The translations under genes and the position numbers were made by a program. 64,000 nucleotides of DNA, from positions 35,922-99,921 of the forward strand of contig NIVC01002120.1 in assembly GCA_002269645.1 (NCBI GenBank), given 5' to 3'. Below are positions 1 to 64,000 of the stretch, in pieces. This stretch comes from Macrostomum lignano (Eukaryota). Numbering within the stretch: the first letter of the stretch is position 1; the number at the start of each line of letters is the position of its first letter. The notes beneath the pieces were generated by a model, which was not told the origin of the DNA, did no database searches, and worked only from the letters and a program-made list of their open reading frames with translations.

Positions 1-2
1 GG

Positions 3-935
3 CAGCCTCAGATTTTCTGGAAGCGGAGGGGGCGGCGCGTTGACAATGGCGGCGAAGAACTCGCGCAGCTCGTTCCTGCGCTCATCCGGAATGTCGCCTG
101 CTTGGTTGAGCGCGATGCGCCGCTTTCGCCCCGTCAGAGTGTTGATGACGGACCAGGCCACGCGCCCTCTGGCATCGGGCCCTGCGGCAGAGACGGCTTG
201 GATGGCGTCATCGACAGCGGACTGCTGCCGCTGCAGGTAGACAGCCGCCAGAGCCTCCTCCGCCTCGCGAGTTTGCCGCCCACTCAGACGGAGCCTCTCC
301 AGATCTTCCCTCGCTTCGTCGATCGCGGGGTCGTCCTGCCAGACCGGCTGCCCGCGCTGGGCCGGTCGCATCAGCGGGACTGCTTGCTCCGCAGCGGCTC
401 GAACTGCAGCGCTCACCTCCGCGTACTCGGCTCCTCCACGCTTGTCGCCCAGCGCAGTGAAAAAGACACCGGCAAAGCGACGCCGCGTCTCGGCGTCCCT
501 GAGCGCGCGGTAGTAGCGCCGCGGTGGCCGCTTTGGCGGACGGTAGAGCGGGTCCCGAAGCCGAAGGTCGCAGATGAGCAGCCGATGGTCGGACAGCAGA
601 GCCAGCGGCGTAATGGTGCGGCAGTTGGTGACGCGGCGGCACTCACGAAAGCGCATAAGCACGTGGTCGAGCTGTGCCAGCCTCCGCGTAGCGTTCCGGC
701 CGCGTGCGTTCCGCCGCCTCTGCTTGCAGCCGACGAAGGTCGCGAGCCTGCCCGGTGACTTGCGGAATCTGGTGTTGGCCGACACCATGTCCTCTCTCTC
801 CAGGAAGTCCTCTAGCGCTCCGGTGTTGCCGTTCTCGCGAGCTGTCACAAACAGCGATCGCTCGGACCTACGCAGAACTGCGTTCAGGTCTCCGAGAATG
901 ACCACTGTGTCACGTTGCGCCATCTCCTCCACCTG
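3..935 (-). mobile_element. Non-LTR retrotransposon (LINE) fragment: C-terminal half of AP-endonuclease domain plus linker, 5'-truncated, runs off left edge
   Basis: Open minus frame not in the ORF track: QVEEMAQRDTVVILGDLNAV...RLAQLDHVLMR...LLSDHRLLICDL...AIVNAPPPPLPENLRL. GDLN, LDH and SDH match the APE GDxN, D-Y/H and SDH motifs. Confidence 0.8.
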
Positions 936-1615
936 TACTCGAATATCAATATGAATTTTGGAATCACATGTATTTTAAATGGAACACATCGAAAATCGCT
1001 CCTGCTCAGAGCCAAAGTTACATATCGAGCTGAAACTTGACCAATAGTCGTTTCACGGTTGCAGTTTACTCTGTGTAAAGTTTTGTCAAGATCAGTGAAG
1101 CAGAAGTACCTGTACTCGAATATCAATATGAATTTTGGAATCACATGTATTTTAAATGGAACACATCGAAAATCGCTCCTGCTCAGAGCCAAAGTTACAT
1201 ATCGAGCTGAAACTTGACCAATAGTCGTTTCACGGTTGCAGTTTACTCTGTGTAAAGTTTCGTCAAGATCAGTGAAGCAGAAGTACCTGTACTCGAATAT
1301 CAATACGAATTTTGGAATCACATGTATTTTAAATGGAACACATCGAAAATCGCTCCTGCTCAGAGCCAAAGTTACATATCGAGCTGAAACTTGACCAATA
1401 GTCGTTTCACGGTTGCAGTTTACTCTGTGTAAAGTTTCGTCAAGATCAGTGAAGCAGAAGTACCTGTACTCGAATATCAATACGAATTTTGGAATCACAT
1501 GTATTTTAAATGGAACACATCGAAAATCGCTCCTGCTCAGAGCCAAAGTTACATATCGAGCTGAAACTTGACCAATAGTCGTTTCGCGGTTGCAGTTTAC
1601 TCTGTGTAAAGTTTC
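931..1615. repeat. 177-bp tandem repeat, ~3.9 copies
   Basis: tgtactcgaatatcaa recurs at 934, 1111, 1288, 1465. Explains the 59-aa periodic ORF 884..1546. Confidence 0.95.
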
Positions 1616-2904
1616 ATGCTACGGGTTGCTTTTAGTATTTTGCTTTTGTTAAAATTCGAATATCAATGCGAATATCAATGGGGAAACAAATGCGTATTTC
1701 CTGTACTTTAGGAATATGGCTTCAATTTTCTATGCGGGTAGTTAACATAAAAAACACTATTTAGTATTTACCAAGGAAGGCAATGAAATGATACCTACAT
1801 TAGATTACTATTTTCAATAGTCTTGTATTCTTATCCTTTAGTCAGTATATTCTACTAAGTATATCAAGTATGTTATTTGCAAAAGGCAAGCTAGTGGAAA
1901 TTTATTAAATTATCAATTAAATAGGCCTAGTTTCAAAAGGTAGATCAGTAAAATCACCATTTTAAGTCAATGACTCAATGGCTACTATGATTTTATTTTC
2001 TAATATCTCAGCGTCAGCTGTAACATCCTGGTTGTAACAAATTTGTCTCCCAATGGTTCAAATGGAAATTTAAAGTTTAGGCCTAGTTCTTATTTTTTAG
2101 CTCTATCTTTAAAAATGCATTCAATAAAAGGGATCTTTATACTTCTTTGTTAAAGTTTCAACAAAGACAAAGCCAAAGGCTAAAAGTAATGAATAGTAGT
2201 AGTAGTTTGCCAACCATTTTTGAGTATATTTTGAGTGAATCTTAGCTAATAAGTTAAATGAAAATGCTATAAAACCTTTGTCCTTATTTTTTGATTTCAA
2301 ATAAATCATAAATAATAAATTGGCTTTTTGTATAAATAGGCCTACACCTAATTCCCATAGTCCATTTCACACTTAGAGTTATGCCAGAAGGAAACTGATG
2401 AAATTTCATCATTCATGTTAGACTTAGTCTATGTATTATGTATTAATTAGGTCTATATATTAGTAATAATTAGGTCTATATAATATAGCTATATGGGCCT
2501 ATTATGTCTGAGGTATTAAGTCTAAGGCGCATGACCAAGATGGCCACACACCAAGATGGCCACAGCTCTGAATGGCTGCTTGGATAGGAATAGGTCTATA
2601 TATTTCCTCATTTCCTATTGGCTGTGATTGGGGTGGGGTATGACATAGCTTCAAGTCTTGGAGAAAACAGATTTCGTTGGTGAAATTAGACTAAGTAAAA
2701 CAAAAAACACTTCCCTTTACAGCAGGTATTACTACGTACTAAAGCTAGTAGCACTACTAGCACAAGACATTTAATTTTTGTATCATAGATAATAGTTTCA
2801 AACCTATCTCAATATACTAAAACTGACATGTTTTTTGTATATGTTAAAAGTTAAAGGTAGAGTGTAAAGGTATTAGTTATGATAGAAGTAAGCAAAAATT
2901 GGAG

Positions 2905-3515
2905 TGCCCTCTTGTCTCTCATCTTTTCTCTCATCTCTGCACTCTCGTCTCTTATCTTTTCTCTCTCTCTCTCATCTCTGCCCTCTCCTCTCTCATCTCT
3001 TGCCCTCTCTTCTCTCATCTATTCTCTCTCATGTCTGCCCTTGTCTCTCATCTTTTCTCTGTCATCTCAGCCCTCTCGTCTCTAATCTTTTCTCTCTCTC
3101 TCTCTCTCATCTCTGCCCTCTCCTCTCTCATCTCTTGCCCTCTCCTCTCTCATCTATTCTCTCTCTCATGTCTGCCCTCTTCTCTCATCTTTTCTCTCTC
3201 ATGTCTGCCCTCTCCTCTCATCTTTTCTCTCTCTCATCTCTGCCCTCTCCTCTCTCCTCTCCCCACCTCTCTCCTCTCCTCTCTCCTCTCCTCTCTCCTC
3301 TCCTCTCTCCTCACCTCTTTGCTCTCATCTTCCTTTTCCTCTTTATTCTCTTCTCCTTTTCCTCCTTTCTCCTCTCCATTAATCTCCCTTCTCCTCTCTC
3401 TCCGCTCGTATTTAATCTCTCTTCTCATCAACTCTCTTCTCCTTTATTCCTTTGCCTCTCCTTTATCCTATGCTTGTATTTCTCTTCTCTATTCCTTACC
3501 CTCTCTCCTCATCTC
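2905..3515. repeat. CT-rich low-complexity tract (another at ~4130-4285)
   Basis: Degenerate ctctcatct/ctctc runs; source of Leu/Ser-rich spurious ORFs. Confidence 0.9.
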
Positions 3516-3705
3516 TGGCCCGCTCTGTCATCAGGACTCCTCGCTTCGCTTTGGGGGCCAACGAAGCGGACTAGAAGGGCAGTCATGAGCTGGGTTCTCA
3601 ATCGAGGTAAAAAGTTTGCCAACCCCTGCACTAAAAGCACGTGGCTTAGTCACATTAGATAAAAACTACATGTATAGTGGAATGGGATTGAGAACAACGT
3701 GAACT

Positions 3706-4005
3706 AGCCTCTCTACTCTCAACCTCTCTACTCTCAGCCTCTATCTACTCTCAACCTCTCTATTCTCAGCCTCTCCACTCTCAGCCTCTTTCTACTCTCA
3801 GCCTCTATCCACTCTCAACCTCTATCCCCAGCCCCTCTCTACTCTCAGCCCCTCTCGGCTCTCAGCCCCTCTCTGCTCTCAGCCTCTCTCTACTCTCAGC
3901 CCCTCTCTGCTCTCAGCCCCTCTCTACTCTCAGCCCCTCTCTGCTCTCAGCCCCTCTCTGCTCTCAGCCTCTCTCTACTCTCAGCCTCTACTTTCATCTT
4001 CTCTC
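3706..4005. repeat. ~20-bp minisatellite (tactctcagcccctctctgc-like)
   Basis: ctctcagcc core repeated about 14 times. Confidence 0.85.
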
Positions 4006-4339
4006 TCAGCTCAGCTTATATCTAGTTCTAAAATCTGAAATCATACTCGAACAAAAACTTGTCTTTCGAAAACATGTATCGGCAAAATCTCTGGCCTGCT
4101 GTCTCTCTATGTCCCTCAGATCCTTTGAAACTTCTATCTTCTCTTTTGTTTCCTCTCTCTCTCTCTTCTCTCTCTCTCTTCTCTTCTCTTCTTTCCTATC
4201 TCCTCTCTCCCATCTTCTCTCGTCGATCTTCCCTCACCTCTCTTCTCTTTCATCTTTGCTCTCTCTTCTCATTTATCTCTGGTCTCCACTCTCTCCCCTT
4301 AGGAAAGAAGAAAAGATAGGAAAGATAGATAGCAAACAT

Positions 4340-4560
4340 AGGAAAGAAGCCTATGTTTGAAAAAGTGCCCGACTTGTACCAGCTGAGGCCAGCTAGAAGG
4401 CAACGTGGGAGAGATATTGTTGTAGAGTATCCAATCAAGAATGTGCCCACCCACCTTCTGGTAGATGGGGGCAGTGCGCTGTCTTTGCTAAGAGCCAGAC
4501 TATTCTAAAAAAATCACTGGAAGGAGCATGGAGGCCTTGGAGCCCCCATGTGTGAAGGCC
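4340..4560 (+). pseudogene. Possible decayed LTR-retrotransposon aspartic protease fragment
   Basis: Frame reads ..IVVEYPIKNVPTHLLVDGGSALSLLRARLF*, like retropepsin LVDTGSxxSLI with DTG>DGG (gat at 4464). Confidence 0.3.
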
Positions 4561-5039
4561 GTGTCATGTCATTAAAGATTATAGGACTGAGAAAATTTAT
4601 TTATTAGGAGTTAGTCTCCCGTTTGACCCCCGCTGAGTGGCAGAATGGTAGTCAGCCTGTGATTGCTTAATCCCCTCCCAATTAGTGTATTGAAAGTTTG
4701 CTCGTGTTGCCCCGTTGGATACCGCTTTTCGCTTATTTACGTGCGCTTTCCATTATATTCAAACTATGTTGTGACTCCGTGCTCATGTGGCGATGTTTAA
4801 ATATCTAGGATTTGAGCTCGAACTTTGAACTCAAATTTGAGCTCGTACGGTATGTGTTTATTCCCTATAAGTCAATAATATCTTGGAAACCGGAAAAATT
4901 TCTATGGGTCTGCCCCGCAGGAGGTCCTGCCCTGCTGTTTAAAATTTTGTAGGAACAATGGAAGTCTGGGACTGTTAAAATTAGCACATCGCAGTTTGAT
5001 TTCTCGTGTTTGTTCGCACCTCGTAGGTCAGTGCGAAAT

Positions 5040-5570
5040 TCTCTATTCTATCTCCTCTATCATCTCGACCCTCTCTCCTATTATTTATTTCCTGTCTTAA
5101 CTCCTCTCTCTCATCTCTCATCTGTACTCTCCTTTAACATCTCTGCTCTTTTTTCCCAACTCTCCCAACTCTTCTCTCAACTTTCTCCCCTTTACTCTTT
5201 CACCTCCCCTCTCTACTCTCTCCTCCCTCTCATCTCTCATCTCTCCTGCTCTCCCATATCTCTTCTCCTTTCTACTTTCTCCCTTCTCCATTCTTCTTTT
5301 TCCTCTTATCTCTCTTCTCTCCCTTCCCCTCTCTTCCTGTCCTCTCGATTCTCCCCCTTTATTCTCCTTTCTCCTTCACTCCACTTCTCTTCCATTGTCT
5401 CTCATGTCTGCTCTCACACATTTCTCTTCTCTCCCCACTCGTCTCTATAATCTCTTCCCTCTCCTCTCTCCTCTGTTCTAGCTCTACTGTCGCATTTCTC
5501 GTCTCTGCTTTCTCATCTCTCCTTTCTCCTCTTTCATCTCTCCTATCTGATCTCTTCTCTCTTCTGTTTG
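5040..5570. repeat. CT-rich low-complexity tract
   Basis: Almost pure pyrimidine on the + strand. Confidence 0.9.
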
Positions 5571-6482
5571 TATCAGACTTGTATCTGTACATGTATTTAG
5601 AGGTTCGGCTTATTTTGACGAGATTTCAGAATTGTTAGACTTTGATTGAAGCCTTGCGTTTCTTGGGTATCAGTACTTGCTGAAAAATACATGCATCTCA
5701 TATCTGTGCAAATTTGCCACAGTGCATAAAGAGTACAAATGATATTTACATAAATAAATCTGAGGCTTCATGCTAAGTGCTGTATGCAAAGTCACTATAT
5801 TGAGTTATTTATTTATAGCCAAATTGTTATTATGGTTACCAACCATAGCAGTTGGCTAAAAATGTTAAAACTGAAAAAAGATTGCAACGAAAAATAACGA
5901 TATGGCTGATTTGAGGTGAGCTGTTTTATATAGATAGATTTTTATCTCCACGCAAGCCAGTCAGTTATTTAGACTGTATTTATGACTTCCAATCGTATCG
6001 TATCAGTACAGGCCACAATTGAAAAAAATGTTGCTCTAGGGTTGGCTTGAGTGTAACGATCCGTGAGGCATCACCACCACTAGAGGAGCAGTGTGAGGAC
6101 TGTTTGACCATAAATTAACTCTGCTCATTCAAGCTTGAATTGACAGCAACCCTGCCTACCTTTGTATTCAACTCAAACAACAGAATACGGCTCGTATGTG
6201 AACTCAATACAAGTGGAAATCAAAAATAAAAAACTGCATCAGTTGCCACCCATTCACGATATTTCATATTATTTCTTGATACCAACGGATTGACAGCAGT
6301 TTGTAGCAATGAATAAATTGTTTTTCTATGAAATCTTTCATCAGGCCTGTTTTGCGAACGTGGGTGCAAAAGGTATCTCATATCTGCATTTTAATAGCTT
6401 GTATACGTAGCTCATATAATATCAGGCATAATGATGGGGATGATGGGATGATGATGAATTACGGAGGCAGAAGTGCACTGAG

Positions 6483-7457
6483 TCACACAAACATGCAGTG
6501 ACTAGCCCAAGTAAAGGCTTCTTGCTCTGTAAGTGCGACGCAATGAACCCCCCATCCCAAATTTGAGCGTAAAACAAAGTGTAATATCTGGCAAGAAATG
6601 TGCACGGTGATTCTTAAATATGCTCCAGGGCTATATTGGGTGCAGCAACTAAGTAAGTGCAGATTTTTTGGCTTTTTTAACTCGTTATGATCTGAAATGG
6701 CAATAAGGTACGGGTGGCATGGATAGATGACATGAAACAACATGCGCTTTGCTCCCTCCTTTACCTCCTTTGCTGCCTTTCTCTTCTGAGCTGGCCGATC
6801 AACTGGATCGCACGTGTGCGGAGCAAGGGCTTCTATGGTTCCATCAGCACGGCAGACTGCGGAGCCATGACAGTGCAGTGATAAACACTTAGTGCAGCGA
6901 TAGTACGTGTTGCCATTTCGCCGCGTTTTTGCATCCATCAGATGGCCAAGGTCTCGTTGGGCATACTGCACTAGAAGGTCTTTTCCGTGACTGCATCCTG
7001 CACCTGTAAGAATCTCAAAGGGCTGGGGAGGTGGGCTGCGGGGCAGTGCAAGCTCTGCTGGAGGAATTTGAATGGATTCTTCCAGAGCTGGATCAGGGTC
7101 ATTGAAATCTGGATACTGGTAAAGAAAATTTTCTGCTTGTGCCGGAATCAATTGCACTGGTTCTGGATTTTCAGCAGGCAGAGAAACAGCCGCTGGTCCA
7201 GAATTCGGGGCTTGTACATGTACCACTGCAGCATCTGCAGCTTGAGACACTGCTAAGTTACCTGCAGGAGCCCGTCTATTGCATTGATTGCAAAGCCAGA
7301 AAAACTCACCAACATTTCTCATTGCAGAATACTGATCGATTGTGACGCGACTATCACATGCATGGTGCTGCCAATTCAAGCATTGAGAACACTCAATTGC
7401 TTCTTGTCCATCGCAAACTGGCTGCAGACAGACCACACATGGATATGCGCCTGCCAT
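6483..7457 (-). CDS. Transposon protein: N-terminal PHD finger plus FLYWCH-like zinc finger (MULE transposase N-terminus); no DDE core seen
   Basis: CVVC..D..AIECSQCLNWQHHAC..FWLCNQC is C4HC3 with the conserved W. GKDLL..NGNTYYRCTKC..CHGSA..HTCDP resembles FLYWCH. The last ~80 aa look unrelated (truncated or spliced). Confidence 0.7.
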   Translation of the reverse strand: MAGAYPCVVCLQPVCDGQEAIECSQCLNWQHHACDSRVTIDQYSAMRNVGEFFWLCNQCNRRAPAGNLAVSQAADAAVVHVQAPNSGPAAVSLPAENPEPVQLIPAQAENFLYQYPDFNDPDPALEESIQIPPAELALPRSPPPQPFEILTGAGCSHGKDLLVQYAQRDLGHLMDAKTRRNGNTYYRCTKCLSLHCHGSAVCRADGTIEALAPHTCDPVDRPAQKRKAAKEVKEGAKRMLFHVIYPCHPYLIAISDHNELKKPKNLHLLSCCTQYSPGAYLRITVHISCQILHFVLRSNLGWGVHCVALTEQEAFTWASHCMFV

Positions 7458-9769
7458 TTTGTATCTAAGTGCTTAGACTGCTGTCAGTGAATGAGACAGA
7501 TGAATTTTGAACAGGGCATGAAATTTACCCAGTTTTTATCCCTTTAAACAAGTAAATTAGTCTCGACCAATAAGAGAAATGGAAAAAAGCTACACCAGAT
7601 TTTATATGAAGAAGAGATTTGTTTAATGCAAAATACGTTTATACCTCTTAGGGCCCTACTATAAGTAGGAAATTAAGACTCGTGACCATTTTTGTCTTTA
7701 GCCCTGCAATATGCTAATAAAATCTTGACTGCCTGTCTAAACCCCCCCATTGCAACCCCACATCTCCCCACCCGAAGCTATCCAATAGTAAACCAGCTGT
7801 CATTTTCCGTGACCCCCACCCCAGCTGTGGCCATCTTGGTGTGTGGCCATCTTGGTCTTACACCAAGTCTAAGCATTAAGTCTAGGTATAATGCCTAGAC
7901 TAGGAATAGGGATATGGGGCAGTTTATGCAAATATTTATCATATTTCCTGTAGGCCTATACTCAAAATCTCACTGCTGAGTTACCAAAGTTATGTTAGGG
8001 GTTAACTACTATCTCTACAAATAATTCCAAAATGTCACCAAAGTTATCACAGGGCTTAATTTCTATCTTTATAAATGTTGGTAGCTGCTACCAAGACTAT
8101 ATTCCATTAATAAATTATATGTTTATTAATCTTAGAATGTCTGAAAAATGTTTCTTAGAATAAGTCTAAGTATATATCTGAGCATTTGTTTAAGTATATT
8201 TGAGAATTTGTTTGAGTATATTGTTCTTAGAATACTATTTAGCCCTTACAAGTATTATTCTCCTATTATTCCAGTAGCCTTTTCTATTATTCTAATAGCA
8301 TTCTATTAGTAATTCAGCCTAAGCAGTATATTAGTCTACTAGTATATATACTTTATGTATTTCTAGTATTTCTAGTCCAGAGTGTTACCAAGATCAGAGG
8401 GTCATAGCCTCTAGTTATTCTTACATGTATTCATTTAGGATCTACTTTGAATTCTCTTACTACTTCCACTTCTCAGTATAGTATATATTGAATATACTTC
8501 TGTCTACTTTACTTCACTTTAGAAAATAAATCAACTTAGAAAACAATCTTTAATAACCTTTACTTGGAACTCTTACTATTCAATATTGGCTTTATTTCTT
8601 AAGGAACTGCAAAGCACAAGGTTGGTCTCTCCTCCATTGTTGTGAGACTATACGAATATGTTTCCAGTACAGTATAAAGTTAGTATAAAATAATGTTTAC
8701 TAATGTAGCTTCTTCTGGAAACTTCTGCACTCTCCCCCTAGCTATACTAAGAATAGCATTCTAGAAACTTCTCTCGCACATCCCCAAGGCTATAAATCGA
8801 AATACCCATACTGTACTAAAACCAAGACTATGGCTCTCTCTTCTTTGCGTCCTAATCCCTTACTGCTACAAATATACTCTTCCTTGTTGCCAAGCATTCT
8901 GTCGGCCTGGTTAATCAGCAATTAATTCGAGGTCTCTGTTCATTCTATTACCAGAGATACAAAATCCACCAAAAATGTTTTTATTCATACTAAAATTTAC
9001 TGCTAGTTTAAACAAAAATTAGTTTGCATAAAATATTATGAAGAATATATGTATTATAAAAAATATGTTTTTCTAGATTTGGCATGCATTCAAAATAATT
9101 TATACTAATATCAATTTTGTAAAAGAATCAAGAGGTGCCCTACACAAACTTTTTAAATATATAAGTTAAAAAAATATATAAAAATTTTGCATTATAGTAT
9201 AATTTCTAGATTTGAAACTTCATTTTAACTTTATATAAATAATAAAATTTTATAGTTATTTAACTTTTCTATTTTATTCAAATATGAAATATGTTACACA
9301 ATTTTTTATATGGCAAAAGATCATATAGTTATTTTTTATGTTAGCCATTTATTCCAATCCATTTTTAACCAAATCGTATGCCAGGGATTTATGCCAAGGC
9401 TTTTTTTCTCAATTTATACTAGTCATTTTCTGGTACAATTGTAATGAAATAGACAGGGTCTAATTCTTAAAGAACAAAAATTTTTGTTATCTTTAAAAGT
9501 GTAATCTAGAGATTTTCTAAGTATGAGTTTCTTGTGGAATGACCCTGGCATTTGCTCATTATGTGGTTAAAATAAGACAGGTTAATGTTAAGAAGAATAT
9601 TTTTATATAATATAAATGGCAACAAAAAGACTAAAAGATTGACAATAAGATAGCATGAAACAAGATCAAAGATAGGAGATAGGCTTAGACCTTTAAAGGA
9701 ATTAGCAATATTACTAGCTATCAAAAATGCAAAGTGACATGATTATAATATAGATTAGCTAACCTCAGG

Positions 9770-10800
9770 ATGTATAACCTAGTATGATATACTTTTTCTA
9801 CAACCAACAGCTTCTACTACAGCTGTGGCACACCAGAGTCCATTACCAAAACAACATTTCTAACCTTGATTACATGATCAAACATTTGGCTTTCCTTCCT
9901 TGCCAAATGCTTGCACAGGGCTATTTTGTACTTATGAGTATTTAGCATAACTATTCTTACCAGAATTTAGTCAGCAACTGCCACACTTAGCTCAGCTACT
10001 CTAGAAGAGGTAGAACTGTTTGGCTCTCTAGATTCACTTCTGGTTCTTTTGTCAGCCAATTAAGAACAAGGAAATGACTTAGCATGATTACTTCTATATG
10101 CACTTTGGACAAGATCAACCCAAGTAGTCTAGAATCAACAACTGCTTCCACTATGCACACAAACTGTTGTCAACTTGTCTAGGGTAAGAAAAGCATTGCA
10201 GACAGTCTTCTTCAAAGTTGACTTCACAACACCAACCAATGGCTCATAGAATTTGCCTATCCATGGTGCTTTTTCTGGGATAAATGACTAGCAGATTCTT
10301 TTGTTGGCTAAGAACTCTTGAGCTTCTGTGGTTTGAAAGGGATCCATTTGGGCATCTAGTAGCCACCCTGTTGAGTGGAAAGTCTAATTTTTTTAGGAAT
10401 TATTGACAGAATCCTGCAATAAGCACAGAAGCAACAAAGACTAAAAAATGATTGAGTAGTCAAATCTGTGGTCACTTCAAGATAGACCGCTTGGGTGCTC
10501 ATGCAAGCAAAAAGTAGGATGTCAGGCTTTTGGCCATCTTCCTCCCCGTAGTAGAGAAGTGGACCATAGTAGCCTAGGCCAATATGCTAGAATGCTCTCA
10601 GCAACTTGACTCTTGACAAGAGCAACTGTGACTGCTAACCAACTTTGTACAGCAAACCCTAGATCTAAAGTGATGTGACAAAGTGGAGGGCACGCTGACA
10701 CTCGGAGAAGCCTCTCTAAAGTTATGAACTTCTGCAAGTCTATCACTTTGTCTATCTAAATATGAGGTTCCAGAGGGCTACCAGCTTCCACAGTTACACA
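9770..10800 (-). mobile_element. Decayed BEL/Pao LTR-retrotransposon integrase and downstream domain
   Basis: Minus-strand translations LFACMSTQAVYLEVTTDLTTQSF, I.*SFIPEKAPWIGKFYEPLVGVVKSTLKKTV, FW*E*L and IKVRNVVLVMDSGVPQL**KL match BEL consensus LFTCxxTRAVHLE, WxFIPxxAPWxGGxYERLV, FWxxW and GDvVLxxDxxxPRxxWxL. Many stops and frameshifts. Confidence 0.8.
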
Positions 10801-11427
10801 ATGAATAGTGGGCTATGAATATAATTTAATTTAAACAAAGTTTATACATAACTGTTTAAATAAATTAACAAAAATATTTATACAACAAAAATAAATTGCA
10901 GGTATACATATACTATAAAATACCTTACACTAAATTTCCAAATTAAACGCGATACACAATTCAGTCTCAACAATACTGTCTCATGCAGGCTATCCCACCA
11001 AGTACCACTAGAGTATTTACAGTCACTCTATCCATCAGTATGTGCCATTAAAGTGATGGTTTGTTACTGTTCTTATCTTTTATGGCTTAAATTTTCAGAA
11101 CTAACTAAGAAGCTTAGTGGGCTATAAATACATAAAATAATATTTAAAAGTTTAACAGACATTAATTAATTACAACTGGTGCTTTAAAATAACTTTGTTT
11201 CAGGGTGCTAAAATATAGCACCTGCGGCACTAAAATGAATGCTTACAATGCCAAAATGAGCACTGACAATACCAATTCTCAAAATAATGTACATATAGAA
11301 ATTTAGTCATGTACATGTAGAGATAACACACTGCTTTCGAGTGAAATCAGTGCATCGACATCATTGGCTAGAATTTTGTTTTTACCATAGAAGCATGCGG
11401 CAATGTACTGTTTTGCTATGGATATGC

Positions 11428-11627
11428 TACCTATCCATCAGCGGGTGAGCTATCTGTCCATCAGCAGGTGAGCTACCTGTCCATCAGTGGGTGAGCTACC
11501 TGTCCATCAGTGGGTGAGCTACCTGTCCATCAGCGGGTGAGCTATCTGTCCATCAGCAGGTGAGCTACCTGTCCATCAGTGGGTGAGCTACCTGTCCATC
11601 AGTGAGTGAGCTACCTATTCATCAGTA
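11428..11627. repeat. 23-bp minisatellite (ccatcagtgggtgagctacctgt), ~8.5 copies
   Basis: Direct reading. Confidence 0.95.
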
Positions 11628-12340
11628 TGTGCCATTTAAGTTGCACACAAAGTTATTAAAAGAAGAAAACAGAAGAATGGAAGGCAAAAGCACTTTCGAG
11701 AATAAACTTGAAAAGAAAACATAATCAACGGACAATGGTAAAAATGTATGTTACACATTGTCAAGAGTGCGGAGTTGGTTGGTTTCTCGAGAGGCCCATC
11801 AGTCGAAAACACTTTCTTTTCTTTTCTGCAGGTCGATCTCGACAGAGTGTCAATAGAAATCTGAATATCCAAATCAGTCACCAGAACTAAGCTGAATGCA
11901 AGAAACTGGCCTCGGGAAACAGCCCAAGTACTCTCCGTCCCTGACGACAATAGAAATTGCGCTCTTTCAACTGCGAGTCCAATTCTGTTCACAAAAGTGC
12001 CATCAGCTAGGAACATACTGAACCTGTACAGTCAACAGAACTGGCTCCTCAATTTGTTACATCGTCGAGCGCAAAACTTAGCAAACAAAAAAATCCTGCC
12101 GCAGCATATAGTTCAACCTGCGCCATGGTAAACTTGCTATCCGATTTTCGAGTCACAAGGCGTGGAAAATCAAAACAGAGCACAAAAGCCAAGTTGCAGT
12201 ATTTACTGTAGATGGATCTCGCGAAACACCTTTTGCCCATTCCATTTGGTGCATTAATGACGCAGATTTTAATAGATGTAGTTTCACAAGATGATCCAGC
12301 AATAGACAAGGTTCTTTCAATATAGTCATCTGAACAGCCG

Positions 12341-12535
12341 ACTCTTCTCTAGCCTTGAGTAACTGCTTTGAGCTGCTCGGCAGACTCTTCTCTAGCCTTG
12401 AGTAACTGCTTTGAGCTGCTCGGCAGACTCTTCTCTAGCCTTGAGTAACTGCTTTGAGCTGCTCGGCAGACTCTTCTCTAGCCTTGAGCAACTGCTTGTA
12501 GCTGCTCGGCAGACTCTTCTCTAGCCTTGAGCAGC
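12341..12535. repeat. 43-bp tandem repeat, ~4.4 copies
   Basis: actcttctctagccttgag recurs at 12341 and 12384 and onward with the same period. Confidence 0.95.
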
Positions 12536-12910
12536 TGTGCCTGTCTCCATTTGGGCGCCATGTAGTTGAATTAGAGTCAATTTAGGGTTGATCTTTACCG
12601 TCGCTGTGCTGTTGTAGCGGCTGTGAAATGAAAAAGGTAGAGCTAGCAAAATCACTCCAAGCTAGAAACAAAATCACACTGAAAGTGATATGAGCGTAGT
12701 GGAGAAAATAAATGAGCGTAGGCAAGATTAAAATAAATAGCACTTTCTGCCACACATGTTCAGTGGGCTTTAATAGAATGAATTAGCATGGATTGGTGCT
12801 TTTCTTTCAATTAATTGCCAGTTGTATTCTGCTTTGTGCTAATAGTTTACTCAATACTGAAATAGAAAAACAATTCTCAGCCAGTTGCTAATCTCTCTTT
12901 TCTGCATGCG

Positions 12911-12925
12911 GCCAGCCAATCAGAA
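12911..12925 (+). promoter_or_regulatory. CCAAT box ~150 bp upstream of the neurocalcin ATG
   Basis: gccagCCAATcag (CCAAT 12916-12920) matches the NF-Y consensus; TSS unknown. Confidence 0.3.
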
Positions 12926-13069
12926 GCAGCCAGGCTTTGGCCTCGAGCCCCCGCTCCCTTCTCCCCTTTCCATGGCCCTCTTAATCCAGCTTTCCAAATC
13001 CCCATAGCAAAGTTCTGCTAGAACTGCTTCCTCTTCGTCTGCCCAGACCTCGCCAGCTGGTCAGTAGAT

Positions 13070-13447
13070 ATGGGATCGAAATCCTCAAAGCTGAGTCCAG
13101 AGCAGCTGCACGACCTCGTGGAGCAGACGCAGTTCACCGAGGAGGAGCTGCAGGACTGGTACCGCGGCTTCATCAAAGACTGCCCGAATGGCGAGCTGAG
13201 CAGGCCCGAGTTCCAGAAGATCTACGCCAACTTCTTTCCCTATGGAGACGCCTCCAAGTTTGCTGACCACGTGTTCCGCACCTTCGACCGGGACGGCAAC
13301 GACCGCATCGACTTCCGCGAGTTCATCTGCGCTCTCAGCGTCACCTCCAGGGGCCGTCTGGAGCAGAAACTGTCCTGGGCCTTCTCCATGTACGACCTGG
13401 ATGGAGACGGCTTCATCAGCAGGGAGGAGATGCTGGAGATTGTGAGG
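13070..13447 (+). CDS. NCALD-like: Neurocalcin/hippocalcin-like neuronal calcium sensor, coding exon 1 (126 aa)
   Basis: MGSKSSK myristoylation motif, inactive EF1 (KDCPNG), [28 protein letters not shown]3 [12 protein letters not shown]. Donor agg|gtgagt at 13448, phase 0. Confidence 0.95.
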
Positions 13448-13497
13448 GTGAGTCGCTGCAGGATACTGGATATTATGTGAAGGGTGAGTGCTCTAGG

Positions 13498-13745
13498 GTG
13501 CTGGAGATTGTGCGGAGGGTGCTGGAGATTGTGCAGAGGGTGCTGGAAATTTGCAGAGGGTGCTGGAAATTGTGCAGAGGGTGCTGGAGATTGTGCGGAG
13601 GGTGCTGGAGATTGTGCAGAGGGTGCTGGAGATTGTGCAGAGGGTGCTGGAGATTGTGCAGAGGGTGCTGGAGATTGTGCAGAGGGTGCTGGAGATTGTG
13701 CAGAGGGTGCTGGAGATTCTGCGGAGGGTGCTGAAGATTGTGCAG
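13498..13745 (+). repeat. 21-bp intronic minisatellite (gtgctggagattgtgcagagg), ~12 copies
   Basis: Unit copies the exon-1 end atgctggagattgtgagg|gt. Confidence 0.95.
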
Positions 13746-14604
13746 GAGTACTACATAATAAACTTATTTATCTAGAGCATGGGTAGACTTACTGACTGAA
13801 GAAATTCCACACAATAATATCGTGCGCTCCGCTCATTTTATTGATTTCGCCAATCAAAGGGACAATGGAGCGGGGCGCCTATGAGCTGCAATTGCAGAGT
13901 TCCCAGGTGCGGAATCAGTGCAGTTGCTGGCCTGTGCTAGCATTGCTTGTCACAGCTGGTTTGTCTGGGCCGGCTGTTGTTCTGTTTTCCAACTCCCGGG
14001 ATTAATGGAGTCACCCGGCAAGGGAACCGGAGGCGGTCTCAGCGGAACCCAGAGCGAGCGGCTGCTGGGTGCCGGTACGGCCGGGGCAAAATGCGAAGAC
14101 ACAGGGGAAATCTCTGCGGAAATCGATAATTCTCTCCCAGGAGGCAAATACAGGACCTCTTGAACCCTTATTGATCCGGCAGGTTCCGCGGTACTCAGCG
14201 CCTCATTACAGGTCCGACACAGGCATTTTGAGCGGCATTGCGTTTTGTTTTAACGTTCCAGCAGCAGGACATGACTTCTGCCCATCCTGGGCGGATACTG
14301 TATGCAGGCACGCACATGCTCGTCGCTCATTCAGGGTGTACAGCGGCCCCCGACTGTCTAATTGTCAGGCATTTACACCCTGTGTCTTGGAGTTAACCCT
14401 CATGGCTGTGAATTTCACGACAACCCCAGGGCCACCTCCCGAACGAAAAATCCTTGCCGCACCACTTAATCATGGCACTACGAATGACGCCAATCTTGTG
14501 TGATCCGTGCTCATGTCTGCCGTTGCTGAGCTACCAACCAGATTGCATTACGATCGAGTCAATCCAACTTGCATTTATGTTTTTTTTGAAATAAAAATTC
14601 TGAT

Positions 14605-14770
14605 GAGGCATAAAAATTTAGATAGCAAAATGGGCATTCATATGCCCAAAAGACAGTAGAGTAAACGCATTTTGCAAGAAAATTTTAATGACGAGGCATA
14701 GAAATTTAGATAGCCATGCGCATTCATATGCCCAAAAGACAGTAGAGTAAACGCATTTTGCAAGAAAAAG
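14605..14770. repeat. ~86-bp tandem duplication in the neurocalcin intron
   Basis: atgcccaaaagacagtagagtaaacgcattttgcaagaaaa at 14642 and 14728. Confidence 0.9.
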
Positions 14771-14803
14771 CTGCAACTGGACAGTCACTGCCGCCGCCCG
14801 CAG

Positions 14804-14998
14804 GCCATCTACAGCATGGTTGGCATGGTGATGCGCATGCCGGAAGACGAGGCGACCCCGGAGAAGCGGACGGATAAAATATTTCGCCAAATGGACAAAG
14901 ACTTGGACGGCCGGCTGTCGATGGAGGAATTTATCGAGGGCGCCAAGTCGGATCCGAGCATTGTGAGGCTGCTGCAGTTCGATCCGAACCAGCGCTGA
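14804..14998 (+). CDS. NCALD-like: Neurocalcin/hippocalcin-like, coding exon 2 (total 190 aa)
   Basis: Acceptor cccgcag|gcc. [61 protein letters not shown] closely matches the neurocalcin C-terminus. aataaa near 15088. Confidence 0.95.
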
Positions 14999-16487
14999 CT
15001 TGGCGGTTGCTGGGGGAAGGGGATTCGGCGTGTAAAAATTAGTTTTATCAATTTCTGCTGGTGTCAGTCTTGATTGGTTCTCTGCTAATAAACTCCCTCT
15101 TAATTCCATTTTTTATGCCGTTTATATTTTGCAATCAAACCCCCCGATCGCCTACTTACGTGCTTACTGTTCAGTAGTGTAATGCAGTCTACTGTGCAAT
15201 CGATAAAAAATGTGCAAAGTGTCTCTGATTGGCTGTCGTGGCTTCCGTCAAGTCCGTACGCTTTTTTTGTGTGCCGCCGTTCAAGCAAGCCAATCAGATT
15301 AATGCTCAGCAGCTCAGATACTTTCCTGCAGTTATTATGCACTTTTTATTTTCCCACTTGTATTATTCGGTATCACGGATTGCAAATTCCATGCCTGCTG
15401 GTTGATTATTCTTTACCAATAGAATCTGAACGCAAGCCATCTGATTTTGTGTGTCCGCCTGCTGTCTTCTGTGTTGTTGACTTTGATGCCAGTCTCCGCT
15501 TTTGTGACCCCGCTTAGTGGCCGCCTCCCCTTGTCTGTGTCCTGTGTGTGTCCATCTGTGGCAGCACATTTGCGCCCTTTTCTGTTGTGCAGTCTTTGTC
15601 TACAATTGTTGCATTTCCTTGGTTATCGCTGCCCGCATGTGGGACCACTCTGATCTTCTCTCCCTTGAATCTCCCTGCCCTGATCCTCCCTCTCCTGATC
15701 CTCTCCTGATCCTCCCCTGATCCTCCCCTGATCCTGCTCTGATCCTCTCCTGATCGTCTCCTGATCCTGCTCTGATCCTCTCCTGATCCTCCCCTGATCC
15801 TCCCCTGATCCTCCCCTGATCCTGCTCTGATCCTCCCCTGATCCTGCTCTGATCCTCTCCTGATCCTCCCCTGATTCTCCCTCTCCTGATCCTCTCCTGA
15901 TCCTCCCCTGATCCTCTCCTGATTCTGCTCTAATCCTCTCCTGATCCTCTCCTGATCCTGCTCTGATCCTCTCCTGATCCTCTCCTGATCCTCCCCTGAT
16001 CCTCCCCTGATCCTGCTCTGATCCTCTCCTGATCGTCTCCTGATCCTCCCCTGATCCTCCCCTGATCCTCCCCTGATCCTGCTCTGATCCTCTCCTGATC
16101 CTCCCCTGATTCTCCCTCTCCTGATCCTCTCCTGATCCTCCCCTGATCCTCCCCTGATCCTGCTCTGATCCTCTCCTGATCGTCTCCTGATCCTCCCCTG
16201 ATCCTCTCCTGATCCTGCTCTGATCCTCTCCTGATCCTGCTCTGATCCTCTCCTGATCCCCCCTGATCCTTCCCTGATCCTGCTCTGATCCTCTCCTGAT
16301 CCTCCCCTGATCCTCCCTCTCCTGATCCTCTCCTGATCCTCTCCTGATCCTGCTCTGATCCTCTCCTGATCCTCCCCTGATCCTTCCCTGATCCTGCTCT
16401 AATCCTCTCCTGATCCTCTCCTGATCCTGCTCTTGCGGTAGAGAAGCACTCTTAACAGATAATAGTAAGACAAAACTCAATATTGTT

Positions 16488-16527
16488 TGCGACGCGTTTC
16501 GGCTGAAACTGGCCATCTTCAGGCACT
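16488..16527 (-). ncRNA. Second minimal hammerhead motif, inverted copy
   Basis: Minus strand reads agtgc-CTGAAGA-t-ggc(cagtttca)gcc-GAAA-cgcg-TC-gca. Confidence 0.7.
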
Positions 16528-16560
16528 ATCGTTAATAGGTTGAAATAAATTCTGTTCGAT

Positions 16561-16600
16561 AGTGCCTGAAGATGGCTGGTTTTGGCCGAAACGCGTCGCA
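16561..16600 (+). ncRNA. Minimal type I hammerhead ribozyme motif (Penelope-like-element type)
   Basis: tgc-CTGAAGA-t-ggct(ggtttt)ggcc-GAAA-cgcg-TC-gca: CUGANGA and GAAA boxes, stem II, palindromic stem III, GUC triplet (cut after 16597), 3-bp stem I. Confidence 0.7.
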
Positions 16601-19600
16601 AGTAGTATTGAGTTTTGTCTTACTATGATCCTGCTCTGATCCTGCTCTGATCCTCCCCTGATCCTCTCCTGATCCTGCTCTAATCCTCTCCTGATCCTCT
16701 CCTGATCCTGCTCTGATCCTCTCCTGATCCTCTCCTGATCCTGCTCTGATCCTCTCCTGATCCTCTCCTGATCCTCCCCTGATTCTCCCTCTCTTGATCC
16801 TCTCCTGATCCTGCTCTGATCCTCTCCTGATCCTCCCCTGATCCTCCCCTGATCCTCCCTCTCCTGATCCTCTCCTGATCCTCCCCTTATTCTCCCCTGA
16901 TCCCTCCTGATCCTCCTCTGATCCTCCCTGATCCTCCCCTTATCCCTCCTGATCCTCCCCTGATCCTCTCCTGATTCTCCCCTGATCCTCCCCTGATTCT
17001 CCCCTGATCCTCCCCTGATCCTCCCCTGATCCCTCCTTATCCTCCCCTGATCCCTCCTTATCCTCCCCTGATCCCTCCTTATCCTCCCCTGATCCCTCCT
17101 TATCCTCCCCTGACCCTCCTCCCTCCCTAATCGCCTTCTCGTCCTCCCTCCCCTCATTCTCCCTTTGATCCTCCCTGATCCTCTCCTCATCTCTCCCGAG
17201 CCTCCTCATCCCGTGATGATTCTCATTCCCTGAACTCTCTGATGTCCTGATCTCCCCTACTCCTTGAGTGTTTATCTTTTTTCCAGTTGTGCTGTCTGCT
17301 GTCGCTTTATAATTATTTTGATGAAATATTTATGAAAAATGCAATGCTGTTTCAGAATCGAAACTTGCAGCTGCTCTTTCCTTGGTATCTCGTGTGAGCT
17401 TAGTTTTTTAAACCCTGTGTTAAAATTTAATTATACAAATTGTGCAGAATTGTGCTGTTTTATTGCGATTACCGTGCCAGAATGGCCTGAACATGGCCTA
17501 TGAGTAGTCAGTCCTGTCTGCGTTACTTTACTTTCCTCATTTTTAATGCACATTTTTTAGAATTTGGAGCCTCAAATTATGTGCATCTTATTTGCATAAT
17601 TTTTTATACCGAGAATTTGCACTCTCCGCTGTGACCCATCTAGCTGACCAGCTGCCGCTGCCCATGAGTGCCTTTGCTATCGATTCTTCATTCGATTAGA
17701 TCAATTTTCGTATATCTGATTAGTCTCCCACTATTTTCGAGTTGAATTAATACAAGCAAGCAAAGCAATACATGTACAATCAAGAACGCAGCCTGCAACA
17801 GTTGTCATACGAGTATCGGTTGGATCAAAATCGGAGAGAATCTTGATGCGAGCGTACGAGTACATGCCGTATAATTTGATTTAACGATCGATTTTAAAAT
17901 AAAATCTACTGTGACGCAACTATTGAATTCTAACTATTATTTTTAGAAAAGTTCTAACTTAGGAACAAGATCTCGGTTTCCGAATCTAGGATTTGTGAAT
18001 TAAAGTGAAATTTTGCGAGTTTTTTTAACACGCAGTCATAAACGTTAAACAACGAAATACCAAGAACAATTAACAAGATGGTCGAAAAATTGTCGAGACT
18101 CAAAGATCTATTCTAAGATAAGATCTATAGTGAGATCTAAGTTTAGAATGGAGCTGAAGTCGATCGGCTACGCAGGTACGCGCTGGCGGGCAATCGCATA
18201 AATTGACACCGAAACAAACTTATTGCTTATTAAAATACAGCTTTTTAAAAAATTCTTTTCTTCTTGTTTCTAGTCTTAAATTGTCTAGATAATCGCGTAT
18301 TTTTGTTTTAAATTACCAGTTTCTTCCGGACCTTAGTAATGATCAAATCTAATCTAATCTAAAATTAGCTATAAGCACTGTCGGTTTCGGTTTCGCTGAT
18401 TGGCTGGCTATGCTACTAGGAGACGACGACAGGCCTTAAATGGGAGTATAGAATGAGCTATCGTGACTCAATCATTTTCTATGCGCAGAGTTTGAACTCT
18501 AGACGCAGTTGCGGCTTTAAGTGTGTCTGGACACTGAGACTGATCTGATGTCACAATCGATAATGTTCGATCCATTGTGTACTACCGTTAGTTTTTTACT
18601 TTTTTAGTTCATCTATTAATGCTAGTTAAGTTAGCTGTACGAGCGTAGTTATATTCATATTTATTCCTATCTGTAATATATAGCGTCGTTAGTTCTATGC
18701 CTAGATAAGAGGCCTAGACCTAATTGGATCATGGTATATTACAGTTGTACGCACATAGTATTTTTACCAAGTGCCAAGTGGTCGAAAACAACTATCCCCT
18801 TTCGGAATTTGGTTTTGTAGTCATTCAAAACTAATAGTCTAATATAATAATATAATTTTTATTAAGAATATATAGGCCTATTATTAATTGAAACTTAAAA
18901 TTATGGCCTATGCTATAATTTATAAACTATTCAAGCATTGATTTAGAAAATTTAAGATGGGCAACCGACATGTACTATTATTATTATTATAGTCAGAGAC
19001 TAGGCTATACTATACTATAGTATAGGCAAGGATCCAGAAAATATTGAATAGAGCCAAAGCCAGACAGAGGGATGCAGAATAGGCCTATTACTAGGGTAAA
19101 GGTAAGGTTAGGGTATATTTGTTTTTTATTCTAATTTATTTGATAATATATTACTTGGGCTAGGCCTATACTATCCAGTATACTGGCTATATTAATATAA
19201 AAAGATAAAAAACTTTAATTCAAAGAAAAAAGTAAGGCCCTACCCTTTGTCTAAATCTATTACTACAGTTCTACTATAGCTGTGGCCTGTGGATATGGCT
19301 ATAGAAAGTTAGGCCTTACAGATGGGCCTACAAAGCTTTTTTGGCAAAACAAAGTTATTTATAAATATAGGCCCCTAGTTTGCTAGTTATAGTATAGGCA
19401 GCTTGGTGGGTATTAGAAGTCTACATTTTGTCAACTAGGCCTATTCTGCACAAATCTGTGCTTAGGCCTATACTTGCCTTTTTATAGTATTTTTATAGTA
19501 ACCTAAAATTATGGCTTACCTAGGGTTGTTATAGGCCTAGTTTGTTATTATTTATATAAGTAATGAAGTGAAAGAACATATATTTTCTATAATTAGGATT

Positions 19601-21202
19601 ACATCTATTTAATATTACTCAACTAAAACTTAAAAGACCATTAGACCTATTGACTATTGATTTGTTTAATGGAAGTAGGCTAATAAGAATAAATTAATAT
19701 TACTAGTTTTAATGTAAAGAGATTTTTTAAATTCCTAGAAGTTTTCTGTCATAAGGAGAGTCCATGTACCAAACCATAGCCTTAGCCATAAGCAAAACTA
19801 TGGCTTATTCCAATTTTCTATTCCATAGCTGTAGGCCCTAGGAACCTTAATATTACTATATTCTTATAGTTCCTATAGCTGTAGCCATAGTTTTAACAAA
19901 GTCTAGAAAACAAAATATTTTTAATCAAGAAGATAAACTAGCACTTAAACAACTGCAAATTAAGTTAGAAAATTAAAGAAATACTTGATTATCTTTGTAA
20001 GATTATATTTCATCTTTTAACAATACTTAATCCATATACTAAAAATGAAATTGCTACTAAAAGTAATAATACTAAACTTTTTCACATTAATGAAAATTAG
20101 AGTTTGTTAGTGTTTTATTGTACTTTATTAGATATATTCTATAAGTTTCTAAGTTGATAATACAGTTTATTAAAGTATCTTTGTTTAACTTTACTGTTTC
20201 TAATATTTTTTCAATTTTTTAAAGTAATAACTATGGCTATGGGAATCTACAGAATGTGATAGCAATTACCATAATTCTGTAGTCGTAGCCATAAGAGCAG
20301 CTAGCTACCATAGGTATATCTATAGCTACAATAGGCACCTATTTTACCATATTTGCTCTAGGATCCTATAGCCATAGCTACGGCTACAATGGAACACTAC
20401 CCTAGAATTTGAGTCAAATAATAAAGATTTTTAATGCTATATCAATATTGAATTTGGGTAATAAAGGCAAAAGTCTAGATTAATATCTTCATTTTCAAGG
20501 GGAGCTCTTAAGTCCTTAGGGTTAGGGATTTAAATAATGGTGACTAAACATTTTATCAAATGGCAATTTGGCATTTTGTCAACTAGACATTATGGCAACT
20601 TAGCAAATTATAGCTGATTATTATAGCTGCACTAGCCAGAGAATATGAGAAATAGCATTGCAATGTCAAATTTGTTTAAAACATGTACATTTCTTAAAGC
20701 CCTATTGGAATAGAATTTCACCAAAACCCCTGAATGCCACGCAGGCATACTTCAAACGGTCACACCTATGTAGCCCTATTTGAATAAATGGCTTTGGCAT
20801 TCCTGTGCAAAAGACTAAAAAGAGAAGTTATTCAAGTGACTAGGTAAATAGCAAGAATAACTAAGACTATCTTATTAAAGCTGAATGCCTTATCATCTAA
20901 TTAGTACCTTCTCTATATTCTTTTTGGGTAGGCATTTTTGTGACTTATCCCTGGTCTACCACAATTTATGGTAGCCAAATCAATCAGGTTGGCCAGCAAT
21001 TGGCAGTTGTGCATATGTGATTTCTAGAAATTATTGATAGTAACAAATTTTATTAAGTAACAATTGTACTATATTTACATTTATAAGTAATTATGGGTAA
21101 ATTTTGGTAGCTAAGTATTTAGTGCATTAGATAAAAATAATTTATAAACAATAAAACTATTTGGCCAAGAATGTTGAATGTTAAGACTTTGAATTGGCTT
21201 CC

Positions 21203-21648
21203 TGCAACAAGACAATCTGGTGACAAACAATCCAGCAACAGTCAGCTTGGCAATAGACAATCTGGTGACCGATTTTGTAATGTAATCATATATCTGATTA
21301 TGAAACTAGTATGCAGCCCTTAGTAAAAATAAAGAAAGAAGATATCTATTTATAAATGCAGTTTCCCTTTTTTAAAGCAATATTATCATTATAAGAAAAG
21401 AAGCTATTGATCAAAATCTGTACATTTTGCACCCCCTAAATTCTAATCCTTAAAATTATTTTTGCATATATTCTAAAAAATAAATATCAATAATAATAAT
21501 TAATAACAATAATATATAATTAAAACAATCAAAACTCTCTCATCTGTTTAAATGCCAAAAAACTGAATTAAATATAACAGCCTTTTATTATACTTTGTCA
21601 CCAGATTGATTGTTGCTGGATTGTCTGTCACTAGATTATCTTGTTGCA
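21203..21648. mobile_element. MITE-like element with 38-bp inverted ends
   Basis: 21203-21240 vs reverse complement of 21611-21648: 35/38 identical. AT-rich non-coding interior; no clear TSD. Confidence 0.55.
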
Positions 21649-21816
21649 AGATTGACTAGAAACCCTTTGAATTACACACATTTCTAGTTTTCTAAATTTG
21701 CCTTTTTATTTTGTAAGTTTAGCATGGTCTATGCTCTTATGTGCATGTGCACCCACATATACATGCAGATACACTTATAAGTGTGCCTGTGCATGCACAT
21801 TTTTGCGGCACCTGCA

Positions 21817-22290
21817 CCTAAATTTCACAACGCCTAAAGCACGTGATTTCACATCACCTAAATTTCATAACGCCTAGATTTAACAACGCCTAAAATTGAA
21901 AATGCAACCTTCACAATGCCTAAATTTCACATCGCCTAAATTTCACAACGCCTAAAATTTCTGCACGCTCCTTCACATGGCCTAAATTTCATATTGCCTA
22001 AATTTCACAACGCCTAAAAATCTGCATGCTCTTTCATATCGCCTAAACTTCATATCGCCTAAATTTCACAACACCTAAAACTGAATGTGAAGGAGAGAAG
22101 CAAAGATTTTAGGCGTTGTGAAATTTAGGCGATATGAAATTTAGGCGTTGTGAAGGATGCTGCATTTTTGGTTTTAGGCATTGTGAAATTTAGGCAATAT
22201 GAAATTTAGGCGATGTGAAAGAGCGTGCAAATATTTTAGGCATTGTGAAATTTAGGCAATATGAAATTTAGGCATTGTGAAATTTAGGTC
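21817..22290. mobile_element. Foldback-like element: two opposed arrays of a ~16-bp motif (cctaaatttcacaacg)
   Basis: Forward copies ~21817-22080, reverse-complement copies (ttaggcgttgtgaaat) ~22105-22290, ~25-bp spacer. Confidence 0.65.
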
Positions 22291-23811
22291 TTATGAAAGC
22301 ATCCCCCTGCACCTACCAAATTTCTCAGGCACGCCAGATAGGCATCTGCAAAATGAAGACTTATTCCAATAGAGCTTAGTAGATTTTGTAGCAATGTTTG
22401 GTCCTCAATAGTGTTGCACCTTGGGCTTGGGGTTGCATCATGCAGCTGAACAATGCCTTGTAAACATTGGCAAGCTCCAAAATGCCTTGTTTGCTGAAAG
22501 GGTGTCAATGATGATAATGACAGATTGGACTGTGACAGCTATAGGAAATGGTTTCACCATGCCTTCAACATTGGTGCAATATTTTAGACATTCCTTTAAA
22601 TATTAACATGCTTAGGCACAACCTAGGGATTCACCCAGCCATTTCTATTGGCAACACACATATGTAAGTTGCTATTGGACAGAATAGTAGTCATGTAACT
22701 GCTCTCAGCCAATAGTGACTTACATGTGTAGGTTGCCAATAGAAATGGTTGAGTGATTTCTAAGCTTGCACATGTATGAATATTAAATAAGTGATATATG
22801 CAGGAAGGTGCACTAAATCTAAAAGATAAGTAATTATAATTGTACATATTGATTTTATTAGTCATTCAGTGCAGATGAATAGCTAATAGGCTTAACATGA
22901 CAAATGAATAATTTTGGCTTGAACCAAATGTCCAGTTGCAATAATGTTTAGTCTGGTTGACAAAGTACTAGTTAATAAAATGCCAATTGACAAAATATCC
23001 TGGAAGCTAAACAACAGAGTTTTTATATCATATGCATATTTTTGTTGGGTAGTGAAGAAAGTTAGGATTGTTTTTTAAGGGAAACTTTTAGTCTCTAACT
23101 ACTACTTATAACTACTACTTAACTCTAACTTAACTCCATATTAAAGTAGTCTTGAAAAAGTCCCAAAGTTAATTAAATATACTGACTTATTAATATTAAT
23201 AAATCCAATGTATCCTTATAATATGACCCTAGCCTAGGGACCTAGGTAGATAAATAGTTAAAATGTCAGTGCAAGCTTGTTTAAGCAATAATGAGATAAT
23301 AATAATTTAAAGCAATAAGAATATGGAATTAAAGGTCAATATTAAGACATACAAAATATAATCAAATCATTGTATATAGGTTAGGGAATATTAACTATAC
23401 ACAAATAAAACTAAGTATAAATCATAATCAGAAAAATTATTTAATCTAATTAATAGATATTTTAGTTTAAGTTGATTGTACAAATCATTACAGCATATAT
23501 AAGAGAGTTCTTTGAAATCCATGTACAAGATTAGAAACCACCCTTGTTATATTCAACTCTGCTCTTTACTGAATGCTTTTCTAATAGCTTGATTTAAATT
23601 TAATTAACCCAAACCCTTCAAAACAATTCTTTTATTTGACAAATGACAAATGACAAATTTCAAAAATTGTATTAAAAATGACATTCAATATTGCATATTG
23701 TTGTTTAATAGAACAACTATTTTGTATAAAAAAATCATTAGAAAATGAAACTATTTCCATTGAATAAGGTTTGGCCAATAACCTTTATGTAGGCATTCCA
23801 TCGTGAATAGC

Positions 23812-24060
23812 ATGTCAGCTGGACAGCACACTAACAGTGCATCCTCCAATGCTGGTATTGCTGGCGTGGACCTGAGTCTGGTCCGCTGCGTTAGCAACCT
23901 GGAGCTGGGGAAGTCACCAGAGCAGACACTAGAATCCCTGTTTCACCTGTTCGACACTGGCGACAAGGGCTATCTGGATGCTGGGGAGGTTGGCGCCATC
24001 ATTGGCCAGATGGTGCAGGTGGCAGCCAGTCTGGACTGGGACACTGCGGAGCTGCGGCCT
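23812..24060 (+). CDS. DGK (type I): Type I diacylglycerol kinase, exon A (first EF-hand); true 5' end uncertain
   Basis: LELGKSPEQTLESLFHLFDTGDKGYLDAGEVGAIIGQMVQVAASLDWDTAELRP resembles DGKA LEGGRPEDKLEFTFKLYDTD..LDWDVSELRP. Donor gtgagt at 24061; possible acceptor tgtag| at 23793. Confidence 0.85.
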
Positions 24061-24085
24061 GTGAGTTACAGCTGGCCTTCGCCCA

Positions 24086-24978
24086 CACCTGTATCTGCCT
24101 GTACCTGCAGCTGACTCACCTGTATCTGACTGTACCTGCAGCTGACTCACCTGTATCTGACTGTACCTGCAGCTGACTCACCTGTATCTGACTGTACCTG
24201 CAGCTGACTCACCTGTATCTGACTGTACCTGCAGCTGACTCACCTGTATCTGCCTGTACCTGCAGCTGACTCACCTGTATCTGACTGTACCTGCAGCTGA
24301 CTCACCTGTATCTGACTGTACCTGCAGCTGACTCACCTGTATCTGTCTGTACCTGCAGCTGACTCACCTGTATCTGTCTGTACCTGCAGCTGACTCACCT
24401 GTATCTGACTGTACCTGCAGCTGACTCACCTGTATCTGACTGTACCTGCAGCTGACTCACCTGTATCTGACTGTACCTGCAGCTGACTCACCTGTATCTG
24501 ACTGTACCTGCAGCTGACTCACCTGTATCTGTCTGTACCTGCAGCAGACTCACCTGTATCTGTCTGTACCTGCAGCTGACTCACCTGTATCTGACTGTAT
24601 CTCCAGCTGACTCACCTGTATCTGACTGTACCTGCAGCTGACTCACCTGTATCTGTCTGTACCTGCAGCTGACTCACCTGTATCTGTCTGTACCTGCAGC
24701 TGACTCACCTGTATCTGTCTGTACCTGCAGCTGACTCACCTGTATCTGACTGTACCTGCAGCTGACTCACCTGTATCTGACTGTACCTGCAGCTGACTCA
24801 CCTGTATCTGACTGTACCTGCAGCTGACTCACCTGTATCTGACTGTACCTGCAGCTGACTCACCTGTATCTGTCTGTACCTGCAGCTGACTCACCTGTAT
24901 CTGTCTGTACCTGCAGCTGACTCACCTGTATCTGACTGTACCTGCAGCTGACTCACCTGTATCTGACTGTACCTGCAG
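24086..24978. repeat. 31-bp intronic minisatellite (acctgtatctgactgtacctgcagctgactc), ~29 copies
   Basis: Fills DGK intron A-B. Confidence 0.97.
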
Positions 24979-25046
24979 CCATTATTTATTTAACCTGAGA
25001 CAGTTTATTTTATAAGTCCGAAGCTCTGCAACCTGTGCATCCGCAG

Positions 25047-25268
25047 ATCCTGACAGACCTGATGTGGCGGCTGGACTCCGACGGTGACGGCCGGCTCAGC
25101 CTGGCCGACTGGCTCCGCGGCGGCGCCTCCTCAGTGCCGATCCTGCCGCTGCTCGGTCTGGACGCCAGCGTTAAAGATGACAGCAGCCACGAATGGCGGC
25201 TGCGGCGGTTCGTGAAGGGTCGGCACTGCAATGCGTGCCAGAGGCAGCTGACTGGCCTGAACAAGCTG
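25047..25268 (+). CDS. DGK (type I): Type I DGK, exon B (second EF-hand, start of C1a)
   Basis: ccgcag|ILTDLMWRLDSDGDGRLSLADW..LLGLD..HEWR..HCNACQRQLTGLNKL|gttagt, phase 0-0. Confidence 0.9.
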
Positions 25269-25295
25269 GTTAGTTGTGCGCCTGCTGGCTATCTG

Positions 25296-25367
25296 GGGGT
25301 TGTAGCCTAGTGTTTAAAGCGTTGGGCTCACGACTGAAAGGTCGGGGGTTCGATTCCCGATGCCACT
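25296..25367 (+). mobile_element. tRNA-derived SINE-like head or tRNA pseudogene in a DGK intron
   Basis: A-box-like tagcctagtg, perfect B box ggttcgattcc (25347-25357), ct-cac-ga anticodon-like loop. Acceptor, anticodon and T stems do not pair canonically. Confidence 0.6.
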
Positions 25368-25574
25368 GGAACAATTTGCGTAATTGAGCTGTCGGTTGCA
25401 CATCTGCACCTTAGGTCAGGTGTAATCAATTTTTGCTGCCTATGCTAATATCAGTCGTGTACATACTGTCAGTAGTATTGTATGCAATTCGCAACACCTA
25501 TGTTATTGAATTACGCAATTAGGCAGCTCCATAATCATGCCAGTCGAAGTCTATCATGCCGATTTCAACTGCAG

Positions 25575-26084
25575 GGCCTGCGCTGCATGCTGTGCCGCTA
25601 CACTGTTCACGACAAGTGCCTGGTCAGGGCGCCGGCCTCCTGCATCGCCACCTACGCGAAGTCCGGGCCTCAGCAGCACCGGGACTGCCAGCAGCCGCAG
25701 CACCACTGGACGGAGGGCAACTGCGCTGGCGCCCGCTGCGGCAGGTGCCGCCGGACTTTGGGCCGCAGCCTCGCCAACCTGCGCTGCCGCTGGTGCCAAG
25801 TCTGCCTGCACGGCCGCTGCGCCGAGCAATGGGCCGACCAGGCCTGCGACCTCGGCCCACTCCGCCAACAGCTCCTGCCGCCAGGCGCCCTGTATCCTGC
25901 CGTGCTGGACGGCCGGCCGACCTCCCTGACCCTCCGCTTGGTGCCGCCGCCCGACTGCGTGCCAGTGCTGGCCTTCGTCAATCCGAAATCTGGCGGCCGG
26001 CAGGGTGCCCGGGTGCTGCGCAGGCTGCGCTACCTGCTGAACCCCAGGCAGGTGTACGACCTGATCAGCGATGGCGGCCCCATG
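25575..26084 (+). CDS. DGK (type I): Type I DGK, exon C (C1a end, C1b, start of catalytic domain)
   Basis: ctgcag|GLRCMLCRYTVHDKC..HHWTEGNC..CRWCQVCLHGRC..LAFVNPKSGGRQG..LLNPRQVYDL..GGPM|gtgagc. Confidence 0.92.
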
Positions 26085-26115
26085 GTGAGCTGCTGCAGCA
26101 TTGCCAGGCAATCTT

Positions 26116-26345
26116 ATGTGTGGTCTAAATATAGGAACAAATGGGATTCACCATTGTATGCGGTCTAAAAATAGAAACAAACAGGCTTCACCATAGTATG
26201 CAGTCTAAAAATAGAAACAAGCAGGATTCACCATAGTATACGGTTTAAAAATAGAAACAGGATTTACCATATTGTGTGTGGTCTAAAAATAAAAACAAAC
26301 GGGATTCACCATAGTATGCGGTCTAAAAATAGAACAGGATTCACA
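26116..26345. repeat. ~40-bp degenerate intronic tandem repeat, ~6 copies
   Basis: gtctaaaaatagaaacaaac.ggattcaccatagtatgc recurs. Confidence 0.85.
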
Positions 26346-26475
26346 ATTCGCTGTGATAAGTGCGATATGAAAATGGTTTTTCCTCAGATAGTGGTCTAAA
26401 ATAGTAACAAGGTGGATTCGCCATCGGGGGGACAATTCAGCATTGTGCCACCCTTTCCCCCGAAATGGCTACCAG

Positions 26476-27420
26476 CGCGGCCTCAGGCTGTTTCACCAGC
26501 TGCAGCAATTCCGCGTGCTGGTCTGCGGCGGTGACGGCACCGCTGGCTGGCTGCTGGAGGCGATGGACACCTTCGACTGGCCTTGCGACCGGCCCCCTGT
26601 GGCGGTGCTGCCGCTGGGCACCGGCAACGACCTCGCCCGCTGCCTCGGCTGGGGCGGCGGCTACGAAGGCGAGCCGTTGGAAGGCATCCTACAGCGAGTT
26701 GCCGCCGGCACCGCCGTCCGGTTGGACCGCTGGCGCATCGACTTCTCGACCGAGCCGGCCGGCGGGGACGCCCAGCAGGCGGCGGAGTCCGGCCGGCCGC
26801 CCGTGGGCATCGTGAACAACTACTTCAGCATCGGGGTGGACGCGGCCATCGCCCGCCGGTGGCACCTCAGCCGGGAGCGCCACCCGAAGCAGTTCAACTC
26901 GCGGCTGCGGAACAAGATCTACTATGCCGGCATCGGCGCCTCCGAGCTGCTCGGCGCCACCTGCAAGAACCTCCACCGCGACTTAGACATCGTCTGCGAC
27001 GGCCGCGTGCTGAACCTGGCCGACGGGCCGCCGCTTGAAGGCGTCGCCGTGCTGAACATCGCCTCGGTGTACGGTGGCCGCAGCCTCTGGTCCGACAGGC
27101 CCGGCCACCGCCAGTTCGCCAGGCAGGACATGGGCGACGGCCTGCTGGAAGTCGTGGCTTTAAAAGGCGCCGTCCACGCTGGCCTGGTGGCCGGCGGCTT
27201 CCCCAGCTCCGGCCGCAGGCTGGCGCAGTGCTCGGAGATCGTCATCCGCACGAGGCGGAGCTTTGCCATGCAGATCGACGGCGAGCCCTGGCAGCAGCCC
27301 GCTGGCACCGTCAGCATCTGCCGCGCCGGCCAGGCCGCTGTGCTGGCCGCCCCACCGCCCGCCCGGCCGTCCGGCCTCCGCCGCCTGCTCTGCCATCGTG
27401 GCGGCGGCAGCGAAGAATGA
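26476..27420 (+). CDS. DGK (type I): Type I DGK, exon D (DAGKc/DAGKa domains to stop; total ~641 aa)
   Basis: accag|RGLRLF..VLVCGGDGTAGW..LPLGTGNDLAR..NNYFSIGVDA..MQIDGEPW; intact GGDG ATP-binding motif. Confidence 0.92.
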   Translation, partial: RGLRLFHQLQQFRVLVCGGDGTAGWLLEAMDTFDWPCDRPPVAVLPLGTGNDLARCLGWGGGYEGEPLEGILQRVAAGTAVRLDRWRIDFSTEPAGGDAQQAAESGRPPVGIVNNYFSIGVDAAIARRWHLSRERHPKQFNSRLRNKIYYAGIGASELLGATCKNLHRDLDIVCDGRVLNLADGPPLEGVAVLNIASVYGGRSLWSDRPGHRQFARQDMGDGLLEVVALKGAVHAGLVAGGFPSSGRRLAQCSEIVIRTRRSFAMQIDGEPWQQPAGTVSICRAGQAAVLAAPPPARPSGLRRLLCHRGGGSEE

Positions 27421-27665
27421 TCCCAGTTCACGAGTTCTGCTCCCCTCTCTGATTCCCTCTCTGATCCCCTCTCTGATCCCAGCTCTGATCTCAGCTCTGA
27501 TCCCAGCTCTGATCCCAGCTCTCATCCCACCTCTGATCCCATCTCTCATCCCACCTCTAATCCCACCTCTGATCCCATCTCTTATCCCACCTCTGATCCC
27601 ACCTCTGATCCCATCTCTCATCCCACCTGATCCCACCTCTGATCCCAGCTCTGATCCGATCCCAG
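27420..27665. repeat. 12-bp repeat (ctgatcccacct) immediately after the DGK stop
   Basis: Direct reading. Confidence 0.9.
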
Positions 27666-30265
27666 ATTAGATTAATTTGTTATTATCAAAATTTTGCAAA
27701 CTGGAGTTGAGTCGATCCCGATTACTGGCCCTCATCGAGTTCAGTAGTATGTTTTGTATATTTTTTACTCTTAAATTTTGTTCAACCTTGATAATTTTGT
27801 GCGTGAGTGCACAATCTCTCTTATCCCAAGCTCTGTTCATTTATCCCCACACACGTTATTCCCGAATCGCAGTTCTCCCTCAGGCGCTCTCTGGCTGGCC
27901 AAAATTTGTCTTTGAACTCTCCGCTCATGTCAACGACAGTCCGCGTGCTGACTTTTATTGTTTTCTACTTATTTATTTTTTGTTCATTAAAATTGTTTAT
28001 TCGTGAGCTTTCTTGACAGCCGTCTTATTTGCCCATCGCTGCCACGGCGCGCACAGGCAGTTTTTGAGCCCCTGCGCTTCCTTGGGTGTTTTTTAAGTAC
28101 AAGCTTTTTTAGAAACATCTGTTTTGTCTGTCCGACACTGGCGCTGACCTTGCTGGCTTCCGTACATTTGAACTTGTACATTTGTGTATTGTGTACATAC
28201 TGTTACTTTTAGTAGTATATAAGTAAATACCGTTAGCTCATATTTCACTTTCCTGTGCACACCTGCCTGATATTAATATTGGAGTTCACTGAGACTCCCC
28301 AAGGCCTGAAGCTGCTGAAGATCCATCACTTCCCTTGTGTCCTGCTGTGTTCTTGAATTACAGCTTTAAATACAGTTTTACAGCTCCCAATCTGCACTGC
28401 TTTATTATTTATTTAAATCCGCTGATTAGCTCATCCACCAGTATGCCAATCTGCTAACTGTTGCCTATTTTAATCAAAACTCTCCAGTTTTTTCGGTTGT
28501 TTGTCTGACGCGTTTTGCATTCCTGTCGCGATTTGTGAACTGCCTATGAGTTTATTAATAAATATATTTATTTAAATCATTTATTAAACTTTATTTTATC
28601 TTCCATGATATGCTGTGACTTTGGCTTAGCCTTTAAGGGCAGTTTTTGCTTTACAAATTGTCTATATTTGTTAATTATAATTCTATAATGGCTTCGCGTG
28701 TTTTTGGCTTGTTAATTTTTATTAATCGCCGGGCATTAAAAGCCCTCTACATTTATGATGAACTACATGAACGATCTAATTTTGCATTGACCTGAGGAGA
28801 GAGGGCCGCGGTTAGTACGCGCTGGACTTGCCAGTCGAGGCAGCCACACTATCGAAGTAAAGCAGGCTCATCATTTAGTAGTACATGTACATGTACGCTC
28901 TAGAACAGTGACTGTCAATCATGCAGGTACATTATGCCAAAGCATTGTGAAGTTCAGTTTATACGAGTATTCCATGTGATCTGGAATTTGGTGTTTCTAA
29001 AGTCTATTGTGATATTAGTATCATATAGACTATAGAGCATTAAATCAGCGCGCTAAAAAAACGCTAAAAATCAGCGTTTTTCTATCGTAACTTCTAAAAA
29101 ATCGATAATACGTAATAGTGAAGGAATGCTTTTTGATTGGAAACCAAACAGGTCCAAACTAAATACGTTCATATATGTTCCTTTTTAAAAAATCGTGAGT
29201 GAACCGTACAGCGTTTAAAATATGTGAAATATCAAAATTTGTTCGGTAACTACGTAGAAAAGAATCTAAATGGCTGTATCCTAAAACGTTGTCTAATCGT
29301 ACGAAATGTGGATAACAAAAATTAATTTAGCTTTGGGGCAGTTTAGTATTTTATTTCGAACTCCTATTTGCAGCGAAGGGTATATATACTAGCAACTTTA
29401 TTATTTTAACAGTTTAACTTTTAATTTTGTTTTTCTAACAATGTTGCTTCACGATAATATTTTAAATTATGATCCGAATCGAGAAAACGTGACTGATATA
29501 TTATATTATTCAGCAAATACTTTTTAACGCACTCGCCGATTCGGCGGCTTTTCCTTTTTGTCACAAAAGTAGTGACAAACGAAGAAGCGCTTATATTTTT
29601 CGACTCGTACATGCATTAAAGACCATTAAATGAAATGGAATGAAGAAATTACGGAGGTACAAGTAAGTTGTATTTAACAAGTTTTGAAAAGATACGAAGT
29701 CTTGTTTGTTTTTTATACTAATTAATTCATATCAACTTCCTGTATATCAGAAAAATAATTTATATAATGATTGGCTAAACTTTTCTTTATCATTAGTTAA
29801 ATTTTCAGGTTTCTTTCCCTGTTTTTAATTAATGCCTAGTGATAATTTTCATGAATTAACCTACACTTAGAAAATATAATGTTCTGCCACCCATAAGCCA
29901 AAAATAAATTTTCTATTTCTACAGTCACAGATACTCTAAAGAGCTTTTAAAAACTACTGAAGGCAAAATGTAATTAATTATTTCTTTCTTTTAAACATTT
30001 ACTTTAATTATTTTTCTATTGCCATGTTTTTACATTAGATTTAATTTGTGGTATTTAAAACAGTAAATTTCAATTTATTTTTACACTTTTCTTAAAGCCA
30101 AAATAAAATATCTGAAAGCCTCTCGTCAAAGACAACACAGTTAATATCAATAATCTAACTAGCCTTCCTCTTCATTAAAATTACTTAATTCAGTTTCTTG
30201 AAATGCAAATATGTTTTTAAAAAATATAAAATCCAAAATCTGCAACACAATACGCAGGTGAAGCA

Positions 30266-32484
30266 ATGCAACATGCTGAAGCACCTCTGCTGCTGCTGCT
30301 GCTGCTACTCGCGTTGCTCCGCTGCTCAAACTCGAAACAGGCCGAGCTTCAATTCACCAGCCCCGCCTACTCGGCCGTCGCCTTCGTCAGCGCCGACGAA
30401 GAGCTCCACGCCTCGAAGCCGCCGAGGCCGCTGCTTCTGCTCGATGGCCCAGTGCGGCTGGCGGCCGGTGCACCGGCCAACAGAGTCGCCTTCACCATTC
30501 CCGACACCGGCCTCGCCAAGCAGTTTGACGTCGACTCCATTGTGGCCGGCGGTTTGGTTTTCGCGAGAGTTCGGCATCGAGCCGCCTTCAGCGGCGGCAT
30601 CGACGGCGAGCTGAAGCTGCCAGTGGTGGCCCGGGCCGCAGGGCTGCAGGGCAACGCCGTGTGCACCATCTGGGTGTCGCTGTCCCAGGCGCCCCGGCCA
30701 CCGCCATGCCCGCGTCTCCTCGCCGACACCTTTGCCTTCACCGTCCCGGCCGACGCCGATGCCGACTCGGACGGCCGGCCGATTCTTGTCGGCGTCGTGC
30801 CGGTTGACATCGGGCGCCGTCCAGAGGCAGCCGGCGACGAGATTGACGCCAACAGCACCGCCGGCGCCTTTGCCTTGGAGCTCTCGGGCGACCCGCAGCA
30901 GCGGCCGTTGCCGCACTGGCTGGGCCTGGAGCCGCACTCCGGGGCGCTGCTGCTGACCGGCCGGCCCCAGCCCGGCCGCTGGCGTCTCCGGGTGCTCCTG
31001 CGCCGGCTCAGCCGCGAGCCCTGCTCCCCGCGCGCCTCTCTGAGCTTCCAGTCCGCCGCCGTAACCGTGCATGTCGCCGTTGCGACGGCCGGCGCTGACG
31101 CCCCCAACTTTGACGTGGTCAGCCCAAGCCACATCGACAGCTGGGGTCGGGCTGGCGCCGTCTGCGCCCGCCTGCTGCCTCGCCGTCCGGTCGCCATCGC
31201 CGATGTGCAGCTGCTCTGGCCGGCCTCCGCCGTGTTCGACGCGGCGCCAGTTGCGGCCGGCGACGGTGCTATTGATGTGATGCTGGCGCGCGACCTGAGG
31301 CCGTCAGACGGGCCGCTGACGGTCCGGGCCGTCATTCTCACGGGCAACTCAACCTGGAATCGGCGCCGCGCGGCCAGGCGCGAGGTCAGCTTCCTGCTGG
31401 ACCCGACAAACCCGAGACTGCGGCCGCCAGACGAAGCTGCGCCTTCTGCCGCGCCGCCGCTGGTCGAGGGGGCTGCGCATTTTGAGGACCTCGCGGCTGA
31501 CGCACCGCTGAACGAGTTCGAGCCGGTTGTGCGCAACAACCGCACCACAGTTGTCCTCACCGAGGCCGCGCAGGTTGGCGCCGTCGTCCTCGATGTGGAT
31601 GCCGTAGATCCGGACGGCGACTCGGTGGCTGTTGTCATGGAAACCGACGAAAATCAAGTTCAGCCGTTCATCCTGGAGGGCCGCAGACTGCTGCTCAGTC
31701 AACCGCTGGACAGCGAAACTCAGGCTTCGGAGTTCACCCTGCGAATCCGCGCAATCGACGACGGCCGGCCGTTCCCGCGCGAGTCGCTGGCGTTGTACTC
31801 CGTCTCAGTGGCGCCCGTCAACGAGTTCGCGCCGCGCTTTGATTTCTCCGCCTGCGCCTTCCGCGTTGTGGTCGGCGGCGGCGGCTTCAGCACCGGCCGG
31901 CTGGACGCCGTGGACCTGGACGCGCCGCCCGGCCCGCTGGCCTATCGGGTTCGCGACGACGCGACGCGCGGCTGCTTTGCCTTGGCGTCGCCCCTCGGCT
32001 CCGGGGAGCTGCGGCTCGCCTGCCGGCTGGAGAGCCAATTCCCGGCTGCCTTCGGCCGGGCGCCTCGCCAGCTGCTGGAGCCGCTGACGCTGACGCTCTC
32101 GCTGGTGGCGCGGGACGAAGGCGGCCTGGAGTCGCCGCCGCTGCCTATCACCTTCCACATCGTCGGTGCTGACGGCGGCCACAGCGGCGACGGCGTTCAC
32201 CTTCAGCGGAGCTGCCAGCCTAGCACCAGCCGAGAGACGTCGCCGTCAGCCGTGGCGGATGCGAACCGGCGGGCCCGGAGCAGCCACCGCCGAGCCCTGG
32301 CGGAGCTGCAGGCGGCCCAGCAGGCCGAGCTCTTCCCCGACGGCTTCCTCACCGCCAACCGATCGCCGAGGCTGACGTGGCTGACAGATGAAGCAGACGC
32401 GACTCTGCTGACAGTGCCGGAGGACGCCCCGGTTGGGACTCACGTGGCGACATTAGCGGCTGAAGACCCGGATCCTGGAGACTG
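30266..32484 (+). CDS. Fat-like: Fat-like atypical cadherin (FAT1/3-kugelei type), coding exon 1: signal peptide and N-terminal cadherin repeats
   Basis: Signal peptide LLLLLLLLALL. QFDVDSIVAGGLVFARVRHR ~ FAT1 LFKAEEYILGDFCFLRIRTK; FTLRIRAIDDGRPFPRE..VNEFAPRFDFSAC ~ YTLRIRASDWGLPYRRE..NDNTPLFEKINC. Donor gactg|gtgtgt, phase 2. Confidence 0.85.
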
Positions 32485-33230
32485 GTGTGTCTGTCAGTGC
32501 TGGCAGCTGTTTGCGTCTGGAGACTGGTGTGTCTGTCTGTGCTGGCAGCTGTCCATGTCTGGAGACTGGTGTGTATGTCTGTCTGTGATGGCAGCTGTCC
32601 GTGTCTGGAGACTGGTGTGTATGTCTGTCTGTGATGGCAGCTGTCCGTGTCTGGAGACTGGTGTGTCTGTCTGTGATGGCAGCTGTCCGTGTCTGGAGAC
32701 TGGTGTGTATGTCTGTCTGTGATGGCAGCTGTCCGTGTCTGGAGACTGGTGTGTCTGTCTTTGCTGGCAGCTGTCCGTGTCTGGAGACTGGTGTGTCTGT
32801 CAGTGCTGGCAGCTGTTTGCGTCTGGAGACTGGTGTGTCTGTCTGTCTGTGCTGGCAGCTGTCCGTGTCTGGAGACTGGTGTGTCTGTCTTTGTTGGCAG
32901 CTGTTCGTGTCTGGAGACTGGTGTGTCTGTCTGTCTGTGCTGGCAGCTGTTTGTGTCTGGAGACTGGTGTGTCTGTCTGTGCTGGCAGCTGTTTGTGTCT
33001 GGAGACTGGTGTGTCCGTCTGTCTGTGATGGCAGCTGTCCGTGTCTGGAGACTGGTGTGTCTGTCTGTCTGTGCTGGCAGCTGTTTGTGTCTGGAGACTG
33101 GTGTGTCTGTCTGTCTGTGCTGGCAGCTGTTTGTGTCTGGAGACTGGTGTGTCTGTCTGTGCTGGCAGCTGTTTGTGTCTGGAGACTGGTGTGTCTGTCT
33201 GTGCTGGCAGCTGTCCGTGTCTGGAGACTT
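32475..33230 (+). repeat. ~38-46-bp minisatellite beginning inside Fat exon 1 (ctggagactggtgtgtctgtctgtgctggcagctgtccgtgt), ~18 copies
   Basis: Direct reading; each unit contains the exon end plus donor. Confidence 0.95.
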
Positions 33231-33426
33231 CACTTGCAAGATAGGAACTCTTCATCATCTTTCAATATAAGCTTCATCTAGTTTCTTATCTTTCTTAGAA
33301 AAAATGAGTTGATATAGTAGATGTTTTTAAAATTACGAATGTCCTAACATAGATGGAAATGAAATGAATGAAAAGTATCGCTAATTTGATATTTTGTCCC
33401 CCCCACCATCAAATTTGACTCCCCAG

Positions 33427-34544
33427 GTACAACGGCCTTCTCCGCGCGGTCGTTGAGGAGCCCGACTCCCAGTCTGGGAGCTCCTTTGCCGCCACCGTCG
33501 TGGAGCTCGGCTCGCGCCGCCGTCGGTACTTCGCGCTAACAACGTCCACTCTACTCGACCGCGAGCGCCGGGCCGAGCACCGGCTGCTGCTCAGCGTCTG
33601 CGACCGCGGACGGCCGCCGCTGTGCTCCGGCCCTCCGCTGCGCGCCCTCGTCCGCCTGGCTGACGTCAACGACAACCCGCCGGTCTTCGCAGAGGCCCAC
33701 GCGGCAGCGCTCGTCACCCTAGCAGAGGACGCCCCGCCCGGCGCCGAAGTCTACGCTTTGAAAGCCGCTGACCCGGACGCCGGCGCCAACGGCACGGTCA
33801 GCTATCGGTTCGCCGACCCCGTGGATGCCGCCGTCGCCGCCGCCTTTGAGTTGAACTCGACAACTGGACGGCTGCAAGTCGGCGCTGGAGGACTGCGGGC
33901 TGCCGCCGGTGGTGTCGCAGCGTTGGAGCTAACGCTGCTCGCCGAGGACGGCGGCCAGCCGCCGCTCGACGCCCGGCTAAACCTTCGCGTTGAACTCGCC
34001 GACGTCAATGACCAGCGCCCGCTGTTCCGCACCACCAACCGCGACCAGCCGGGCCAGCTGACGCTGAGCATCCCAGAGCTGCTGCCCGCCGGCTCGGTGC
34101 TGACCACCCTGATCGCCACTGACGGCGACTCCGGGGACAACGGCCGGGTGTCCTACCGGCTGCGCGGCCTGCCCTTCGCCCTGGAGACCTTCGCCATCAG
34201 CCGGCGCACCGGATGCCTTCGGCTTCGTCGCCGCCTGACTGCGGCGGCCGCGCCCTACCGGCTGTTTGCGGTGGCCTTCGACCACGGCAGGCCGGCGCCG
34301 CGCGAGTCCGTTCTCTACCTGCTCGTCCTGGTGACAGCCGGGCGGCCGGCCCCTCTCTCGGCCGAGGCGTCGCTGCTGCTGCAGTTCGCGCGCCCTGCCT
34401 ACGACTTCGAGGTGGCCGAGGGGCTCCCGGCCGGACAGTCGGTGGGACAGGTGGTGGCCACGGCCGACGAAGTGACTGATCCCGACGCCGTCGCTGACTA
34501 CAAGATTCTCGGAGGGAGCCGGCTCTTTGCCATAGACAGTGGCG
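33427..34544 (+). CDS. Fat-like: Fat-like cadherin exon 2
   Basis: ccccag|g tac aac gives DPGDWYNGLL; LDRE, DVNDNPP, DPDAGANG, DVNDQRP motifs. Donor gtgagc at 34545, phase 1. Confidence 0.9.
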
Positions 34545-35534
34545 GTGAGCCTCGGCGTTTGAGCTACTTGGATTTCCCCTCCAGATCCCATGGGGTTCAG
34601 AACTCATTGTGAGTGAGGTTGAGCTTGAGAATCGGCAGATACTGTAAATCCAGACTTTCAGTCTCACAATAGAATCTCACCAGAGTTCACAGTGAGCTGT
34701 TGTTTTTCCAAGAATCCAAAATCAAAGCAGAGCGAGCAGCTCTTGCTTGTTGTCGCCAAAGCCCTCTGGAGTTTTTAAATCCCCCGGTTTAAGTGACACT
34801 TCATTGAATCGAATTTCAACGCCTCCGCGTCCCAACTGGAGCCAGCGGGTTTGAGTCATGGGAATTCTCCGCTAGGGGACTCTCTGTAGGCTTGCCGACC
34901 TGGCAGGTTTTTCATTCTGGCTGTTTGCCTCCACACGGAGAGGCTGGCGGGCTGACAGGCTGGCGGCAAAAAAACCTGGGGACGCCATCCGCTGAGAGTC
35001 ACGCAGCCGGCCGGCCGCGGCAAAAACCCAGCAGCTGGAGCCGCTGCGGTGCCAGCTTTTTTATTGCAATCGCATGCGAGGTGCTGGCTGAGCCCCCAGC
35101 ACAGCTGGACTTTTACTCTGCAGGAGAATAGGGAGAAGACACTGCAGGCTTGCCTTGCTGTTGTCGTCTCTGGCTTTCCAAACTTCTTCTTTCCTCCTTG
35201 CGGGGCTGTCTTAGCAGCGATACTTAAGCCGCAGTCTTGCTTGGCGGCCTGAGATCAAGATAGCCACTTTAGACTGCCAATAATCTTCTCTGTCCCAGCC
35301 GGCTTTACTCTAATCCCCTCTCTCATTAGGCTCGGCATCCGCAGGGGGTGTCTAAACCCCCCCCCCCCCAGCGGGTCGATATTCCCTCTGCGGCTGCTGC
35401 GATCCCCAATTGTTTTTAAAAGACTGCTTCGATCACATGGGCAACTGCGAGTTCAGGGAATTGTCAGGAACAAAATCAAGGTGTAAACTGATCAGATGGC
35501 TTAGACTGACTGGCCCTCAGGTGTCAGCACCGAC

Positions 35535-36320
35535 TGGATTTAGCCTGACTGGGAGGGGCTGGGGTGGCTGACTGGGAAGGGCTGGAGTGGCTGACTGAGA
35601 AGGGTTGGGGTGGCTGAATGGGAAGGGTTGGGGTGGCTGAATGGGAAGGGTTGGGGTGGCTGAATGGGAAGGGTTGGGGTGGCTGAATGGGAAGGGTTGG
35701 GGTGGCTGACTGGGAAGGGTTGGGGTGGCTGAATGGGAAGGGTTGGGGTGGCTGAATGGGAAGGGTTGGGGTGGCTGAATGGGAAGGGTTGGGGTGGCTG
35801 ACTGGGAAGGGTTGGGGTGGCTGAATGGGAAGGGTTGGGTGGCTGAATGGGAAGGGTTGGGTGGCTGAATGGGAAGGGTTGGGGTGGCTGAATGGGAAGG
35901 GTTGGGGTGGCTGACTGGGAGGGGTTGGGGTGGCTGAATGGGAAGGGTTGGGGTGGCTGACTGGGAGGGGCTGGGGTGGCTGACTGGGAGGGGCTGGGGT
36001 GGCTGACTGGGAAGGGCTGGAGTGGCTGACTGAGAAGGGTTGGGGTGGCTGAATGGGAAGGGTTGGGGTGGCTGAATGGGAAGGGTTGGGGTGGCTGAAT
36101 GGGAAGGGTTGGGGTGGCTGAATGGGAAGGGTTGGGGTGGCTGAATGGGAAGGGTTGGGGTGGCTGACTGGGAAGGGTTGGGGTGGCTGAATAGGAAGGG
36201 TTGGGTGGCTGAATGGGAAGGGTTGGGGTGGCTGAATGGGAAGGGTTGGGGTGGCTGACTGGGAGGGGTTGGGGTGGCTGACTGGGAGGTGCTGGGGTGG
36301 CTGACAGGGAGGGCTGGGGT
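35535..36320 (+). repeat. 23-bp G-rich minisatellite (ggctgaatgggaagggttggggt), ~34 copies
   Basis: Direct reading; ends ~60 bp before exon 3. Confidence 0.95.
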
Positions 36321-36379
36321 GGTTTGCCAACTGCATCCAAAATACAAGAAGTTGGTGTCTCAAACTGTGCCGCCCGCAG

Positions 36380-36697
36380 GCGAGATTCGAACCCTGGCAC
36401 CCCTAGACCGGGAGCGTCACCCGAGGGGACTCTGGCTAACCGTGGCGGCCTCGGCGGCGGCACCGGCAGCCACTTGCGAGATTCACGTGACCATCTTGGA
36501 CGTTAACGACTGCCGACCCGTGGCCAGCGACCGCGCCCACTACCGCCTGCTGCTAGCGGAGGGCGCCCTGCCAGGAATCGAACTCCTAACCGCCATTCCG
36601 GCCGAGGACTGCGACTCGGATCCGGCCAATGGTCGAGTGAGATTCGAAATTGCGGTCGGAAATGAGGACGGCCACTTTGCCATGGACCCGCTGACTG
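36380..36697 (+). CDS. Fat-like: Fat-like cadherin exon 3 (318 nt, phase 1-1)
   Basis: ccgcag|GEIRTLAPLDRE..DVNDCRP..DCDSDPANG..FAMDPLT|gtgagt. Confidence 0.9.
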
Positions 36698-36719
36698 GTG
36701 AGTGCGGCCGGCTCTGAGC

Positions 36720-37385
36720 TAACCCTGACCCCACACCCTGACCCCACACCCTGACCCCACACCCTGACCCCACACCCTGACCCCACACCCTGACCCCACA
36801 CCCTGACCCCACACCCTGACCCGACACCCTGACCCTATACCCTGACCCTACACCCTGAACCTACACCCTGACCCTACACCTTGACCCCACACCCTGACCC
36901 TACACCCTGACCCTACACCCTGACCCTACACCTTGACCCTACACCTTGACCCCACACCCTGACCCCACACCATGACCCCACACCCTGACCCCACACCCTG
37001 ACCCCACACCCTGACCCTACACCATGACCCCACACCCTGACCCCACACCCTGACCCCACACCCTGACCCCACACCCTGACCCTACACCCTGACCCCACAT
37101 CCTGACCCCACACCCTGACCCCTCACTCTGACCCTACACCCTGACCCCACACCCTGACCCAATACCCTGACCCCACACCATGACACCACACCCTAACCCC
37201 ACACCCTGACCTCACACCCTGACCCACACCCTGACCCCACACCCTGACCCCACACCCTGGCCCCACACCCTGGTCCCACACCCTGGTCCCACACCCTGAC
37301 CCAACACCCTGACCCAACATCCTGACCCCACACCCTGACCCCACACCCTGGCCCCACACCCTGACCCAACACCCTGACCCCACAC
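36720..37385 (+). repeat. 13-bp C-rich minisatellite (tgaccccacaccc), ~50 copies
   Basis: Direct reading; starts ~22 bp after the exon 3 donor. Confidence 0.95.
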
Positions 37386-38096
37386 TGAGCGCAAACTGGC
37401 GCCCAACAGTTGTTCTCCACCAATGTCCTACTTTACTCACTTCAAAGATTTCCCCTCAAAACCCACTTGAAATCCGGTCGAGCTGATCCGGCCGAGCTGA
37501 CCGGTGGAGGGGATGAACCAGCGTTATCCTCTGGAGGGGAACGCAGTACGCCTGACAGGGGTCTGCTGGGAGGGAGATGGGGTGGGGAGCACGCAAGGCG
37601 GCCAGCATCTTTCACGCGCTGTGTAGCGGGGAGTGGATGGGATAAAAAGAGACAAGGCGAGGCTAACGAAGCATTTTTATCCCCTTTGACTTTCGCCAGC
37701 GTTCCGGCTTGTGCAGGGCGGGTAGGGGAGGGAGGGGGAGCACAGAAACCTGCCAAAGCTCAGAGAGGCGAGGAAGCTGGGATAGTGATGCCGAGAGGCG
37801 GGTATCCCATATGAGGAGAATCCGTGGACACCGCGCGAATTCCCGGGGCCAGAGCTGCTCAAATTTATGGCAGATTGCCTGTCAAGAAGGTCTAAGGGGG
37901 GTCCACATTTCTCCGCGATGGCAACTACTGGAGGCGAAATTTTTTGGAGTAAATTCTGTTTCCAACCCTAACGCTATTTTACAGCCTCGCTGCTGAGAGC
38001 GGGACTCATCTTGCACTTTATTGGCCACTGAGTGAGCTGACTTCAGCTGCGTGATACGCTATGAGTTCCGACCTGTCTATTAGTATGGCTATTATG

Positions 38097-38585
38097 GGTG
38101 GCTGTGTTCCTGTACATGCGGTGGCTGTGTTCCTGTACATGCGGTGGCTGTGTTCCTGTACATGCGGTGGCTGTGTTCCTGTACATGCGGTGGCTGTGTT
38201 CCTGTACATGCGGTGGCTGTGTTCCTGTACATGCAGTGGCTGTGTTCCTGTACATGCGGTGGCTGTGTTTTTGTACATGCGGTGGCTGTGTTCCTGTACA
38301 TGCGGTGGCTGTGTTCCTGTACATGAGGTGGCTGTGTTCCTGTACATGCGGTGGCTGTGTTCCTGTACATGCGGTGGCTGTGTTCCTGTACATGCGGTGG
38401 CTGTGTTCTTGTACATCGGGTGGCTGTGTTCCTGTACATGCGGTGGCTGTGTTCCTGTACATGCGGTGGCTGTGTTCCTGTACATGCGGTGGCTGTGTTC
38501 CTGTACATGAGGTGGCTGTGTTCCTGTACATGCGGTGGCTGTGTTCCTGTACATGAGGTGGCTGTGTTCCTGTACATGAGGTGGC
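38097..38585. repeat. 23-bp minisatellite (gtggctgtgttcctgtacatgcg), ~21 copies
   Basis: Direct reading. Confidence 0.95.
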
Positions 38586-38671
38586 AGTCCCCTATTCCCA
38601 ATCCTATTTCACCCCAATTCTTAACAAAGTTCTCAGCAGTCTATAGCGAACCTCAAACCAACACCCTGCAG

Positions 38672-38896
38672 GACGCCTGACCACAACCAATGTGACCATC
38701 GACCGAGAAGCATCTGACCGATTCGAGCTGGTGGTGTCCCTGACAGACCAGGGCAGCCCGGCCCTGACCAGTCCCGTACTCATCGAGATCCAGGTGCTCG
38801 ACATCAACGACTCGCCACCCAGCTTCCTGGAGCGCCAGTTCAGCTTCGCCGCGTTCGACGGGGCGCCGGACGATTGGGAGAACCTTCCCGACGGAT
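38672..38896 (+). CDS. Fat-like: Fat-like cadherin exon 4
   Basis: ctgcag|GRLTTTNVTIDREASDRFEL..DQGSP..DINDSPP; donor gtgagc at 38897, phase 1. Confidence 0.85.
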
Positions 38897-39480
38897 GTGA
38901 GCAGCTGATGGGATCTGACAGGCGGGGATTCGGTTGCTGAGCTTAAAAAACGCACAAAAAATTCATGCTGAAAACTGAGAACTCCGCCCCCGCGCCGCGG
39001 CAAGGCGTGACTGACCTACCTGAACTTTAAAATCCAACCCGGATTGTGAGAAGGGTCGATTTTTTTGTCTAATGAGCCGCTCGAAGCGGGCGCGGATAAT
39101 TAATTGTATTCCGGCAGGGCGCCTCAGCCCCAGCGCTGGTCTCCATTTTCACTGAGTCCAATCCGTCCCGGGTGAGCACTGAGCAGCCGGCAGGAAAGCC
39201 GATGCCCTGCCCCGCTCTTCTGCTCCTCTAGCCGGCCTTCCGTGACGGATTCTCATTGTCAAGTCGGGCTTTGGTTGGACTTGCTTGGGTAGTTAGTTCA
39301 TCCGAGGGCGTCCGCGTGAGTTTAATTCAAATCGTCAACAAAGGCAGTATTGTGCAATAATGGACTTTAGACTTAAGAGTCTGTTAAGGTACATTTTATA
39401 ATTTTATGCAGCATTAAGAAAATGTCACTATATTTTTTTATCGTTTTTGAATTGCTGCTGTGACTCAATATTTAGCTAAG

Positions 39481-40060
39481 CCTGCCTGACACAGTAGATT
39501 AATAGCCTGAATGTACATGTAGGCTATTAGACTATCAAGCGTACATTCCTTATCTTTGGGCGGGGCTTTACTGTCCCAAACACCAGCCCAACCCAATCGA
39601 TAACTAGCAAATTTAATTGTATGTACATTGCGGGCGTCCCTCTTACCCCCATCCCACCCCATTCCTCTGTTCTTCTAAGCTGGTAGAACGAGCAGCAGAT
39701 CGACAAAATTAAGAGACCTTAACCCCTTCTAAATATCAGATAGACTATTAGCTAATAGGCAGGAATTTACTAATCCTGCCTGACATTTGTAGTATATTAA
39801 TAGCCTGAAAGTACACGTAGGCTATATATCAAGTGTACATTCCTTATCTTTTGGGCGGGGCTTTTCTGCCCCACCCAACCCCAAACACAGCCCCAACCCA
39901 ATCGATAGCTAGCGTTAATTTACTTGTATGTACATTGCGGGCGTCCCTCTTACCCCCACCCCACCCCCACCCCATTCCTCTGTTCTTCTAAGCTAGCCTC
40001 TGGTAAAACGAGAAGATCGACAAAATTAAAAGACTTAACCCCTTCTAAATATCAGATAGA
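39481..40060. repeat. Diverged ~280-bp tandem duplication
   Basis: cctgcctgaca...ccccttctaaatatcagatagac at ~39481-39746 and ~39776-40060. Confidence 0.85.
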
Positions 40061-40492
40061 CGTGTTTAATTTGTTTAGCTGCCAGCATTATTGTTACATT
40101 GCGATCAACTAAAGTACACTTTCAATCCGTTCAGTTCAAACTTCAGAAATTTTATGTGCTGTGTATCCATCTCTGGAATTTAAATCCTTGTTAGTTGTTT
40201 ATGTCGTATCGAAAGAGGGGCTCATGCATGACCGTCTCTGTGATTTAAAAACCCCATTTGATTGCTAAGCCTATTCCGAGTAATTTCAGAATACCAAGTG
40301 CCCCTACTCCTATCCTATACGCTGTAAAACAGGATATTTTACGTCGTAGCTTCAAAGATCAAGGATGCTGAGTGTTTTGAGCGTAACAATCTTGATCACC
40401 AACCGGTTGATGAAGTTTCGGGCTAGCTGTTGCTGGGTGCCTTTACTATATCTGTACATGTAGTTCTACCGTCCCCCGGCCAGACCCCACAG

Positions 40493-40984
40493 CGCCGGCC
40501 AGCTCCAGTGTCCGACAGTCATCTGCGTCTCCACCAGCGATTCCCCTGGGCCGCCTGGCCGCAGCCGATCCCGACTCGGACCCGGACAACTCCGCCATCG
40601 CCTTCTCGCTGGTCGACGGCGGCGAGGATTCGGCAACTGCCAGTCTCGGCTTGGACCGGGGCACCGGCCAGCTGTGGCTGCGGCCGCGGACCTCGGCGCG
40701 CTGGCAGCGGACGGCCATCATCAGAGCACTGGCCATCGCGGTGGATCCCGGCCGTCCGGAGTACTCGGCCAGCGCCAACGTTCAGGTCACCCTGCTCCGG
40801 GCCGACGACAGCCTTCAGCAGATGCCGTCGAAGCCTGACGGCCACGAAATGATCGACCTTGGCGTGCCGGAGGGCGTGGTGTTTCCGCTGCCTGAGGACG
40901 CGCTGCCGGGGTCCGCCGTGCCCGGGGCCATCGCGGTGCCCGCCGCCGGCTGGCCGGCCGTCGCTGTGCTGCTCAGACTGACTG
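40493..40984 (+). CDS. Fat-like: Fat-like cadherin exon 5 (acceptor may instead be 40484)
   Basis: PLGRLAAADPDSDPDNSAIAFSL..LDRGTGQLWL..VDPGRP; phase-compatible acceptor ccccacag|; donor gtagga at 40985. Confidence 0.75.
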
Positions 40985-41144
40985 GTAGGATGGGGCTCTT
41001 GGGGGGAAGCTGGACTAAAGATCTGGGATGGGGATCAGGGAACAGAAGCTGATTCGATGGAGATGAGAGGCTGGTTAGATGAGGATCATGGGGAGCAGAA
41101 GGGATCAGGTGCTTTAGAGCCGATTAAAAAATCCTCACTTTCAG

Positions 41145-41281
41145 GCGCCGGCAGCGAAGATTTCTACCTGCCCCAGCTCGGAGGCCGCCTGACCGTTGCT
41201 AGGCGGCTGAACTGCAGCCGGCGGAGCCGCTACCGCCTGCGGCTGGTCGGCTTTGACGGGCTGCGGGTGGCCAGCAGGACG
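41145..41281 (+). CDS. Fat-like: Fat-like cadherin exon 6
   Basis: tttcag|GAGSEDFYLPQLGGRLTVARRLNCSRRSRYRLRLVGFDGLRVASRT|gtgagg. Confidence 0.8.
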
Positions 41282-41285
41282 GTGA

Positions 41286-41750
41286 GGATGAGGCTTGGAG
41301 CTGATGCTGAGGCTGAGGCTCCGAATGGATGAGGCTTGGAGCTGATGCTGAGGCTCTGAATGGATGAGGCTTGGAGCTGATGCTGAGGCTCTGAATGGAT
41401 GAGGCTTGGAGCTGATGCTGAGGCTCTGAATGGATGAGGCTTGGAGCTGATGCTAAGGCTCTGAATAGATGAGGCTTGGAGCTGATGATGAGGCTCTGAA
41501 TGGATGAGGCTTGGGGCTGATGCTGAGGCTCTGAATGGATGAGGCTGGTATTCAATGATGAGGCTCTGAATGGATGAGGCTGGTATTCAATGATGAGGCT
41601 CTGAATGGATGTGGGTAGAGGCTGGTATTCAATGATGAGGCTCTGAATGGATGTGGGTAGAGGCTGGTATTCAATGATGAGGCTCTGAATGGATGTGGGT
41701 AGAGGCTGGTATTCAATGATGAGGCTCTGAATGGATGTGGGTAGAGGCTA
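41286..41750. repeat. 35-bp (later ~42-bp) minisatellite filling Fat intron 6
   Basis: gatgaggcttggagctgatgctgaggctctgaatg repeats from about intron position +5. Confidence 0.92.
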
Positions 41751-41788
41751 GGAGCAGCTGATTGCCGCATTCCAACGTAACCCCACAG

Positions 41789-42347
41789 CTTGAGGTCTCG
41801 CTGCAGCCGGGCCGAGGCCGCAGCCCGCAGTTCTCGCTGCCGAAGTACGAACTGGAAGTGTCCGAGGCGGCTCCCGTGGACGGCGCGGACCTCCTGACCG
41901 TGTCGGCGGTGGACCCGGACCCGGCGCCGCTACTGCAGCCGGAGTCGCAGCTGTTCCAGCCTCTGCCTCTGCAGTTCTCCATCTACTCGGCTGAGCAGTC
42001 GGCCAGCCTCCGCTTGTTCTCCATCAACCCGCTGACTGGCGCCGTGTCGCTGGCGGCCTCGGCCGACGGTCTGGACTTCGAGACCTCCAGCCGGCACCGA
42101 TTACTGCTGCGTGTCGCGGCGCCTCGGTACGGTGCGCCTGGCCGTCGGCGCGCCGGCTTCGCCTGGCTGACCGTCCGAGTTCTCGACGCCAACGAGGCGG
42201 CGCCGGCGCTGGCGGCCTCCGTCGGATTGGCGGAGCTGCGGGCTGGCGCCGAGGCAGGCCGTCCGCTGGGCCGGCTGCGCGGATTCGATTCCGATGCTGC
42301 GGGCGAGGTCGAGGGCGATGGCGAGCTGGTGTACGACATCCAGTCAG
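41789..42347 (+). CDS. Fat-like: Fat-like cadherin exon 7
   Basis: ccccacag|LEVSL..PQFSLPKYELEVSE..FSINPLTGAV..LDFE..VLDANE..YDIQS|gtgaga. Confidence 0.88.
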
Positions 42348-43555
42348 GTGAGACTGAGAGTCAGGTGAGACTGAGAGTCAGGTGAGACTGAGAGTCAGGT
42401 GAGACTGAGAGTTAGGTGAGACTGAGAGTCAGGTGAGACTGAGAGAGTCAGGTGAGACCGAGAGTCAGGTGAGACTGAGAGTTAGGTGAGACTGAGAGTC
42501 AGGTGAGACTGAGAGAGTCAGGTAAGACCGAGAGTCAGGTTAGACTGGGAGAGTCAAGTTGAGACTGAGAGAGTCAAGTGAGACTAAGAGAGTCAAGTTG
42601 AGACTGAGAGAGTCAAGTGAGACTAAGAGAGTCAAGTTGAGACTGAGAGAGTCAAGTTGAGACTGGAAGAGTCAGGTGAGACTGAGAGAGTCAAGTGAGA
42701 CCGAGAGTCAGGTGAGACTGAGAGTCAGGTGAGACTGAGAGTCAGGTGAGACTGAGAGTCAGGTGAGACTGAGAGTCAGGTGAGACTGAGGGAGTCAAAG
42801 TTGAGACTGGAAGAGTCAGGTGAGACTGAGAGAGTCAGGTGAGACTGAGAGAGTCAGGTGAGACTGAGGGAGTCAGGTGAGACCGAGAGTCAGGTGAGAC
42901 CGAGAGTCAGGTGAGACTGAGAGTCAGGTGAGACTGAGAGTTAGGTGAGACTGAGAGTCAGGTGAGACTGAGGGAGTCAAAGTTGAGACTGAAAGAGTCA
43001 GGTGAGACTGAGAGAGTCAGGTGAGACCGAGAGTCAGGTGAGACTGGGAGAGTCAAGTTGAGACTGAGAGAGAGAGTCAAGTTGAGACTGAGAGAGTCAA
43101 GTGAGACTAAGAGAGTCAGGTGAGACTGAGAGAGTCAAGTTGAGACTGGGAGAGTCAGGTGAGACTGAGAGAGTCAGGTGGGACCGAGAGTCAGGTGAGA
43201 CTGAGAGAGTCAGGTGGGACCGAGAGTCAGGTGAGACCGAGAGTCAGGTGAGACCGAGAGTCAGGTGAGATCGAGAGTCAGGTGAGACCGAGAGTCAGGT
43301 GAGACTGAGAGTCAGGTGAGACTGAGGGAGTCAAAGTTTTGACTGGGAAAGTCAGGTGAGGCTGAAAGAGTCAGGTGAGACTGGGAGAATTTAGTTGAGA
43401 CTGAAAGAGTCAGGTGAGACCAAGAGAGTCAGGTGAGACTGGGAGAATTAAGTTGAGACTGAAAGAGTCAGGTGAGACCAAGAGAGTCAGGTGGGACTGG
43501 GAGAATTAAGTTGAGGCTGAAAGAGTCAGGTGAGACCAAGAGAGTCAGGTGGGAT
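42343..43555 (+). repeat. 17-19-bp minisatellite (agtcaggtgagactgag), ~65 copies
   Basis: Unit equals the last 6 exon-7 bases plus the donor gtgaga. Confidence 0.97.
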
Positions 43556-44211
43556 TACAAGCAGCTTCATAATGTTCTTTTAAAGAATCAAAACTGTGGT
43601 CAATATGGTTAATTAGTGAGATTCCAGGAATACTTGCCAGACAGGCACTTTAGGTATGCGGTGGTCCCGCCAATAAACCTATCAGACACCGCCAACTAAC
43701 AAGGCGCAGGTACAGCAAATTCATAAATTAGCCTAATTTCCTAAGTCTGTTATCAGCGGCTACAGCAGGCGTTTGCACTCTTGGCATCGAAAGGGCGCAG
43801 TCGATATTGGAGTGGGCAGCCGTAGAGTTCCCATGTCTGGATTGCAACTCCCCATTGACAGGCAGCACGGGAATTCCCTTTCCCATGAACCGGCAGTGTA
43901 GGAAGGCACTGGTGCCCAGACTGCAGACTGCAAGTGCAGACGGTTCGGGGGCGGCAGATCGAACAAGAATCCCAAGATCACTCTGGGCGATACGGGCGAC
44001 GGCACAGCAATTAGCCCCCGGAGCTAAAACTGGCTTCCCCTTTTTGTGGAAGTGAAAAATCTTGCTTACCTTTATTGTCTCTCCGCTGGGTGGCTTTGCT
44101 TTGCGTTTTTGTCTGGCGCTTGGACTTCTTGCGGCGCCTGTCGCAACCCCTTCGACTTCATAAATGCGTCACTCCATAAATACCTCTTCTGCTTTTGCTC
44201 CGCCCATCAAA

Positions 44212-44935
44212 CTGGCAGGAACAGGAACAGAACAGGAACAGAACAGGAACAGAACAGGAACAGAACAGGAACAAAACAGGAACAGAACAGGAACAGCAGG
44301 AACAGGACAGGAACAGAACAGGAACAGAACAGGAACAGAACAGGAACAGCAGGAACAGGACAGGAACAGAACAGGAACAGAACAGGAACAGAACAGGAAC
44401 AAAACAGGAACAGAACAGGAACAGCAGGAACAGGACAGGAACAGAACAGGAACAGAATAGGAACAGGACAGGAACAGAACAGGAACAGGACAGGAACAAA
44501 ACAGGACAGGAACAAAACAGGAACAGAACAGGAACAGAACAGGAACAAGACAGGAACAGAACAGGAACAAAACAGGAACAAAACAGGAACAGAACAGGAA
44601 CAGAACAGGAACAAGACAGGAACAGAACAGGAACAACAGGAACAAGGCAGGAACAGAACAGGAACAGAACAGGAACAAGACAGGAACAGAACAGGAACAA
44701 CAGGAACAAGGCAGGAACAGAACAGGAACAGAACAGGAACAAGGCAGGAACAGAACAGGAACAAGACAGGAACAACAGGAACAGAACAGGAGCAGAACAG
44801 GAATAAGGCAGGAACAGAACAGGAACAACAGGAATAAGGCAGGAACAGAACAGGAACAGAACAGGAACAGAACAGGAACAAGACAGGAACAGAACAGGAA
44901 CAACAGGAACAAGGCAGGAATAGGACAGGAATAGA
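44212..44935. repeat. Purine-rich acaggaacaga simple repeat
   Basis: Direct reading; source of Q/N/R and C/S/L spurious ORFs. Confidence 0.95.
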
Positions 44936-45234
44936 AAAGGTGCAGAAACTCACAAAACATCTTTGCAGTCATCAAATCACCAATCTTCTTAAATGCCTGT
45001 TAACTGAGTCCTGACTGCGGCTTCCACAAAAGCAGAAATTATTTTCATAGCAAACAGAGAAGCCTCTGGGAATCAGCGCTGCTTTGTGGTTGCAGCAGCA
45101 TCCCATGGTAGAACGCTGGCTGGAAAGGAAATGACAACATTGATGTTAGCAAAATAAACCTAACGAGGGGAAACGAGATGGGACATGGGGCAGGAAATAA
45201 GATAGGAATGAGACGTGGAATGTGATGGAAAATG

Positions 45235-45465
45235 AGTTGGGGAATGAGATGGGGAATGAGAGGGGGAATGAGATGGAGAATGAGAGCGGGAATGAGGGGG
45301 AATGAGATGGGGAATGAGAGGGGGAATGAGAGGGGAATGAGATGGGGAATGAGATGGGGAATGAGAGGGGGAATGAGATGGGGAATGAGATGGGGAATGA
45401 GAGGGGGAATGAGAGGAGAAATGAGAGGGGGAATGAGGGGGGAATGAGAGGAGAAATGAGAGGGA
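45235..45465. repeat. 12-bp gggaatgagatg-type repeat
   Basis: Direct reading. Confidence 0.9.
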
Positions 45466-46049
45466 GGATACGAGGATACGAGCGGTCACCTGCACTCACT
45501 CGAGCCGAAGTCTTGAGAGCCATCAAATAATTATTATTCCACTCTCAGCCCGGCGCTGCAGGTCACGTGGCGCAGGCAAGTGCGGATTTTTACCCCCCCC
45601 CCAGCAAGCCGGCTCGGGGGATCGAACTCAGCCAGCAATTTGGGAATCCCTGCCGGCCCTCAGTATGAAGAAATGTAGCGAAGATGCCACACTGGGCACT
45701 TCTGCCTTCCAGCTCTCTCCCGTAAAAGGATTATGCTAATCCGAGCCGGACTGAGCCGGGACTGATCCCCCGCGGGCTGTCCGGCTCCAGGGACTCGCGG
45801 CAGGCTGGGAGTTCCCCTGTTGAACACCGGTGCCTCGGCGCCGCCGCCCGCAGTACTTTTCTTTTAGTTTTTCTGCGTCATACGGCCTTGAAGTGCCCCG
45901 CTAATTGCAAGGGGGTTTCTGAGCTCACTGAGTACAGACTGGGCATCCGGGGAGACTCTCGGTTGAGTTTAAAAACCAGATGGGGATTTCAGTTTTTTAG
46001 TTCCCTATAGATCCCAGGAAAACGAATTATAGAATGAGATTCAGGGCGA

Positions 46050-46325
46050 TGGGATTCGAGCTTCACTGAGGTGGGATTCGAGCTTCAGTGAGGTGGGATT
46101 TGAGCTTCAGTGAGGTGGGATTCGAGCTTCAGGGCGGAGGGATTCGAGCTTCACTGAGGTGGGATTCGAGCTTCAGTGAGATGGGATTCGAGCTTCAGTG
46201 AGGTGGGATTCGAGCTTCAGTGAGGTGGGATTCGAGCTTCAGTGAGGTGGGATTCGAGCTTCAGGAATGTGAGACTCGAGCTTCAGGGCGATGGGACTCG
46301 AGCTTCAGGGCGATGGGAGCTTCAG
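46050..46325. repeat. 22-bp minisatellite (gggattcgagcttcagtgaggt), ~12 copies
   Basis: Direct reading. Confidence 0.92.
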
Positions 46326-46382
46326 GAAAGGAACCCAGCTTCTGAGAGAAGGATTATTAGTGAACCCCCTACTAACTGGCAG

Positions 46383-48398
46383 GCAACCAGCTTGGACTCT
46401 TCGCCATCGACCCGCTGACCGGCCGCATCCGCGCTGCTCTACCGGTCAACCCAGCCGCGGTCTCGACCGTGCCCCACCGCCTTACTGTTACCGTCTCGGA
46501 CGGTGGCCGGCCGCCTCTGACCGCCAGCTACCCGCTGACCATCGCCGCAGCGCCGTCGCCACCGTTGCCGACTGAGGAGTCACCGCCATGGAGCTCGCAG
46601 CCGCCGCTGACGGTGTCGCCCCGGTCCGCCCTGGTTGCCGTCTCGGAGGCCGCCGATCAGCTGCGCGCTTTTCTAACCATTGTTGACGTCACCGGAGCTC
46701 CGCCCGGACATCCGATCGGTCTCAGCGTGTCCGAGCTGGCCGGCCCGGCCACCCCCGCCTCCGCCGCGCTGTTCATCTCCGCTGCGACCGGCGCTCCGGA
46801 CCGCGAGGCTGCGGGCGGCGACCTGCGGCGGCTGCGCGTCACGGCGCGCGACCTCTGGACCGGCCGGACCGGCGCCGCCGACCTCTCCGTCCTCATCGAA
46901 GATGCCAACGACAACCGTCCCGAGTTCGAGTCCACTGCCGGCCGGCTGTCCGGCAAATTGTCCAGCAGCAGCAGCCTTGTCCTCGATGCGTCCGGGCGGG
47001 CGCCGCTGCGGGTGCGCGCCACGGACGGGGATCTTGGCGCCAACGCAATGGTGACCTACGAGATCCCGGAGGTGCAGGCGGCGCGCATCTTTGCTGTCGA
47101 CCCCGACGTCGGCGTCTTGCGCCTCCGACCGCAGAGTCTGCAGGCGTCGCAGCTGATGCCGCGGGTCTTCGACTTCCGCGTGTTCGCCCGCGACCGCGGC
47201 AGCCCGACGTCGCTGCGCAGCCTCCGACATCTCAGCGTTCGAGTCGAACTCGACGGCCCGCCGCCACAGTCTCCGAACTTCATCCAAGTCTGGCCCTCGG
47301 CCAACCTGAGGCTCGAACTTCCGACCTACCCGGGAATGCGGCTGGCGCGCCTGCTGGGAGCGGCGCGGTCCGCCGTCCGCCTCGCCGATGAGTCGGGCGC
47401 TGCCGTCAGCTTCGTGCAGCTCGACCCCGACACCGGCTGGCTGACTGCGGCACTGGAGACCCCGACGGCACCGCTGACCCCTGGACGGCGCAACCTGACG
47501 CTGATGACATCATCCGGTGGCCGCCGCGGCCGGAGTCTTGGCAACATCAGCGTCTCAGTTGTCGCAGCCACCGAGGCCGCAATCTTAACGTTGCGCCCGG
47601 AAGGCCTGGCGGTCACCATCCAGGAGGAGACCACGGCGCCGCGGCTTGTTGACTTTCGAGCTCGGCCAAGGCCGATCGGACAGCCGGTCGGTTACAGCCT
47701 GGCCGGGCCGGGCGCCATCCACACCGGACATTTCGCCGTGCACCCGACCACCGGCCGACTGTCCGCGACATCCGGCATCGACGCTGACGGCTTGCGCGGC
47801 GCCCACGGCGGCCCGGACCGGCGACTCGCCGTCAACATCCGCGTGGACGGCCTCGGCCGGCGCGTCGGCCGCGGTGTCGTGTTTGTCGACGTGTCCGACA
47901 TCAACGACAATTCGCCCCGGCTGCTTGGGCAGCCGTACGGTGCCATCCTGCGCCCGGCGGCCGCCGTCCCCGGCCGGCACCTCCTGACGTTGCGGGCCCT
48001 GGACGCCGACTCTGGCATGTTCGGTGACGTCACCTACCAGCTGGACGCTTCGGTGACCTCGCCGGAGTTCCGCGACGCTTTCGTGCTGAACGCCAGCCAC
48101 GGCGGCCTCAGCCTGCGGCGCGCCCTGCCGTCCGGCGCCGTCGCCCTCGTTGGCGTTCGAGCCGCTGACGGCGGAGGCCGCTCGGTTGGGGCGGTGGCGC
48201 GGGTGGCGGTGCTGCTGGCCGGCCAGCCGATCTTTCGGCCGGAGTTCCGCGCCGTCGCGGCCCCCGAATCGCTCTCGATTGGTGCCCTGGTGGCCCTCGT
48301 GTCAGCGGAGGTCGGCGAAGGCGGCGGCGAGTTCGGGCTGGTGTACGAGATCGAGTCTGGCGATGGAGACGGCCTGTTCTGGCTGGACTTTGGCCTGG
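46383..48398 (+). CDS. Fat-like: Fat-like cadherin exon 8
   Basis: ggcag|GNQLGLFAIDPLTGRI..DANDNRPEF..DGDLGAN..DINDNSP..DADSG..LFWLDFGL|gtgagc; frame open throughout. Confidence 0.9.
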
Positions 48399-48464
48399 GT
48401 GAGCGGCGCTTTAGGCTGATGGGGGACAGAAATTTTTGTTTTTTGGGGTGAATTCCGCACAGTT

Positions 48465-49090
48465 CTTGCTAATAGGGAATTCCCTAAAATACTTGCTAAT
48501 AGGGGGATTCCCTAAAGTACTTGCTAATGGGGGATTCCCTAAAGTACTTTGTAATAGGGGTATTCCCTAAAGTACTTGGTAATAGGGGGATTCCCTAAAG
48601 TACTTGCTAATGGGGGGATTCCCTAAAGTACTTTGTAATAGGGGTATTCCCTAAAGTACTTGGTAATAGGGGGATTCCCTAAAGTACTTGCTAATAAGGG
48701 GGATTCCCTAAAGTACTTTGTAATAGGGGTATTCCCTAAAGTACTTGGTAATAGGGGGATTCCCTAAAGTACTTGCTAATGGGGGGATTCCCTAAAGTAC
48801 TTTGTAATAGGGGTATTCCCTAAAGTACTTGGTAATAGGGGGATTCCCTAAAGTACTTGCTAATAAGGGGGATTCCCTAAAGTATTTGCTAATAGAGGGA
48901 TTCCCTAAAGTACTTGCTAATGGGGGATTCCCTAAAGTACTTGCTAATGGGGGATTCCCTAAAGTACTTGCTAATGGGGGATTCCCTAAAGTACTTGCTA
49001 ATAGGGGGATTCCCTAAAGTACTTGCTAATAGGGGGATTCCCTAAAGTACTTGCTAATAGGGGGATTCCCTAAAGTACTTGCTAATAGAA
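48465..49090. repeat. ~28-bp minisatellite (gggggattccctaaagtacttgctaata), ~22 copies, with a three-unit higher-order pattern in its first half
   Basis: Variants tgct/ttgt/tggt cycle about four times. Confidence 0.95.
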
Positions 49091-49844
49091 ACTCCCAAAG
49101 TACTTTATTATAGTGAATTCCATAGTATTTTTGCTGATACCAAAATTTGCCAAGTATAGATAATGGGGATTCCAAAAATACTCGTTAATAAGGGAAGTCC
49201 CAAAACTATTCCAAACTATGCGGGTTTTTATGACACCAGAAAATTTGCATAAGATAGAAATTTCTAAACTTCGCACCTTCATTCCAGGCATCAACTCTGA
49301 CAGACACTGTAAGTTGGACGAGTTTCTGCCGGCTTTTGCTTTTGTTGTTGAACTCGAAAATTTCAATTTCTCCTCTCCCAACGCCAGCCTCTGCAAGCCA
49401 ATCACTCAACCGAAATTGCCAACCAAAAATATTTGACCGGCTACTTAAAAATTTCTTCGATCATCTTGGGACTCTGCTGATCAGTTCCTTGACAGATTGG
49501 GGGGAGCCGTCCTGAGAAGATTGATGCGCAAGGCGGACTGCTGTGTTTGCGCAGTGCCAGCTGGCTCTCCGGAGCGGCCGCCCGATATCAGTTCCCCCCC
49601 CCCAATTTTCCCATATCATTTTCCTGTCCCGGAGCTGCTGGGACTCCGCAGATGAAGAGGAGGCGGCTCTCCAGCCGGAGCAGCGGCTGCAAATGCGAGC
49701 GAAAATTGGCCTTTCGAACGTTGGCAACTCCGCCTGTGGCTGCCTGGGACAGCGGGCTGAGGGGCGACTGCGGGGCTGGTCTCCGAGATGGGGAGAGGGA
49801 GGGCGAGAGAAAGAGAAGCAGACAAGGAGAGATAGAGGGGTAGA

Positions 49845-50255
49845 TGCGGAGAGGGAGTAGCAGAGAGGGAGAGGCAGAGAGGGAGATGCAGAGATGGAGA
49901 GGTAGAGGGAGAGCCAGAGGGAGATGCAGAGAGGGAGAGGCAGAGAGGAAGAGCCAGAAAGGAGAGGCAGAGAGGGAGAGGCAGAGAGGGAGAGGCAGAG
50001 CGAGGAGAGTCAGAGGGAGAGGCAGAGCGAGGAGAGTCAGAGGGAGAGTCAGAGGGAGAACCAGAGGGTGAGGCAGAGGGTGAGGCAGAGGGAGAGGCAG
50101 AGGGAGAGGCAGAGGGAGAGGCAGAGGGAGAGGCAGAGGGAGAGGCAGAGGGAGAGGCAGAGGGAGAGGCAGAGGGAGAGGCAGAGGGAGAGGCAGAGGG
50201 AGAGGCAGAGGGAGAGGCAGAGGGAGAGGCAGAGGGAGAGGCAGAGGGAGAGGAG
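49845..50255. repeat. 12-bp gagggagaggca repeat
   Basis: Direct reading. Confidence 0.92.
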
Positions 50256-51364
50256 ACAGTGGCAACGGAGAGCTACGATACCCTGAGGTAAGTAGGAAAG
50301 GGTGACGGTAATCGCAAGCAGTCAGCTGATTGCCCATTGTCACCAGCCAGTTGGCCAGTTCGCACCTTGCAGTCAAAGAAGTTGCCTCAAGCCGCAGAGG
50401 CCGCACGGGCTGCTAGGAACATTTTTGCTCTCCCAAATTCCTGGTTGAAAAATGTCAAGCATTCCATCTGAAGCCGGACTGTGGGCCTGACTGACGCGGT
50501 CAGCCCCAGGTCTCCCTCGGTGTCCCGCCGGGCCGGCCTCTCCTTTTCAGCCTATTCAGCCGCGCGCTTTGCAGGAAATCATTTTCAATGCCGCCTCCCC
50601 CGCCTGGCGGATGTTTCAAATCGCTCTGGAGCGCTCAGTTCCGAGAGGCGAGAGCTCTCCGATTGGCTGAGAGAGCCCGAAGGGAAATCCGGCTTCCCGG
50701 CAATCCCAGCAGTTTTCCCCCATCTACTGTTTCTAAAAATAGACGCAGTTCTCCAGGTCGTAAAGTCTAAGATTGGAAAAGTCTGGCCAGGGTCGGACTT
50801 TGCTGGCCTTTTTAGCCCGCTGAGCGATTTGAATGATTTGAGCGATTTCAATGGCGCTGCTTCCGGGGGAGGGGGGCGCTGGGCTGAGGTGAAAGTGTCA
50901 GTCAGCCAGGGGGGACTCAGACCTCAGACGGGGATCAGAGGCTGCGGCGGTGCAGGCGCACTTTCTCGGATAGGAAGAGGGACTTAGAGCCGGAGGGCAC
51001 GGCTGCTGAAGCGGAAAAATTGTGTTTGCAACGCGACTCAGTGCGAGGCGGCTCGCCCTCCCCCATTGATTTGGAGGGCCGCCCGGCCGAAATTCGATTG
51101 GGCTGGCCGGGCAGGTCCGAATTCCGGCTTATCAGCCTCCGCCCGATTTTATCTCTTTATTTTTATCCGGTTCCGCCCGGTCGCCCTTTTCCCGCTACGT
51201 CATCAACCCTTCCAGCCTCCGTCTCCTCCACTTGCCACTGCGCCAATCCACTTGATGTGCGCTGCCGTCCCCCGCTCCCCCGCCGCGCCTGCGGTCCGCG
51301 GCCCTAATTGAATTGAATCGCTTGAATTAGAGTTTGCTGTCTGCCTTAGTGTCTGCCTTAGTGT

Positions 51365-51389
51365 CTGTCTGTCTGTCTGTCTGTCTGTG

Positions 51390-51472
<83 letters not shown>

Positions 51473-51490
51473 GTGTCTGTCTGTCTGTCT
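51365..51490. repeat. (ctgt)n microsatellite
   Basis: Direct reading. Confidence 0.95.
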
Positions 51491-52074
51491 GCCAGCAGTT
51501 CTACTCTCTCAGTGCATTCGCCAGTCCTCCGGCAGCCGGCAGCCGCGGCTCCCCAGTCAGGCCGACTCCCCTGTCATTCAAGTCAACACCGGATGAACTG
51601 CGGCAGGAGAAACGAAAGCCGAGCGGGAATTCCAGATGAAGCCTGCAGCGGATCAGCCGGCTGGCTGACAGGGCGGCGGGGAGGCAGAGAAAGCAGAGCC
51701 GAAAAGCTGGGCCGAACTCGAAGGCAGAGGAACTCCCTCCTCCCGGATAATTACAGGCGAAGGTGGACGAGCGGAACTTTTGAGGATAAAAATCCCAGCG
51801 CCAGAATCCTGGAAGTGATGAGGCTCGAATACTGGAAGCATCATTTCCCGGCGGGATTGTTTTCAAGTCAACACCCCCTCCCTAGCCGATTGGCAGAAGT
51901 TCAACAGGTGTCCGGGATTCTTGGTACGAACTTTTCTTGCTTTCACAGCTGAGCTGCAGGGCTTTGGGTCCTTGGATCTTGAAAATTCGAGTATAAGGCA
52001 GGATTGGGTTAAGGACTCATGGCTCTGGGAATGAAAATTCATGGCCTGAACTGTCTATGACTACATTGTTTATG

Positions 52075-52500
52075 ACACTGTTTATGACCCAAGCTATCTA
52101 TGACTCAAGCTGTCTGTGACCCAAACTGTCTGTGACCCAAGCTGTCTGGGACCCAAACTGTCTATGACCCAAGCTGTCTGTGACCCAAGCTGTCTGTGAC
52201 CCAAGCTGTCTATGACCCAAGCTGTCTATGATCCAAGCTGTCTATGATCCAAGCTGTCTATGATCCAAGCTGTCTGTGACCCAAGCTGTCTATGATCCAA
52301 GCTGTCTATGATCCAAGCTGTCTATGATCCAAGCTGTCTATGACCCAAGCTGTCTATGATCCAAGCTGTCTATGATCCAAGCTGTCTGTGACCCAAGCTG
52401 TCTATGATCCAAGCTGTCTATGATCCAAGCTGTCTGTGACCCAAGCTGTCTGTGACCCAAGCTGTCTGTGACCCAAGCTGTCTATGACCCAAGCTGTCTA
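52075..52500. repeat. 16-bp minisatellite (tgacccaagctgtcta), ~26 copies
   Basis: Direct reading. Confidence 0.95.
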
Positions 52501-53147
52501 TGGGCTTTGGAATTTCATGTTTGCTTCATAACAATCAAGTCTAGAGATGCATCTACAAGCCGCGTGAGTCATCGCATATTCGGGCAAGGTCCGTGTTGCA
52601 CCTCCCTAATTTGCGATTCCAACTGCACAGGGAAGTGCAAGGAAACCGCTCACTCTGAGCGCTTGGAGCAGCTATTTGTGCGCGCGACTCTAGGCTCGTT
52701 GAGGAAATCTCTTGGAGCCGCTCTCCAACACGACCCCGGGGTCGAGCGCCCCCCCCTGCCTCGCCCTGTCCGACCTGATTTCACCCGGCGGCTCGGCAAA
52801 TACCGGCTGGGGGCAGTGATGGCGGAGGGCGGGAGGCTGTAAACCAACACCGGGAGCCTACGTGTTGCCAGCTGGTCCGAGCCTCTCCAACCCACCCCCT
52901 CTCCGCTTCCCCACTACTCGCGAGCGGGCACTTGGAGAACCCGGCAGCAGCTCCTCTCCATCATAGTTGCTTTCAGCTCCAATTTCTGTTTCGATTTCCT
53001 TCTCCCGGTAGCAATTAATTTGATAAGTCAGCCTTCAAATTCGAGCTCGATATACCGAAAGTTTTAGCAGTTTTCAATTAGAGCTTGTACTTCAGTTGGC
53101 TACTAGCAGTAGTAAGAAAATATTCTCGCAAATAAAAATATTTGCAG

Positions 53148-53269
53148 GCTCGGTTCGGACAGCCGGTCGGCTGGACTTTGAGTCGGCCGGACAGCACGAG
53201 CTGCTAATCGCGGCCACGGACTCGGCCACCGGATTAAGCGGCCGCATGCGCCTCCTCATCGGCGTGTTG
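53148..53269 (+). CDS. Fat-like: Fat-like cadherin exon 9
   Basis: ttgcag|GSVRTAGRLDFESAGQHELLIAATDSATG..LIGVL|gtgaga. Confidence 0.88.
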
Positions 53270-53414
53270 GTGAGAATCCGATTTAATCCTGCCCGCGTTT
53301 GACTACTCGCGCGAGTAGGCATGCTGAGAATATTAGCAGATTTTTCTGATTAGAAAATGTGAGTGTTGCCTGGACCAGCTGGGAGGAAAGCAGGGATGTC
53401 CACGCGCTGTCCTG

Positions 53415-53765
53415 AGCGCAGCTCACACAGGGTGTACAGCGGTCCCTGAGCACACAGCTCACACAGGGTGTACAGCGGTCCCTGAGCACACAGCTCACAC
53501 AGGGTGTACAGCGGTCCCTGAGCACACAGCTCACACAGGGTGTACAGCGGTCCCTGAGCACACAGCTCACACAAGGTGTACAGCGGTCCCTGAGCACACA
53601 GCTCACACAGGGTGTACAGCGGTCCCTGAGCACACAGCTCACACAGGGTGTACAGCGGTCCCTGAGCACACAGCTCACACAGGGTGTACAGCGGTCCCTG
53701 AGCACACAGCTCACACAGGGTGTATAGCGGTCCCTGAGCACACAGCTCACACAGGGTGTACAGTG
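53415..53765. repeat. 36-bp minisatellite (cacacagggtgtacagcggtccctgagcacacagct), ~10 copies
   Basis: Direct reading. Confidence 0.95.
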
Positions 53766-53916
53766 GCCCTGACTTTCTCCTCATCAGGCATGTCGTACAC
53801 TCCCTGTGTCTTGAGAATTGGAAATTTTTCGCGAGAGTCGGAGGCGCTACTGCTCAAGCCTGGTCACCTTCAAAACGTCCTCGGTATAATTCTGTACACC
53901 CAACTCCGATCCTCAG

Positions 53917-54219
53917 GATGTTAACGACGAAGCCCCGGAGTTCGAGCTGCCCAGCTACCAGCTCGAGGTCTGCGAGTCCGAGCAGCCCGGCGCCCGGCCC
54001 CTAGCAACGGCGGTTGCCAAGGACGCAGACTCTGGCGCAGGCGGCCGCGTGACCTACGGGCTGGAGGGGCCCGCGAACGCCAGCTTCGAGGTGCGACCGG
54101 ACAGCGGGCAGATCTGGCTGCGGGCCGCGCTGGACTTCGAGACCGTCACCGAGCACCGCGGCTGGCTGACCGCCATCGACAGCGGCGAGCCCCGGCTGAC
54201 CGCCTCAGCGCCGCTGACG
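53917..54219 (+). CDS. Fat-like: Fat-like cadherin exon 10
   Basis: cctcag|DVNDEAPEF..AKDADSGAGG..LDFETV..AIDSGEP..APLT|gtgagt, phase 0-0. Confidence 0.9.
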
Positions 54220-54279
54220 GTGAGTCGTGACCTCGGCTGACCCTGCTGAGCCCTCGGACTCGTTCATTAATCTGAACTC

Positions 54280-54460
54280 TCATCTCCCTGATCCCCAGTC
54301 TGAAATCTCATCTCCCTGATCCCCAGTCTGAAATCTCATCTCCCTGATCCCCAGTCTGAAATCCATCTCCCTGATCTCCAGTCTGAAATTCCATCTCCCT
54401 GATCTCCAGTCTGAAATCTCATCTCCCTGATCTCCAGTCTGAAATTCCATCTCCTTGATC
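54280..54460. repeat. 28-bp minisatellite (atctccctgatccccagtctgaaatctc), ~6 copies
   Basis: Direct reading. Confidence 0.92.
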
Positions 54461-54475
54461 CCCAACCCAACCCAG

Positions 54476-55108
54476 ATTCGAATCCTGAATTTCAACGACA
54501 ACCCACCGGTGTTCATCCGTCCCGAGTTCGAGGCCGCGCTGCCCGCCAGCTCGGCTCCGGGCTCCTTCGTTGCCGCGGTCCGTGCGGTCGACGCCGACGA
54601 TGACGAGGGCGACGCTGATTCGGCGCTGCTGTACGCGCTGGAGCCGAGCTCGAAATCCAGCCTGCTCAGGATCGACTCAAGCAGCGGGGAGGTCACCTAC
54701 TGGCCGGGGCCGCACTCGGCCGCGAATGCCACCATTGAAGTCGTCGCGGGGCTGCTGGCCACAGACGGGGCGCTGGCGGGCCGTGCGCTGCTGCGGGTGC
54801 GGCTGCTCGGCGCCGGCGCCGCCCGCGGCCCGCGCTGCCCGCAGCGGCTGCTGCACGGCCGGCTGAGCGAGGCAGCCCCGGCCGGGTCGGCAGCTTTCAG
54901 CCTGGACTTCCGCCGGGCCTCCGGAGGCGGCGTCGTTTCGTCGCGGATTTTCGGCGACGCAGCTTCGGCGATGGTGGCGACTGAGATCGTCGAGGACGGC
55001 GTCAGCGTTGTCGGATGGCTGAAGACACCGCTGGACAGAGAGCGCCTCCGGCTGCTGGACTTTCAGCTGGAGGTGGCTGATGCAGAGGGCAGGAGAGACG
55101 TGTGCCAG
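54476..55108 (+). CDS. Fat-like: Fat-like cadherin exon 11
   Basis: acccag|IRILNFNDNPPVF..AVDADD..LDRE..DVCQ|gtgagg, phase 0-0. Confidence 0.9.
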
Positions 55109-55137
55109 GTGAGGGGGCAACTGGGTCAAAATCAGTA

Positions 55138-55975
55138 TGGCTAGACTAGCAATCCGTTGTGTTGGCTAGGCTAGCAATCCATTGTGTTAGCAATCCATTG
55201 TGTTGGCTAGGCTAGCAATCCATTGTGTTGGCTAGGCTAGCAATCCATTGTGTTGGCTAGGCTAGCAATCCATTGTGTTGGCTAGACTAGCAATCCATTG
55301 TGTTGGATAGGCTAGCAATCCATTGTGTTGGCTAGGCTAGCAATCCATTGTGTTGGCTAGGCTAGCAATCCATTGTGTTGGCTAGGCTAGCAATCCATTG
55401 TGTTGGCTAGGCTAGCAATCCATTGTGTTGGCTAGACTAGCAATCCATTGTGTTGGATAGGCTAGCAATCCATTGTGTTGGCTAGACTAGCAATCCATTG
55501 TGTTGGATAGGCTAGCAATCCATTGTGTTGGCTAGACTAGCAATCCATTGTGTTGGATAGGCTAGCAATCCATTGTGTTGGCTAGGCTAGCAATCCATTG
55601 TGTTGGCTAGGCTAGCAATCCATTGTGTTGGCTAGGCTAGCAATCCATTGTGTTGGCTAGGCTAGCAATCCATTGTGTTGGCTAGGCTAGCAATCCATTG
55701 TGTTGGCTAGGCTAGCAATCCATTGTGTTGGCTAGACTAGCAATCCATTGTGTTGGATAGGCTAGCAATCCATTGTGTTGGCTAGGCTAGCAATCCATTG
55801 TGTTGGCTAGGCTAGCAATCCATTGTGTTGGCTAGGCTAGCAATCCATTGTGTTGGCTAGGCTAGCAATCCATTGTGTTGGCTAGGCTAGCAATCCATTG
55901 TGTTGGCTAGACTAGCAATCCATTGTGTTGGCTAGACTAGCAATCCATTGTGTTGGCTAGACTAGCAATCCATTC
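55138..55975. repeat. 25-bp minisatellite (ggctaggctagcaatccattgtgtt), ~33 copies
   Basis: Fills Fat intron 11. Confidence 0.97.
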
Positions 55976-56015
55976 TGGTTCATCAGAAAATCACCTGCTC
56001 ATTTCGGCTCCCCAG

Positions 56016-57866
56016 GTGGTTTTGTCCATAGACGATGAAAACGAAAATTCGCCCGAGTTCGACTTCCCCGGCGCCAGCGTTGTCATGGCAACCGACTCGC
56101 CCGCCGGCGCTTTCGTCTACCGCCTGACGGCCAGCGACGCGGACAAGCCGCAGCTGGCCGCGGCCGCACCCGCCAGGTTTGAGCTGCTGGCTGGCGCCGC
56201 GGATCCCCGCCTCCGCCTGGATGGCGACTCCGGCCGCGTCTTCGTGTCCACCGATGGCGCCTGGGCCGGGTCCGCGCGCCTGCGATTCCGCGCCATCGAC
56301 CGGGAGCCACCACATCCGGCTTCGGCCTCGGTGTTCCAGCTCAATGTCACCTTCGCTGGCGTCGGCGGCGTCCCCGAGCTGGCAGTGGCCTGCGACGGCG
56401 ATGGCGCCACCGATGGCGCAGCTCGAAGCCTCCGGCAGCCGGCCGCCCTGGTCTGCCGCGTCCGCCGACACGGCCGCCGCCTGAGCTCCACGGAGACCGA
56501 CGGTCTCACTATCGCTACTCGGCCGCCGGGGCTCCTCCAGGTCGATGTCCTCGAGGCTGGCGACATCCGCCTGCGCCTGCCCGCCCAGCGTCGGAGACAG
56601 CGGCGCTCGACCGCCGCGGGCGCCTCCTCCGTCCAGACCGTCTTCTTCCTGGCCAGCCGGCCGCAGGTCCGCGTCAGCCGGCAGTTCCGCGTCGCACCGC
56701 CGCCAGCGCCGCCCCCGCCGCCAGCGTTCGAGGCGGCCGCCTATTCGCTGGCCGTGCGCGAGGACGAGCCGCCCGGCCGGCCACTGCTTAAACTCCGGGC
56801 GGCGCCCGGCGCGGCTGCCCCGGCCGGCTGCGCTACCGACTGGAGGCGGGCGCGGAGGCGCAGCGCTGGCAGCTACGGCACCTCAGCCTGCGCCCGGACT
56901 CCGGCCTACTGTCCGTCGGCTCCGTCCCGCTGGACCGCGAGACCTTCGCCAGTCTCCAAGTCGTCGCCGTGGTGGAGCTGCCTGACGGTGGCAACGCGTC
57001 CGGTCGCGCCAACCTGACTGTGTCGGTGCTGAATGTCAACGACCAGCCGCCGCGTTGGCCGCCGAACGCTCCCCGCCGGACAGTCGTCCGCGACTCCGTC
57101 CGGCCAGGCGCGGTGTTGGCCGAGTTTCGAGTTCTGCGCGACGCCCCCAACGGCGACGAGGAGCCGCCCGGCATCGTCCGCTGGCGCCTGCTGAACCAGC
57201 GGCCGGCGGGCATCGACATCGACCCTGCCGGTCGCCTGCTGGTGGTCGGGCCGCTCCGCCCGGGTGCCTTCCGCCTCCGCATTGAAGCCATCGACGGTGG
57301 AAGCGTGGGTGGCGCTTGGGGCAGCGGCCTGGCCACGGAGCAGCCGCTGGTGCACCTGCTGGTAGTGCAGCGGGACACTCGGCGGAGACAGCAGCAGCCG
57401 CCGCTGCCGCCGCCAAGGTGCCATCGGCAGGCGATTCGGCTGAACATCTCGGAGGCGGCTACTGTTGGCACTGAGCTATTCAAGGCATCCGCCTTCGCTG
57501 AAGTTGCCGCGGCCAGCAGACGGGAGCGGCAGCAGCGCCTTCGCTACTCGCTGGCTGGCGGAGCGAACGAAGCGCCAGTAGCCGTCGGCGCCTCCAGCGG
57601 GCTGCTGACTCTGGTGGGACCGCTGGACCGCGAGCTGCGCGACCTGCACCGCTTCGAGCTGGAAGTTGTCGCCGTGGACGAGCTCGCCGGCGTCGAGTCA
57701 GCCGGGTGCCGGCTGCGCGTTCGGCTGGGCGTCGGCGATGCGAACGACTGCACGCCGAAGTTTTCCGCTGCTGGCGGCTCCGCTGCTGGATGGCTGCCGC
57801 CGTTGCCGGAGGACGCGCCCGGCGGCACCGCGGTCGGTCGGGTGCGGGCGGTTGACTGCGACATCG
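56016..57866 (+). CDS. Fat-like: Fat-like cadherin exon 12, with an apparent -1 frameshift at ~56792-56830; gene continues beyond the window
   Basis: ccccag|VVLSIDDENENSPEF..AVREDEP in one frame, then LRYRLEAG..LDRETF..NVNDQPP..LDRE..DANDCTP..AVDCDI|gtgagg in the -1 frame. No further cadherin exon recognised up to 64000. Confidence 0.85.
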
Positions 57867-57879
57867 GTGAGGCGGCTCG

Positions 57880-58440
57880 GTGTGGCGCTTGCCTGTTCAC
57901 GGTGTGGGGCTTGCTGGTTCACGGTGTGGGGCTTGCTGGTTCACGGTGTGGGGCTTTCTGGTTCACGGTGTGGGGCTTGTTGGTTCACGGTGTGGGGCTT
58001 GCTGGTTCACGGTGTGGGGCTTTCTGGTTCACGGTGTGGGGCTTGTTGGTTCACGGTGTGGGGCTTGTCAGTTCACGGTGTGGGGCTTGCTGGTTCACGG
58101 TGTGGGGCTTGTCGGTTTACGGTGTGGGGCTTGCTGGTTCACGTGTGGGGCTTTCTGGTTCACGGTGTGGGGCTTGCTGGTTCACGGTGTGGGGCTTTCT
58201 GGTTCACGGTGTGGGGCTTGCTGGTTCACGGTGTGTGGCTTGTCGGTTCACGGTGTGGGGCTTGCTGGTTCACGGTGTGGGGCTTTCTGGTTCACGGTGT
58301 GGGGCTTGCTGGTTCACGGTGTGGGGCTTTCTGGTTCACGGTGTGGGGCTTTCTGGTTCACGGTGTGGGGCTTGCTGGTTCACGGTGTGGGGCTTGTTGG
58401 TTCACGGTGTAGGGCTTGTCGGTTCACGGTGCGGGGCTTG
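57880..58440. repeat. 22-bp minisatellite (ttcacggtgtggggcttgctgg), ~25 copies
   Basis: Starts just after the exon 12 donor. Confidence 0.95.
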
Positions 58441-59399
58441 TAAGACTTCATATTCAAGGTATGAGATTTGAAGAAAAATTTCCACTTTGCTTTTTTCGTT
58501 TACTTTCAGTAGTATCACGCGCCAGGATTTCTACTTTGATTCTCGATTTATTTTTCAAGTGCACCTCGATGCTTTTATTAACTATTAACAAATTATGATT
58601 TAGCTGCCTCATCCAGTGAGGCTGGGCTGGTGATTCACGTCTTCCCATTCCAGAGGCGCTGAACTTCTATACACAAAGTACATAGTTTTAGCGGCCGGCA
58701 AAGTGCAGTCTGCAATTCAGGTCAGCAGCTGCAGTGTCTCCAGAGAAGAAGCAGCAGCATTTCACTTCCTCAATCGTGCGCCCCACCTCCCGCTTGAAGC
58801 GCTGCAGAGGAAGTGTTGAACACATGAATGCTCTGAGGACACTGGCTGAGCTCAATCAGTGCTCAGCGGCAGAGTCTGGGTCAGCTGCCAGCTGTCTCCA
58901 TCCTCAGTCTTCATCCAGCTGCTGCTCGCAGCGTCCTTTGGGCCGGCAAATAGTCGCCACTTTCCCGGCTCTCAAGTGCCTTAAATTGACTTTCGACCGC
59001 GAGCTGCCTTCGCCCGGGGGGGTTTAAAAGTGCCTGTTGGATGGGCTTTTTATCTGAGTTTAATCCTCTGTGAAAAGTGGCATAAAATTCTCTCTCCATC
59101 ATGTTTGGCTGCACTTTATAATGTGGGACGTGCACTCCGGGCTGGGGCGGGCATGTGTGGTGTGAACCCAAGCGCAATGTGCATGGCAGAGTGCAACCCC
59201 CTGCCCACTCACTACTCACTGCTTTCTAAAGCCATTGTCCAAAACTGGTTCAGGATGGCTGAATTGCCTGCGATGTAGGAAAGTGACTTCAATGGTTTTT
59301 TATCCGGACAGTTTTAGCTGTAGTTCAGGATGAGGCTGGGCGGCTGGGAGAGGCTGCGAGAGGGGGAGAAGGGAAATGGAGAAAGTTGGATTTGGGAAA

Positions 59400-59735
59400 T
59401 TGAGGCAGCAGAGAGCAGGAAAGATGAGAGAGAGAGAGATGAGGGAGAGAGATGAGGGAGAGAGATGAGGGAGAGAGATGAGGGAGAGAGATGAGGGAGA
59501 GAGATGAGGGAGGGAGATGAGAGAGGGAGATGAGAGAGGGAGATGAGAGAGGGAGATGAGGAAGGGAGATGAGGGAGGGAGTGAGATGAGGGAAAGAGAA
59601 GAGGGAGACGGATGAGGGAGAGAGGGAGAGAGAGAGAGAGGAGAGGGAGAGAGGAGAGGGAGAGAGGAGAGGGAGAGAGGAGAGGGAGAGAGGAGAGGGA
59701 GAGAGGAGAGGGAGAGAGGAGAGGGAGAGAGGACA
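59400..59735. repeat. GA-rich simple repeat
   Basis: gagagagatgagg and gagaggagaggga units. Confidence 0.92.
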
Positions 59736-61029
59736 GAAGCGGAGATGCAGACCAGAGATAGCGCATGGGTCGCACGGTGATTTCAGGCCGGCCCACCTGT
59801 CCATCAGTGGTGACGCAACCGGCCACCTGATGAGGGCGGGGGCGGCCCAGCCGTTATTAGGAACCCGGGTCATCCGCAGAGTTTTGTGCCCCCCCCCATT
59901 AGAGCGGCTCGGGCTGGGCCTTCGAACTCAGCTTTCATCTCGAATTCGAAACACCTGTGGAGTCCCAGCTAAAAATAGCGGTGATGCATTTTGTCATTCC
60001 GCCCGCACCTGGCCGCCCGCCCTCGTGCTGAACTGACTCGAACCCCAGACTCGAAATTTGTCCATCTTTTTCTTGGTGTGACTCACTCTTGATCAATTTT
60101 AACTGTGGGGATTATTTTCCCATAAGCGATTCTGTTCCCATCAAGACACACCTTGGAGTGCGGCGGTCTGGGACTCCCTGCCTCACCCGGCTGACCCGGC
60201 CAAGGAGTCCTTGGATTCAACAGCTCACATCTCATCACAGCTGACTTCCGAAACCGATTCTGCAGAATGTTTTTCATTTTTTCACAGTTTCATATTTTCC
60301 CAATCAGGGTCTCTTAACCAATTTCACTAAGGCTGGAGGGGTGACAGCTTCCTCTCCAGATCTATTAAATACACCCCCGCACGCTCCCGGCGACCCCAAC
60401 CAGCTGCGCAGATTCCCAGATCCCAGATATCCCAGCGGGGCCTCCTGCGCATCCTGCGCGTCCCCCCGGACCGCGGAAGTCGTATTAATAACCTGCAGGC
60501 TCCATCCGTGTGCCGCAGTATCCTGCAGGTGAGGCCGCATCGCGGGGGTCTCCCAGGCGGGCTGGTGGCGCCGGACCCCTGGCCGAATATATCAATCAGC
60601 TGAATTGTGCACTTCGCCCGCATAAAACAATAATTGGGGCGCTGGGACCGGCAGCCGGGGTGGGGGGTCTATATTTATCCCAGGATTGCGGGCGGCCAAC
60701 TTCCATAGATGGGATCGCGGCGGATGACTTCTCCGAATCTGAAGGAGAAAAGTGCAACTGAAACTCCAGCCTCCAGATGGAGCACTTCCAGACTGCCAAC
60801 AGATTTTATCTGCGAGTTTTCGGCCCGGGCGAAATTTCCCGCCAGCTCAATTTCCTTCATCGGAGGCTGGGCCGCAGCGATGAGGCTGTGCTAATTTTCC
60901 AAGCGGCTGACTTCTTGTGGCGGCCGCCTTTCTGAAAGAGTGACAAATCTGTTGGGATTGGGAGGCTGAGATCGGGATCGATGAGGGACTGCTGACATGT
61001 GGCTTGATTGTGGCTAGAGCAGTGAGAGG

Positions 61030-61470
61030 TTGGTCATAGCTGTCACAGTGAATTAGGGTTGGTCATTGCTGTCGCAGTGAATGGGAGTTGGTCATAGCTG
61101 TCACAGTGAATGGGAGTTGGTCATAGCTGTCACAGTGAATGGGAGTTGGTCATAGCTGTCACAGTGAATGGGAGTTGGTCATAGCTGTCACAGTGAATGG
61201 GAGTTGGTCATAGCTGTCACAGTGAATGGGAGTTGGTCATAGCTGTCACAGTGAATGGGAGTTGGTCATAGCTGTCAGTGAATTGGGGGTTGGTCATCAC
61301 AGTGAATGGGGGTTGGTCATCACAGTGAATGGGGGTTGGTCATAACTGTCACAGTGAATGGGAGTTGGTCATAGCTGTCACAGTGAATGGGGGTTGGTCA
61401 TTGCTGTCACAGTGAATGGGAGTTGGTCATAGCTGTCACAGTGAATGAGAGTTGGTCATAGCTGTCACAG
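61030..61470. repeat. 29-bp minisatellite (agtgaatgggagttggtcatagctgtcac), ~15 copies
   Basis: Direct reading. Confidence 0.95.
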
Positions 61471-64000
61471 TAAAATAAATTCACAAATTTGAATGGGTCA
61501 CAGCCCGATTATTACATCAGTGCTATTCTCAGCCCAGATTAGCAGGTTAACAATAACTCTGTTTAACAATGAAACCATGATACGCAGAAGTTGATTCTGC
61601 AGGGAGGAATGGCACAGGCTGAGTAGTATTGTGGATTAGCGACGAGCGGAGTGAGCAGTGCTCACTGGAGTACCTGGAGCCCGGCAGTGTGTACTATAGC
61701 TGTCACCGCAGCGGGAGACAATCAGATGAACAATGTGAGTAATTATGCCCAATGCAGCTGGGAGCTTCACACACCATTTTCCTGGCCTGGCAGTCAGTCC
61801 TGATTTCATGATTGCCATCGGGTTCTGGCCTCATTGTTCTCTGCAGCTCAGCGGCCTGCATTCTCCCCATCTCAGGGGCTTCCCCAGCCCCACCCCCTGA
61901 TGCGTGCCAGCATGAAATACCCTGGCCATGCGGACAGCCAAGGAAGCCTTAAAATTGGCTGCTGCTTGGCAGGGGGGGGGGAGCAGAGAGGAGGCTCAAG
62001 CATCGCACAGACATCGATTTCAGCACAACTCGCTCGGCAGATATCATCGGGGATTTCATATTGATGCTGGAAGCTGGACTGGGCAGCCAGAGGGCAGGGC
62101 GGGGGGATTCCAAGCGGCATCGAGTTTCTGCAGCCCTCCTCTCCTGTCCCCCTTCGCCACGCGTCTGTTTCGCATGGGCGCCACATCGCGGCTCTGACGC
62201 CTCCCCAGTGCACCGGGCAGGCGTTTCTGCAGTCAATCAGCGGCTGCCGAGGGGACATCTTGACCGCAGCTGCGGGCCCGGGGCCTCGGTGACTGACAAG
62301 TCGACTGCGGCTGATTTGGTCACTGCAGATCTCGCAGTCGGGCGCTGATGGATTCTTGGGGGGGGGGGCTGCAGCAGTCTTCACGGCAGCGGAGCTTCCA
62401 TCTATGGCATCCCGTGTGGGCGACTGCGGTGCTTCCGCCATGATCCATGGGGTCACCGCTGCGGGGTCAACAGCTGTGGGAGACGATAAAAATTTTATTT
62501 GAAAATCCGTGTACCAAATTTACCTGCGAGTTTCAAAGTGGCCCGCTGCTAAATTTGCTACTTAAAAATCCAATTTAACTAAGCCCTTCTGCTTTTCTGC
62601 TTTTAGAGGCAAAAACCACGATTTGGTTTCGGGCTTTTCCGCAGGTTAATTATAATAAAATGTTGCTTTTCAACTCTGTTGAATTAAAGTGCTTGAAAAC
62701 TTGAGTTGCTTGAGTTGCTCCAGCTCTGTGAATTGCGTGAATTCGGACAGTCTGCCGTGTTCTCACCATTCAGCTCCACAATGAGCTGCTGACTGTAGAG
62801 TAGAACAAAGACCCATGCGGGACAACAGAGCTGGCAGTCACACTGCTGTGGGTAGGCAGGTACAGTCATTCAGGTGTTCAGGGCAGCTCCCCTGCCCCCA
62901 ACACTGTACTGCGGGGCCCTCAGTGACCCGGGCCGGCCCGCTGCCACCCCCGTGCGCTCCTGACGCCTCTGACTCACGCAGTTGCTGCCTCAATTTCTTA
63001 CTTCTCAATTGCAAACCCGGCACTGCTCCCCGCACAGATCCTTTCAGATCGCACTACGCTTGTAGAAAAGTTGATAGGCTGCATTTGCGGAGACCTGCCG
63101 GTGCCCGGCGGAGGAGGCGAGGGACCCCGGGGCGGTCAAAGCCGCGAGGGGAAAACTGGCAGAAACAACAGCACAAACTGATTAAGTATTGAATTTTGCA
63201 AATTCCCCACTCCGCTCTCCCCCATCGCCATCCCCGGTCCCAGGGGCCGCTGCCTCGCTGTATTACGCGAAATGAAACGGGACTGTAAAATCCCGCCAGT
63301 AGGGGGGGGGGGCATATCTGGGAGAGATGAAAGCTGAGCAGAGGCGGCAGGAGGGAATTATTTTTTTGAGCAGTGCGGATTGAGGGGCGTTAGAGGAGGA
63401 GGCGAAAGCGCTCATACAGAGGAGGAGTTTAGCGGCAACTGGAGACTGGGCAGGCAAAACAAGTGGCGCTGACGGCAGTTTTATCAATCCATTTTGCCTC
63501 CTCGAGTTGGCCCCGCCCTCCAATTTTATTATGCAAAGTTGGAAAAAGCTGAAAGAAATTGCAGGTGAGGCCGGGCAGCTCCATAATGCTTAGAAGGGGA
63601 CACGCTGGCTTGAGGGGTCGCCCATGGCTGCAGCTGAGCTGAGGGCCGGGCCGCAGCCCCAATTGGGCCAGTCGCTCCCATTGCACACAAGGCGATCTGC
63701 TGTTCATTATTCCCCAATAAAAGCACAGGGACAGGCGGGGGGCAGCCAGCTGCGACCCCTGCCAAACCCGCAAGACACCCCAGGCGTGGCGGCCGTTTGC
63801 GTGAGGCTCCAATTTGCACCTGCGTCTGAGCTGGGAGAAGTGCAGGACGGGCCGGCGCGGACAGGCAGGCAGACAGGTAAGCAGACGGACTTTATTGCAA
63901 TGTTGAAAGCTGGAGGACCGGCCTGTATGGCCCTGCTCAGCTCTTAGCCCGCAGATGCTGGGTTGCTTTTTTACGCGAGTGCACGCGAGCTGCCCGCCCC

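What the first reader, a model, noticed from the sequence alone, without database searches (positions are those of the whole stretch)
16462..16626. Head-to-head pair of Penelope-type hammerhead ribozymes forming one palindrome inside a satellite
Seen: arms 16462-16531 and 16557-16626 with a 25-nt loop. Each arm carries a full minimal core (CUGAAGA-U-stem II-GAAA-CGCG-UC), one per strand, 5' ends facing the centre; predicted cuts after 16597 (+) and 16491 (-). The ~190-bp unit interrupts the CTGAT satellite ~1.5 kb past the neurocalcin stop, with no RT or GIY-YIG ORF nearby. Known: such minimal hammerheads with palindromic stem III occur in Penelope-like element terminal repeats and cleave as dimers. 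Inference: any transcript carries one ribozyme plus its own antisense made first, i.e. a self-masked ribozyme or non-autonomous retrozyme-like unit that could switch between cleavage and long dsRNA.
Basis: partly seen in the sequence, partly recalled or inferred. Interest (0 to 1): 0.8.

Follow-up and report, generated by a model that had tools for sequence, protein, structure and literature searches.

The report
Truncated Penelope retroelement pair with hammerheads
The palindrome is real and each arm carries a minimal hammerhead ribozyme motif, but it is the ordinary scar of a Penelope-like retrotransposon insertion: two very short, 5'-truncated copies lying head-to-head inside a minisatellite, not a new ribozyme switch.

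Summary
Two 70-nt arms (16462-16531 and 16557-16626) flank a 25-nt spacer. Each arm has an intact minimal hammerhead core on its own strand, with predicted cuts after 16597 (+) and 16491 (-). The 193-bp insert (16434-16626) interrupts an 11-bp-unit minisatellite about 1.4 kb past the neurocalcin stop.

The motif has the published hallmarks of Penelope-like element (PLE) hammerheads. A pattern scan found at least 120 such motifs in public contigs, several next to RT + GIY-YIG ORFs.

In those loci, 37 of 101 hammerheads have an inverted copy just upstream and 1 of 95 has one downstream. Head-to-head is therefore the normal PLE insertion form. The literature describes the same features: heavy 5' truncation, an adjacent inverted truncated copy, a 30-40 bp tail at one end, and microsatellite targets. 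Here the one-sided extension is 28 nt. The missing RT/EN ORF is expected.

Either transcript is predicted to fold into a long hairpin (-130 and -112 kcal/mol), against about -5 kcal/mol for the ribozyme fold. Cleavage at this locus is therefore unlikely.

One oddity remains: all 7 differences between the arms are G:T on the + strand.

Verdict: a new member of a known kind, of low interest.

The parts
15689..17118 (.). Host minisatellite, 11-bp unit CCTCTCCTGAT, about 128 copies. It is the insertion target and continues in the same orientation on both sides of the insert.
   Evidence: TRF; unit parsing; sequence.
16423..16433 (+). Left flanking unit GATCCTGCTCT, a candidate copy of a target-site duplication.
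   Evidence: Of the 20 units of this type in the array, adjacent pairs occur only at the insertion: one on the left and two on the right. The TSD reading is an inference.
16434..16461 (-). 28-nt unique extension (TGCGGTAGAGAAGCACTCTTAACAGATA on +) beyond the 3' end of the - strand copy, absent from the + copy. It is a candidate PLE 'tail'.
   Evidence: Sequence. Unique in the window. PLE tails of 30-40 bp at only one end are described in PMC8557442 and explained by two RT start sites in PMC11167929.
16462..16531 (-). Left arm: a 5'-truncated copy of a PLE 3' end, read on the - strand. The min-HHR spans 16531 down to 16478: CUGAAGA from 16522, extra U, helix II GGC/GCC (3 bp), GAAA, CGCG, U, and C17 at 16491. 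The predicted cut is between 16491 and 16490.
   Evidence: 37.0 bits, E 1.3e-9.
16532..16556 (.). 25-nt spacer TTAATAGGTTGAAATAAATTCTGTT between the 5'-truncated ends. It is either the extra 5' sequence of one copy or junction filler, and it contains an AATAAA at 16544.
   Evidence: unique in the window.
16557..16626 (+). Right arm: a 5'-truncated copy of a PLE 3' end on the + strand. The min-HHR spans 16557-16610: CUGAAGA at 16566, extra U, helix II GGCUG/UGGCC (5 bp, two G.U) with a GUUU loop, GAAA, CGCG, U, and C17 at 16597. The predicted cut is after 16597. A further 29 nt follow to the end of the copy.
   Evidence: the only strict-descriptor hit; 41.3 bits, E 4.8e-11.
16627..16648 (+). 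Two consecutive GATCCTGCTCT units immediately right of the insert, a candidate target-site duplication.

Best explanation
This is a dead-on-arrival insertion of a Penelope-like retroelement (PLE) into an 11-bp minisatellite downstream of the neurocalcin gene.

PLE integration primes reverse transcription near the 3' end of the element RNA. It often produces a second, inverted, 5'-truncated copy next to the first. Here both copies stopped after about 70 nt, 9 nt upstream of the hammerhead's CUGAAGA box. All that remains is two head-to-head copies of the element's last 70 nt, and each contains the element's minimal hammerhead ribozyme. One copy also carries the 28-nt 'tail' that PLEs leave at one end only.

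In an active PLE the hammerheads belong to the element's own RNA biology, where they pair as dimers through the palindromic ACGCGU stem III. At this locus they have no partner in direct orientation. Any transcript through the locus should fold into a 70-bp hairpin instead of the ribozyme. The locus is therefore most likely inert, apart from possibly yielding dsRNA.

What is shown: the anatomy, the membership of the ribozyme motif, and the generality of the head-to-head layout. What is inferred: formation in a single event, the target-site duplication, and the lack of cleavage.
For: (1) The motif shows the four non-descriptor hallmarks of metazoan PLE hammerheads listed in PMC4209133. [quoted passage not shown]

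(2) The same core pattern, CUGANGA-N-GGC..GCC-GAAACGCGUC, occurs in at least 120 metagenome contigs and in MAG contigs. In L122 it lies about 200 nt after each of two ORFs carrying RVT_1 + GIY-YIG. In L059 it follows a GIY-YIG ORF.

(3) Helices I and II covary in 27 of these sequences. A covariance model built from them picks out only the two arms in the window.

(4) Head-to-head is the rule. 37 of 101 sites have an inverted copy within 800 nt upstream, against 1 of 95 downstream. In 15 of 40 pairs the inner end lies within -20 to +12 nt of CUGA, as it does here at 9 nt.

(5) The literature describes high 5' truncation, an adjacent inverted 5'-truncated copy, a 30-40 bp tail at one end, a microsatellite bias, and the HHR near the 3' end (PMC8557442). 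The PLE protein cleaves and extends both DNA strands, and RT starts at two internal sites that define the tail (PMC11167929).

(6) The insert sits at a unit boundary of the satellite, with GATCCTGCTCT units duplicated around it.

(7) There is no RT/EN remnant in the 64 kb and no other copy of the arm, tail or spacer.
Against: - No full-length PLE of this family, nor any other copy, could be examined, because the source genome is not available. The family assignment therefore rests on the ribozyme motif and the insertion architecture alone.
- The covariance-model training set was retrieved with a pattern taken from the window's own core, so the high scores are partly circular.
- The tail is 28 nt, slightly below the published 30-40 bp.
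- The arms end 29 nt after the cut site, against about 50-78 nt in the other families.
- Simple neutral decay of two independent copies does not predict that all 7 arm differences are G:T on the + strand. The background in 42 other pairs is 196 G:T, 190 A:C and 363 transversions.
Confidence: 0.85

Rival explanations
1. The 193-bp hairpin is itself a mobile non-autonomous unit. In this reading, a read-through + strand transcript of an older head-to-head PLE remnant was A-to-I edited as dsRNA. A PLE reverse transcriptase then copied it as a whole, starting in the sense arm, and so fixed A-to-G changes in both arms.
For: All 7 arm differences are G:T on the + strand, so the + RNA stem is fully paired. 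Read as A-to-G, all 7 sites have a 5' U (5 sites) or a 5' A (2 sites), the ADAR-preferred neighbours by established knowledge (hypergeometric p = 0.04). A single mutation type on one strand is more economical than a mix of C-to-U and G-to-A changes in two independent copies.
Against: There is only one copy in 64 kb. The same data also fit C-to-T changes on the + strand, 4 of 7 of them at CpG. The pattern was noticed post hoc. A second inverted repeat in the window shows a 6:0 skew the other way, so such skews may be common here. The look for unit-wise mobility in other loci found only orthologous or allelic copies. Reverse transcription through a 70-bp perfect hairpin is unfavourable.
Confidence: 0.08
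2. The palindrome would be an exapted regulatory device in the neurocalcin 3' region. It would work either as a ribozyme that toggles between self-cleavage and a long dsRNA, or as a hairpin-RNA/siRNA precursor maintained by selection on the + strand.
For: It lies 1.4 kb downstream of a + strand gene. The wobble-only differences keep the + strand hairpin, and the helix II of the + ribozyme, fully paired. Penelope inverted repeats are documented sources of siRNAs (PMC3681739).
Against: The hairpin outcompetes the ribozyme fold by more than 100 kcal/mol, so no toggling is expected. PLE min-HHRs cleave poorly even as dimers (PMC4209133), and HHR cleavage was not needed for PLE insertion in vitro (PMC11167929). 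An AATAAA 90 nt past the stop codon suggests that the mRNA may end well before the element. The Rfam miRNA hits are generic hairpin matches far below the gathering scores. No conservation data are available.
Confidence: 0.04
3. It is a foldback or MITE-type DNA transposon, or a chance palindrome, that only resembles a hammerhead.
For: It has 70-nt terminal inverted repeats with a short loop. Other foldback-like repeats exist in the window at 21.8-22.8 kb.
Against: A full hammerhead core with all PLE-specific hallmarks on both arms is not expected by chance: there were 0 hits in 200 shuffles and the model gives E about 1e-9 to 1e-11. The 28-nt one-sided extension breaks TIR symmetry but fits a PLE tail. 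There is no similarity to the other foldbacks in the window.
Confidence: 0.02

Closest known systems
Minimal hammerhead ribozymes of Penelope-like elements (Cervera & de la Pena 2014, PMC4209133; dimer cleavage by Lunse et al. 2017, as cited in PMC6765202)
   Same: The same features are present: CUGANGA / GAAA / UH boxes, an extra nucleotide after A9, a G10.1-C11.1 pair, essentially no stem III apart from a palindromic ACGCGU suited to dimerisation, type I topology, and a short helix I. The motif occurs mostly as solitary copies away from any ORF, and opposite-strand pairs were already noted in Schistosoma.
   Different: Helix I is only 3 bp, followed by a 1 x 5 internal loop and 5 further bp. 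Helix II is 5 bp in the + arm and 3 bp in the - arm, at or below the low end of the 6-8 bp described. Activity is untested.
PLE insertion architecture: an inverted 5'-truncated copy plus a one-sided 30-40 bp tail (Craig et al. 2021, PMC8557442; Frangieh et al. 2024, PMC11167929)
   Same: Head-to-head orientation with the 5' ends facing the centre, an extension on one side only, a microsatellite target, and the HHR close to the 3' end.
   Different: This is an extreme miniature. Both copies are only 70 nt and the spacer is 25 nt; the other pairs I measured have arms of 63-350 nt. The tail is 28 nt.
Penelope inverted repeats as dsRNA/siRNA sources (Evgen'ev 2013, PMC3681739)
   Same: An inverted PLE duplication that would give a perfect long hairpin RNA if transcribed.
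   Different: Those repeats are long rearranged Penelope bodies in Drosophila with measured siRNAs. No expression data exist for this locus.
Metazoan non-LTR retrozymes (Cervera & de la Pena 2020, PMC7229834; PLE origin proposed in bioRxiv 10.64898/2026.07.22.740005)
   Same: A short non-coding unit with a type I hammerhead that is related to PLE terminal repeats.
   Different: Retrozymes are direct tandem repeats of 150-450 bp with canonical hammerheads showing loop-loop contacts, and they make circRNAs. This locus is a single inverted pair of minimal hammerheads and cannot release a unit-length RNA between two same-strand cuts.
Twin priming of LINE-1 (from my own knowledge: Ostertag & Kazazian 2001)
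   Same: Both target strands prime reverse transcription, which yields an inverted junction inside one insertion.
   Different: L1 twin priming inverts different parts of a single RNA. The PLE case duplicates the same 3' end in both orientations.

Membership tests
PLE-type minimal hammerhead ribozyme | Conserved catalytic boxes C3-U4-G5-A6-N7-G8-A9, G12-A13-A14, and A15.1...U16.1-H17 | tested here: met
   Both arms read CUGAAGA ... GAAA-CGCG-UC with no core substitution.
PLE-type minimal hammerhead ribozyme | [quoted passage not shown] | tested here: met
   CUGAAGA-U-GGC...GCC-GAAA in both arms. The same feature is present in nearly all of the 115 retrieved motifs.
PLE-type minimal hammerhead ribozyme | No stable stem III; positions 15.2-16.2 and loop 3 are palindromic, allowing a dimeric stem III | tested here: met
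   ACGCGU is self-complementary, and the predicted 6-bp intermolecular duplex is -8.9 kcal/mol.
PLE-type minimal hammerhead ribozyme | Helix II of several bp closed by a loop, and a short helix I adjacent to the core | tested here: inconclusive
   In the + arm, helix II has 5 bp (two G.U) with a GUUU loop. In the - arm it has only 3 bp because of C.A and A.C mismatches. Helix I has 3 contiguous bp in both arms, with 5 further bp after an internal loop.
PLE-type minimal hammerhead ribozyme | Self-cleavage as a dimer | not testable with these tools
   This needs in vitro transcription. Thermodynamics predicts a weak ribozyme fold (-5.0 and -3.8 kcal/mol) compared with the alternative folds.
Penelope-like element insertion | ORF encoding RT plus a GIY-YIG endonuclease | tested here: not met
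   There are no Pfam RT/GIY-YIG hits in the neighbouring ORFs. tblastn with PLE ORFs gives nothing better than E = 0.28 across the 64 kb. This is expected for a 5'-truncated copy, so the locus is a PLE fragment and not an element.
Penelope-like element insertion | 5' truncation with an adjacent inverted 5'-truncated copy (head-to-head) | tested here: met
   The two arms have their 5' ends facing the centre. The same layout occurs at 37 of 101 other PLE hammerhead sites, against 1 of 95 for tail-to-tail. See also PMC8557442.
Penelope-like element insertion | A 30-40 bp tail at one end only | tested here: met
   There is a 28-nt extension at 16434-16461 on the - copy only. It is slightly shorter than published, and its boundary is ambiguous by 4 nt or less.
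Penelope-like element insertion | Insertion into simple repeats or microsatellites | tested here: met
   The insert lies at a unit boundary of an 11-bp minisatellite. The bias is described in PMC8557442.
Penelope-like element insertion | Related full-length or other truncated copies in the same genome | not testable with these tools
   Only 64 kb of the genome is available, and it holds no other copy. The family-specific pattern is absent from the viral contigs and from the 124 fetched loci.
Rfam hammerhead families (types I, II, III, HH9, HH10) | A score at or above the gathering threshold of an Rfam hammerhead model | tested here: not met
   There is no hammerhead hit even at E <= 10. The control locus L064, with two PLE hammerheads, is also missed, so the models do not cover stem-III-less variants.
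Metazoan non-LTR retrozyme | Direct tandem repeats of 150-450 bp, each with a canonical type I hammerhead | tested here: not met
   There are only two copies, in inverted orientation, and no direct repeat of the unit. The hammerhead is of the minimal type.
miRNA precursor families (mir-2513, MIR6440 and others) | Rfam gathering score | tested here: not met
   The best hit is 68.7 bits against a gathering score of 89, and the others are much lower. The matches come from the generic long hairpin.

The most novel reading that the evidence does not exclude
The strictly one-stranded G:T pattern (7 of 7) may record an RNA-level or single-strand event on the whole hairpin. One possibility is A-to-I hyper-editing of a + strand hairpin transcript that was then reverse transcribed as a unit. 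Another is deamination of a continuous nascent + strand made by snap-back synthesis. Either would mean that head-to-head PLE stubs can be copied or made as single-strand hairpins. That would inform the unresolved mechanism by which PLEs generate inverted copies.
Probability: 0.1. Interest if true: 0.5.

Novelty: new member of a known kind. Interest (0 to 1): 0.18.

Why it matters
It matters little for biology at large. It is one more solitary PLE fragment, in an animal genome that has no close relative in the databases.

It is useful as an annotation lesson: a 'paired ribozyme palindrome' with no ORF nearby is the expected footprint of PLE integration.

Two by-products may interest specialists in PLEs. 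First, in public contigs about 37% of PLE hammerhead sites carry an upstream inverted copy. The inner end of that copy often falls just 5' of the ribozyme, in 15 of 40 pairs. Second, this locus has a strand-specific wobble-only mismatch pattern. If that pattern recurs in the source genome, it could bear on how the inverted copies are made.

Tried and rejected
- Rfam at gathering and at E <= 10, on the region and on one isolated arm. There was no hammerhead hit. I rejected this as evidence because the control locus L064 is also missed.
- Rfam miRNA hits. These are generic hairpin matches below the gathering scores and were rejected.
- Other copies in the window of the arm, core, 3' end, tail and spacer with up to 3 mismatches, and with a covariance model with filters off. 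None were found.
- A family-specific pattern in the viral contigs and in the fetched loci. None were found.
- RT/GIY-YIG remnants by Pfam and by tblastn. None were found.
- Organism identification through the diacylglycerol kinase exon. The best hits are only about 50% identical, across many animal phyla, so the host lineage stays unknown.
- A general per-locus strand bias in PLE head-to-head pairs. The first, short alignments hinted at overdispersion. Longer alignments of 42 distinct pairs showed none (P = 0.83), so the idea was rejected as a general property.
- Mobility of head-to-head units as units. The pairs with matching geometry are homologous over their whole length (L031/L104, L035/L116) or well beyond the arms (L064/L119), so they are orthologous, allelic or duplicated loci and not transposed units. 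This was uninformative.
- An assembly foldback artefact. I rejected this because the arms differ at 10% of positions, the flanking satellite keeps one orientation, and only 70 nt is duplicated.
- Four GC-rich bacterial pattern matches (L028, L049, L121, L124) and a methylase-linked hammerhead (L075/L076) were set aside as not PLE.
Full report
**What is in the sequence**

The window holds an 11-bp-unit minisatellite (consensus CCTCTCCTGAT) from 15689 to 17118. A 193-bp stretch of unique sequence, 16434-16626, interrupts it.

Inside that stretch repeat finder reports one inverted repeat. Its arms are 16458-16531 and 16557-16630, 74 nt, 89% complementary, with 25 nt between them.

Read 5' to 3' on its own strand, each arm is CGAUAGUGC-CUGAAGA-U-GGC(8 nt)GCC-GAAA-CGCG-UC|GCA(5 nt)UAUUGAGUUUUGUCUUACUAU. 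On the + strand CUGA starts at 16566 and C17 is at 16597. The mirrored C17 on the - strand is at 16491.

The left side has a further 28 unique nucleotides (16434-16461) with no counterpart on the right. On the right, the arm abuts the satellite directly.

The last coding exon of the neurocalcin gene ends with a stop at 14996-14998, so the insert starts 1436 nt downstream. An AATAAA lies at 15087.

**Is it more than chance?**

I wrote a strict descriptor for a minimal hammerhead. It requires:
- the catalytic boxes;
- an optional extra nucleotide after A9;
- a G10.1-C11.1 pair;
- a helix II of at least 4 bp;
- a palindromic stem III insert;
- a helix I of at least 3 bp.

It hits once in the 64 kb on both strands (the + arm) and never in 200 dinucleotide-preserving shuffles. 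The - arm fails only because its helix II has 3 bp.

No other copy of the arm, the core, the 3' end, the tail or the spacer exists in the window.

**What kind of hammerhead is it?**

Cervera and de la Pena (PMC4209133) list four features of metazoan Penelope-like-element hammerheads that were not part of their search descriptor:
- genome-specific consensus families full of covariation;
- a G10.1-C11.1 pair;
- palindromic 15.2-16.2 and loop 3.

Both arms show the last three (U; G-C; ACGCGU).

I scanned public metagenome contigs for CTGANGANGGC-N(4-12)-GCCGAAACGCGTC. A scan of the prokaryote genome collection returned four MAG contigs.

Most of the hits have complementary sequence on either side of the core, for example CUCC...GGAG.

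In L122 the motif lies about 200 nt after each of two tandem ORFs that carry RVT_1 and GIY-YIG domains. In L059 it follows a GIY-YIG ORF. The pattern therefore marks genuine PLEs.

In an alignment of 27 diverse motifs, helices I and II are 89% paired. They show 37 double-sided changes, against 11 expected from shuffles and 2-14 for slid registers. The sequences were pre-filtered for 3 bp of helix I, so part of this is by construction.

A covariance model from that alignment scores the + arm 41.3 bits (E 4.8e-11) and the - arm 37.0 bits (E 1.3e-9). The next hit in the window scores 11.9 bits. This is partly circular, because the training set was retrieved with the window's own core pattern. The independent information is that such motifs exist in large numbers and sit in PLEs.

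Rfam finds no hammerhead at any threshold. It also misses the two PLE hammerheads of control locus L064. The negative therefore only shows that Rfam's models do not cover variants without stem III.

**Why two copies face each other, and why there is no ORF**

The literature answers this directly. [quoted passage not shown] The elements favour microsatellite targets, and the hammerhead lies near the 3' end (Craig et al. 2021, PMC8557442).

[quoted passage not shown] It starts reverse transcription at two adjacent internal sites, and the interval between them is the tail (Frangieh et al. 2024, PMC11167929).

I tested the generality of this layout on the retrieved loci:
- Of 101 distinct hammerhead sites with at least 300 nt of upstream sequence, 37 have an inverted copy of the hammerhead segment within 800 nt upstream.
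- Of 95 sites with downstream sequence, 1 has an inverted copy downstream.
- In 40 pairs aligned in full, the inner end of the repeat lies within -20 to +12 nt of the CUGA box in 15 (11 of them at 1-10 nt). Here it lies at 9 nt.
- In those pairs the outer end usually lies 50-78 nt past the cut site. Here it lies at 29 nt, or 57 nt with the tail.

The window locus is therefore a very short example of the standard structure: tail (28 nt), - copy (70 nt), spacer (25 nt), + copy (70 nt).

The satellite gives a hint of a target-site duplication. GATCCTGCTCT units, 20 in the array, are never adjacent to each other except at the insertion, where one lies on the left and two on the right. This is suggestive and not decisive.

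Pfam on the neighbouring ORFs and tblastn with PLE ORFs against the whole window confirm that there is no RT or endonuclease remnant. That is what extreme 5' truncation predicts.

**How it most likely behaves**

The + strand RNA of 16434-16640 is predicted to fold into an uninterrupted hairpin of -130.4 kcal/mol. The - strand RNA folds into a hairpin with internal loops, at -111.8 kcal/mol.

The hammerhead fold of an isolated arm is worth only -5.0 kcal/mol (+) or -3.8 kcal/mol (-). The unconstrained minimum-energy folds are -13.1 and -9.4. A dimeric stem III would add about -8.9 kcal/mol.

PLE minimal hammerheads cleave poorly in vitro even as dimers. Hammerhead mutants did not affect PLE insertion in vitro.

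I therefore infer that neither ribozyme cleaves in a transcript that contains both arms. The only plausible RNA-level consequence of the locus is a dsRNA hairpin. This too has precedent: siRNAs in Penelope-transformed D. melanogaster map precisely to inverted Penelope regions (PMC3681739). Whether the locus is transcribed at all is unknown.

**The one thing that does not fit**

All 7 differences between the arms are G:T or T:G on the + strand. The pairs are 16577/16511, 16578/16510, 16583/16505, 16584/16504, 16602/16486, 16603/16485 and 16605/16483.

As a result, the + RNA stem is fully paired with 7 wobbles, and the + ribozyme keeps a 5-bp helix II. The - RNA has C.A mismatches, and the - ribozyme loses two helix II pairs.

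In 42 other PLE head-to-head pairs the mismatches are 196 G:T-type, 190 A:C-type and 363 transversions. They show no per-locus overdispersion (P = 0.83). Against that background, 7 of 7 has a probability of order 1e-4. That figure is weakened by three things: the background comes from other genomes, the pattern was noticed post hoc, and adjacent sites may not be independent.

The pattern equals either seven A-to-G or seven C-to-T changes on the + strand:
- Read as A-to-G, all seven sites have a 5' U or A (p = 0.04), as ADAR prefers (established knowledge).
- Read as C-to-T, four of the seven are CpG (p = 0.27).

Both ancestral states would give a perfect 5-bp helix II with a GUUU loop.

A second long inverted repeat in the window (21910-22019 / 22172-22281) shows 6 A:C, 0 G:T and 2 transversions. 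Strong skews may therefore not be rare in this genome.

Without an outgroup copy I cannot choose between chance, strand-asymmetric mutation, editing followed by retro-copying of the whole hairpin, or selection on a + strand hairpin. I carry the editing or single-strand reading as the novel case, at about 10%.

**Comparison and verdict**

By motif, the ribozymes belong to the PLE minimal hammerhead class. Activity is untested, and the - arm's helix II is degraded.

By architecture, the locus is a PLE insertion fragment. It is not a PLE, because the ORF test is not met. It is not a retrozyme, because retrozymes are direct tandem repeats with canonical hammerheads (PMC7229834).

Opposite-strand hammerhead pairs 100-700 bp apart were already described in 2014.

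The proposed special function is not needed and is not supported. This is a new member of a known kind, and its interest is low.

Noticed in passing
window 16483-16486, 16504-16511, 16577-16584, 16602-16605: All 7 mismatches between the two arms are G:T on the + strand, with no A:C and no transversion. The + RNA hairpin and the + ribozyme's helix II stay fully paired, and the - strand versions do not. The background in 42 other PLE pairs is balanced and rich in transversions. Read as A-to-G, the sites have ADAR-like 5' neighbours (p = 0.04).
   Followed up: partly
window 16423-16433 and 16627-16648: GATCCTGCTCT satellite units flank the insert, one on the left and two on the right. They are never adjacent elsewhere among the 108 units of the array, which suggests a target-site duplication of about 11 bp.
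   Followed up: partly
loci L001-L120 (metagenome contigs): 37 of 101 PLE hammerhead sites have an inverted copy within 800 nt upstream, against 1 of 95 downstream. In 15 of 40 pairs the shorter copy ends within -20 to +12 nt of the CUGA box, which suggests a preferred stop just 5' of the ribozyme during cDNA synthesis.
   Followed up: partly
window 21840-22300 (also 21200-21651 and 22619-22768): A cluster of foldback-type inverted repeats built from subrepeats of about 16 nt (TTCACAACGCCTAAAT), in an AT-rich intergenic stretch. The longest arms are 110 nt at 93% identity. Their mismatches are 6 A:C, 0 G:T and 2 transversions on the + strand, the opposite skew to the hammerhead palindrome.
   Followed up: partly
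window 6483-7457 (-): An intronless 324-aa ORF with weak, sub-threshold PHD-finger and FLYWCH zinc-finger hits. It may be a transposon-derived or domesticated gene.
   Followed up: no
window, whole (exons at 13070-14998, about 23.8-27.4 kb, and about 30-58 kb): The gene content is neurocalcin, a diacylglycerol kinase and a very large cadherin, all on the + strand. Exons reach 60-72% GC and spacers about 30%, and almost every intron is filled with minisatellites. The kinase is only about 50% identical to any database protein across animal phyla, so the host lineage is poorly sampled.
   Followed up: partly
window 16544-16549: The 25-nt spacer of the palindrome contains an AATAAA polyadenylation-signal hexamer on the + strand. 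Another lies 90 nt after the neurocalcin stop, at 15087.
   Followed up: no
L064 492-573; L075 and L076: L064 has a tRNA-like match (29.6 bits, at the gathering score) about 170 nt outside a PLE head-to-head pair. L075/L076 carry a compact hammerhead (GGGA-CUGAUGAU-GGCCGAAAGGCC-GAAACGCGUC-UCCC) about 590 nt from an N6/N4 DNA methylase ORF. That one is probably a bacterial or phage hammerhead and not a PLE one.
   Followed up: no
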